A DNA stretch of 64,000 nucleotides from Paecilomyces variotii (taxonomy: Eukaryota): assembly GCA_004022145.1 (NCBI GenBank), contig RCNU01000008.1; one strand, given 5' to 3'. The position numbers were made by a program, and so were the translations under genes. Positions 1-64,000 of this stretch are shown piece after piece. Positions within the stretch are counted from its first letter, which is position 1. The number at the start of each line of letters is the position of its first letter. Below the pieces are notes generated by a model. It searched no databases. It was not told the DNA's origin and worked only from the letters and a program-made list of their open reading frames with translations.

Positions 1-33
1 TGCTACGAAGATGCCTGGACTGACAAAGTATAG

Positions 34-654
34 TTCTCTTGCTCAGTCTCACTTTCCCACAACTCTCCAATAGACGACTCATCTCCTAATGTGTGGAGGG
101 AAACCTATACAAACTCGGGCGAGCTTGAATATGTCGATGGTTCGGACTCGGCTGCGTTCAGTGTAGCAACTGACTCGTCAGGACATCCACGGGGCATCTC
201 AATGCTTTCTTTCAGCACTGATGGCGACCTTCTGGCCACTGTGGACCAGTCTCGGCCAAGTGTCGTCTGGATCTGGTCCCTAGGAAAAGCTGCGAGCTTG
301 AAGTGTGTACTTGTCCACGAAGACCCCGTTAGGCAGCTATCATGGCATCCGACGGAGGCAGAGCTTACCATCATTAGCAGTAACAGTACCATCCCCGCAG
401 TTCACCTTTGGACAGTTTGCTCTGATCCAGTCATTGTACGGGTACCTGTTGCACAGAATGAGTCCGGGAAGTATGAAGTGACCCGGGTCCATTCAAGCGC
501 CGGAGAAGGGTCTAAGCTATGGTTTACCACGCCTGATGATTGTGTCCTCGGCTCGGTGACGAGGGAGAACGGCCAAGCGCAGTTTAATGTACTGCATTCG
601 GTGAAGGAAGCAACCAGCACAGCATATGTTGACGTCCAGACTGTCAGCCATTAG
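34..654 (+). CDS. 3' exon of a WD40-repeat protein (WRAP73/WDR8-like); 5' part lies outside the window
   Basis: Branch site CTGAC and TAG acceptor at 31-33. Open frame FSCSVSLSH...; WD-type repeats (GISMLSFSTDGDLLAT...VWIWS, HEDPVRQLSWHP). Family assignment from recall only. Confidence 0.65.
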   Translation, partial: FSCSVSLSHNSPIDDSSPNVWRETYTNSGELEYVDGSDSAAFSVATDSSGHPRGISMLSFSTDGDLLATVDQSRPSVVWIWSLGKAASLKCVLVHEDPVRQLSWHPTEAELTIISSNSTIPAVHLWTVCSDPVIVRVPVAQNESGKYEVTRVHSSAGEGSKLWFTTPDDCVLGSVTRENGQAQFNVLHSVKEATSTAYVDVQTVSH

Positions 655-1277
655 AATCTATCTTCTACGAATGTTCTTGTTCTGTCTACTGCGAGGGCTG
701 GTCCTCTGGAACGGAATGGTTTCAACCTGGGTGGCGTTGAAGGCGCTTATTTGGCGATAGCGGATGCGAAGAGGCATCAACCATATTTCCTTTCCCGATC
801 ACGAACAATTGATTACGCAGTCATACAAGGTCTTCCATCCTAATAGATCGTGACTACTTTTCCAACTAGATTCGACAATTCATGCTCCAGTCAGCGCTAT
901 CTCCGTGAACAATCACTGAAGTGTACATATTCATGGTCCGCAAGGATATCTTAGGCAAGACTTCAATGCTCGAACATGACTGAACGATGTATCTATTATT
1001 GCCCAAAGACATAGTCTTGAGAAACTCCGTCAGCCATACTTCTTCACAGCTTAACTGATACTACTATCTCTACTGGTAAGAGGCTCGGAAGCAGCCAATC
1101 ACGGCTATCGCCCAGAAAGTGGCCGCTAACCGAGCTCGATCCATCGAGAGACGAGGGTTTAGGGCTCGGGAAGCCAGATTAGTCATCCCCCACTCGAATT
1201 TCGCACTTGGCTGCCAAACTTCTAGCCGTCGCTTGAACGTCGTTCTCTCTTCTCGAACAACCACCACAACCGACAAA

Positions 1278-1909
1278 ATGGTAAGTGCTAGCCATACTAT
1301 CCCGAGATGTTCAAGATGTTAATATCGTTATCAATATAGGCGCCAGCAGCATCCACCGGTGGCAAGAAGCAGAAGAAGAAGTGGTCCAAGGGCAAGGGTA
1401 CGCAACTCCCGTCATCCATATCCATATCCATCCATTATCATCAGTCGCGCATCGACTTCACCCAAAAAGACGACCGGTTTTCATCCGGGACAAAACTGCA
1501 CCGCTATCGCAAATGAAGGGACAATATATGGCTGACATTTTATTCTCTCTACAGTCAAGGACAAGGCCAACCACGCCGTTGTCCTCGACAAGACCACCTC
1601 CGAGAAGCTCTACAAGGACGTCCAGTCTTACCGTCTGATCACCGTCGCCACCCTGGTCGACCGTCTGAAGATCAACGGCAGCCTTGCCCGTAAGGCTCTC
1701 GCCGACCTCGAGGAGAAGGGCCAGATCAAGAAGGTCGTTGGCCACTCGAAGATGAACATCTACAGTACGTCATCACCTATCCTCGGAAATCCACGATTAT
1801 GGAGGCCATCGTCTCTATTCAGTGCTCCGTAGCGTGGAGATTAGCGAGATTGCTAAGTACATATATATGCTAACTTGTTTCTCTAGCTCGTGCGGTCACC
1901 GCTGAGTAA
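1278..1909 (+). CDS. rps25: 40S ribosomal protein S25 (4 exons)
   Basis: ATG 1278 followed by GTAAGT. Spliced product [33 protein letters not shown]...LITVATLVDRLKINGSLARKALADLEEKGQIK...RAVTAE*, the eS25 signature. Confidence 0.97.
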
Positions 1910-2328
1910 ACGGTTTTCTTCGGTGTTTAGCGGTTTTTCCTTGTTACGAACAATATCCTCCGACGTCCGAAAAAATTATTGGGTGGGCGATTGATGGATA
2001 CTAGGCTCGAAAGGCATAGTTCAGAGTGCTACGGATCACGAATACTGGACATGTCAAATAGGATGAGGCTCGAATTGATCACAGTCCGCTTCGCCTAGCA
2101 AGGCTTCAAAACCATTCGCTTCGCCCAATAGGGCTGAATTCAAAAGAATTGAAATATATACGAAAGAAGAACTATATCTTCTTTAAACTCGATCCTCAAC
2201 TGCCCGTAGATGCAAACTACACTTGGCTCTTTCTGATACACATGCACACAACTATTCAAAAAACGCCAGCCCATGTAGGATATGTACTTTTATAATGAAA
2301 GGGAGAGGGGAATCGGAGCTGTCCGATC

Positions 2329-3265
2329 TTACTGGTTCCTTTGTCTGCCCTTCGCCTGCTCCCCTCTCTTCGTCCTCGCCCGCTTTGCCGCTTCGCAAAG
2401 CTCCCTCTTCCCTTCTCCAGGTGCTTTAGGCGGTACATCGATGACTTTCCCTACTTCGAAGTACTTCTTGTGATTCCGGAAAAAGTTCTCCCAATGCTGC
2501 ACCTGTGCCTTGACCATCGCCTTCGCTTTCCTGACATCCTGCTCCCGCTGAAGCTTCCGCTCGCGACTGGACAGCTTCGCGTCCTCCTCGGGGTCGTCGA
2601 TCGGGATGTACATCTCCTCCACGCCCTCGAGATCCGGAGTCAGATCCTCCTTGAAACAGCCCGTAACGAAAGCCCGTGTGGCATCGCGACCGGCGAAGAA
2701 GTTGTAGCTGCCGCCGGGTCCATAGACGACAGGGTTGGCAGAGACGTCGAAGATCGTGCCATTGACGGCGACGTAGATAGGCAAGGAAGTATCAGTGCCA
2801 TTGTAGAGCGAGAGCTGCTCAGGGTTCAGGAGGACGGGTCCTCGCTAGAAAGTAGACGTTAGCATCAGGTGAACGAGGAGCACGTTATATGAGTGCTGAA
2901 TTCGAAGACGGTATTGCGCGACACCATGACTTCAAAGGGACATGATGGGCTCTCTGGGATATGAAATATGCAGAGCAATCGAAGAAAAGCACACATAAAA
3001 AAGAGACAAACTGCAAGCTTACCAAGTAGCTAAGAACCACCGGCCATCTCGTAAACCACGGCCGATAGCCCCATAAGAACGACTCGGACGACGTCACGAA
3101 GTACGACAGAGCGCACGATCCGACGACCAGCGTGACTATGACACGGATCACATCCAAAAGACTGATACCTCCTTCGCTGTCCTTATCTCCCCTCTTGGCT
3201 TTCGGCACGCTGGTCGATTCTGCTTTCGAATCGCGCGGGACGGGCCTTTGGCGCAGCTCCGACAT
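2329..3265 (-). CDS. Membrane-anchored cytochrome b5-like heme/steroid-binding (MAPR family) protein, 2 exons
   Basis: N-terminal TM segment. After intron ~3021-2847: YNGTDTSLPIYVAVNGTIFDVS...YGPGGSYNFFAGRDATRAFVTG, the MAPR motif. Confidence 0.9.
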
Positions 3266-3597
3266 GATCACAATTGGCGCGCTGGCCTTCTCGGAGCTTC
3301 TAATCGCGGGATTTTCGAAGCGTACTATGTCAGAAAGCGATTTCCATCAGAAGGTGGGCTGTAGTTATATATAGGTAGCTAGGTAATAATGATCAATTAT
3401 TATTCCAAGATGTTAGATGATCCATAAACAGCTAGCTCCTTCAATCTGACTGCTCATATGACTAATCAGTTTCTCATCTGCGACCACCAACCACCTTCAT
3501 TATTATTATTACTTCACTCACGAGTTAACTACTCCGTAGTCTCCGTAGTCAACTAAGTTACTCAACCTATCCTTGGCCAAGAGCGTACGGAGTAAAC

Positions 3598-3739
3598 ATG
3601 GAGAAGAAGGTCTTCGAAAAGTTCAATGGCACCCATGTCACGGAGGATATGCTCCAGCAAGCGTCCAAACTATTCTCTGAAAATTATGGCGTTTGGAATG
3701 AGCACGCTGAAAAGCTGATGGGCAAGTTTGCGAAAGCCG
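3598..3739 (+). pseudogene. Exon 1 of a GNAT-like acetyltransferase gene, separated from the rest of the gene by an inversion
   Basis: MEKKVFEKFNGTHVTEDMLQQASKLFSENYGVWNEHAEKLMGKFAKA-G|GT, phase-1 donor at 3740. It joins in frame to the minus-strand exon starting at 5167. Confidence 0.75.
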
Positions 3740-4499
3740 GTACAGAAAATCGAGAACATAGAGCGAAATATGTTCTATTATGCTTCGCGATGAAATGCTA
3801 CCAACGGCCAGTTCAGCGACGACGGGTTCATGGGAGAATACAAGGACAAGTGCAAGATCGTATAGACACTGTGTCTTAATTAAGTGTATTGGAAACTGGA
3901 GCTACGAAACAATGTATTGTATCTCCATACTTTCAAGAAACAATCCTAGGTTCCAATGCTCGGGGCTATATATACGTATACGCAGTCATAATAAACCGTC
4001 AAGGCTATAGTATCCAGGGTATTATCCTCCGTAGGAGCAATAATTATCTTCCAGTCCCAATTGGACTGACATCTTGTCATTACTCTGTAAGTCTGTCCCG
4101 ATATAAGTACAATTACTAGACTTTCTACGCTTTAGAGTCTACTATACCCCCCAGACACAGGAGAAATGGATATTTATTGACAGTTACTAATAGCTATCTA
4201 AAGCTAAGGAAGGGCAACGGAGAAATCTTTCGTCTTTGCAAGAAGCAAGACTATGACCTCCAGCCCTAGCTTCGGGCCCTAACATTGGCCATAGCTCATA
4301 AGTACACGACGTCATGACTAACTACCGACGCTGTGACACTTCATTGCAATATCTGGGAGGGAAGCTCGCTGAGCTTGAATTCTCTAGCAACTAGCTCAGT
4401 CTATTATTTATCTCTGAGGGTGGAGCTAGAAGGCATGGGAGAAACCCGACAGGAGGCCTGCATGTAGGCGGGCTCCAACAAAATATCTAGAGCAACTGC

Positions 4500-5167
4500 T
4501 CAGGCAGACCTGCTTTGAGCCGCTGATCGAGACTGAAATCGAGGGGGCCGCCTGCCCTCGAGAATAAGGAGGAACTCGTGGCCCTCTAATAGATCACCTA
4601 AAGGCCAATCCCTTGATTCTCGCACCCACGCCAAAGCCTCAAGTGGCTCTCTGTGGTCGACATAAAAGCCAGTATCAACACTGGACACAAGACTGCTGTC
4701 ATCTTCAGGGTTGAAGAGCCTACCCCGTAGTGTGGCATCTCGAACGTATTGTACAGGGGACGCTCTCGTTATCGATTCTGCATTTTCCTTCATGAAGTCA
4801 AGTGAGACCGTAGTGATGGAGCCTAAGAGGTTTAGTCTCAGTTACAAAAGAAAGAAGTGTGAGCTTATTTCCGAACGCTTTCGCTGCAGCTAAACAAGCA
4901 GCTGGGTGGGAGCTCATAATACCATAGATATCATTCCCATCCTGCCTGAACTATTCAAAAGACCAAGTGCTAGCCCACGATCACGGTAGTCACGGTGCAC
5001 TACTAACTGGGTGACCCAACAAACAGTCTTGCCATTATGATCCCATCTGCAAGCGAAGGCGTTGCCAGCAAGATAGCCATTGATGAAAACCCTAACATAG
5101 GAGCATGGGATGCCCTCAGGTATGTATTCGCTTCGAAGTCTTTCTTTGCTTAGCCGAACATGACTGC
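4500..5167 (-). pseudogene. Exons 2-3 of the GNAT-like acetyltransferase pseudogene (inverted)
   Basis: SHVRLSKERLRSEYIP...CWVTQLVVHRDYRDRGLALGLLN (GNAT motif A-like R-x-x-G-x-A). Frameshift ~4952, then QDGNDIYGIMSSHPAACLAAAKAFG. Donor reads AT instead of GT at 4868. Exon 3 is 4822-4500 (SITTVSLDFMKENAE...WPLGDLLEGHEFLLIL). Confidence 0.8.
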
Positions 5168-5567
5168 CTAGGACAAATTAATTAAGTTGCCTTGAGGTCG
5201 GCATCAGGAAAACGGACCTATAAGTAATGCAGTTCGTAGTGTCTATTGCCCATGAGACACGTAAAAGGAGAGCAAACTCTGCGTTCACACACAGCAACCA
5301 CCAGGGAGGGCATCAGAGAACAGTAAAATCTCGTGCCCCAACTCATATGCTGTAACGGAGGTTTGTTGTGCTAGTCTGGAGCGGACAACAAAATCATATC
5401 TGTAAGGTTCTCACTATCGTGCAGTATATCTCTACCTGGTGTTGGCGTAACCATAGAGACAACATCGTCGCTATCATCATCGGTAATATCAAAGGGCGGG
5501 TTCGTTAGGGTTGTAATATTCCCAGGATTGTCCAGCTTCCTCATGCCGGATCAAGCCGAACATTTTC

Positions 5568-5596
<29 letters not shown>
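5568..5596 (+). repeat. Poly(A) tract, 29 nt
   Basis: Read directly from the sequence. Confidence 0.95.
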
Positions 5597-5598
<2 letters not shown>

Positions 5599-6436
5599 GC
5601 TCGACACAGTTTTACCCCTGAGAAGATGAACGGCGATCTCTTCACACCCGTCGGCGTACACGTTGATCAGGGAACCAACCCCAGTGCTATCAAGTCCAAG
5701 CGTTAGCCGGCATATGCACAACATACACTCAAACTTACCTCTGGCCAGCAAGCTCCTCCTCCTGCGTGACATTGCGGCGTCTGGTGTCAAATATAAGGCG
5801 ATTTACCATGTATCCAGAGGCTTGCCTCCCATATTGGCAGTAATCAGCCCGGCCAATATCATCATATATGCGGGTAATCGATTGACGCTTGCATACTTAC
5901 TGTCAGTCCATCTGGTCAACTGATAGAGGAAGGCCATGCCTCCTATTAGAATCAATCCGCCAAGGAACGTGAGGTCCTACACATGGCCAATCTTCCATTG
6001 GTCCATCAAAAGGGAGAGGGGCACAACAAGCATCAGAAGCGGGGGAGCCCATGGTGTGTTCCGTCTGTGATTGCAGTATTGAGATTAGACCGGTCTCTAA
6101 GATAAGAGGATGGACTAGTCCTGATGTAAAACACATAACTGCTGAGCACGTCGACAAGGATCAACTCCGGAGTGGCCATATCCTGCTCTGATAGCTTTCG
6201 CTTTCTCGAAAAAACGCACCAGTTTTCAACGGGTGCCAGTGTGCCCTCGTAGACAGGGCATCTTCAAACACCCGCAGAGGAACTCGCTGAATGGGGACCC
6301 GAGAGTAGCGGATCATGTCCGGTATTACATTATATTCTCGGTGCGCTTTCTAGTAGCAATGACAGGAATTTGTATACGCCAAAAGACGGTAAAATCACTG
6401 CATACCAACGGTGTTCCAGCTTGTTTAGGTTCAAGG

Positions 6437-6650
6437 TGAGCTGGCGCGTTTTGAAAGAGTTTTCCAGGAAGTAGTCGTATACTTTCATAATCCGACGCTG
6501 TCTGAGGCGCCGGACTCGGCCAATGGCTTGCTGGACGAATCGGTCTGACGTGGGGATATCAAAGAGGTGGACGTTGCGACAGAGTGATTGGAGGTTTGAG
6601 CCAGCAGAATTGACATAGTATGAGCAGATCAAGACCATAAAGGAGTCACG
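6437..6650 (-). pseudogene. Fragment of an SF2 (SNF2-like) helicase C-terminal domain
   Basis: LICSYYVNSAGSNLQSLCRNVHLFDIPTSDRFVQQAIGRVRRLRQRRIMKVYDY resembles motifs V (GLNLQ) and VI (QAIGRxxRxGQ). No N-terminal ATPase part was seen. Confidence 0.7.
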
Positions 6651-6829
6651 CTCGGTATAGAACGATTTTTCTTGTTTCCGCTATATATTAACAACCAGCT
6701 GACATGGGCATCGGCATTGCTCTTCGAAGGAAGCCCATTCTGGCTCCCTTCTTCCTTGTCTCGAGGAAATATTGGAAAGGAAAAGCAAAAATGCCGAGTC
6801 ATGCGGAACCTTTCATCCTAGCTATATTT

Positions 6830-7386
6830 TGATACTGCAGGACCGTATCCTCGTCCGCAGTTGTCTCGGAGATCTGAACCTTGTAGGTTGACTTCATAGG
6901 CACGGACGTCTTTCCAGCATGCCCGTCGTAAAATCCCGATTTCTTCAGTATATCAGGGACGTATGCAGACTGGCTCATGGTAATCGTGTCGTCGTCAATG
7001 TTCCGTACAAGCTTGCAACCTAGGAAGCGACTAGGTTCCCCGAGGATCTTCGTGTTGAATCTTGAGCTGAGCTCGTTGATAAAACAGTCAATTCCTTCGT
7101 CAGTAGTAGCGGCGATTATCATATCGTCAACGTAGATGACGATATAGTCCTCCGCGCAGCGAATTAGGATACAAGGATCTTCGTCCAGAGGTTCGAATCC
7201 CATGTCCTTCAGCTCGTCTGTGAAGGTTTCGTTCCATAAGAAAGCTGACTGACGCAGTCCGTACAAAGCTTGCTTTAGCAGACAGACATATCCTTTTATC
7301 TTCTGGAATCCCGTCGGTTGTTACATATAAATTTTGCTGCCTTTCAGGACTGCATTCAGATACGCTGTGACGATATCACATTGCCT
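6830..7386 (-). mobile_element. Ty1/Copia reverse transcriptase (RVT_2) relic, C-terminal part
   Basis: RQCDIVTAYLNA...IYM*QPTGF...LLKQALYGLRQSAFLW...DPCI...IYVDDMII...ILGEPSRFLGC...TITMSQSAY. Contains the YVDD catalytic motif and an in-frame stop at 7323-7321. Confidence 0.95.
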
Positions 7387-7549
7387 CAAGCTTGACGCCG
7401 ACGGCTACATCACTGGCTACAGAGCCAGATGGGTAGTCTGCGGTAACTTCCAACAGACAGGTGACTACGAACGTCACTACAGTCCCGTCGTATCTGAAAC
7501 GGCAGTCAAGATGTTTATAACTCTGGTCGCCGTACGTCGTCTTCGATAT
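7387..7549 (+). mobile_element. Ty1/Copia reverse transcriptase relic, N-terminal part (inverted relative to the rest)
   Basis: KLDADGYITGYRARWVVCGNFQQTGDYERHYSPVVSETAVKMFITLVAVRRLRY corresponds to the RVT_2 'YKARLVARGF.Q..DY..T.APV' block. Confidence 0.9.
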
Positions 7550-10454
7550 AAAAAGCTCCCAGCTGACAAGATCGTACGGCTGTATCCAAGGTCTCATGTA
7601 CAGGCTAAGGTAACCTGGTCAGGATCCTGGAAGGCGGTAAAAGTTGTGGACGAGATATTCGATCTTGCTCGCCTTACTTACCCACCGCTGGGGAAGCTTC
7701 TTCAATCGCATGAGAGACAAGCTTACGAGCATTTCCAGCGAGAAGGAGCTTGTGAAAGTAAGGGAACCAGAGCCAGGTGCCGATCAAGTCCTCAGTGCCT
7801 TCCCATATGCCAAACAAGTCTGCCGTTGGGTAGCTTGTATACGAGCGTCCCGGAGATCGATTTGAACCAAAGGATTTCCTCGCATATTTGGGGTGCCGGA
7901 AGGACTTTTTCTCTATTATCAATATAGGTGCCGTTAGTCCCGGGCAACAAATAATAAAGCAAATAAGTATATATAATAAGGTATCTGAAATAGCATCCGC
8001 GGTTTCCTATATAGATAATCTGTTTATAGTATGCGGCTTTGGGGCTGCTGTCATAATGATCCTGGGCAGTTTGTAGTTAAGTCGCCTTGTTCTAAGCCGC
8101 TGGGATACACGTTCACCAACCTGGAAGTGTATATCTGTCGAGACATCGAGGTCGAGAACCGATGCGCGAAAGTTGTTCGCGATCTTGAGCGACTCCCATG
8201 TCCATAGGGCACAGAACCACACTCGCAGGAACTCCAACTTTGGGAAATCCTTCATTCTCGTGTACCTCATCCAGTTGGGCGAGAATCCATCAACAGAATC
8301 CATTTCGGCACGGATTGGCTTACCATGAGCAAGTGTAAGAGACCACGAAGCAATTTGTCCTGGTCCTCGTCGGATAACTGACGATGGTTGCTCAAGATCC
8401 TGCTGCGACGAAGGGAGCCAGTCGTCCTCCTCGTCAAAGGAGGCGAAAGGTATCCCCTCCGCCGTCGCTGTCGAGGGCAAAGCTTGCGTCTAGTCATGTT
8501 CAAGAAAATTCCACAAATTTTCAACTGAAGGTCACTCGTTTCCCTTTTCTTGAAGGTTCTGGTTCGTCGTTGCCAGCGTCTGCATTGCCCCAATAGACCA
8601 GATCTCTGTCTCCTATCGCCAGTGTTGAAATATCCGGGAATCATTTCAAGTCAATCGTATATATTGCCCTATTTTCAGCTTCCTATGATAGATCTCCATC
8701 GTTGTCCTATCGAGAGACGTAAAGGAGGTACTGTCTCAGGGAAATGCATATATAAATGCGTTAAACAAGTCGATTTCTCTAACGGTGGCATCCCAGACGG
8801 TCCAATATGTCCTCGTATCTGCAATATATAAAAGTCGCACCCGGTCCCGGTGGATCGTTGCCGTATTTTGTCTCTGGACAATCGGTCGGATATAGTGACC
8901 CAAAAACTCGCATTTTGGTTCTAACATCATTCAGGACCCTTAGCTTCAAGAATGACCAAGACCTCATGGACGGCAAAAGATGAGATCCCCATGCCAGACC
9001 GAAGGCAAAGAGAAGGATTGAAATTTTTTTGATCCCGTGCTGGACAGAAAAGACGAGCGAAGCCAGCCATCAGTTTCAACTCCTTGGTGTAGGAAGTAAA
9101 CTGTGCTGTAGCGATTTGGAGTCGTGCCTGGCCAGACTGGTATTGCGGGAAATATGTAATGATGCTATCTTTTATAATGAGTCCGTTCTTTTCGGTGAGT
9201 TGAATATCTCTCCCATTCCATCAGAATCCGGATGTGTCAAAGTTGCTTTTGCATTCATCTCCATCAAAGTTATCGAGAAACCAACCAATATTCTTCTGGA
9301 ACCGCTGGGACAACCAGTAAAGAACGGACAGGTTTTATTAAAGAGGTATGTTGTATTTCCCCCTTGGTTAAAATTGAAGCAGATTTTGGACGTTCTGCTC
9401 ACACCTCATCGGGGAAAGAAATGTAAAAAAAGAGAAACTCGACCACAACTGTTGCCAGAAGAAGCCTGCTCCACAGGGCCCTAGCAAGGGGCCGCTGCGC
9501 ATCCGGCGGCGAGGAAGGAGGATCACCACTGCTGAATTCTGAGGTGCAGTTATTCCGTTTGAAAGTCTAAGGAGCAAGACATCCAGGTAAAGGAAAAAAG
9601 CTGGCACACAGACAGAGAAATGGAGCACTGCTCTCAGCCTGGCCTGACACACATTCAGGAGCGAACCGGCAGGGGGAGCACCACAATGGTGAAGATTAAC
9701 CTAACTTTAGTTAGGATTGTCCAAAATGTATCCATTGTGAGAACAGAGTACTCTCGAGCTTCGAATTTGTCATTTCGAGGTTCACATGTAGCACCATCTC
9801 TCGGAGCATCAACGGAAACATGATCTTCCTTCTTGGAAAATAACTCCGGAAAGATACTAAAGAGTATCCCTTGACACGGAGGGAGTGTGCGTTGTTTCGA
9901 TTCTCTCCGGACCTTCTCGGCGTTCTCGACAGTAGAATTCACACAGTAAGGGAGCAGGGCAAGGAAATGCCCTTCCCAGCCTTTGCATGAACAACGTATC
10001 CGCTGCCGGCCCAACAATGGGGCTCAGACAGGGATAAACAGGGGAGATGTGCGGTACAAACGACAACGCAGCACCAACAAATTTCTTTCTGCGTGCTAAG
10101 GATTCCGCAAGGTTCCGTCAAGTGAAACATGCAACAAAAGCATGCAGAAGAGCAACGGAGCTCATGTTCTGTGTCAGACGCAATGTATATTTTGCTCAGC
10201 TGCACCTGACAAGAAAAGAAGGTAAGTAACATGCCACAAATTCAGGTCTGATAATATCTGACAGGCATCCGGACTTACTATAGATGATGGGAAAATTATG
10301 TCCTCCTCGATGGGCAGCGTTCTCAGCTTCATGTACCAATCGCTCATGGCACACGAGCAGGTCACTGCAGATATTCTTCCGAGGTGGTCCCTCGCTGATG
10401 ACAAGGATGTTCTGCCATGGGGGGGGGAGGGAACAGCGCTGACATATATATAGT

Positions 10455-10715
10455 CATCCATGGGCAAAGCCTGCGATGCCACAGGATCAATCTCAATGTC
10501 GCGATAGCCGGGGTGATGTTCGCGCAAATACCGCAGCCACCGCAGTACGCAGACGCGCCGGACGCGAAAATCCCGTACGAACTGCCAGTTCAGGCAGGGG
10601 TCGGCCGACGTGTTAGAAGGGCGAAGCAGGACAATATCCAGCTGCGAGGGAATAAGGGGCAACTTGTTATAGACTTTGCCCGTATTCCGCAGGAAGTTAA
10701 TCACATGGCCGCTGG
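10455..10715 (-). mobile_element. Helitron-type Rep/helicase-associated domain fragment (DUF6570-like)
   Basis: SGHVINFLRNTGKVYNKLPLIPSQLDIVLLRP...FVRDFRVRRVCVLRWLRYLREHHPGYRDIEID...LP, recognised from fungal Helitron/PIF1 proteins (recall, not a search). Confidence 0.7.
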
Positions 10716-11625
10716 AGAAGGTAAAGCACAGGTATGAAACGCGAGGAACTGGATATATACAAGAAGAGGAACAACAGACCTGGGCTAGAAGAAGGTAAAT
10801 GAAGATATATATAGAAGAAGTCAAGACAGCGTGCAGAACATGGCTAACTGGATATATAGGACTCCTTCAATACCTTCAAGCCGAGAAGCATGATGCAGAG
10901 TAGAAAGAGAAAAGAACAGATATTCTGGGACAGAGGAAGGGTATGGGGTATTTATACCTTTATCTCATGCATCAATTCACGGATACCTGCAAGCAAACCC
11001 CGCACCACGTAGGCCGTTGCCGAACAATAAGGACTGCCGTCACTGATAGAATGCTGCTTTAGGCAAAATCAATGGGATAAAACAGTCACTTCAACGGGAA
11101 GCAAGCGGGGAAGAAAAGACTGGAGGGTGGGAAGCGATAATTGGTAGTGATTATACTCCGTGATTGTGCTGAGTGATACCATATCTCCTCGCGCCAGTAG
11201 TCGGGATGTATGGACAAGGGAATACGTAGTGCGGGTAAAGCCTGGGGGAATGGAGAAATTGAAGGATACTGCATAGGATAAGTGACTGATATTGGGAATA
11301 TAGAGTGCTGGAGCATAGCGCAATGCATGCCGCTTTGCAGTATTTGCAGGCACATCGTAGTAGACGCGGGATCTGGGCCGGCAGCAGTTCGTTTTCGTAA
11401 CTGGTTGTACAAGAAAGCATCCGTCGGATGGACTCATTAGATCTATAACTAAATACATACAGTAAGGGTAATGGCAATGTAGGCTATCAGGACGCTACGC
11501 ATCTTATGCATATTAGACGAGGCAACGTACAAGTCTGGATGTAAGGCGTCACTGTCCATTATATCATCTCAACCTGTTAGCGTCCCGCTTGGGCATCTAC
11601 GGCTACAGCGATATGAAGTAGCCTG

Positions 11626-12986
11626 CTACTTCGTTTTGGTCGTAAACGAGACCAGCTCCAGCGGAGAAGCCGTCAACGGCCACAGCTGGTAGTAAAAAGC
11701 CACCGCTCCCGCGACGAGGAGGGTATAATACGCGACGGTCCACCCGATCCCCAGTGTACCGTCACCTGCCTGGAAGGTACTGATGTCTGAGTCTTCCTTT
11801 CCACGAACCAGGGGAGGGCCCATGGTGACTCCGGCTTCGACGCGACCCCAGAGTCGGGGAAGACCGCACCAGTTGCAGAAGCTGTGAATAAGGATCACGG
11901 CAGGAAGGGAGCCTGTCCGCAGAAAGACGAATGTCGCGTACCAGCCAAATACGGTAGTAAAGCCAAACTGGAAGAGAGATCGCAGTAGAGCTGCGAGCAC
12001 CGCAGTATCCGGATGGGTCAAACGGAACTCATAGAAGTGGTGGATATGTGCGATCCCGAAATACAGGGGTGCCACAAGCACGATACGACCCGGGGACACC
12101 TTGGCCAGCAGGTGGACAGCAACAATGACAGAGCGGAACATGATTTCCTCCGTCACAGGGCCCTGAAGAATAGGTCAGCGTAAGAAAATGAAAAGATTAA
12201 CGGATTTCCTTACGGCCACATAGTTCCGCCAACCGATCCAGCCGCCCAGGGTCTCTGCGATCTTGCTGCCGCGAAACCATTCCTTCCACTCACCCTCTGC
12301 AGCACCTCTCTCGAAAAGTGGACCGGCAAACAGGATGGCGGTTAGCAAGAAGCTGCGGGCGACCTCCATGGGACCAGCAGGCCACAAGCCCAGAAGTTTC
12401 AGGCCATCCAGCAATGAAGCGTCACCCTTTTGGACCGCCAGACACAGGACGGCCAGAGAGCTCACCAGACAGGCGGCCGTGACGGCTCGAATCCTGGCCC
12501 GGATGACAGACGGAGCATCTCTGCTCAGTGTGGGCGAGGGCTTGGTGACCGAGGAGAGGTAGAACGGCACCACATACGCCAGCGTGAAGACGACCTTGCA
12601 GGAGGTTAGCGCGGGGGCCACGATGACTGCGGCATGTACCAAATAACATCAGAGCAAGAACATGATGAACGGAAATGGAACCATGAGAGCATGGTGCAGG
12701 ATGCAGGAAGCAGAACAACATCTAGGAACGGTTCGAGATTATGCGTCTTCGGAGCACCCCATCACGACAATTCAAAATAACATGCAGAGTAGAGTAGATG
12801 TGGAATGCCATACCGACAGGAGAGCGGCCGTGTGCACCGAAATGACAGGCAACGGCTCTTCTATGAAGCTGCATCAGTACGGGGTGATTTTTCTTTGCCT
12901 CAACCCCAGCGATTGGCCGGGTTGGACGTACCGGACTCTCTGGAATACAGATTCTTGAGACGGCTGAAAAGCCCTATAGGCGCCAT
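11626..12986 (-). CDS. rce1: CAAX prenyl protease 2 (Rce1, CPBP/Abi family), 4 exons
   Basis: MAPIGLFSRLKNLY...VVFTLAYVVPFYLS...RNYVAGPVTEEIMFRS...FGIAHIHH...HSFCNWCGLP; EExxxR, FxxxH and HxxxN motifs. Confidence 0.92.
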
Positions 12987-13450
12987 GGCAGGGAACAGCA
13001 GCAATAACGCTCAAACTGTCAGATGGGAATCAGATGGATTATTCTCTGATTTCTCTGGTGAATTGGACGCTGCCACGCTGTCGACTGCCGATCTCTCCGC
13101 GAAGCTCCGAGCGGGGGAGAGAAGAGACGAACTGTCAGAAGTTGGAACTATCTACCGGACGGGTTCCTGGCGCTGATCGGGGATCCTGGCCGATGATTGT
13201 GCTATTTTTGCAGATGGGGATTCCTCTGTGTGGCCCCGAAGCAAGAAAAAAGGAGCGGTTTGGTGAGGATGATGATTATTGGTGCTGCGAGTCGCGTTGG
13301 ACTTGCTGGCGTTCTTCTTTTCTCTCAGGAACGGATTCATCTCATCCAACCGGCCGATCTTAGCGACTGTTAGCGTCGCCCAGAGTGGATGAGTCCAATG
13401 TCATCCATCGCCGGTTCGCGTGTTCAGATCCAGATCAGTTCGACCCAGCG

Positions 13451-13452
<2 letters not shown>

Positions 13453-13488
<36 letters not shown>
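13453..13488. repeat. (GA)n microsatellite, ~18 units
   Basis: Read directly from the sequence. Confidence 0.95.
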
Positions 13489-13490
<2 letters not shown>

Positions 13491-14325
13491 CTGGTGGAAT
13501 TCAACGGCAGGTTTTCTCTCGTTCTTCTCTCGTTCTTCTCGTTATCGATATAAGTCTAACGATCAGCTTCATCGCAGCGCAGAACCCCCCAGGACTCGCC
13601 CTCGACAGAAAAGAAAAGACCAGACCAGTCCTGTTACTTCTGTATCACCTCCTGTGCATCCATTTCCCCATCGTTTTCCCCATCTAAGCCTCCCACTTGC
13701 GCAGGTCGTGCTTTAGACTCACTTTAGCCTCGATTCTCGCATACCAGACGCTTCACCGCCGGGCAACCAGATTCCTTGCCTTATCCCGGTTGCTGCTTCT
13801 TCTACTCTCTCTCTCTCCCTCTCTTCTGCTTCTTCGTTGCTCTGGGTCATGGTGGTGCTGGTGCTTCCTTCAGTCGTTCCCTTGTTCGTTTCGAAAGTCC
13901 TGTCTTTCACGTCCCTCGTTTAACTTATCTGATGACCCTCGTTTAGTCAGAAAAGGCCTTCATGATGTCCTCATAGTTTCAATTGACGCTCTCTTCATTG
14001 TTCACGCTCCTTTCCGGCTCCTCCAGAGTCCGCATTCACGACCAACTCGACGCATTCTTTGTCTATCCCAAAACAGTCATTCGTTTACTTATTACCCCCT
14101 CATTGTGGGCGCCATTGCCATTGCTATTGACATTGTTATTGTTCTACTCCATTCGAACGCTCTCGAGGCCCAATTGCACCCGTATTTGCATTCTTTATTG
14201 ATCTCACGGACCCTTTCTTGACCCGACAGTACGGCATACTTGCTACAGCATTGATATCGAATCTTTGCTGTCGTTTGTGATTCTATATATATTACGATTG
14301 TTTGATAATGCGATAATATCCAACT

Positions 14326-16557
14326 ATGCGATCGCCCGTTCTAAAGCCCACGTCGCCCACCGCTAAGCGGAGGGCGCTTCATGAGCGCACGCCGTCGCAG
14401 ACCAACGAAGGCTCCCAGCTGCCCACGCTACGTCTCGTGTACGAAAAGGAAGACGATGATGTCTACGCCGCAACGCCCTATCCCACCAGACCAGAGCACG
14501 TTCTGCTCCCCAGACCGGGTAAAGGCCAAAGTTCCGAGGACGACGAAGAAACCGACAACCATGATGCTTCCTTCGTCTCACATGGTTTTCGGCCCCTGAC
14601 AGCCACAGCATCCTCAGCCACCGAACACGTCGCAGACGACAGGGCAACGCCGCGATCCATTGGCGATGCATGGGAGTTGTCGTCCACCGTTGACGCTGGC
14701 CGTTCTCCGCCGGAGCTTTGGGAGACGTCTGACGACCCCCGGTCCAGCAGATCGTCTATCCCGGACCCTGTTTCACCGCGTAAAAGGCACGATGACGCCC
14801 CCGGTCCCTCGTCGCCGCGGCCGTCTGAGGACGTGATCGTCCTGCCGTCTGTCACTCCTACCATCAAAGCCGTCGTCCCCGAACCATCTTCACCTCCATC
14901 AGTACCAGCAGAACGCGAGAGTTCAACGGCTGCATCGCCCAGTTCCAGTCCCAACGTCGTCCGCATCGGGCTGCCATCCAGTCCCAACTTCGTCGCCCTT
15001 CAGAGTTCCAGCCCGAACGTGATCCCCGTGGGCAGCTCGTCGCCCAATGTCCAGGTCGCAGAGCGATCCAACTCGTCTATTTCTTCGTTGACGTCCCTGG
15101 GGACGGTCGTCCGAACATATATCAACGCCGCGCATTGGAGTCGCTCACGCTCATCGTCAGAAAATTCCAGCGGACAGCCGCAGTCGGTTCAGTCCGTCCA
15201 CTCCAGCCCGCCGCTGCCGGTCCTGCGATCCTATCCCTCTACGTCCACCTTTGGTCTACCGGCGACGGAGTCGAGCGGTTCGCCTTCATTCCCCTCTTCT
15301 GTGCGTCGAACACCCTCTCCTCCTGAGGCGCAGGCAGCTATCAACAGTGGTCTCGCCGTGCAGTATCCCACCATCCGCCAGCCCTCGACCAGTTCATATG
15401 CCGAGTCTTCCCAAGCGCCAGCCCGGAAAGACTCGTCGCGGTCGATGACGGACCGATCGTCGGGCCGTTGGAATCCGCACCTGTCCACGGTTCCGTCCCA
15501 GTGGTCGGCGGAGCGCCAACTTTCGCAGCCATCACCAAGCGCCGGCCATGGACGCTCCAATTCCAACTCCAGTCCCGCCGGCCCGTCGCGACCGTCTGCG
15601 GCCTGGTTGAGCGACAAGACTACCTCGTCCGTCTGGCTCGTTACCGATACCGACAGCGACGAGCAGCTGGACAGCCTGAGCAATCTCCCGTCGCCGCAGT
15701 GGCGCTCATTTTTCGCAGGTAGCCCGGCATCCTCCCGCCAGAACAGTTTTCGCAGTTTGCGACGTGCCGGTTCCAATTCCAGCCTGGTGTTGACCACCAT
15801 CCCTGCTTGGGCGCGAGTTTACTATGGAAGCCGCGAGCTGCAAAGTGCTCCTTTCGCTCTGACCGATAGCCGTCCATCGTCGGCTCGACCATCCACCGCA
15901 AACTCTCATGTCATTAGCCAAGTCCCGGTATCAATCTCTCGTCCGCGCACCCGCCCGCGCGAAGGCTCTCGCAGCCCGCAGCGACGTCCCCAGAATCCTG
16001 CAGTAGACGCTCGCAATCGTTGGTTCGACCGGGATCCGGCTCAAGCCCGCAGCATGGCGGACACGACGTCTGTCACGCCGTCCAGCACGTGGTCTGCCAG
16101 ATGGTCTGCCAGACGGGGCACTTGGTCTCCCCATCTGTTTATAGACCGACGAGCGGACCAAATCCGCGGGAGTACGTGGACGGCGCCCTCGTTGGACTCT
16201 ACTGCGGAGCCTGTCTTCAGTCGAAGAAACGCCCAAGTCTACGCATTCTGCTTGGGTTTCATATTTCCTCTTGCTTGGCTCATTGCGGCCTTTCTTCCTC
16301 TTCCACCTCGCCCGCTGTCAATGCAGGAAGGGGCCAGTGCGGAGATTGGGACTGCAGTCTTCGGTCGCGTGGCCGAATATGAAACGCGACGCTATCAGAA
16401 TGCACGATGGTGGAGGAACCTGAACCGCTGGATGTGTCCGTTGGGAATCGCGGTCATTGTCATAGTTGTAAGTCTTTCTCCAAGTTCACTAGATTCTAGC
16501 CATGACTGACAATTTTAGGTTACCTTGGCTGCCGTCGGTACAACAGTAGGCTTCTAG
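14326..16557 (+). CDS. Ser/Pro-rich fungal protein with two C-terminal hydrophobic segments
   Basis: 727-codon ORF with repeated SSPN motifs. C-terminal FCLGFIFPLAWLIAAFLPLP...ARWWRNLNR. Short intron ~16468-16518, then VTLAAVGTTVGF*. Confidence 0.85.
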
Positions 16558-18498
16558 TCTCAAGGGTCTTATGCAGATGTCCCACTATGCGCATATTTCA
16601 GGATGTCAAACATCCTCCAATATCCTGGCCACAAACGCGTGTGCCTCTGCGTGATAAGTCGACAACTACTGTACGCGGATATTCATTTCCTCACGCACTA
16701 CCGTCAGCGACTCTTCCGAGTCTGGGAGTTTCAGCCAGGTCCGCTATGCCGGCAACTATCCCATTGAGATGGCGCCCAGATCAACACCCACGTTGACAAA
16801 CGTTCATTTTCCCGGTCGACCCTGGAATTTATCGCCATATCGCTACCATGGTCGCATGATAGGTCAACCCTTCGAGTTCCGGCTGCATATATCCGCGCGG
16901 CATAGCTTTGCGGCCGCCGTATCCTACCAACTCTCTATATGCAGTTCAATGGCCATTTCACTGGTCCTACTCCTCACGATCTACCTTCACACAATCACCC
17001 ACTCTTCATTCCTTCCCCCTCCTCCTTCTCTCTACCCTCTCCTTCTCCGCACGACTGTATGACTGTATGTTAACTGCTCGTCTATCTTCTCTCGCCCTGG
17101 TGCCTGTACTTTTTTCTCATCCTACGCGGACGACAAAACGACACGCATTCATCGATGATACGACGACATTTTATGAATATAACTCGACGTATTATATATA
17201 TATGTCTCACGCTTTTTTGGATGATGTATGTATGTATGTACTGCCTTTTCTGCATGTACGTTACGTTGGTGGGCGACTGCTTCTTTAGCCAGGTTGGAAT
17301 TATTCGATTCGAATTAAGAATTCATTACTTCTTCTTTTTTCAGCTACTTATGCTCATTGAAGTCTGTTTTCGCATTCACCTTTTCAAAAGATTTTGGATG
17401 GACTTGAATTCTTTCTTGTTCTTTTACTCTATACCCACCCGCGAGCAGTTGCTATAATGGCTTAATTGCAGGTTTCTGAGGCGGTTTTAAGGCGTCTAGA
17501 GCAGTCATGATTATTATCTAGCATCCTGGGTATATTCCAGAGATCTTGATATATTTGACTCGGCTTCTGCTAAATTCATATTCACACTTTACACACACAC
17601 TGCTCTATTGTATAGATTGCCAAAAAAAAAAGTTCCCATGTAGTATCCGCGTATATACTTTCCCATCCATCTATCCATCCACCTATACTTCATCCCAACT
17701 CATCCAATGCGCTAGTTAGTCATTCTAATCCCACACAAGCAACATTCTCTTCTAGCAATTCCAGCACTACATGCATTATTCCTTCAAAAACTTAGCAAAG
17801 AGAAACTATCGAATCAAATTAATCCTAAATTGGCACGAAAACATAGTAGTCTGATTGATTTAAACCAACCTAGTCGATTAACTACTTACCTAGATTGCTT
17901 TAACTAACTACTTGAATTTAGTTCTGGGGCGGGTTTGAAACCTTATTTTATTTTATTTATTTATTTATTTGTATAGCATGCGAAAAAGGAATTTAGATCA
18001 TAGTGATCTATCTAGTAGGTAGGTAGGTTCTATATCTATATCTCTAATGAGAATATCGAAGAACCCTGCTGCAAATGGATTATCTGGATGTACGCTCTGT
18101 GGTGCCGACGAGGACAAAGTCCATTCGAACTTCCAGCTTATTTAGTAACTTGCATAAGTTACAAGAGGATAATGGGTGGATGCGTTATGATTTAATAGTT
18201 TACTGGTAATGGAGAGAATATGTTCAAGCTCTGATTCTAATTTCTTTCTTTATTTTGAATTTAGATATGACCGGTCCCCGGCTATGTATGCTGCGTGTAT
18301 AGACATATAGACATCACAGAGATTTTCCTTCTCTCATAACTCTCCTATAACGTGAATGAATACTAGACATGGAACTGTACATGAAATATAACAGGCGTAG
18401 CCATCAACCATGGGTATACGTGAGTAGTTGAAAAAAGTGCATAAAGAGATTAAACAAGGCAAATTTGACATGGACAACGTAAGGCTGGATGGCGTAGA

Positions 18499-20289
18499 TT
18501 AGACCTCCACGTGCTCGGCCTTGGGAGCAACCATGGCCTTCTCGGTGAAACCCATCTCTGCAGAGTAGGTGGTTTGAGGCTTCCACTTGGCCGAGGTACG
18601 AGGAGTGGTCTCCTCCATCATCCTGTCGACCTGCTCCAGGGTGAGACCCTTGGTTTCGGGAATCAGGAAGTAAGCGTAGACGCAGGCGCAGGCACAGAGA
18701 GAGCCCCAGATGAAGAACACCTTGGCGCCGAGGTTACCCTTGTCAGGGTCAACCATGTAGGGGGTGATGACGGCGATGATCTGAAGAAGGGGGTTGTGTT
18801 AGCTGGGATGTTTTCTTCTTTTTGCAGACAAGGCTGAGCTGGGTTACTTACGCAGTTCCAGAGCCAGTTGGAAGCGGTGGAAAGAGCAACACCGCGGGAA
18901 CGGATCGGAAGAGGATAGATCTCTCCGATGACGACCCAGGCACCAGGTCCCCAGGTGCTGGCGAAGAAGAAGATATAGATGCAGATGAACGAGATCATGG
19001 CGCTGACTGCGTGGGGGTTGCTTCCATCGACAGTACCAACGATGGCGACGATGAACTGGCAGACGACCATGCCTAAAGCACCCCAGATGAGCAGGGCGCG
19101 ACGACCGAACTTCTCAATGGTCCAGAAGGAGATAGGGGTAGAGCAGACGTTGACGATGGTCGTAATCATGCTGATCAGGAAGGGGTTGTTGATAGTGTGC
19201 AGGTCCGTGAAGAAGGTGGTTCCGAAGTAAAACACAAAGTTGACACCGGTCCATCTGGTTTGATTTGTTAGTTACGGCGGAGAAAGAAAGTGACCATGCT
19301 GTATAGAACTTACTGCTGCATCATCTGGAGAGAAGTACCCAGGATGGTACGGCGCAGGTTGCTGTTGGGAACCCAGAGACTGCCCTTGAAGCAGTTGAGC
19401 CAGCTAGAGAAGTAGCCGCTCTGGGGGATAACCTGCATCTCGTACTCGTGGTTGGCAACAATCTCGGCCAGTTCCTGCTGGATATAGTCGGATTCAATGG
19501 GTTGACCGCGGACACGGGACAGCACATTGGCAGCCTGGTCCAGGTTTCCCTTCTTCACAAAGTAACGAGGCGACTCCGGGAGGATAAGAAGACCACCTCC
19601 GAGAATCAGGGCCCAGGCAAGCTGCAATCCGATGGGGATTCGATAGGAGCCCGAGTCGTTCCGGTTCTCGGTGCCATAGTCGACACAGGAGGCCAGCATG
19701 AGACCAATGGTGACGCAGAACTGGTAGCCCGAAACAAGAGCACCACGGATCTTGCGAGGAGCAATCTCAGACATATACAAGATGATGATAGCCGAAACGA
19801 AACCGACACCGAAACCGGCAATTAGACGGCCAGCTACCAGCAGGCCTATGCTGGTCGAAGCAGTTTGAAGAACAACACCAACCATAAAGACGACACAGCC
19901 AGAGACGACAGTCGTACGACGCCCGAACCAATCGGCGAGGTCACCGGCAATCAGAGCACCGAAGAAGGTACCAGCGGAGAGGATGGAGGTGATCAGAGAC
20001 TTGTTTGATGACGAAAGGGCGAAACTTTGCCCCGGGCCCTGTTTTTATGCTTTTAGTTACACGGCGTGACAGAAAGACGAAAAGGCAATGAACAATGATT
20101 CCTTACAGGCTTCTGGAACTTCTCGATGAAGTAGTCCATTCCCATAACACCGTTGATATATCCGGAGTCATATCCGAAGAAGATACCTCCAAAAGCAGCA
20201 AAGGCACACATGAGATAGGCCCTGAAGGTGACGGGGGCCTCGACACGCCCCGTGTCAGCCGTCGGCATCATGACACCACCACCGGGCAT
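18499..20289 (-). CDS. MFS sugar-porter (hexose/glucose transporter), 4 exons
   Basis: AAFGGIFFGYDSG, DWFGRR, YMSEIAP..RGALVSGYQ, PESPR, QQWTGVNF..YFG, IEKFGRR and PETKG motifs. Confidence 0.96.
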
Positions 20290-20459
20290 GATGATAGTTC
20301 AAGGGTGATGAACGGTAAAAAGGATATTATTAGGCGGGGGAGGTATAAGGGGGGGATGGGACAATGCCCAGAGGAAGGCCAAGAGTCCGGGGACTGGTAA
20401 AGGATAGTCTTCTCAACAACAGGAATACAGACAATGCATTGAAATTTCGCGCGAGGGGA

Positions 20460-21430
20460 TGCAGTATATAACCTGTTTCCTAGACTGGACCCTCATGATA
20501 GCCTTTTTTTTTTTTACACTCCGGTCCGGGGATATTTCTCTGGGGAGATGCCGCGTCTGTCATCAAAACTCGGCTCGGCCGTTCTACTGACGAATGTAAT
20601 GCAGCACAGGATCGTTCTTGAATTGGTTTGCGGGTCCTCTCACAAGCCAAGGCACTTTTTGGTCGGTGAATTTTCGCTATCTCTTCTCATGAGGGCAATT
20701 GTAGCCCGTTTTCTCGCTGGTGCGAGAGTGTGCTATGTACGCCAGTGGCTGCGCCGTCTATTCCTGTTCCTAGTCCGAAACCTCGGGGATGCCCCAGACG
20801 GACCAGACGCATGGGGAACTGGAGAATGTCCCAATCGAGGGCCTGGGGATCGTTTGCGGGACAAATCAACGAGCGAATGGCCGATGCGAAGGTTCAGCCG
20901 AGTCGACCCCGTCTCTCCACTGAACCGCCACAAGAGTCATCATTGGCAGAGGCGTCGACAAGCCAGACGCATCTAGATTATGCTCGATGGTCACGCCGCG
21001 TCGTGGCCAAACAGAGGCTCGGTTCTCGCCGGGCCTAACCATCGGTAGCGAGTTTATTTCGGGCGTAGAACATGGCGCAGAAGCTGAGCGAAGCCAGCTA
21101 TTATTCTCGACGAGCGGTTCGCCGGCGATGTGCCCAGGTCGGGAACGGCGCATTCCTTTCTTTTTTTTTTTCGCTTCCCTTTGCAACTCAGCCGTAGGCC
21201 CGATATACCACGTGGTCCGAAAAAATAGTAAATTCCAGCCGGATCGGGGGACTCATGGTCATGATGATGGATCCGGAGAGATTGTTTTACATCCTGGTTC
21301 CGGGCCGACAGAGCCTCTTCTCTGGAGCTGACCAGTCTTGCGGATTATTGTATATTCTGTAGTCTTATTCGATGTTGCGCGTGCAGGATACTCATGGTCT
21401 CTGTCGGCGCTATCCCCGCACCACCCAGGG
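20460..21430 (-). promoter_or_regulatory. Hexose-transporter promoter with several CreA-type SYGGRG matches
   Basis: TATATA ~20466; CCGGGG 20526, CTGGGG 20540 and 20843, CCGGAG 21273. The motif is short and function is inferred only. Confidence 0.35.
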
Positions 21431-22965
21431 TTGAGGTTCGCTCATGTAACGCTGGCGCACCAGACTGCCATCAAAATGGGCATCCACGAAATGCAACATG
21501 GAAACTCATCTCTGCGATGCCCCGCTGGATCACGCGGTGCCACTAACACTGTCAGAAAATTTTTAGACACACAAGCATCTGGCGCAGGCGTAGTCCATGG
21601 GTTGGGTTTTGCGTGAAAGAATCAGTCGTGTGCGCATCCGTTCCGCCGAGAAATTCCCCATTCTGACCTGTGAAGCGTAAGTATACTAGACTAGCCTGCA
21701 GTGCCTTGCTCCTGGCTTTCTCGAGTCTGTAGCGTCCCGAGCGGGATCTTCGCAGGGCCCTCTTCGAGACGGACTGATCATGGCTCCAGGAAAGTTCCAG
21801 CGACGGGCATGGCCACATGGCGCGATCCAAGCCGTTGTCGCCGTAGTCGTGTTCTGGCTGGAAATGAGAGTACTACTCGCACGATGGGTCCCCCACGGCA
21901 CTGTTCAAATCGGAGGATGCCGAGATATTTGGCCTTCATGGGAAGATCCCCCGTTAATTCCCCGCGGGGTCGTTTTCCCTTTCCCCAGGGTCTACCGGTG
22001 AGCGTTTTGCGTTACGGCGACCAGTTGCAATCCAATTCGATCTTTTCCTTCTTCTAAGGGGGTCAGAATAGTTAGTCGTTGAGGCCACTAAGTAGTATTT
22101 TTGCAAACCATCAGGGATTCCGGGGGGGATGATCTAGGGCTGGGGTTTTGAGACAGCGCCAATCCCATGACCCTTCTTTCTGCAATGCACCGTATCTATA
22201 GTTAGTTGCTTATGTCTGTGCGATATCTAAGTTAACTAGAGTATTGGGCTTAGATATGAGAGAAGAGAGCCCACTCAACTTGGTCTTTGAAAACTGCGCT
22301 GGATAAGACGTCCAAAGCAGGATTACCTAGCTAGGTGTATGCAATCTCCTTCCTCTCCTTCTCCTCGCCTTGAACAAATAAAACACAGTCTTGATTACGG
22401 GAGCATCTGCCATAATTCCTCGTTGGCTGACTTCGGTGATAATAATCGATTGATTGATGGATTGATTGATTGATTAGTGTAAGTTAACCGAATCAGTTAA
22501 CTAAGTGATCAACAAACTGTCTGTCGCTGACAAATCTCCCTGTAACCCACGTGATAACGAACTACCCCTCCTCTCTAGACAGGGAATTCCTTGATTGATT
22601 AATTGCTTCATTGATTGATATAGATTAGTTACTCTGCTCAACTGACTACTAAGTTGACTTGACTGAATCGAGTGCTACCTACTATCCTATAGGGACATAG
22701 TAGAGTAAGTATTGCTTTAATACTCCGTAGTAATTAACAATAATTCTTCCCCTTCCATGGCACAGCCGCCGGTGACGTTATCACAACCCCCTCTAGGAAC
22801 TAAAGCAGGTTGATCTGCGATTCTGGGATTCCACGAAAAAATGATCGTCCCGTAGCTGGTCTACATACAAGAAAGGACAACTCTCTCTCCACTCCACACG
22901 GTTCAGCACAGTCACTACCGAAGAATCAATATTCCTATAGATCTCAACGTCCGCGAACGAACAAC

Positions 22966-23920
22966 ATGCCGGATCCGCGCTGCTTCATCATCCGCCACGG
23001 AGAGACCGAGTGGTCCCTCAGTGGCCGACACACCGGCATCACCGAACTTCCCTTGACAGAGAACGGCGAGAAACGAATCAAGGCGACAGGCAAGGCCCTC
23101 GTGGGAGATGACCGCCTGATCGTGCCAAAGAAGCTGGCCCATGTGTAGGTTCCCGATCCGAATTCATGGACAATCCCCCGCAGCAGCCATCGTCGGTCGC
23201 TCGTCTCCAGCAGGATGCCAGTGTTGACCGAGTTCATGTACACAGCTATGTCTCCCCGCGTCATCGAGCGCAGCGGACCCTGGAGCTCCTGGAGATCGGG
23301 TGCAAGGAGAGGATGCCCTGGTTGCACAGCAGAAAGCCCGAGGACGAGGAGCCTATCCGCACAAACGCCAATGTCGAAATCACCGACGCAATCCGCGAAT
23401 GGGATTATGGTGACTACGAAGGATTGACGAGCAAGCAGATCAAAGAGCTGAGGGAAAAGAATGGCGATGGACCCTGGGATATCTGGAGAGACGGCTGTCC
23501 TGGCGGAGAGTGAGTTTGCTTTTTCCCCTGGTTGATTGCTGGCAGAAATTGCTGCCATTGTAAACAGGCGGCGTTCGAGATAAAGACGGATTATAGTGCA
23601 ACGGGCAGCTGACTCGGGATAACTCCTCCTGCATCAGGTCCCCCGACGACGTCGTGCGCCGACTCGATGCGCTAGTCGCAGAGATCCGGGAAAAGTACCA
23701 CAAGGACTGCTTCGGTCAACCATCGCAGGAGAGAGCATGCGACGTCCTCATCGTCGCCCACGGCCACATCTTGAGAGCGTTCGCGATGCGCTGGGTGGGC
23801 AAGCCGCTAACGGACACAGCATTCATACTGGAAGCCGGTGGTGTTGGAACACTGAGTTACGAGCACCACAACATCAACGAGCCCGCTATCATTCTCGGTG
23901 GAGGATTCGTCGTGGAGTGA
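22966..23920 (+). CDS. Histidine phosphatase / phosphoglycerate mutase family, Shb17-like sedoheptulose-bisphosphatase, 3 exons
   Basis: RCFIIRHGETEWSLSGRHTG, YVSPRHRAQRT, IREWDYGDYEG, IWRDGCPGGE, VAHGHILRAF. Confidence 0.93.
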
Positions 23921-24183
23921 GTGAGTTGGCCGCATATCACCCTCCATAGTAGTCGGATAGCTCTGGGCCTCCACATCGACTGTCTCCACGGTTTTCTTCC
24001 TCCAGTGCATCCATCTGATAGCATCCGACAAACAATGCCATGCCGTCAACAATCCATTCCAAAAAGCCAACCAACATCGACCGTAGATAATATCTCCCTC
24101 ATAGTTCTCATCCTCATCAGCCCCGACAGGCTCCTCGTAAGACCAACAATCATAACAGACTCCATCATAAAAAAAAGAATCCA

Positions 24184-24555
24184 TCACCACTCCCTCTCCT
24201 CTTCCCCACTACCCCTCCTCTCCTCCGCCGTATTACTCCCACTTCCACTCCCACTCCCATCCTCCTTGTGAATTCCCTCCTCACCCAGCACCTTCGCAGC
24301 ACCCATGAACATCCCACCAATATAGCCGCCCAGAAACCGCATATCACCAGCCTGAACCGCCGTCATGCGCACCAGGTTCTCCGTATCTGCCAAATGGGCA
24401 TTCAGCTGTGCCAATTGCGAGTGCAGATGTGCGTATTGCCGCGCCTTGGTTGCAGATCCACTGGCTGAGGATGTCGATGCGCCTGGGAGGAGGGAGGTGC
24501 GTGGGAGGGAGTTGGATTGCGAGTGCGAGTGGTGGTATTGATGGTGTGGAGGCAT
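24184..24555 (-). CDS. DASH complex Hsk3-like subunit
   Basis: KARQYAHLHSQLAQLNAHLADTENLVRMTAVQAGDMRFLGG...MFMGAAKVL. Start codon uncertain. Confidence 0.75.
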   Translation of the reverse strand: MPPHHQYHHSHSQSNSLPRTSLLPGASTSSASGSATKARQYAHLHSQLAQLNAHLADTENLVRMTAVQAGDMRFLGGYIGGMFMGAAKVLGEEGIHKEDGSGSGSGSNTAEERRGSGEEEREW

Positions 24556-25997
24556 GGTTGGTTGTCGGAAACGGGGGAGGTAGCACCTCTTCTACTCGAG
24601 CAGCGCGGGTCCTGCAATAGCCTCGGTGGATTCCTTGTTCCTTAAATGATGCACGGTAATTGCAAGTCCTCTCGAGTTGCAGTGATGGTGGTTGGCAGTG
24701 AAAGATGAAAGATGATCAGGACCGGTTTGTTGACATGAGCGGGGACAGTCCACAATCACAAGTACTAGCCTACATCCATGGCACGTGACTATCAGCTGGT
24801 GATAACCATCATGCTTGGAGTCGATCTAAAGTTCCAAACTATTATTAGTTAGTTACTTGCTAAAGCGAGCTTGCTTGCTTGCTTACACAGCGGACAGTCT
24901 TCCTAGATCCACTGATGATGACTGATCCCAACAATAACACCGGCATTCCCGAGCCCGCGAAACCTAAGATCTCTGAATACAGCGGGCCTACGAAGATAAA
25001 AGGCCGGATAAAAGGAGACAATTACAGCAAGAGGACATGGTCGCATTGCTCACAAGTTTAATTCGCATCAACTGCGAGAGGTGGTGAAAATGAGGCAGAA
25101 TTGGCCTGGCCCTTGATTAATTCCCTGCGAAACCGCAACCCAGCCCGACCCGACCAGCTGATCAATCGACTATAAATCAAAATCCTCCGCTCTTTTTATG
25201 CGCCAGAACCCAGACTGCCCGAGCAAACATGACCGGGCTGGCCAGAATCACTTGGCCAGCCTGAGTTATAATAGAGAAGAATGACAGGAAAAAGGAAATA
25301 AAAGGAGAGCCATGACAATCACGAGGAGCACTGCCGAAAAGGAGATGAAAGTCCCGTATACAATCTCGGAAGAATAATGCGCCAACAATGCGATGAAAAC
25401 ACACACAAAGGCCGTCATACACAGAAGAAATAGAGTTTCATGGTCAGCACACAGGCCATTTAACAATAAAGAGAAAACAAAAAAAGAAAATGGCATGAGC
25501 ATGGGAGGACGTCTGCGCAGTTTCCCCAGGGGGCCAGCTTTTCAATCAGCTTGACCTTGCTTGGATAATGATGCAAGGAGGGCGCACAAAGAGTGAGAAA
25601 AATCAAATACATGTGCACAACCACACCCAAGCAAACAGCAAGAGAGATGCCCCATATGTCCCTACGTATGTGTAATGAAGCGAACAGCACAGAATTAGTG
25701 AAATTGCTCCTATTCCCTCTTCCAGCAATTAAACCGGAGAGCAAAATCAGTAGAAACCAGATGCACTTTTTTTACCCGCGCATAGGGTTGTGATGGGGTA
25801 TGGGCGGACATTAAGTAATATGCTTATGCAAAAGGTGGTAAGAGTCGAGATGCAGAAAGTAAAAGGGGATGGGGGAAGAAAACCTGCAACTGTCCTACTC
25901 ACGCCTCAACGGAGTAGATATCGACCACGTTCGGTATCATTCCGCCCACCGCAGTTGGCTTCAAGACCGTAAAAGGAGGGGGTAGGGTGCAGTCGGT

Positions 25998-28638
25998 TCA
26001 GCGCACAGGCATAGGTGCCTGCTGGCCACCGAGACTCGTTTGACTGCTGTGGGCGGAGTTTTCAGAGTCGATGTTCGCGCTAGCTCCGCTATCACCACTC
26101 TCCGCGCTGGCGCTCGCACTTCCGGTCAGACTGCTGTTGTTCGGAGAGCCCTTGGCTGGGTACGAATTGCTCACCCCAAGATTTTGCTCCACTTGCTGTG
26201 GTCCGACTGCATTACCTTGCCCGGGAGGATATCGAGGGACGGGTGCTGGTATGCCCCCAGGAGGGGACGGGCGACCCTGTGGCATCCCATTTGGAGGTCC
26301 AAAGGACGGATGATCCTGAGGCGGAGGAGGTCGAGGCATTCCACGACCACCCATTCCGCCAAACGGAGTGCCTGGTGACTGGCTCGTTCTCCTGCTTGGA
26401 GGGTAAGGGCCAGGACCGTAGTCACCCGCACGGCTGACCGTCAAGGAGTTCGCTCTCGATTCGACATGCATTTGCTTGCGGTCAACAGCTCCGTATCTGT
26501 TAGATGCGTACATCATCATCGGGTTATCCAAGAGATTCTCATGTACACCCGGCATATCCTGCATGATGCGTGCGCTAGTACGGTTCTTCGATCCGCCAAA
26601 GTACCGGCTGAACGAGGAACCTGGGCGACCACCGTTGCTCGCCATCATCTCTGGGTTCTTGCGTAGTTGGCTGGCACTGGGGGCTTTCCTAGTGCGACGC
26701 GATGTGACGCTCATCATATCAAAATTGTCGGGATCGATCTGCGGCACCATCCGAGTGTCCAAGGGATCAAAGTAGTCATCTTCATCGTCCTCATCGAAGT
26801 TAGGAGCGGGTCGTGATGGTGGCGCTCTCCGAGGACCAGGAGGTCCACGTCTCATGTGCAGCTCCTGCTCGCGCAGCTGCAGTTCGCGTTGTCGCAGGGC
26901 GAGTTCTCGCTCTCTCATTGCGATATCCGCCGCGGATGCACTTCCACCAGCAGCATCGGGGTACGGACCACCGCCGTTCTGAGGTATAGCACCGTCGGGA
27001 AGGTCGTCATACAGAACCAGATGACTGAACTCCTCGAGTCCACTATCCTCGAAGGACGGGTCCCGCGGGAGTCTGCCTGGCTGGCCATTTGGTGCCCTGG
27101 GTGGACCAGCCATCGGGGGTGGACCACGTCTCGGGGGTGGCATCATTGCCATTCCAGTGGTCGTCCGGCTAGACCTCATAGCTCCGTTCATCGGGGGTCG
27201 CAGAGGCGGCATACCAGATTGGGGCGGAACAGACGACATACGTGGAGGTGGCTGCGCTAAGACGGGGGGAGAAGGCTCCGTCTTCTGAGGTCTCGTCTGG
27301 TTGACAATATTCACATGGTGGAGCATCGCATACAGAGTCTCTATCCGCGGGACCCGGACAGACAACTCCGTCGCCAATTTCACCGCGGATCCCAGGTAGG
27401 TCTCGACTTCCATGGGCCGCCTCGCAACGAAATCCTGATACATAATGCTTTGAGTGTCCGATGGGGCAGTCATGCTCCCGATCGTCTTTTCACGAAAGTT
27501 GTCTGGGAACGAACAGCCCTGCGCTTTGGCCAGTTCGATGAGTTCGTCGATAACGTCCGACACCATTTGGCGGACACCAACTTTCTCTAGGAGCTGAGCA
27601 TGATTAGGCGTGTCAAAGAGAACACTGGCGGGGTGGAATGCGATCGGTCTGCCAAGCAGTATCAGCGCCAGTTCCGCATGTAGGGGAAGAAATGAGGTTG
27701 ACAACTTACCCGACCATATGTTCAAATTGTTCCTGTCGGATGTTCTTGGAAACCTTGCAATCCACCTGGCCGGTGCCCAAGGTGATGGCGAGGGCGACGG
27801 CCATATCGTTCTGTATAGAAGCAGGGATCGACGGGTTCTTATTGGCGGGTCCCACCCAGATCTCCGTCGACCCCGTATGCTCGAATTCACTAGCCCCGAT
27901 CTGCGTGATCTCAAGACCCGAAACGAGGGACAGGACGACGTTTGTCGGGAAGCGCTGCTCCAGATGAGCTTCCACACCCAGCGTGTTTGTAGTGTTGACG
28001 AGGATGCATGTATGTTGTGGTGTAACGACAGACTCAATCACTGCAGCCAGATCGTAGACGTCTGGCAACGCCTTCACGCAGAGAATAACGTAATCGTATG
28101 CGTTCTCCCTCGAGGATGCTTCTTCAGGACTGCGCACGACTATCATGTCATGCAGGTCAGCATCCAATCGTACGGGAGTGGTTTGGAAGAATGAATTGAC
28201 GATGGCAGTACATACCATGACGGGGTTTAAACCGTTCATTGCCGAATTGTTTTGACCTACAGACAATTGTGTCAGCGACAGGCGATAAACCAAAGGAGGA
28301 GAGGGGCATCGTAGTTGAAACGTACTTGAATGAGACACCGTATTGTGCTACTGACTCGAATCCCGACTTCCAGACGAGTGTCACGTCGCATGAATTGGTC
28401 GCCTGCAGCCTCCACGACAGGAAGGCCGACACTGCATTGCCGCCCACTACACAGGTACGTTTTAGCAATCCGCTCATCTCTTTCGGGTCGACGCCTTTGT
28501 TGTGATTCTCAATCGGGATGGAATGGGTCGCAGGAGATCGGTTTCCGGATGGGAAGAGCAGAAGGATCAGAAAGCCATTGCAGGATAGGATGAGGCCATA
28601 CCTGATAGAATGCGCAGCCTTGGCGGAGAAGGAGCCAT
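25998..28638 (-). CDS. Ketopantoate-reductase-like (ApbA/PanE fold) protein with long Pro/Gly/Met-rich tail (Svl3/Pam1-like), multi-exon
   Basis: MAPSPPRLRILS-VGGNAVSAFLSWRLQ..., YDYVILCVKALP, SIMYQDFVARRPMEVETYLG; GT-AG introns between the ORF pieces. Confidence 0.88.
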
Positions 28639-31600
28639 TGCGATAAGAAGAGCCGTCCAGAGAAGGCGTCAGACGGAGGGGACGATGGAGGAACGACGCA
28701 GACGGCCGTGTCGGGAGGCAACTCCCAGGAGACGAGGTCGACGGGAGCTCGAGTGTAGAGGGACGATGTCGATAGGGAAGAACGACCGCGTCAGGCGAAT
28801 GCCAGAAGAAGAGATCCCCAAGAAAACAAGCGAAGGCTAACACGGAACGAGAGGAGGAGGGATCCCGGACGACGGCTTCAACGCAAACAACAAAAAAAAC
28901 GAACGAGGGGGGAGGAAAGGATGAGGTAGATGGATGGGAGGGGGTTCAGGAAGGGGCAGAACCACGGGAGGTGGAAAGGATGTATTTGGGAGGGAAAAAA
29001 GGATGATAGAAGGGTGGAGGAAGAGAGCGAGAGCGAGAGCGAGAGAGAGCGAGAGAGACCGAATGGATTGGCTGTCTCGACGGGCGCTGAGAGAGCCCTT
29101 GGGCGGTGCTCGAATCGCCTGCCAGCCGCGCCCGGAGCAGAATCAAGCAATAATTAATTAATTAATTAATTAATTATTATTGAAGTGAACGCGACAGCAA
29201 TCAATGCGTGGCTTTTTTTTTTGCCTATCTATCCGCTGCCGGTTTTCTTTTTTCTTTTCCTTTTCTTCTTCTTCTTCTTCTTCTTCTTTTCTGCTGCGGC
29301 CTAGACACGCCGTGGAATTCGGGGGGGGTTGGGCTGAGATGCGCGATCAGGACGCTTTCGTGGAGCAGCCCACTCAACAAGCACCACGCGGGCAGTAATC
29401 CAAAAACAGAACGCTTGTTTAGTCGGTCTGGTATTTTAACCCCCCGTGTGTGTCTGGTGGGATGATGATGGTAGTAGTCTGGGATGCGATGTGATGGAAG
29501 GGAGGGGGGTAAGTCAGGATAGGAATGCCTCTATGGTGTGGACTGGGTTTCTGCCGTCTGCTAACTAGTGTATATTAAGTGGTAGTGCAGTAGTAGATAG
29601 ATAGATAGATTATCTAGATAGATAGATAGATACACTGACTGACTGACAGTTAGTAGATGGTAGATAGTCGAAGAATACTATTATTCCTCTGCCGCAACCA
29701 CCACCAACCACCCTATCCTCCTCCATCTCAATCTCAATCTCGCTCCCGAAGCGGAACTCCCCCTTCTGCTGCCAGCGGATCGGACAGAAGCAAGAAAAAA
29801 AAGCCCACCGGGGCCGATGATGACAGGGCCAGTCCATCCTGCATCCACTCGCAAACCCACCTGGATGGGTCGTGGAAGTAGGCGGCCGCTAACTAACAGA
29901 TTGCTGTCCAGACCGGCGTCGGATTGTGCATGACAAAATGCGATAGCTACACGGCGTTATGCCAGATATGCGGATGCAAAGCACAGTCCGTCAATGGTTC
30001 GGCGATCGATGCTCTGCGTCGGGAGAACCATGGTATGAGGGCCTGCAAGAAAGGGATGATGAGCAGTGTAGATAGTTATTAATATATTATTGTTTATCCT
30101 CCAGAACTAACTAGTTGCTACAATTATAAATTAATGCCCATATCCATATTTAACTACTAACTAGTGGTTCGTTTCCTCCACGTCCTTTCGCAGAAAATGT
30201 GGGTTTGGGTCTCGCCTCGAACCGGTTCCTGCCATGATTCATCGTTGCTCTGCCAGTTCGACGGACTAGATATAATATTATTATTATTACTTTAAAGTGC
30301 TTAGACCGGCCAGACAAGGTTGCTACCATAGATGATCGATCGTTTGGGGCTATCTATCTATCCATCAATCTATCTCTCTCTCTCGATCCAGAACTGCACT
30401 CTCCAAGGTAAGAAGAAGCTTCCCATGCTCGGGTTCTGATCCTGTCTTCGGTTCCGGCATGCCAGAATCCTCCCCTTCGGCAAGGATTGGCATGGACTGC
30501 GTCAGCCCGGAAAACAAAACCCATGATATCAACACACGGGAAGCTGTCGACCTCCAGCCCCCACGAGGAACGCGCACGCGTGCCGTCTCGCCTCTCGCAA
30601 GAACGCTGGGTCGACAGGCGAGGTAAAAGTAAACGGTTGCCAGAGACACACACACACATGTGTACATACTACTACACACACGTACACACACGTCTGTTTG
30701 CGGTTCTCCCTACCAGTATGGGGTTCGAAGATCATCCGTCTGCAGCCCTCAACCATAGGAACGCGACTCGAAAACATTATTCTTATCGGAGAGAGGGTTT
30801 GGTGGTGATTATCTGCGCCTCCTTAAACATGCCACGAGTTCCCTTCTGTCCGCTCTGCGCTCTCTCAGGAATTCTGGTCATGCAACGCCAATAATGCAAC
30901 TCCATCGCAAGCTCTCTGCACGTATCTGCCCGGGATTCATCGCCTGGCACTTGGCCTCAGCACAAGCAAGCGGACTGTGCGCGCGACCGTCGTTGTAAAG
31001 GGTCAACACTGCTACTATTAATAAATCATTAGACGGCGCCAGACACTCGCCCTCTAGCCCTGCAGTAAAGCCACCCTTCACATCCCTCCGCTGCAAGGCC
31101 GCCTATCTAGTGATAGCACAGAATTACTTAGATAAGGATCCTAGAAAAGGACCCTAACGAGCATATCATAGGCAGGGCAAGTCGCGACCGGCCATTTGCA
31201 ATAATAATCGCGCCAAGAGGACGGTCAGCTCAGCTGTCAACTTGACCGATCCTGTTTATGTTCAGCCCATAATGGCCTTGTTTTCTCTCTCGCTCTCCCT
31301 CTCTCTAGTCCAGGCGCTGGTTGCGCACCGTCTCCTACCCACTGGGAAATGAAACCAAGCGTGCTGGTCAGAGAGACGATTCTTCCAACTTCCAACTCCC
31401 ACTGCTTTGTCTCTCTAATTCTAGTCTGACCGCTACCACAAAGTCCCCGAGACGGCCATCAAAGCTCTGTTAGACCGATCGTCCCTGTGGCGCTACTCGG
31501 TGAGAAACCGCCAATCCACCATACGATCACCCCAAAAACCCATGTCCACGACAGCTGCGGATGCGCTAGGAAGAAACTTACCGGCTGTCTCTGCGACAAG

Positions 31601-34600
31601 AATTCGGCGGCCAGAAGTTGCACCGCCATCCGAACCGATAGGCGGCAATGCGGACCGTGAGGCTCTACGGTAGAGGACGAAGAGACTTCACCATGGATGG
31701 ATTTTCGTCTCTGTCGCGTTCTGAATGTGGACGGGTTCTTCTTGCTGCTAAGAAAGGTAAGAAGAGCTCACTCCTCTCTCTCTCTTTTTTTTTTTTCTTT
31801 TTTTTTCTTTTTCTTCTTCCCAGTCACTTTCAGCTTTCCCCTTGACCACACACGATTATCGCATCTGGAGAACCTCATTGGCACCGCGGTCGCCCCAGCC
31901 ACACGCCCGCAGTAGATCATGACGTTCCGCGGACTGCGAATATGATTTATGGTAGGTAATTAACTCTGTTCTCGACGCTTCCAGGCCGGGCCAAACCTGT
32001 CAGAGAGTCATGGACTCGGCAACCGGGGTGGATAACGGGCTAAAGGGAAGCTCTAGACTCGAAAGGACATTAGTGAGAACAAAAAGACAAGGAGCATGCC
32101 GATGTGTGGAGAGAGCGCCCATCGCCAGTGACGGCACAAAGACGGGACGGACGAAGCCACGGGCGACTTAGCTTTCTGGCGAACCTGCTCTGCCTTGTTT
32201 CCCAAGGGTTGGCATTCGTTCGGTCCCTGACCATCTGAGCATTCGGATTGCGACTGTCCCATGGATTGCCCTTTTCGTCAGGAACAACTGGGTTGGTGAC
32301 CTGCCATGGTTCAAATTAACTAATTAATCTAATTAATTGAACCTGTAGATAGAGCATTCACCATAAATTTCTTTCCTTGTCGTTCCATAAGTATGGTATA
32401 AGCTCAGCCCCACGCTTTCTGCGCGCGGAGGAAATCCCAGAGGAACGAGGATGAACGACCAAGAGCCAATCAGCCGCGTCTCTATCACCATAGTTCGAGC
32501 TGACCACAATAATAATAATCATAATCCATCATTGTTGCTACCAGTTGTCCCTGACTCTGATACCACGCAATGATCAGCTATTAGAGCAGTCTCGCTTCTA
32601 CCGACCCCATTGACGTAACAGTGGTTCGGGGCCTAGAACGAAGCTCCTGTCTCACTCTCACGTTCCCCGGTTCCAGACGCGTCTTTTCTGATGCTTTTGA
32701 ATTTTTTTATCGTCATTTCTATCCTTTTATTTATTTATTACCTCCAGAGTACTCTATATAATAATAATAATAGCATAGGAAAGTCTCAAGAAAAACTATC
32801 TCCTTACGCTGCATTAAGGCATCTTTCCAATAACTAACTAACTACACATCTTTCCCAGAATCCCTAATCTTACATAGTCTCACGCGTCGCGTCGCCGTCC
32901 TTATTAATTTTGATAGAAAAGCCATTGCCTCTGCTATTATTACTTCCTCGAACTCGATAATAATAAGAAGAAGAATAAGAATAATAAGAACGGTATAATG
33001 ATAGGGCTAAACGCGCACCGCGGAGTAGAGTTTACCACCTGATATAGGTATTGTTGCCGTATCGGGTAACTGGGTACGTGGAAGTCAAAAATGATAATCC
33101 CCACTGCATTCGTCAGTAGTAGCGGACGTACTACGCGTAAGTTTTATGGTTTTCTTTAATACTTGATGCGTGTATATTTCACATAATTGAGGGAGCAGGG
33201 GAGAAAATTTTCTCTTGTTTACTGTATAAAGAATAGAAGGTTGGTAGTTTTTTTTTTTTTTTTTTTTTTTTTCTGGTATTGCGGATGCGATATATATTCA
33301 ACTATATAGTACTCGCCATGTTATAACTATATAAGTCCTCTCGCAACCCAATTTGTATTGAAATTATTATCATTGAACTTGTCATAGCTTGTATATATAT
33401 CCATATGTTATTATCAGATCATACCACCATACAATAACACTGGTTCCAATTATAACTACCCGGGTTCCTCGTCCAGGTGCACAAGTCGAGGGCATAGATA
33501 GGAAGGATCATAACGAGAATTTCCTAGTGTTTTCATATCGAAAATACGTGGAGAATACGACCTTATATGATAATGATCCTTTGTTGCTTACGCCTGGATT
33601 TATGACTATCAACAGATACACCCCGTCACTGTTATGTTTTGTAACGGGATCGCTATAGGAAGTTACCTAACTTATAGTAGCTCGTTAGGAGCTATAACCA
33701 AGTAATGTACTACTTGTCTTATTCTTACCAGAGGCTTCTATAACATAATGCTGCATACCTGCTTGCTGTATATATATACCAGTAACCATGCGCCTACATA
33801 ACAACGCCAATAATCGTATAGCCCCTCGATAACCTATATTTCTATCCATTAATCATCTAAAAATATATCACATCAAAAAGTAAGTATCACGAGATAAATC
33901 CCTAGCACAGACACACTCAACAGGGAATATACCCAAAAGCCAAAAAGCGATACCCAAGTAGCAAGCAACCCCACACCCCTAGCTAGGATATACTCACCTC
34001 AAGATAAGAAACAGACAACCCCCATATCGAGAACTTAGCACCCAACCCTTTCGGCACCCGGATCGCGAAAGAGATTTATTATACATAGGACATGCAACAT
34101 ATGCGCGTGCATATACGTAATGCCCTTTCTTACCAAGAAGGGAAAGGAAGGGGCTTAAAAAAATTCCAAATCCGAACCTTGCAGGAGAAGACTCATGCGT
34201 GCATATCTCGGAAGCACGCGGGAAGATAGAGGGGATATGGGTTGGGGGAGGGATTTAGGAACCTTAAGGCGATATTGTTTAATTCGAGGATAGGCAATAT
34301 TATCGATATATAAAATATATGTATTCTTTTGAAGATGGACACTTGGAAATTACGTGTTGTGTATACATCGCCGCTGAGACGGGCTCCCGCGGTGGAAGAC
34401 TGACCGACTTAGCATTACTTGCGTTATCCTTATCAACCTTGCTACGCGGGTGCAATGATGACCTGCAAAACGACTATTTGCTTTACCAAATCATACAGAC
34501 ACACAGAGACATATACCGCAAAGGAATGGCACCAACGCATAAGTCCGCGATCAGCTAAATTAATTACCTGCTCCATACCCAGTACATCATCAAGGTTTTC

Positions 34601-34759
34601 CTTTTTTTTTCCTATTTCAGGACGTTCCTATGAGGCACAGCCCCTCTCGCAACTGATATCCTTCACATCCTGATCCAGTGGTTGCAAATAAGACGAAACA
34701 TAATATCACAACCCGGCCGTCGCGCCAGAAGAGGATAAAAGACAGCATCTACGGGATGC

Positions 34760-36761
34760 TTAGGCCATGTAGGTGCTGGAATCAACACCACCCTCGGGAT
34801 ACTCAGGGAGAGCAACCTCGAATCGCTTCTCGATCTCCTTCAGCACCTTCTCGTCCTCCTCGCTGCTGACAAAAGAGATCGACAGACCCTTGGTACCGAA
34901 ACGACCGGCACGACCGACACGGTGGAGATAGGAATCCGCATCAGCGGGGAGATCGTAGTTGATGGCGAGGTTGATGCGCTCAATATCGATACCACGGCCG
35001 AACACGTCAGTGGCAACGCAGATACGCTTGTTGAACTCCTTGAACTCCTTGTAACGTTTGATACTGTGATACGTTGTTAGAACGGGCTGAAGAGAAAACA
35101 AACACGAAGCAATAAAACTTACCGCTCCTCCTGGCTGACACCAGAGTGGACCGCAATACTGGGGAAGTTGCATTCTCTCAAGAGCTTGTCCAGCTCGTTT
35201 GCACGCAGCGTGCTCTTGACAAAGATAATAACCTGGTTGAACTCGAGGCTGTCGAGCAGCTCGTTCAACTTTCGGTTCTTCTCGGCCTCGCTGAGCTTGA
35301 TGTAGTACTGCTGGAGACCGTGGAGTGTGAGCTTGGTGTCATCATCCACATAGACCTCAAGCGGGTTTCTCATGAACTTCTTGCAGACAGGTCTGATTTC
35401 CTGCGAGAGGGTCGCACTGAACATCATGACCTGCTTGTCGGCAGGGGTAGCACGGAAGATTTCCTGGACATCGCGGCGCATGTCTTTGCAATAGTGAGCA
35501 CTCGTGCCTTCAACAATAATACAGTAGTTCAGACTTACCGATCTGGTCGAGCATCTTGTCACACTCATCAAGAACGAAGCACTTAACGCTGCGCAGAGAC
35601 AGCTTCTTCTCACGCACTAGGGCGTTCAATCGACCGGGCGTGCCGACAACGATGTTGGGGTAGGTCTCCTTGTTGGACAGAAGCTCAATGTCCTTCTGGA
35701 TGGGAGTACCTCCGTAGAACACGGCCGTCTTCACATCCGGAAGATACTTGCTGAATCGTGCGTACTCGTTCTTGATCTGATACGCCAACTCACGGGTGTG
35801 GCACATGACGAGGATCTGGGCCTCGCCCGGAACTGGCTCCAGCTGGTGGAGGGTGGTGAGAACGAAGACTGCCGTCTTTCCGAGACCAGACTTTGCCTGG
35901 CAGAGAACATCGACATTGAGGATGGCCGTGGGAATGCAAACTTGCTGGACTGTAGTAAGGCGCGACGATATGTTAGACTTGGTCCGATCCATGAATTTTG
36001 AAAGAAGCAATTCGCATCGCAAAACGTCCGTCCGTCCATCCCCCGGTAGTGGTGACCAGCAAAACAAGTTTATCTATTCCACCCAGCAAGACCACAAGGT
36101 ACTTTTTTCAACCATCTTCTGCAAAAGAAGATCTGATCAGGAGCCTCGTGCAGGTCAACACGGGAACACCCCCATGCGCAGAGGTGGCATTCAAAAGGAC
36201 ATAAATTCCTCTTGTTCATGGGCCCTGCAAACTTCCCCAGCTATTACACCTTGGCAGGTATGATCTTTGGGCTTCGAGAGGCAGTTATTACCCGTGAGAT
36301 ACCGGGGCTTTTTTTTGTGCCTTGAGCTCGATCGTGAGGAAGCTAGCCGCAGCCGTGTTGCAGCGTAGCGCGATCTCGAGGAGAAACATCCCCGTGCCGC
36401 CTGCAGCTCGGGACCAGATTTGACCAGGCGATGTACAACCCTCGGCGGAGATGGACGGACGGTGGAAGATGGACAATGGAAGGCTGTGGGAGAAATATTA
36501 TAACTAACCCTCCGATGGATGTTCGAAACCGCAATCGGTGATCGCACGCAGAAGCTCTCCTTTGAGCAGGAAGTCACGGAAACCGGTGGAGTGAATGCCG
36601 ACATAACTGCCCTTCTTGTCTGGGCGACCGCCTGACACAGTCAGATCGCCCTTCTTTGCAGCGGCACCGTTGGAAGCAGCCGGTGCGGCGGCTGTCGTCG
36701 CGGCATCGGTCGTCTGGAGCTCCTCATCGGAGTAATCGATAAGATCCTCTTCGTGAGACAT
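34760..36761 (-). CDS. sub2: DExD-box RNA helicase Sub2/UAP56, 4 exons
   Basis: [45 protein letters not shown]. Confidence 0.98.
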
Positions 36762-37212
36762 GGTGGAAAAGTCGGTGAGTGACGAGGTGGTAGGTGAAGT
36801 ATTGGTGAGTCTAGCAGAGGCGCGTCCCGAGGCAGCAAAGCCTGGGAAAGCGTGAGTTGAGACTTGGGAAGAGAACTGGGGCCTCGACTATGGACCTGGA
36901 GAATTAGACAATCGCAAGAGCCACAACGGCGTTCTCGCAAGCGCAATAAAACAGACGAAGGGACGAGGCCGACAATGAAGGAGATGGTTGTAGGTTGATG
37001 GCAAGACAAGACAGCACTGCGAGGGATGAAAGAGAAGACAAGGCGCGGTAGATCACGTGACCAGAATCGCCATCTGGAGCCCCAAGATCTTAGCCCTTTT
37101 CGACTTAGCGCCACATCGCCACCGTCCGCTTCAGGCGCCAGTTCACCAAAATGCTTCTTTGAAGTTTGGCGCAATCTTCTCCGTCTCCGACCGGGGGGAG
37201 ATCGACTGTACG
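36762..37212. promoter_or_regulatory. Divergent sub2/rpr2 promoter region with TCACGTGA E-box
   Basis: Head-to-head ATGs 451 bp apart; palindrome TCACGTGA at 37053-37060. Confidence 0.5.
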
Positions 37213-37779
37213 ATGGCAAAGCAGAAAGCGAAGAAGGATGTCAGTGCCAGGGGGCCACCGCATATACGCGCTCGTCTGGAATATCTCCGAAAGGCGGCTG
37301 TATACATCCAATCTGCGTCGACATCGAGGTTGAGACCAGATCAGAATGATAATACGGATGAGCAAATGACCGATGGTGTACACACTGAGCCGGAGATAGT
37401 CGAGTCATCAGAGACACGGGATGGACACCAAGAATCCGACCAGCCGACACATAACCAGAATCGTACATTATGCATCCCCCGCCAGTTCATATCGCAGATG
37501 CGAGGTGTCTCTTTAAAGTCACAGATGCGATTGCCTATCGAGGTCAAGCGGTCTTTCTGCAAACGGTGTGACATTATCCTAGTTCCAGGATTCAACTGCG
37601 TGGAGAGAATCGAGAATGCAAGTCGCGGTAGAAAGAAACCGTGGGCCGATGTACGGGTCGTCCGTTGCACTGCCTGTGGGACAGAGAAGCGCTTCCCTCA
37701 GACGGACAGACGCAGCAAAAAGCTCTCGGAACGCAAGTCAGAGGCTGCTGCGAAGAATACATCGTCAGCGCCATCGTGA
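37213..37779 (+). CDS. rpr2: RNase P/MRP subunit Rpr2/Rpp21 family
   Basis: HIRARLEYLRKAA ... KRSFCKRCD ... VRCTACGTEKRFP (two CxxC zinc ribbon). Confidence 0.9.
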   Translation: MAKQKAKKDVSARGPPHIRARLEYLRKAAVYIQSASTSRLRPDQNDNTDEQMTDGVHTEPEIVESSETRDGHQESDQPTHNQNRTLCIPRQFISQMRGVSLKSQMRLPIEVKRSFCKRCDIILVPGFNCVERIENASRGRKKPWADVRVVRCTACGTEKRFPQTDRRSKKLSERKSEAAAKNTSSAPS

Positions 37780-39357
37780 TCTGTAGCTCTCCAACCAGAT
37801 GGTTGATTTGTCCCAGGTTACAACCCGCTTTGAGAGTCGTCAAAGGAATGGCTTTCTTCATGTTGACTTCCCGATCCGTTCAATAGCAAGACGGTTGTTG
37901 GAAGTTCTGAGACGGGCATACAGCAAAGGGCTGATCATATCATCGCATGTGCGGTTTGCGCAATGATGGCTGCAGCACTGTCGAGCTGCGGCTTTAACGA
38001 GGCTCTTATACCAGGATCTCGTCTTGCGGACATAGTTCGTCTTATTCCAGACCAGAATGTGCGTCCTCATTTTTGAGGGGACTGTTGAAACCAGCTCTTG
38101 CTCACAAGTGTTGTATGGGGGCTAGAAATGTCCAGTAGGACGCACCGTTTCTACGCACAGTAAGCTGAGATATCTGCTACTCTCGATGAAGGATCGCGAG
38201 TCAAGCAAGACTGGATACGATACTGGATCATTCATGACACTACTAGGCATTGATCAAAGCCACTTGAAATTCGACTACTTATACGGGAACGGGTCTTTTT
38301 GCTCATTCCTCTTGAATACATATAAACATACACTCGTATGGAAACGAATTTCATGAAACGCAAAAGGGTGGACGTCAAATCATCGACACATGGGTATAAG
38401 GCAGACCGAAATTGGGCGAACTGAACATGAAACGGCCTTAACAGCCCTGAAAAAAAGCACAGACGAGACGCGCACTGAAGATAGAACCGTACCACCAGAC
38501 CTGCCTTTCAAAGGTTTCGTTGTAGGAATGTGATGGGTATTAGAGCGTCACCAACTGTTGTCTCATACAACCAGATCGTCTGTATGCTGACGCTATATAT
38601 GCTCCAAGTCTCAGGACATTGCAGTCGAAGATCCATTGGCGTCAGGCAAGCAAGATACTGTGACGGTCGGGACTGAAACATAGCTAGAGCGGGATGTGTA
38701 TACCGACAGAAAACACATGCAACATATGATAATATCCAAAAAAAAATCCAACTCCGACATCCACCAACACCCTTCTGCTGATCCCATCGTATTAGACGTA
38801 GGTTGAAAATAACATAAGATCCAAATTAGCCGCGAGGCATGTATCCAGTCTTTTTATGTGACTTTTACTCTGCAAAATCCGGCGAGAGATTACCACCGAT
38901 TGACTTCGGCGATAATAACGGACAAACGAGAATCATAAGACAATTGCCACATGCAAGATGACAGAAACATCAGATCAGGTGGCGTGGCGCAGTCCCTGTA
39001 GCTAGACTGTGTCGAAGCTCCGCGAGGAGACAAGGTATATAGTATGTATATAAAACCCTCTTTTGTCAATCTTATCGTATAGGGCGGACAGTTAAAATTA
39101 TCAGTTGAGGGGTATGACAAGCTGACAATCATTTATTCGTCGAAGAAGGTAAAAAAGCTAAGAATTGCGAGAGATTCGATACCATATTCCAATATGGCAT
39201 TCTTAGGAGTTGGTCATGGAGAGGCGGCCGTAGAAGGGCTGCAACGATTTCCATGGTTTGGGAATCGTTGGCGGTGGCGTGACGCCTTGCGACCAGTAGA
39301 CTCTGCAGATGTTCCGGATAGAGAAGAGTTGATGTATGAAGATATGATATAGACAAG

Positions 39358-40057
39358 TTAGTGTTTTCGTCGGGCAGACTGATCGAGTCGGTGATCCAGG
39401 CTCTCAATCCTAGCGCGGAAGGACTTGACGATTTCTCTGATGTGCCCGATCTTTGCGAGCTCATTCTCCAGTTCATCCATCGAGGCGAGGATCGAACGAG
39501 TGCGGGCGATTTCGGCGTCCGCATCGCGAATGACGTTCCCTGCACGATCATAGCTATTTTGGATGGAAAGCTGCATTTGCTGTTCTAACTGTTCGGGAGT
39601 CAGCCAACGGCTGATTGAAGATAGAGATATGCTTGGATGCCAAATAGAAAGACTGTATCGCTTTTGGAGGCTTGAGAGTCCATGTATGAGCATAGCTCGG
39701 ACATAGTGGAAGGCGATCCCCGTAGCACCCAACCATGAACTCGCCAGGCATTAAGATATCAGAGAGAAAAAAAGTACTCACATAGTCGATCCTGCTTCTA
39801 ATCTGTTCCTGCAGGTTGTCCAGTTGATGCGACAGAGCCCTGAGGCTCATAGGATCCAACAACAATCGACCTTGGCTGCTGGCGGCACTGGTAGCGCGCG
39901 AGCTTGAATTACTATTCCTTCCAGTCCCTCTGCCTCTGGAGACCACACTCCCGGCATGTCCACCCTGTAGCGCAATCTGCTGCTGCTGCCGGAGAATCTG
40001 GATCTCGGAGGAGGTAAGGCCAAGGGAGGTGTCGGGAATCGAGGTTGCGACGGACAT
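39358..40057 (-). CDS. BLOC-1 subunit Cnl1-like coiled-coil protein, 2 exons
   Basis: MSVATSIPDTSLGLTSSEIQILR...GRLLLDP...RIDY|LEQQ...YDRAGNVIRDADAEIAR...ELENELAKIGHIREIVK. Family from recall. Confidence 0.7.
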
Positions 40058-41537
40058 TTGGTTCCCGACAGAGACATGCTCTTACAGCGACGAGATGGAG
40101 GAAGCGCCGGTCAATCCAGATGCAAAGTCCCCAGACAGACTGCAGTTCATGATGACGGCAAAGAACCGCGCGGAGAGACCAGAGTGAGCAAGGTTACAAT
40201 CGGGGTCCGCGCCGGACCAGGATAGCAATCAATGCTAGCTCGTAATGTCACCTCTTTGCGGTGAGGGACCGTGAGGATGGTGAGCAGTCGCGCCGTAGAA
40301 GGGTGTGGTCAACCGAACTGCGCAGAGGGTCTTCCCTGCAAGCAATGAAGTCTTCAGCCGCGGCTTTGCGAACAGACAGTTGATTTACCCGGACGTCTGA
40401 AGTAATAATAATAAGAGGGTGTGGGGAGACTGCTAATGATGGGACGAACAGACGCTTCAGCGACGCAGGAACTGCCGATTAGACTGGTAGCACGAGCGGC
40501 AAAGGGAGAAGCCGGACTCAGAATTAGAAGAGTCGGATCAGGACTTATTGACGATAGGGAGAAAAAAGAGAGAGAGAGAGAGAGATAGAGAGCGAGAAAG
40601 GGAGAGGAGGGAGGCTGGATATTTTCTCTGGGATGAGCGCCTCTTCTCCTTTGCTGCCTCTTTGCGGGCGCGAGAAGATGTGGGGGAGGAGAGAGAGGAA
40701 GATGAGCAGCCTCGACTCCAGACGGGAAGAAGCAAAGACAACTCAAGTAACAATAATAATGCAACTTAGCCGTCATCCTTTTCGAACAGACCGGCCATTG
40801 CGCGGCGAATTGATCCTTATTTGCGTCTATATACGGTCTTAAGCCACTGTCTCTCTCTGTTCTTTCTTCTGCCCTCCATCGTCCACTCTCTGATTTCTCC
40901 CTCTTAACGATCCACCCCCGGAAAAGGTCGCACCTCCACCAGCTTTTTACCTCTCCACGCTGCGGCCAGAAAAGAACCAAAGAGACATATTCCCTCCCTA
41001 TCATATGCCGTATCACATCTCGTGAGCTTGAGAGCGTCTCTTCAGCCAGTGCCGCAAGCCACAGGACCCTTGACCGTTTCGAGGGAGCGCCGTCTGGACG
41101 AGCTCTCATCCTGTCAATCACCACGGATTTCGACGTTCCTTGGGGCTTCTTACTGCCTGGACTCTTCGCGCTGCCCAACCTGTGAGGCTGGAGTACTGCG
41201 AGCTCGACTTCTTTCTCATTGGGTCTCATTGCTCCTGTCACCAACAGCGTCTGCTCGAAAGAAGCTGCTGCTTTCCTGCAGCTGGCGCCCGTCGCAGCCT
41301 GTGAGCGTTGTCCATACCGCCATCCGCGGGTCTAGTCCACCGCAGAAGCTAATCATCGACCCTCGGGCAAAGCAGCAAGCTTCTCCAAGCTTCGTCCTTT
41401 GCGTTCGCCTCTTCGAATACCTCCCCACCACCCGCACAACACCAGCCAAACGGACTATAACCCGCATCGGACAGTGGATTAGACAGACCAGAGGATAACT
41501 ACTGCTTGACAGGTGCACGTCCCCGACGCACGCTAGA

Positions 41538-42416
41538 ATGGCGAAGGACAAAGAACGCTCCATCAACCCCGCACAGGCACAGCGCAAGCTCGAGAAGCAG
41601 AAAGCGCTCAAGAAAAGCAAAGCGGAAGCGCTGGCGCGCCGCAACGAGAAGCTCGCTCGCAGGAATCCAGATCGTATCCAGAGACAGATCGATGACCTCA
41701 AGGCGGTCGAGGAGTCGGGACAGCCGCTACGGCCGCGCGACAAGCAGCTCCTGGAGGAGCTCGAACGCGATCTGCGCGCAGTGAAGAAGGCCCGGGAAGC
41801 TCTGGGAGATAAAGCTCCTACGTTTGGTTCCGGACAGTATAGAAGGGATGGACAGGGCGACAGAACACGCGGAGATGGTGTCCTGGGCAAGAGACGCAGA
41901 GAAGGCGACAACCGATGGAGGCAAGACAGCGACAGCAGCGACACAGATGATAGCGTGCGTCGGATCCCGATGCCTAGAGATACCCCGCCGCCTATTCCTC
42001 GAGAATATCTCCAGCGAAGACGAACGGATGCAAACAAGGAGCCTCTTGGAGAACGAGGGCCGCACCCGCTTCCCGCGAAGCCAGAAACTACCCCAGAGAT
42101 CAAGACCGTCTACGAAGCCGCGCCGGCAATCCGGGACCTGCGGCAAGAGGCTGTCAGCAAGTTTGTCCCGACGGCCGTTCGCATGAAGAAGGACGCCATC
42201 AAAGGGCAAGGAAAGCTCGTCGAGCCCGAAGAAATGGACCGCCTTGAGAAAGCCGGCTACGTGGCTGGTGCCGCGACTGCCTCTCGAGCTACAAGTCAAG
42301 GACGTGATTCTATGTCCGCTGACGTTGACGAAGCAAGACTGGCTGAGGAAGAGGAACGGCTCAAACGAGAACTGGGAGCAGTCCAAGTGGAAGAGGTTAC
42401 AGACGAGGAGCTATGA
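41538..42416 (+). CDS. WW domain-binding protein 11 (WBP11/Saf1-like splicing factor)
   Basis: N-terminal INPAQAQRKLEKQKALKKSK...RNEKLARRNP; later IPMPRDTPPP, YEAAPAIRDL..EAVSKFVP. Confidence 0.85.
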   Translation: MAKDKERSINPAQAQRKLEKQKALKKSKAEALARRNEKLARRNPDRIQRQIDDLKAVEESGQPLRPRDKQLLEELERDLRAVKKAREALGDKAPTFGSGQYRRDGQGDRTRGDGVLGKRRREGDNRWRQDSDSSDTDDSVRRIPMPRDTPPPIPREYLQRRRTDANKEPLGERGPHPLPAKPETTPEIKTVYEAAPAIRDLRQEAVSKFVPTAVRMKKDAIKGQGKLVEPEEMDRLEKAGYVAGAATASRATSQGRDSMSADVDEARLAEEEERLKRELGAVQVEEVTDEEL

Positions 42417-43312
42417 TTCTTTCTCTACTCTATCACCCTGCGCATTTCTATTCTTCTATCATGATGGGCCCGACAAAAGCGTTCAAAACGGTTTGGCTGA
42501 AGAGGGTCTGCTTGCGTTGGGACCACCAAGGGTCTCTATAAACTGGTTAATATGCACTGTACAATATATAGACTAACCAATACATTAACGATGGAATGAC
42601 CAAATGAAATAATACTTGAGAGGACTTGTACAGTTAATATTTACGATGGTGCAGCACAACATTAACTTGTGGTAAGTGATCCATTTGATCGGATATAGAA
42701 AATAGCCTACAACAGAAATATCGGGAGCTTTGTACAGTACTCCAAAGAGATGTCATCGACCTTCGAACACAAACTCCACCCCACCAAAAAGAAAAAAAAA
42801 GAAAAACCCCAGAAAATAACGCCGATAAGAGCAAGTATCCAACCAAGGGAAAACAGAAGCAAAGTAAAACGAGCGCTTGGAATCTGGCAATGATGAGATG
42901 GCGGAGACCTCGGCGGAAAGAAAAAGAAAACGTTAATCGCGCCGCGCCGGTCGAATAAATGCGGGTGTATACAGGCAATGCAAGTATGCTGTGCTCCTTT
43001 CCATGCATGCTGACTGTCCTTCCTGGACCTGAGAATCGAAGATGAACAAAGGAAATGGTTGTAAAAAAGGAGTGACTGGGGTCGGGTAGATAAGTGTAAG
43101 GGAAGCAAGAATATCCAATAGAACCCAAAGTGGAAAGCCCGATCCTGTCACGCCTTGCAATGCCACATTTGGACTCTGGGAAGAATCAAATTATTCCAAG
43201 CCATAACACCAGATTTCCAAGACGAAGGGAAGTAAGGTAAACATCATGAAAATGATTATGGGGGCGTCAGACGAGCCACATAGTAGGGTCGACCAAGTAC
43301 CTCTGGACTCAT

Positions 43313-45574
43313 TTACCGCAGGTTGCGAATGACCTTGTTGCCTCGGGCCAAAAATGGGCTCGGCATCTCGTCCCTCTCTGGATCCCAAGTGGCAGGAGGA
43401 TCTTGTTCAACGATCTTAACAGTCGCAGGGGCCGAAGAGCCTCGAATAACGTGGGAGTCACTGGAACAGCGCTTGACTTCTTCCATGGGGCGACCACCAG
43501 CTCTTGCCTGTGCCAGTTCCACCAATGTTCTGCCGCCCATGTTCCGCTGCATGACAGCCTTGAACATCTCTTCACCACCGGCTCCGTTCGTCTTCGAGGT
43601 CAGTCCCTTCGTAGTGCCCCTGCGAGTAGGGGAGTGGGCATCCGCGGCCAAGTTGGTTGACGATGGGATCTTCGACAGTCGTCGATGAGGAGACCTCGCC
43701 TTTCTTTCCCCAGCCTCATGTCCATGTTGCGAAGGGCCAGCAGCGGAGGCATTGTGGCCAAGTCTGGTGCTTGTCGTAGGGAAGAGAGCAGGCTGTGTGT
43801 TCAACTTCTGCATCATGGCAGCAGTGTTCTGTCGGAGTAGTGGCCGGGAAGGGGCCTTGAATGGGTCTGTCTTGACCTTGGGCCGAGTAGGAGAAGGCAA
43901 GTCAGGAATATCGTCTTCATCATCAGAGTATGCCAGTGTGGGCTCCCACTTGGCCTTCTGTCGCTCAGCTTCTGCAAAAATGTTTCTGGCAGTTCCGGCC
44001 GCTGCAGCGGTGCGGCGCGGTGATAGAGACAAGGAGGCAATGGAGATCGGAGAGGGCTCGGCCATCTGGACATCTACAGGAGACTCAACAGTGGTCTTCG
44101 AGCGACAGAAAGGAGTCCGTGTCTCTTTCTTGACAGCCTTGTTCCCGTTAGTGGGTGACTCTAGCGACAGCTGGCTGATCTCTGTGCTGGAGGGCAAGTC
44201 GGTATCCTCTGATACGCTGGCAGAGGAGCGCGATGATGCTCGTCGACTTCTGCGAAGTGCAGCTTCCTCGCGAGAATTTCCCGCTTTCATCTGCTTTTCC
44301 AACTCAGCAGTAACTTTTTCCTGGACCTCGAACTCGAATCTCTTTCGAAGTTTCTCGAGCTCAATCTGGACTTGACGGTCGATCTCCAGTCTCGCCTTCA
44401 CTTCCCATTCTCGGCGGACAGTGCTCTCTATCTCACTTTTAAACTGGGCCTTCTCTTTCTCGAATTTCGCATACTTTTGCTCTATCTCTTTAATTTTCTG
44501 GACTGCAACCTCCTCCCGCTTCTTCAGAGTGCTTCCAAGACTGACAACTTCCTTCTCTTTTCGCATTAGACGTATTATTGGAAGATTAAGCAGTGCAGCG
44601 GTGTCAGGACGGTGGTCTGGGTTCACACGCAGACAGCTCGCAATGACATTCTTCAATTCCGGAGAATAGAAGTCAGGCAGAGGAGCAAACTTTCCCTCCC
44701 GGATCTTCTGGACCAGCTGGATGTGTGTCTTTGCGTTGAATGGAGGCTGCTTCTGACACAGCTCGTACATAATGCAACCGACGGCCCAGATGTCCGAATG
44801 GAGGGTATACTTTTCCGCAGCGCAGATTTCTGGCGACATGTAGAAAGGAGTTCCGACGTAGGTCGAGGCGAAATCATGAGACTGCATCAGCTTCGACAGA
44901 CCAAAGTCCCCCAGCTTTACAGAGTTGTCGGAGCCCAGGAAGATATTCTCAGGCTTGAGATCACGGTGGAGGATCATGTATTGAGCTTGTTTTCCCTTCA
45001 GACCCGGTGGTTTTGCGGGACCCGGCCCCAGCACGTTCGAACCTACCTCCGGGGGATCTACTCCATAGTGACAACGGTACAACGCAGTAACCAGCTGAGA
45101 GAGAATCCGCCAGACAAATTCCTCTTCCGCGTACTTGTTTGTGGCTTTCAGATTTTTGATGACTTGTCCAAGGTCTCCTCCACCGCAGTACTCCATGTAC
45201 AGGTACAGGTCTTGGGTGGCTTTGAGGTGTTCGCGATGGTAGTATGCAACGATGTTCGGATGGCGAAGCGAGCTCAGGATGTTAAACTCAGCAGTGAGCT
45301 GTTCCCGCTCCTTCTGGGACATCTTGATGTAATTGATCTCCTTGCGACATAGTATCTGCTCCCAGATTAGTATGTATTGCATCTCCTGAGAACTAGCGGC
45401 GGGATCCTTACGAATCCATCGGACTTTCGCTTGACTTTGCGAATGATTCCAAAGGAGCCACTTCCTGCAGAGGAGTCAGCTCCAGGTGAAGAGATACCCT
45501 TGACTGGACCGAAGGGCCATACCGATTCGTTCCAACACCTCATACTTATCAGCCTCTGCCAATGCAATCGCCAT
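43313..45574 (-). CDS. nimA: NIMA G2/M Ser/Thr kinase, 3 exons
   Basis: MAIALAEADKYEVLERIG-SGSFGIIRKV...ILCRKEINY...HRDLKPEN...DFG...YVGTPFYMSPE, coiled coil, C-terminal EMPSPFL. Confidence 0.97.
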
Positions 45575-46220
45575 TATGATATGAAATCAGATCGACCTCT
45601 CAGCGACTATTACCGCGCAGAACAGGATGTAGCCGGGAGAGAAGTGTCGTGTTGAAGTGAGTACTAGCTCATGAACGACTGAATTGCGCCAATGACCCTG
45701 CTATGTTAGTTAAACAATTGGAAGTGCACGTTCTCATGGATATTTGAAACTGTAACCAGGGAAAGAGTATGCGACAGCGTACGAAGAGAACCGAATGTTT
45801 AGTTGAAGCTCTGTTGCTGAGCAACGGCACCGATCATTCCTTACTGTAAAAGGCAGGCGGTAAAAGACCACTGATCACCGGCCGGCGATGGCTTACAGGA
45901 GTTAGGGCGGTTCTCCTAATGCCCGAGTAGTTGATGCTACGGGGATCAGTTGCAAGGTGTGGTTATCTTTTGCAGTTGTTCTCTGTAGCTGTCTGTGTTG
46001 TTAAGCGAATCCCTGTAACTAACTATGCTTTCTGCTGTTCCTACTGGTATGTGCAACCCTTTCGCCACCATTTGGGATGGAGGCGAACTGCGCACGTGAT
46101 CCTTATCGATAAGCGGCACGACTGGCCGAGAGCTCAGAACTCCCCGCATCCCAATCATTCCTTGACCTTTTTTTCTTTCCAAGAGACGGAGTTACGGGGA
46201 TACATAGGTGTACCTTCGAG

Positions 46221-48289
46221 ATGTCCGACAGAGGCCTTCTTCGTAAAGACCAACTCGAGGTCAGTTTGCACAATGAGAAGAAGCTCATCAAAGAGGGGAC
46301 ACTTAAGGACGATAACCCGCTAGATCTGAGCGAGTCCTTCCGCGTCTTATGCGATGCCTGTCGGACAGGGGACTTGAAGGTATGCCAGGAAAAGATCTCA
46401 GAGGGCGTGAACATCAATGCCAGGGACCAGTTCGACTATACGCCTCTGATTTTGGTAAGTCGTTCATGCCCGGGTCCTCCCCGTGTATGTACCATTGGAA
46501 AACGTGGAAACTAACGGGATCAAAGGCGAGTCTTTGTGGCCACTATGAAGTCGCGCAGCTTCTGCTTGACTCTGGAGCATTATGCGAGCGCGATACATTC
46601 CAGGGTGAAAGGTGAGCATCGCATAATTCGATAGGCTTGTCTACTTCCCCACAACTAATCGTATTTTCTGGGATTAGATGTTTATATAACGCGTTGAATG
46701 ACCGCATACGAAATCTCTTGTTGGAATATGACTATTCCAAATCGACCGACCCTCTTCAGCCTTTCGCGGCCCATATTTCTTCACTCCTGACCCGAGAACA
46801 TCCCCAGACGTCCGATATTGTTGTCATGGCGGATGACGAATCTCTTTTCTTACATAAATTCATCCTTGCAGCGCGGTCTCCGTACTTTAAGAGAAAGCTG
46901 GCTGTTGCACCCTCAACTTCGACGTGGAAACTACCGAATAAGATACCCCCACAGGCCTTTGCTGCAGCTATCAAATATCTTTACCTAGGAGAACCGCCGC
47001 GCGAGCTGAGGAGCGGACCCGGCACGGGGTTCACTGAGTCAGAAGTGTTCGCTGGTATAGACAAGGTCGCAAAACACCTGGAAATCCAAGGTCTTGTTGA
47101 CAGTATTGTCGACAGTGGGAACAGAAGACTTGCCAGACAACGGAGATCCGCGGAAGTTGCGAAAGGACGGGATCAACTTGCGACATGGTTCCGCGAGAAT
47201 ATCATTGCAAATAAGATGGTAGTTGAGACAAGAAAGGTCAATGAGGTGAAGTGGGATCGCGACAATGCCATATTTGCCGATGTCTTGCTACGAGCCGATG
47301 AAACGACACCCGATGTAGAGGAGGATGGACTTTCTGCCAGCCAGGAAGATAGCGGCCAGAGTTCGATCCCTGTCGATCCTGGGGCTTCATCAGCAGCTCC
47401 CAATGAGCCTGTCCGGAAACAGAGATCAGTATTATTTCCGGCCCATCGAGCAATGCTTCTCCGCTCAGAGTTCTTTCTCACAATGTTCTCCTCGCCTTTC
47501 CGAGAAGCTCAAGTGACTGAGCATTTGAACATCATTGATATTGACTGCTCACCCGAGGTCCTTGAGATTGTGCTTACTTTCCTATACACGGAAAAGGCGG
47601 ACTTTGGACTTGATGTGGCTGTCGAAGTTCTATTCGCCGCTGATCTTCTCTTCATCGAAAAGTTGAAAGCCAAAGCTGCGGTTGTCATTAGTTCGCTAGG
47701 AAGCGGCAACCTTTCCCAGGCTGAAGCAGCCAAGACGCGTGAAGCTGGGGAAGAAGAGATCGATATTTATGACATTATCCGCGCTGCTTGGCTCACCCGT
47801 GTTCAGAGACTGGAGGAGTTTGGAGCCCGTTACCTGGCGTACAGGCTCGAAGCACATGTCGACTCCCCTGAATTTGCTGAGCTGATAAAGGAATCTGCCA
47901 ATCGTATCCAAAAGAGACAAGAGACTGATTCCATCGAGCTGCTCGACGATATTCGGTTCTACTTGAGCGAGCGGTTCAGGTTAAGATTCGATGATGCTGG
48001 GCTCGAAGAGATGATGGAAGAAGAGACAGAGAAGGAAATCGAAAACGCGAATGCTGTGAGTGAAGGTATCAAGGATATCACCAACGGAGTTGATCAACTT
48101 GGCGTTGAGGCTGCGCCAGCAGCTCAAGCAGAACAGCAGAAACACACGCATCCACATGAACATGTCCCTGTTATAAGAACTCTAGATGGCCAGATTGCGG
48201 GAGACGAGTTCGATAGTGATGCAATCAACTACCAGATTCTCCTGGATAAACTGGACAAGCTGTTGGAGAGACTGGGCCTGGACGCTTAA
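46221..48289 (+). CDS. Ankyrin-repeat and double BTB/POZ protein (Btb3/ABTB1-like cullin-3 adaptor), 3 exons
   Basis: ACRTGD...NARDQFDYTPLILASLCGH...RCLYNAL; LHKFILAARSPYF; PAHRAMLLRSEFF. Confidence 0.92.
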
Positions 48290-51200
48290 GACCCTTGGAC
48301 TTCACAGCAAGCGGCGACTAGGGACTATGTCTCTTCGTCTATAGGACATGTCAGCTATGCGCTCGAAATCCGTCCATGAATGGCCCCAATCTTTTCTGGT
48401 GGCCATTCTACAATTTGACGGTGCTTAGACGGTGAGACCGTTCCATAGAGCATCGTCTAGCGATAACCGCCATAGATATATGAGGTGACGTTTGATAACC
48501 ATGACCTCCCCTATATATAAGGATTGTTCATCTTGGATAGAATGGTATATAAATTTGTATATAAATTTGAAACACGTTTATATATATATTTCTCTTGGGC
48601 ACTATGCTATATTTTCTCGTCGTTGACATTCATTACCGTGTGCAGTATTCACTATCTGGGACTCAAATAGCGATCTATGTCACATTGCGCACTACACTCG
48701 AGACGAGCGTAAGAGTCGAAATGGCCTCCACATGCACGAAACCCACAACATTCTTTTACGGCGTTGGCATCGAAGCGCTCATGGTGCGGGCATGGGCCGC
48801 AATATTGTGTAGCATCTTAAGAGATGCATTTGGGATCTATCCATACCCTGACCCCGTGCTGTGTAGGAAGCAGCCAGAGCGAAGCGATGTCCACCACGCA
48901 CACCCATATGATATGTTTGGAGCGAGGGGTCTGTAGCTGTGTCTACCCCAAACAGGATCTAATGCACACTATGTACCAGGCGTGGATGTTTGCCCAATCT
49001 TCGGTAATGTATTATTACGATAGCAACCGTCTCCTTCTAGGTGACTGCAACCCAAGACACAGAATTATAGATGCATCCTCAACCGGCCCGAGATGATCCT
49101 GACCATACTCCACGTGGGGCTCCAGCAGCTACATTATTATTATCTACCAGAGTCTCGTAAGTTGCAACCCTCAATCCATCCGAAGGAGTAACAGCAAGCG
49201 AGAGAGATCATATTGGGCTCCACTACGAGGAAAAGCATTGGGGCGAGACTGCTCCGGAAGTTCAATACTACTGTTGTCACATATGGTATGTTCTCGCTAT
49301 GAGGCGTGGCGCTTAGCAGCCAACGATTCGGTCCTTGGAAAAGCGGAGTTCGCAAGCCACACGAAAGATCGGAGGATGAGCCTGACTTGTGCATCTCTCC
49401 GCAACGATCTTGGGCACTCTCCACGCCACAGTCGATAGTCCCGGGCAATCTTTCGGCTTTCCGGTGGGTTAACAGCTCTCTACTCCCTACAGAAGGCGCT
49501 TGATCCATGGTTGATATGGTACTCAGTGAAATAATTACTCGGTTAAGTAAGGAAACCAGGGCCCGAGACGAACAGGGAATGTTATTGATTTCGGAACTCG
49601 GGGCTTGCTACAAAAAAAAAATCTTTTCCACCATGGGAGATCTCCCGGTCTACCCCGGCCAACAAGTGACCCAGTACGACTAGGTAATTTGAGGGGGCAG
49701 ATCGATCCAGTCATTTCTTCCTGTTCCCATTTCTAAGCATCCGCCAGCCCCGGTTTCTGTGTGGATGGAACTTGCCATGTGGCTCTGGGTACTACAACAC
49801 GCTCGCTTCCAACTGAGAAGCAGCCTAGTCGCCAATTTGCCCCCAGATGGGGTCCAAAGGCGCTGAGAGGACGGACGATGGAGGGGCAACGACTGAAAAC
49901 CAACCTCCAGCACATGAACCTGTCAGCGTCCCATTTACGCTGCATATCCAAGGCATGCTCCTGGTTTTGGGGTCCGACTATACCTTGCATCGAAGAAAGG
50001 ATAACCATCCTTTCAATCTACCGGTTTCAGTCCTTCGGTCTTTTCTGTGAGACATTGCAATAAGATATACTCCGAGTGTCATGCATATCCTATGGCACAT
50101 TATTGAATGCGCTATCAATAGCAGACATATCCTAGCGATGATTTTTCCGGATCTCCACCCGCCTGGGCCGTGCACTGAGCCACGATATCCCTCTGTCTAT
50201 GACGGGTTGACCATGCTTTACAACCGGGAATTGCGCGTGGTTGAGTATACTCTGGTAGAATCCGATGATCCTGAGCTAGGATCCAGATGTGGGATCTGGA
50301 ATGTTCCAACACGCGTCCTGTTAGCGTGCCAGGAATGCCCCGGAAAAGGTCTCCTGATTCTGCCTTAGATACCGAACTCGGTACAAAGCCCAGGAGGGAC
50401 AAAATAATAATAATACATACCATAATATAGCCTACTATTATTATCCATGGACACGCAGAGAGGTCAGAATGGAACCGGGACTATCTAACTATGATCACCG
50501 CCATGACGGAACTTTCAACTAGCTTCGAACAGACCATCTCTTTCATTGGCGGAAGAAGCGACGCTTTCAGTTATAGCCGAGAATAGCTAAATCAAGGAAG
50601 AGAGATCATGATCTCCGACCAGCCCCAGAAATAGGAGCAGCTCTCACTTTGACTGGTGTATTATCATCGTCCGGCAGCCCCGTATAAGTCAGCAACGAAA
50701 CAAAAGTTTCAGACTTAAGCGAGATAGGGTGGCCGGTGGCGCCTGAGCACGTCCTTGCGTTCGTCTTAGCGCCGTGAATCTCTCTCTTCTTCTTTTAAAG
50801 CCCTCTCGGCATCAGCCAGTCGGAGTTGCCGTCGATGCATATCTGACTTGTCTTTTATGAGACAAGGAGCAAACCTTAAGTTTCATTGCTCTCTTCCTTG
50901 AGCTCACCACTTCGCGGGCCAACCGACAGTTGCGCCGAAAGGGGCAAAACACCATGCAGCGCCTTTCCCTGGCCCCGTCAGATGTTACCGATTGATACTC
51001 GAAGATCATTAGACGTCTCATGTGGTTTTCTCGCTATGTCGTGGATAATCCATAACGAAACATAGGCGTAAGGCGTAACTACTAACTACACAAGGTATTG
51101 TTAGAAAAAACGTCCACTATGATCTGCTTGGCAGTTCGTAGTACTCCTATACGACATATACGACAGCCGAACAGAAAAGGAAAAGGCAAGAGAAAAAACG

Positions 51201-52336
51201 CACCAAGTTAACTTTCGATTAAGAGCCTCAGCACGAGCCCTTGCGGGTAACTATTAACTAACAACAGTTACACTTGAAGCTGCCTCCGTTGAATTCTGTT
51301 TTCAGTGGGGGGTTTTTTATCGGTGGGTTTGCTCCGCTTTAGTAGTATCATGTATGTAACTATAGCGTCGGGACTCCGGGTTTGTGTACTTCCTAACTCC
51401 CCGTATCATTACTACTATCCACGAGCACGAAAAGTTTAGAGTAGATAGATACCTTTCTAACTATTCACAACTATTAGTTAACTACTACTGTAACAGCTTC
51501 AATAATACTACGGATATTGGTTATTGTGGCGTCTTGCACTGTTCCGGCGATATTGCTTGATATGGATCTTTGGTACAATGGTATTTCATACGGTGATTGA
51601 TTGATTGATACCGGCAATGGTCGAGATGGGGAGCTCCGTGGTTTCTTTTTTTGTCTTCGATAGCGAGGTTTCAAGTTATGTGGGATGCTAAGCATAACGT
51701 TGAGGGGGAAAATGATGGGCGCTATGACGGCGGAGGTGGCTAACCTACGACATACCTAGTCTACGAGGCACAATAAAGGGGGGTAAAATTGAGGAAGAGA
51801 AAGATTGGTATGGGAAGGAACGCTTGCGCATTCGTTCTATTGTTGTTGGTTGTTCTTGTTCAATAATGTGGCCGTCTCTCCGTACGTACTCATACATGTA
51901 GCTTTCAAATGCTGATCCGGCAACTTCGGGGATGCAGCTTGTTCCAAACAAAAAAAAAAAAGGAAAACAAGACATACACATAGAATAATAACAAAACATG
52001 GAAGAAAGGAAGAATTCCTCGAAACAAAAAGGTATATCGTGAGACCGAAAAAAATGTAATAATAATAACAAACTGCTCCTGAACCGACAAGTTTCCGCGG
52101 AAATGATTTCCGAAACCGGGGGTATTTGTCCTTTTTATGAAACCGATTCTCTCAGAAAAAAAAAACTCAAAACCATGACTTTTGCGCCTGTGACCTCCTT
52201 CCCGGAAATGTGAAATATGGAGAGAATTCCCCATAAAAAAAAGCCTATGTACAGCTAGTGCAGTGCTAGCGTTCGTTCGAAGTGAAATGATATCGAAGTC
52301 GACTTTTTTTGCCCGTGAACCAGCAGACGGTTGACT

Positions 52337-53417
52337 TCATACCATAGCTGTAGGCATTGGACGGCCACTGTGGCATCCTCTTTCGTGACGCTTCATATTG
52401 CTGCGCACGCTGAATGCTTTGCCGCAACCAACGTGAGTGCAGCGGAACGGCTTCTCTCCAGTGTGGCTGTGAGAGTGGATTCGCAGACTGGATGGTCGTG
52501 AGAACGCCTTGTGGCACGTTCTGCAGATGTATCGGTCATGGTTCTGGGGATACGGATCGGAGCTTGATGGTGGGAAGTAGTGATGGTGCTGCCATGCTGG
52601 TGTCACTGGCGAGATCATTTGAGGATGCGTTGAAGAAACCATAGGAGTGACATAGTTCTGGCCATTGTAGTTGCTGGGTGGAGGCGGTCTCTGGTAATAG
52701 GCCGCAGCTGGTGGTACCTCCACGGGCGAACTATACGAACTGTTGCTAGGAGCCGGAGAAGCGTACGGCTGAGCTGAATACCGCGACTGAGATTCCTGAG
52801 AGATCGATCCCCGCTCCGTCGGACTTGGTAGCGTGACATAGGGCTGGTGCCGTTGCTGATATGTCTCAGAAGCACTGGCAGGGCTACCGGCTCTGGCATT
52901 CGAGGGTGTGAACTGCGAACACGTCGACGAAGATGGAGAGTGACCGGTGCTGTGGAATCCAGAGTCCGGACGCAATGGTGGAGTAGGAGGCATGGCCACC
53001 TTCGAGGCATTCCCCGCAATGTGATCAGCTGCGTGGGAGTATGCCCGTTCCCTCTGGAAAGGATTGTCTTGTCTTTGGCGTTCTATAGGATATGGGTTAG
53101 CAAGATAAAAAAAAAGGCTATCTTCCGGAGCCAAAAGTGTAAATCATACTTGCTGCAGGAATTGAGGACCTGTCAGCTCCCTCAAGGAGACTGGAGATAG
53201 ACGGGAGAGAGCATTTTCTCTGGTCCTCGACTGGAGGGGAGAGAGGAGGCTGCGGAGAGCGAGAAACATAGCTCGCGGTCGACGAGGGGAAGTATGAATC
53301 GGAGACTGATCCTTCCCGGTATTGATCGTATGTTCTGACCTGAGAGGTCGAATGACGGTGTGATGAGACTCTAGCAGAGTCGTTCACGTCCCTCGTAACC
53401 AAATTTGCCAGATCCAT
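52337..53417 (-). CDS. mtfA: C2H2 zinc-finger transcription factor MtfA, 2 exons
   Basis: MDLANL...[18 protein letters not shown], intron ~53148-53084, then KRQR...; [54 protein letters not shown]. Confidence 0.88.
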
Positions 53418-56400
53418 GATGGTTCAACTGCAAGCCGCTGGAAAGGATGCTGGATTGATGCGTGAGTAGAGAGAAGGAGGACGGGCTCGGCTCTACTGAA
53501 TGTGTCCGAACAGGTATATCGGAGGAGATTGAGATAAGATGATATCACGGATTTGGCAGAGCATGGAAGAAGGGGGATCACGTTTAGTTATGAGGCAGGA
53601 CCAACAGTCGAGAATACTACTTTGAGGCACGTTGATATGGGGCCGTGAGCGGGAGAAGCCGACATGCACAGGGCACATGAGGTCGACCAGGTAAGATTAT
53701 TATTAGTCTCGGCGCGGGAAGAGCCAAAGCGTTTCGATTCGCTTCGACAGTCATAATGCATCCAAGGCCCCGGTACGAAAGCTTAAAGTGATAACCGGGG
53801 CGATTCAGAAGGATGCGGATCGTTAACCAGGCAGTTCAAGAAGTGTTAAAGGCCGTGGCGCACCCTGTCGACCTGAGGCGGTTAGAACGTGGGCCTCCAC
53901 CCCCCTTACTAGCTGTCTCGTGGTAAAAGAGGCTCAAGGTCCTGCAGTTACCGTGGTGGTTTCGCTGTGACAAGATCGTCACTGCCAATCAGCCACCTTG
54001 ACGTTCGTATTACCGCTTAAATGAGAGTTCCGGAGCCACGTATTGACTGTATCATTAGTGCAGATCCACCGCCGGCGATGGCATACCCTTTAGTCTAGCC
54101 TCTGGGACGGGATTCAGCGTTATGGTCCATGGGTCGGCGGTTCCCCATTCTTGACCTTTCGTCCTAGAAGTCGATCTCGGCCAGTGGAGAAGACGGGCCT
54201 ACCTGTCACAACGATCCTTGCCCCGTAAACGGCTGATCACTGCGGCAGGATCATAGCGATGAACTGATCTGATGTCCGGCAGCGCGCAGATCGCCATCGG
54301 TGATCCTGGTTGGCTGCCTGACCAGGCTTTTCTTTCCGAAGATGCCAGAGACGTCGGGCTTGGAAGCCAGGTTCAGGCTTGATGCAATTTCCTTACCCCC
54401 ATCCAAGAGACCCTGGGCCAAGTGACACGCGTTGTCCCTTGAATCATTCCCAAGTAAGATCCCACGCCCGAGGTTTCGGGAACAGGTGTGAACAAGAACA
54501 ACATGAGCATGACCAGCGACACAGCGCGCGAAGCGGTCTTTGCCGATAGTCAAAGCTACCAGGAAGGGAATCTTTGAACGATCACGTTCAAGAGAGGGGT
54601 CTGTGCTGGGAGATTCAAAGTGTGGAGGCTCCGAGGCTGGAACCGGAGTTTATCGTGATATTATCAACCAATCCATGGATGCCGGTGACAGAATACGAAC
54701 CCGGGGTGTGCAGTTTTCACCAGTCTGCCGGTTGCCCGGTCCATTCCGCGCCGTAATAATAACACTGCAGACGGACGTTGTCCAAATGTCCCCTGAAACT
54801 CGGGCCCATCATTGGCCTAAAACCCTACGGATTCACTGATCACCAGTGCAGCAGCTTATTTGCCCTTGCTTGGCGGCTGTGAGATCTCATCCCCCTCCTT
54901 TGGCCTGGAGTAGTGATGCAAGAGGTGCGCAGTTAGATATGACATGCCGCTTCTGTTTCTTTTTCTCCTCTTTTCTTTTCTTTTCTTCTTGCCTTGACGG
55001 TCATATTATTGTACATACATATGATGCACATAGTTATCTGTATGAGCCCGAGAGTCAAGTCTCCATCTGCTTGGAATAATAGCATCTCCCTTGGGCCTTG
55101 TCTAAGCGTCCTGCCTATCTAGCTGGTATTGGCAAGACCCAACGCCCAGGAGACGGCTTGTTGCGGGTGCCGAGAATTTTTAGAGGCGGATGAAAGATAC
55201 TCCCTGATCACGAGAGATCTCCATGATCTGTTCGGCTCTTCCTGGAAGAGGGAACGGTCTGAGAGTCACGATGAACCAAGAAACCCGCCCAAGGCATGAA
55301 CTCACTGTGGTAGGGGGTCAGACGAGGCGCCGCAGCGCGCGGGTCCCGCCCAAGATAGGTAATGATGGAGACGACGGGGGATCGCCATCAATTTCCTGGA
55401 GCAAGGTCTCCTTTTTACTTTTAGACTGCCGTGCGGGCCACAAAAGAGTTTCGACAAGCGAGATGCGTTCCTGGACGTGATGGCCGGCAAGGAAGTCGGT
55501 CACGGCCGCCGTCGGCGGCTATGACCGCCAGAAATGTTTCCGATTCCAGCAACCAACGGGGATCTTCAGGCTATCTGAATGTGTGGCTTCGGCGGAGCAT
55601 CCGTAGAGCGTTAAAGGGATTTTCGACAAGCAGCGGCGGGATGATCTTCCGCAAGGAAGCGAGCGATGGCGCGGGAAGGCGTCTCGAAGAAGGTTAAGTT
55701 CCTCGTGGAAGCGAAGAGTCGCCAGGCCCATTGGCTTCTGGGATATCATTACCACCAGCAAGCCGTGTCCAGCTGCGGCCCCACGGCCCCAGAAAGCACA
55801 GGGTTGGTAAAAAGTCGCAGTGATCCGCATGTTGGCCGTCCCGAGTACTGGGGCTTGGGCATCACGATCCACGGAGACCCGCGACGGGGTTGATGATCCC
55901 TAACGATTGTGGCTGATCCTTTTCGGGACTTGGCCGAATGCTGACGATGATGGTCTTGAAGTACGGCACTCCGTGTTCCATACCATAAGAATCAGGGAGC
56001 GTCGGCACTTCATCAAGAATAGAAACCACTATTTTTTTCAGGGGTGTTTATGCAAACTGACAGTGACCATCATTATTATGATCCACCGGAGTCACTTTAT
56101 TCCTCACCACTGTGAAAAGGATATCTAGCTCGAGCGCGTAAAAATAATCACAATAAACGACAAGTACGGATAGTTCAGGAGGTCCTGTGGTTCGGACCAG
56201 CCACGAATTGCAATCGCCGCGTTCGTCTCCATTCGCACAATACAGACTCCTCTATCTTGGGTCTGTTGAGGGTCCTTCGGGTTGGTTTTAGTCTGTGTGA
56301 CGAAGCAGCTGTCAACTATATTCATCCTAAAGGGGTATTCAGAACCGCCTACCAGCGCTGGTGTTGTACATACGTATGATGCCCCGTCCCAGTTATCAGA

Positions 56401-59400
56401 TCTTCGTAGATACCGTACATTCCTACTGCCAGTCAATCAACCGACGAGGCATTAAACAGGCACCGGGTCAGCAGATGCCGATTGAAAATGAGAAATAATG
56501 GCTACTGTCAAAGTTTCGCATCGCACCCGTCGCGGCATCATACGTGTTCTGCGTATTTTTCACCTTTTTCAAGCGCGTATGATGCGGGTCGCGGGGCCCA
56601 GATGGGGAGATTGCTTAATTACGGAGGCCAGTGCGTCTTCTACTCGAGCCTCGAACGGCCTAGAGAAAGATAAACTTGACACGGCTGCAAATGATGTGCG
56701 GTGATCGTCAACCATTTCAAACGTCCAAGTTGCTTGATATCACCGTTGCATACTTCTGTTGGCATGAACTCAAGAACGGACTTTGACCGAGAGATGTACT
56801 CAAGTCGAACGCGTAGACAGTGCTGCACATTTTTAGTATCTATCTACTACTTCGACCTGTTAGCTGTGCGGAAGCTTTGAGGAAACATGGTCGGCATCCC
56901 TCTTTCACCTGTACCCGGAATTCTTGTGGCAGGCTTCCTTGTTTCATCCCCCGTGAGCGTCTTCGTATTTTGTGAAGATCTGTAGTGATGAGGTAGTGGT
57001 CTACCCAACCGATGATGATTTCCTGCTGCTCTTTTGTCTCGGCTAATTGTTGCTGGCAACATTGTTATCCAGTGAGACGGAATCGTTCTGTTGTAGGCCA
57101 GCTCTTCCTGGCTTTCCTGGCTCTTCCTATGGATGATAGAACATGGCCGCTGGCTCGGACACCCGAATCGAGAAAAAAAATGGAGAGTTGGACAATCTCG
57201 ATGTCGGCGACGTCAGACCGAGGCGGCCTCTAAACCTCGTACGGCGTTAGTTTGGACTCCTGGAGGGCCAACCCCCTGAAGCTACAGGCGATCCCGCAGC
57301 AGCGTAGGGAGGTTGGGGCTGGGGCTCTCGTCCAGTCCGTCTCTCATTATTTGCGGTATAAGGTTTCAAGTCGTCCTAACTGTCTTGTGTCTTGATTCCA
57401 ATCAAGACAAGACAAAACGCGTTCTGGGCTCACTGCGCCTCACGTGGCGGTTTGTTGTTCGATTCAAATCATTCCTTCTTGGGAACCAAAGCCGATGCAT
57501 CTCTGCGCCTCTTCCTGATCCATCACCATTCACTGTCCTGTCTCCTAGCGGAATCCATAATTTCCCAATAATTGATTCCTCGAACCTCAATAGTACGGCG
57601 TTTAGCATCGGACATAAACCACGGATATGAGCATCTTGGATGACGGCGTGATGTCCGATTTCAGACCCAAGATATAGATAGATATGAGAGAGCTGAGATG
57701 CAGGCACTGTACCTGTCTGATTGCTGACCTCCTTCTCAGCTTCATTTTTGTGAGAAACCTGTGTTTAACTAGTCAGTCCACTTCGGCATCCCTACGGTGT
57801 ATGAGTATGACAGAAGTACTCCAGGCATGTCCACGTATGACCAGTCATGCGGGAGTTGTCCACTATTGTCGATCATCAATCATACAATCATTGAGTATTA
57901 CTAGTTATTGTCAACAGCAAGTGGTTCGCTAGATCGGTTTCTGTCTCTCGAGTCTCGAGTCTCGACGACATGATTTCTTGCGCGAGCCTGCACCGTATCT
58001 GCCTCGCCTTCAGTAATCGGCAAGACCAGGAGGTCACATGGAAGCTGCCAGCTCGTTCCTTTTTTATTTTTGACTGTGTTCAAGCTGTCCTTTGACTCGG
58101 GGAACGGAGTTGTTTTATGCCCTCGATCCTCCAAAGGATCTCACTGGGTCCCTTAGAGCATTCCCTCTACAAAACACCTTTGCTATAGATATTCGCAACA
58201 GAAATCTAGAGAAACACACCTTCCGTTCTGGGAATGGTGAGTGCGCACTCTGAACAAAGTGCCCGGGGCCTTATCGGGAATATCTCATCATGCAGTGAAT
58301 TTGGACATGCTCTCTGATCCTGCTGTTCTGCACACAAGCAAGCAAAGGCTGAATACGATACGAACTTCTAAGATTCGGTAGTATTCATTCAGAACCGCTT
58401 AGAGCTGTGACACTGAGGATCGTGGTAAGCAGCCACCAATCCAAGTGTGCGCGACTTGACATTCGGTCCAACCCAACAAGCACAAACATTGCTAAGACTT
58501 GAGCTGTTGCTATCCATTAGCATGTTTGAATTAATGCACAGGATGCCTTTTGGAATCACCAACAACGACGAGACAATAGCTTCGGATCTCCCGAGACGCG
58601 CGTTCTTCAGCTGATTCCCTGGATCTAGAAGCTCGAGACGATGTTCGAATTGATATGGCATCCTACTGATAATCTCAGATCTACCAGTATACGTAAGGAA
58701 GCCGCGTGTTGCAGTTTGAGGACGACCGTGCCTCCGACCTGTTGACCGTCTTGCTGGAGATCGACGGTCGAGGTACCGTGCATTCCGCTTCTGCAGCGTA
58801 CATCAATGCCCATCACCTGGGAATAATAACAATATCTTCCACGCTTGACGGTTAAACTCTTCGATTCCATGTAACGGTGTAACGTTAGAGTGTACCCCTA
58901 CAGCGTGGTAGGTAATAATCTGAAACCCTCCCGGGTCTAGGGAAAGGGACGGCACCGAGCATCCACAGTTCAAAGAACTTACTGCAATATTGTGATTTCC
59001 ACAGACAAATGCTAGCCACTTTGTATGTACTGTACAATACAATAGACCAATCACTTTTTTTTTTATCGATGATGGCATTTCTCAGTCCTTGAGAGCAGTA
59101 CACCGTGCACAGACCTGAGAAACAAGACCACGGCACGGGTCAGCTGACGATCCTTATACTTGTTCATCTTTCTTGTACGGAGTATGGAGTATTATTAATA
59201 ATTTATTACTCTAACTACCGATCTTCGTCTTGATCCGCGAGTCTCTGGTAGTCTGATAATAATAATAATAGGAAGGTGTGAGGCTTTTTCCCCGCTGTAT
59301 CAAGCGCGCGAATATAGTAAACCTAGTGGGTGTTCTAACTTCTGCACCTTCAAATGCGCACGGTTCTCTGTATCTCAACCTTCCTCTTGCCCATCTCCAT

Positions 59401-59859
59401 ATCTAATTATTATCTATTAACCGCGTGGTCTGTGCTAGAAGGGCCGCAGCCCACCTTCATCCCTTCAACTTACCCCAGTCTGTGCTCCCATTTCGTGGCG
59501 TAGGAACACCGGGCATCAGACCTGTCTTGGTTAGATTCACGCACATTCGCGGTAAGCAGAACAAAGGCACTTGCCGACGACTGTGACACCTGCGCGACAA
59601 AGTCGATATGGCTTTCTTTGATACCGAAGACCAGATCTTATTTACCCTCAAAACTCTAATCGGTAGCATACAGTAAGATGCAGGAAAGAGGTATCTTTAC
59701 GAGAGATATGGCCTATCTACAGTATAGTGATGGGACTAGTGGTAGAGGTAACTAACGACCGACCGACAAGTCATAGGTGACAAAAATGAGCAAGAGATGA
59801 TAGAGTTGGGACACGAAGAGCTCCCATTCGCTTTTTCATTCATTGCATTCCCGAACGCA

Positions 59860-60490
59860 CGTTTAGAAGTCGGTTGTGTACCCGGTGTTCGCGCGAAGTT
59901 CATGACCGAGTTACGGGACTACTGCTGCTGACTCCTGAGACGGCTTAACGGTGGAGCATCTCTGCCTCTTTTGAATATGGCTGCGACAGGGCCTCCATCT
60001 GTCACAGAAGCGCAGGACTGTGCTCAGTAGTAGTAGTAAGCCACAATCGTTCAGTACCGCGAGTCGCTTGCTTGACTCTTGACTGAATGCTCTGCTCTAG
60101 ATCTCGGGTGCTAAGTTAATATCGCGGCATCAATTCTGGGATGGGGGGCTTGTTTGCCGATCCTCATTCGGTGGTCATCTTCCTGCTTTTCCGTCATAGA
60201 GATCTCACGGAGAACAATGCTTGCTTGCTCGATGCTGAATCACATCATCCCGCTTGGCTTTTCCGCTCCCTAGATAACTAGATAGACCCTGGGTGGGCGG
60301 GAAGGTAATCTCCAGCAGGGCTTTGGATTCCCATGCAGTGACTGCTAGTTATAGGGGTCTCAGATCGCCATCCAGCATCCGGTCTCTTGGGTGCCACCGT
60401 CTGTGACTAGCAGCCAGGATCACTGCAGGTGCAGCCGACAGCCTCGAGGCTCATGACGTCTTGTGTTGACAACTGGCCCAGCCCTGCTAG
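59860..60490 (+). ncRNA. Candidate structured non-coding RNA domain (unknown family)
   Basis: Adjacent 14-22 bp stems with multiple G-U pairs on the + strand, and no credible ORF; see findings. Confidence 0.4.
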
Positions 60491-62905
60491 TCGTTTCATC
60501 TGCCTGCTCAACCTTCCCCAGTCCCATGCCATGCCGGCCGTGCTATAACGATCAATCAGCAAGAAGCCACCAAAAAAGGGATCTTAAGATTGCAGCCAGA
60601 GTTCCCCAGAACCGGTGGGAATTTAGCGGCAACGGCATAAAACCTGCTCTTTGATAATAATGCCTCTTCTTCCTAAACCCTTTTCGAGAGCCTTCAGACC
60701 GCTCCAATGCGGGTGAAACAATAACATACATTCGGTCAGACCAAGACTCCGGCCGCCGCCCTCCCGCACCGCGGCGTGTCAACTTTCAAGGGACGATCGT
60801 CTTTCCCTTTGACCAATAAAGATATACTCGCGAATTAATAGAGTTTCCAGTTACTCTTTCGACCCGCGAGACTAAACCGTTGGTAGAAGGCGCAGCCTAT
60901 TCGTGGATGATTGACGACGGACCGCACGATCGACTGGAATGAGTGGGAAGCATCCAGACGATCTCCATGATATCTCACGTGAGAGACATGGAAAGATACA
61001 GAGACCAAAACCCAGTAAGAGCAGTAAGCGTGTTTCGCCAGCTGCAAGTCATTTGCATGTAAGACGGGGGGGGACGGGGTCGAATCGACCAGCCGTCTCC
61101 ATGGGGTAAAAAATGATCGCTTCAACCCGACAACCCTTTCTGTTCCCTGGCCAGTGATCTCACCCCGAAGAGGATAATCGTCCGTGAGTTCGAGTAACCC
61201 TCGCAGAATGAGAATGGGCAAATGTGTTTGGGACTCGCATTAACAGACACGTTGGTGCAGATCCTGCCTCCGATGCCTTTGTTTCCAACATGGACTATAG
61301 ATACATACAATCAGGACTGCAGAGTAAAATCGCGCGGCAGACATCCAGAAAGAAAAAGAAGGGTAAACTACCAGGGTCTTCTCCACGCGCATGGTATTGT
61401 CGGAAATTCCGCACAACGCAAACAAGGTCAATTTAGTAGCAAGAGATCCCTGTAACACCCAAAAAAGGTAGTGAGCACAGTATTACGCTCTTAAAGAATA
61501 TCAGAGTTTCAGCATGTTGTCACCATTCTTATCAATCTAGGGAATAACCTTGTACGGAAGAATCAGAGACACCTTAACCTGGCTTACTCAACCACTACGA
61601 AAGGTCAACAATAATATGCTCAGCGACGTATTCGCATTGATTGAAACATAGTCTCAGCTCGGTCGAATTCAACTAAGTATCGAGTAAAGAATTTGTCTCA
61701 TGCATATCCCAACAATACCATCACTGCCTCACGCCGTACAGCGCTATTCCCACCCCATAGATAGTTACCAGGGGCGAAACTAAGGGCGGCCGAGGACCGT
61801 TGGAAGAGTACTACAGCTTCACCTATCACCGGGTTAACGTATCGAACCGAGACAGGGGTCCTGAAAGAAAATGGCTTTCGGCATATGTGCTCGGAGTTAT
61901 CCTTTCCCCCTTTAATCGGAAAGTATATGGTACAACTATTTCCTCAAAAGTTGGTCATGGTATTCACCTCATTGCTTGCATCATCTCATCTCTTTCTCGT
62001 TCTGAGACGACCATCCCGTCTTTTTATCTAATGCTCGGTGTTAGTGCCCTATTTGGGAATAACCTTACTATATAAAGAACCAACTGCATAATAATTAAAT
62101 TATTATTCTTGGAGTGGAGAATGCAAGTGAAGTAAATAACTGCGCGCATACTTCTAGAGGACAGACTATGTAGTTGGGAAGTAAACAATAACCACCGCAG
62201 TTCTCGATATAGGGAAACTGGATATGTTCGACATATCTATTCGAGGGAAGACTTGAAATGTAACTACTACCTGGGAGTTTTTATCATACACAAAATATCG
62301 CCCTCTTAAACGCCGTTTCCATTACTTGTCGGCGTTGTGGTTTATGGATACATGGATAGTGTGTAAGTATATATTTTGATGGGAAGAGTCTTCCACATAT
62401 TTGCCACATCCATGTCCGCACCATTTTCTTCTCAAATCTCAGTAATTCATGCACTTGCCAGATTAGCGCCCCTGTTAATCGTTTCTTCTATTAGACAATG
62501 ACATTAAGTGATGCTCAGATATCCTTGGACTTTGGGATTCCTTGGGCTCTGGTTCTTGAATAAAATCTCATTTTTCTATAAACAATTTGTGGGTATCCTG
62601 TACTCTGTATGTGCTGGAGCTATCTGCCTGTGATCTAACGTTGAAAAAAAGAAAAGATAACAGCGATGAGATCAGCCAATGGCTGAATGTAATTATAGGG
62701 GGGGTTGAATATTCTTTCTCCTGCAGAAGTCTCTTGCTCATCTAGAAAGCATGATGCCAGTTTCAGACGCTGATGATTGTTACGTTACGCCTTCATGGCG
62801 CGACGGCCGAGGGATGGCTATTGTTGCTGTCCCGTGTTAGTCCCCATCACATCGGCTTCGAAATATAATAATAGCATTTCGCTAGATCTCTCGATGGGTC
62901 TTGTC

Positions 62906-64000
62906 TTAGACTGGCGAAGTTGACAGCAGAGCATCAGTCTGATGCGACGGACGCTCGTCCTCGACAACCTCAGGTCGCTCTTCCGCTATTCCAGGTAGAT
63001 CGGCCTCCGATCTCCTGACAAAATGACTCGGGGATGCTTCTCGGCTTCGCACTTCGTCTGTCTCGTAGTAAGAATCATCCTCTTCGACATCGTCCAAGAC
63101 ACTTCTCGACCGCCTCATGAAGCCTGGCTCCGGCGACACGATCCTGGGACTAGTAGTACGGCTCGGTCCTCTGGACGAAGTCGACACCGTATCTGGGAGT
63201 GGTGTTCCTCTATCGCTCGACCTTCCACGACATGATGCACTGCGGCCCGTAGGTTGACTGTGACTATGCCTGCTGTCGCTCCAACCCTCCCCAGTTCGAT
63301 TATCTTCTGTCCACAGCTCAAATTCGCGACTGCTCCAGCTTGCGCGCGACGGTCGTGCACCGTATGGCAAACTAGAGTAGCTGACCTGAGACCGGAGCGA
63401 CATGGACCGCCTATGATTTCTCGATGGAACGCGTTGATCATCCTCAGACATAGATGCATGAGACATATCCAGACTCTGCTTTTGTACAATATTGTCCTCG
63501 TCCTCATCCTCGATCTTAGGAACACGGTGCACGATACCCACGTTAAATGAGGGTTCTTTTGGACCTTCATCGACTGGTGGAGGTGGCGGCGGTGGTGGAG
63601 GTAGATCTGCAGCTGCTTTCTCGACATGGTTAAGATATTTTGTCCGCAACGGCAGCCAGCTTCGTGGTCTGAATTGTTCCTTTTCCTTGTAGCGTGTAAC
63701 GGATATGTAGCTTGAGATAGCTCCCATGACGATGGCGATAAGGAGAAAGATTGTCAGCACCCCCTGAATGACAATGATGACAATACCAATGACGGTGGCG
63801 ATGATGCGGCTAATATTGAATCGAGGATCAAATGCTGAGGATAGGGCCACTGTAGAGACCTTGCTGAATCCAAGGAAGTACACCATCATCGCATTGAGAC
63901 GAATTGCCTCGAAGGGTCTCATCCAGATCATAGCGATGAGAGCAATGAACTCGACCGCAAGGTTCCCAAAGACCTGAGTCATGGCGTGGCCAGCAGCTGC
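62906..64000 (-). CDS. C-terminal part of a TRP-like (Flc/Pkd2 family) membrane channel; 5' part outside the window
   Basis: TM block ...WMRPFEAIRLNAMMVYFLGFSKVSTVALSSAFDPRFNISRIIATVIGIVIIVIQGVL..., followed by a disordered cytosolic tail. Confidence 0.8.
   Translation of the reverse strand, partial: AAAGHAMTQVFGNLAVEFIALIAMIWMRPFEAIRLNAMMVYFLGFSKVSTVALSSAFDPRFNISRIIATVIGIVIIVIQGVLTIFLLIAIVMGAISSYISVTRYKEKEQFRPRSWLPLRTKYLNHVEKAAADLPPPPPPPPPVDEGPKEPSFNVGIVHRVPKIEDEDEDNIVQKQSLDMSHASMSEDDQRVPSRNHRRSMSLRSQVSYSSLPYGARPSRASWSSREFELWTEDNRTGEGWSDSRHSHSQPTGRSASCRGRSSDRGTPLPDTVSTSSRGPSRTTSPRIVSPEPGFMRRSRSVLDDVEEDDSYYETDEVRSREASPSHFVRRSEADLPGIAEERPEVVEDERPSHQTDALLSTSPV

Follow-up and report, generated by a model that had tools for sequence, protein, structure and literature searches.

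The 631 nt at positions 59860 to 60490 of the window, by which we mean the whole 64-kb stretch of DNA that was analyzed, are probably an ordinary transcribed non-coding spacer with chance hairpins, lying in a long regulatory region with conserved islands. The original prediction had read these bases as a dense cluster of long hairpins and thus as a candidate undescribed structured non-coding RNA (ncRNA). Its non-coding and transcribed character held up, the latter on unstranded contigs from two studies, but its structured character did not, the folding z-scores being at chance level and the stem of one hairpin, named e below, being lost in a related species, two outcomes that the prediction itself had named as refuting it. 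The six hairpins would be the local structures that any sequence of such length and composition forms. They would have been picked by eye as the densest patch in 64 kb and would not be the working parts of an RNA. A conserved block of 62 nt within the stretch, on the other hand, would owe its effect to its sequence and would most likely be a cis-regulatory element that a protein binds, serving either the regulatory region or a local non-coding transcript. The transcription and the one conserved block are real but ordinary.

A non-coding spacer in a long region without genes

The stretch is a non-coding spacer inside a gap of ~9.5 kb that holds no long open reading frame (ORF) and separates a C2H2 zinc-finger gene from a TRP-channel-like gene, both on the minus strand. 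The C2H2 gene, the putative mtfA (52337..53423), was delimited from its ORFs as two exons and matched Pfam zf-C2H2 (9.7e-08); its intron, 53083-53149, appeared as a CT..AC joint in an RNA contig of the public run X18. Only the 3′ part of the TRP-channel-like gene (62906..64000) lies in the window, where its ORF matched Pfam PF06011 (TRP, 3.9e-27). The stretch had been placed upstream of mtfA. It does lie on that side of the gene, but 6.4 to 7.1 kb separate it from the C2H2 start codon, so that it is not immediately upstream and the word holds only loosely. The region upstream of the C2H2 gene was found to be without long ORFs in several related loci too. A tblastn search for the TRP protein among the related loci gave a match in one alone (L010), and there it lies downstream of the C2H2 gene.

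Two reports (PMC3774644, PMC4728551) describe MtfA as a master transcription factor for morphogenesis and secondary metabolism, with work in A. nidulans and A. flavus. The titles and abstract openings of the literature on mtfA, Aspergillus and lncRNA contained nothing on the locus.

Coding potential and known families were both searched for. There was no ATG-initiated ORF above 77 aa in 59200-61500, none of the 16 stop-to-stop ORFs (0/16) matched Pfam at cut-off, and the longest minus-strand ORF has lost 1 nt, at 59650, in a variant strain. The covariance models of Rfam 15 gave no match at E <= 1 on either strand of 57000-64000 and none at gathering score in the full 64-kb window.

We also considered whether the stretch is a MITE or another dispersed repeat, since long imperfect inverted repeats in non-coding DNA are what MITEs look like. 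Unlike MITEs, it occurs only once in the window and lacks terminal inverted repeats: neither a repeat family nor flanking or terminal inverted repeats were found in 59000-61500, and the conserved block at 60361-60422 occurs once in the 64 kb. The even depth of a single 51.6-kb contig that crosses the stretch in a DNA run also speaks against an element with several copies. Within the window and this run, the MITE candidate was therefore not supported.

The hairpins are correctly described

As a description, the six stems of the original prediction, a to f, were accurate. A direct sequence check found all 12 arm sequences at their positions, and ViennaRNA re-formed every one of the stems on the plus strand. 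Hairpin a (59870..59909) has a 9-bp stem and a small inner stem, with 14 pairs in total. Hairpin b (59918..60037) has an outer stem of 13 to 14 bp enclosing small inner stems; this outer stem consists of ACT/GCT repeats opposite AGT trinucleotide repeats, as anticipated by the caveat that stem b is partly low-complexity. Hairpin c (60048..60089) forms 16 pairs in ViennaRNA, and hairpin d (60257..60306) forms 17 pairs with one bulge and 5 G-U pairs, just as predicted. Hairpin e (60334..60427) combines an 8-bp and a 14-bp stem around a 6-nt bulge and has 36 pairs in total; at 94 nt and -41 kcal/mol, it is a stable hairpin of precursor size, and the remark that it is as large as a pre-milRNA, with a stem of 22 bp, was right. 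Stem f (60314..60488), a perfect 9-bp helix around e, creates a multi-branch domain, and when the full 59860-60490 stretch is folded to minimum energy, it does close the e domain. By simple arithmetic, one expects ~0.5 perfect 9-mer inverted repeats, with arms within 200 nt, in 631 nt of sequence.

Folding stability is at the level of shuffled controls

The comparison with dinucleotide shuffles on both strands, proposed together with the prediction, went against it. On the plus strand, the full 631 nt folded at -227.6 kcal/mol, compared with a shuffle mean of -221.7 kcal/mol (z -0.72), and 7 of the 20 dinucleotide shuffles were as stable or more so; on the minus strand, z was +1.00. When pairing was limited to spans of <=150 nt, so that local hairpins alone were counted, z was -1.6 on the plus strand, with 6 of 100 shuffles equaling the real sequence (nominal p ~0.06), and +0.77 on the minus strand. 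The folding energy of the stretch is not clearly below that of its dinucleotide shuffles and the genomic background.

Cut out at their stems, the single hairpins scored lower. The z-scores on the plus and minus strands were -2.08 and -0.42 for hairpin a, -2.36 and -0.84 for b, -3.34 and -2.22 for c, -3.12 (by shuffles) and +0.27 for d, and -2.86 and -0.72 for e. Hairpin d had -4.18 by the RNALfold SVM score, and the e/f domain (60312-60490) had z -2.47, with 3 of 200 shuffles equal. Because the boundaries of the hairpins were picked after the stems had been seen, such values need to be set against a background.

Comparable clusters occur elsewhere in the window and in shuffled sequence

For this background, we scanned all 64 kb on both strands with RNALfold z-scores and retained non-overlapping local structures with z <= -3. 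There were 92 such structures on the plus strand and 88 on the minus strand, i.e., ~0.9 (0.91) per 631 nt per strand, and the 59860-60490 stretch contained 3 on plus and 0 on minus. The 52% of its bases that lie under structures with z <= -3 on the plus strand place it in the top 1% of 1268 overlapping bins, and its mean minimum z places it merely in the top 18%. Windows shuffled in 1-kb blocks with dinucleotides kept (n=5, one strand scanned) produced the same picture: all five had 631-nt bins holding 3 structures with z <= -3 (5 to 19 bins each), and all five had bins covered to at least 52% at that threshold (3 to 31 bins each). The strongest local structure of the window, at 13461-13541 (z -7.64), is a (GA)n run paired with a CT-rich tract, showing that top scores are driven by low complexity.

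Counting plain helices, uninterrupted and of >=12 bp with G-U allowed and a span of up to 200 nt, gave 78 in the window on the plus strand and 84 on the minus strand, with 6 and 0, respectively, in the stretch. Four of these six raw helices have one G-rich arm in common (60290-60307), and merging those with a common arm left 3 distinct helices. The G-rich 3′ arm of hairpin d pairs over 12 bp with three further CT-rich tracts nearby, so its pairing is promiscuous and of low complexity. Three distinct helices were also found at 5 other places on the plus strand and 4 on the minus strand of the same window, and 10 of 12 shuffled windows had some bin with at least 3 helices, two of them reaching 4. 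Since equal densities occur elsewhere in the window and in shuffles, a patch of this kind is to be expected when 64 kb are scanned on two strands. That the hairpins cluster beyond chance was accordingly not borne out: nine other places in the window, as well as shuffled windows, match their density.

The preference for the plus strand follows from base composition

It had been argued that G-U pairs, which become A-C on the opposite strand, favor a plus-strand RNA. All five hairpins tested on both strands (5/5) did score better on plus than on minus. However, the plus strand of the stretch has 122 A, 167 C, 173 G, and 169 U, and the bias of the hairpins arises from this excess of U (169) over A (122), by which more G-U pairs are possible. 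The shuffles show the same strand gap, with means of -221.7 (plus) and -200.1 (minus) kcal/mol differing by 21.6, like the real sequence. The argument thus reduces to base composition.

One block is conserved in a related species, but the long stem is not

Searching metagenome contigs with the C2H2 exon yielded 80 loci. An alignable spacer was present in one related species only, represented by L001, L002, and L029, whose C2H2 protein is 64% identical. The other 77 of the 80 loci had no spacer sequence detectably shared with the window; L005 and L032 are closer in the zinc-finger part, but carry 160 and 1591 nt of upstream sequence. An nhmmer search with the 4.4-kb spacer as one query found nothing, and short-word blastn gave matches. 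Against L001, L002, and L029, these matches formed six collinear blocks at 53623-54270, 54554-54657, 55616-55937, 56657-56742, 57418-57449, and 60376-60422, spanning diagonals 62983-63424. The last of the six, on diagonal 63164, is the sole one inside the stretch (82% over 49 nt, E 1e-5).

Local alignment extended this match to ~60361, defining a conserved non-coding block of ~62 nt (60361..60422) that covers the apex and the 3′ arm of hairpin e. A profile of the block, searched with nhmmer against the 80 loci, found L001, L002, and L029 only, the next best match having E 3.5. A 2-nt indel inside the block means that no reading frame is conserved, by which we ruled out a small ORF. The block is thus collinear with its neighbors, more conserved than its flanks, and without a frame, as is a conserved non-coding element. 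We also rejected a C/D-box snoRNA for the block, as inspection by eye revealed no C box on either strand and Rfam gave no match.

The stems had been expected to be kept in related species, but stem e is lost in L001, L002, and L029 though its 3′ arm is conserved, which, with one species, is a weak test. In L001, the 3′ arm is identical at 25 of 28 positions, with an 18-nt insertion, and the 5′ arm at 9 of 22, five of which are the outer TGCAG (counted in a hand re-alignment). The 5′ arm of the relative cannot pair with the block in the register of the window, and the relative instead forms another hairpin, which is in a register of its own but has a comparable TGCAG/CTGCA outer stem (z -1.65). 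The two arms of hairpin e are not conserved together, as they would be in a milRNA precursor. Where one arm is selected while the other drifts, the long stem is not the selected thing, and since the partner of the block has not been conserved, the block would not be acting as the 3′ arm of this hairpin. Hairpins a to d and stem f had no collinear similarity in the relative even at E <= 50 by blastn.

RNAalifold, given the window and L001, dropped the long stem e and retained only an inner hairpin of 8 bp with a 4-nt loop (60375..60394, plus strand), located within the conserved block. In these two sequences, 5 of its 8 pairs are unchanged, 2 are changed on one side (U-G to C-G and G-U to G-C), and 1 is changed on both sides. 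The inner hairpin could equally be a palindromic DNA site. Judging from the sequence comparison, the conserved block probably acts via its sequence, either bound by a protein as a DNA element or serving a local transcript as its promoter-proximal element.

RNA is made from the stretch and strains vary within it

Among the public runs listed, 20 of 24 contained the stretch; they come from 10 studies, and six of them are recorded as RNA. We compared the contig cover of four runs over 52000-64000, in which contigs are unstranded. Two of them, X17 and X18, are cDNA metatranscriptomes from different studies, and their cover is patchy. Neither covers, e.g., 58015-59217. An X18 contig of 1009 nt at depth 47 (T1, 59267..60275) covers hairpins a to c, and an X17 contig of 609 nt at depth 12.8 (T2, 60156..60915) covers hairpins d to f and the conserved block. 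T1 differs from the window by 14 substitutions and 33 gap letters over its 1009 nt and shows no poly(A) and no splice joint. T2 consists of 60156-60536 plus 60730-60915, and its joint 60536>60730 recurs in an X18 contig at depth 5.81; another X18 contig covers 60805-61387 at depth 7.89. The RNA contigs over the stretch carried neither a splice site nor a poly(A) mark, and no single RNA contig in X17 or X18 joins hairpins a to c to d to f. The X18 depth of T1 (47) is close to that of the TRP gene contig (43), although contig depth is a poor measure.

These X17 and X18 contigs indicate that RNA is made here. X18 also carries a correctly spliced contig of the C2H2 gene, so this library holds real RNA of the organism. 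The patchy cover, as opposed to the one spanning DNA contig, is a further sign that more than contaminating DNA is present in the RNA libraries, although holes alone prove nothing. With its 1009 nt and no coding potential, the unstranded metatranscriptome contig exceeds the 200 nt that mark an intergenic lncRNA. Run X9, which is labeled as RNA, was treated as uninformative on transcription because its 15-kb contig of even depth is DNA-like.

Strains were found to vary freely in the stretch by substitutions and indels. In X17 and X18, the 193 nt at 60537..60729 are swapped for 24 other letters. The replaced segment ends in GC..AC, identifying the change as a strain difference and not an intron, and, as it adjoins stem f, large indels are tolerated there. 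Hairpin b lacks 3 nt of its 5′ arm, at 59918, in X9, X18, and X7, i.e., in all three runs with a contig there; this is a microsatellite length polymorphism.

Alternative explanations

A plus-strand ncRNA folded into six hairpins, including the e/f multi-branch domain, and working through this structure would be undescribed, as no Rfam family matched. The stems do exist and score better on plus than on minus, structures with z <= -3 number 3 on plus against 0 on minus, and contigs from RNA libraries cover the stretch. However, its stability does not surpass that of shuffles, the density of the cluster is reproduced in shuffled windows, and stem e is gone in the relative despite the conserved 3′ arm, with a to d and f lacking similarity altogether. 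Together with the 3-nt polymorphism in stem b, the 193-nt replacement beside f, and the failure of any single contig to join a-c to d-f among contigs that are all unstranded, these results make such an RNA very unlikely in our judgment. A role of hairpin e as a milRNA precursor, with the conserved 3′ arm as the mature product, would fit its 94 nt, its 22-bp stem with z -2.86, the 19 of 22 identical positions at 60401-60422 in the relative, and the presence of the region in RNA libraries. In size, shape, and intergenic location, it resembles fungal milRNA precursors, but differs from them in having one conserved arm and a stem lost in the relative, where the conserved arm lacks a complementary counterpart and most of it is left unpaired in the predicted fold. 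As a precursor needs both arms, we give this reading hardly any credence. Moreover, of 1727 mi/milRNA loci reported from fungi, less than half are stated to satisfy basic standards (PMC9757828), so a hairpin alone carries little weight.

Other explanations concern the conserved block. Its small 8-bp hairpin together with a single-stranded motif might be a functional RNA element of an lncRNA acting in cis on the C2H2 gene. RNA contig T2 contains the block, the small hairpin persists in the relative with two pairs altered on one side and one on both, and the spacer combines collinear conserved blocks with patchy RNA cover. Two sequences, however, cannot show covariation, a DNA binding site predicts the same conservation, the block is 6.9 kb from the gene, and the RNA contigs are unstranded and do not mark transcript ends, so we consider this unlikely. 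The block might also be a promoter-proximal element of a minus-strand transcript that starts near 60275 and runs toward the C2H2 gene to ~59190. T1 has its right end at 60275 without extra letters, so that there is no poly(A) there; the block lies 90 to 150 bp beyond this end; and on the minus strand an AATAAA is found at ~59207-59212, just past the left end of T1, an end that falls in an (ATA)n microsatellite. Contig ends, however, are not transcript ends, the TATA-like AT-rich tract at 59193-59212 would equally fit a plus-strand start near 59250, and T2 overlaps the supposed start site. We therefore see this transcript as a rather improbable one. A broader proposal, which we likewise put forward as speculative and hold to be improbable, is that the 9.5-kb region is a conserved regulatory landscape transcribed to ncRNA, in which the 62-nt block with the small hairpin would be the functional core acting in cis on the regulator of development and secondary metabolism and the species-specific hairpins would be scaffold only.

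Relation to known systems

Intergenic lncRNAs are known from long regions upstream of developmental regulators in fungi, with ICR1/PWR1 at FLO11, IRT1 at IME1, and SRG1 at SER3 as examples from S. cerevisiae. The transcribed spacer described here is similar to these yeast-type lncRNAs in being unspliced and non-coding and in lying upstream of a regulator gene where genes are absent over an unusual length. Unlike them, it is known from unstranded contigs only and lies 6.4 to 7.1 kb from the gene start. The conserved block, for its part, is similar to the conserved non-coding elements of fungal promoters, as it is a short block among unalignable flanks and collinear with five others. It differs from typical fungal upstream elements in being much further from the gene, and it is seen in one related species.

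If the stretch is the ordinary spacer that we take it to be, the hairpin cluster is the expected yield of reading 64 kb by eye, and announcing a new structured RNA would mislead. The long gene-free upstream region, with its collinear conserved blocks and its partial presence in RNA libraries, offers concrete deletion targets for studying the control of the C2H2 gene.

Loose ends of RNA contigs

Past 60915, X17 has 20 loose letters similar to the reverse complement of 60470-60489, and after them comes an apparent library primer. The same apparent primer occurs at two other X17 contig ends. We took the loose letters for a library chimera and rejected them as a genuine joint. At 62551, a loose X18 contig end carries a T-run that suggests the poly(A) site of the TRP-channel-like gene.

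Conserved blocks and candidate transcripts upstream of the C2H2 gene

Strongly conserved non-coding blocks were found upstream of the C2H2 zinc-finger gene (called mtfA in the original prediction) at 53623-54270, 54554-54657, 55616-55937, 56657-56742, and 57418-57449, each collinear with L001, L002, and L029, which represent one related species seen three times among the metagenome loci of this gene. Identity to these loci reached 79-81% over 110-140 nt, whereas that of the C2H2 protein was only 64%. The blocks contain 1-nt indels between the window and the related loci, which argues against their being coding.

The C2H2 gene may, as a rule, be preceded by a very long stretch that is poor in genes. 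Among the 20 loci within L001-L074 for which the full 10 kb upstream was available, we searched for stop-free frames of at least 220 aa, a crude test because intron-rich genes escape detection. At many fungal loci carrying a C2H2-gene relative, 5.5-10 kb of upstream sequence lacked such a frame: L010, L047, and L067 had none across 10 kb, and in L062, L063, L065, L068, and L070 it was confined to the first 1.1 kb.

At 55038-55363, identical contig ends were observed in X17 (depth 18.2) and X18 (depth 23.8), cDNA metatranscriptome runs from two different studies, which weakly suggests a discrete RNA or exon of approximately 326 nt. Unlike these RNA-library contigs, the contig of the DNA run continues. 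GTAATG occurs at 55361, and the interval had no match in Rfam. At 54002-54059, a single X17 contig (depth 2) omits 56 nt with GT..AG ends on the plus strand. This skip would represent a spliced plus strand transcript heading away from the minus strand C2H2 gene, i.e., one divergent from, or antisense to, the 5′ leader of that gene.

Other features of the window

With an RNALfold z of -7.64, the structure at 13461-13541 outscores all other local structures in the window; it consists of a (GA)n microsatellite paired with a CT-rich tract and is a low-complexity effect. At 60537-60729, 193 nt of the window are replaced by 24 other nucleotides in the strains found in two metatranscriptomes, a sizeable presence/absence difference among close strains that adjoins the hairpin cluster.
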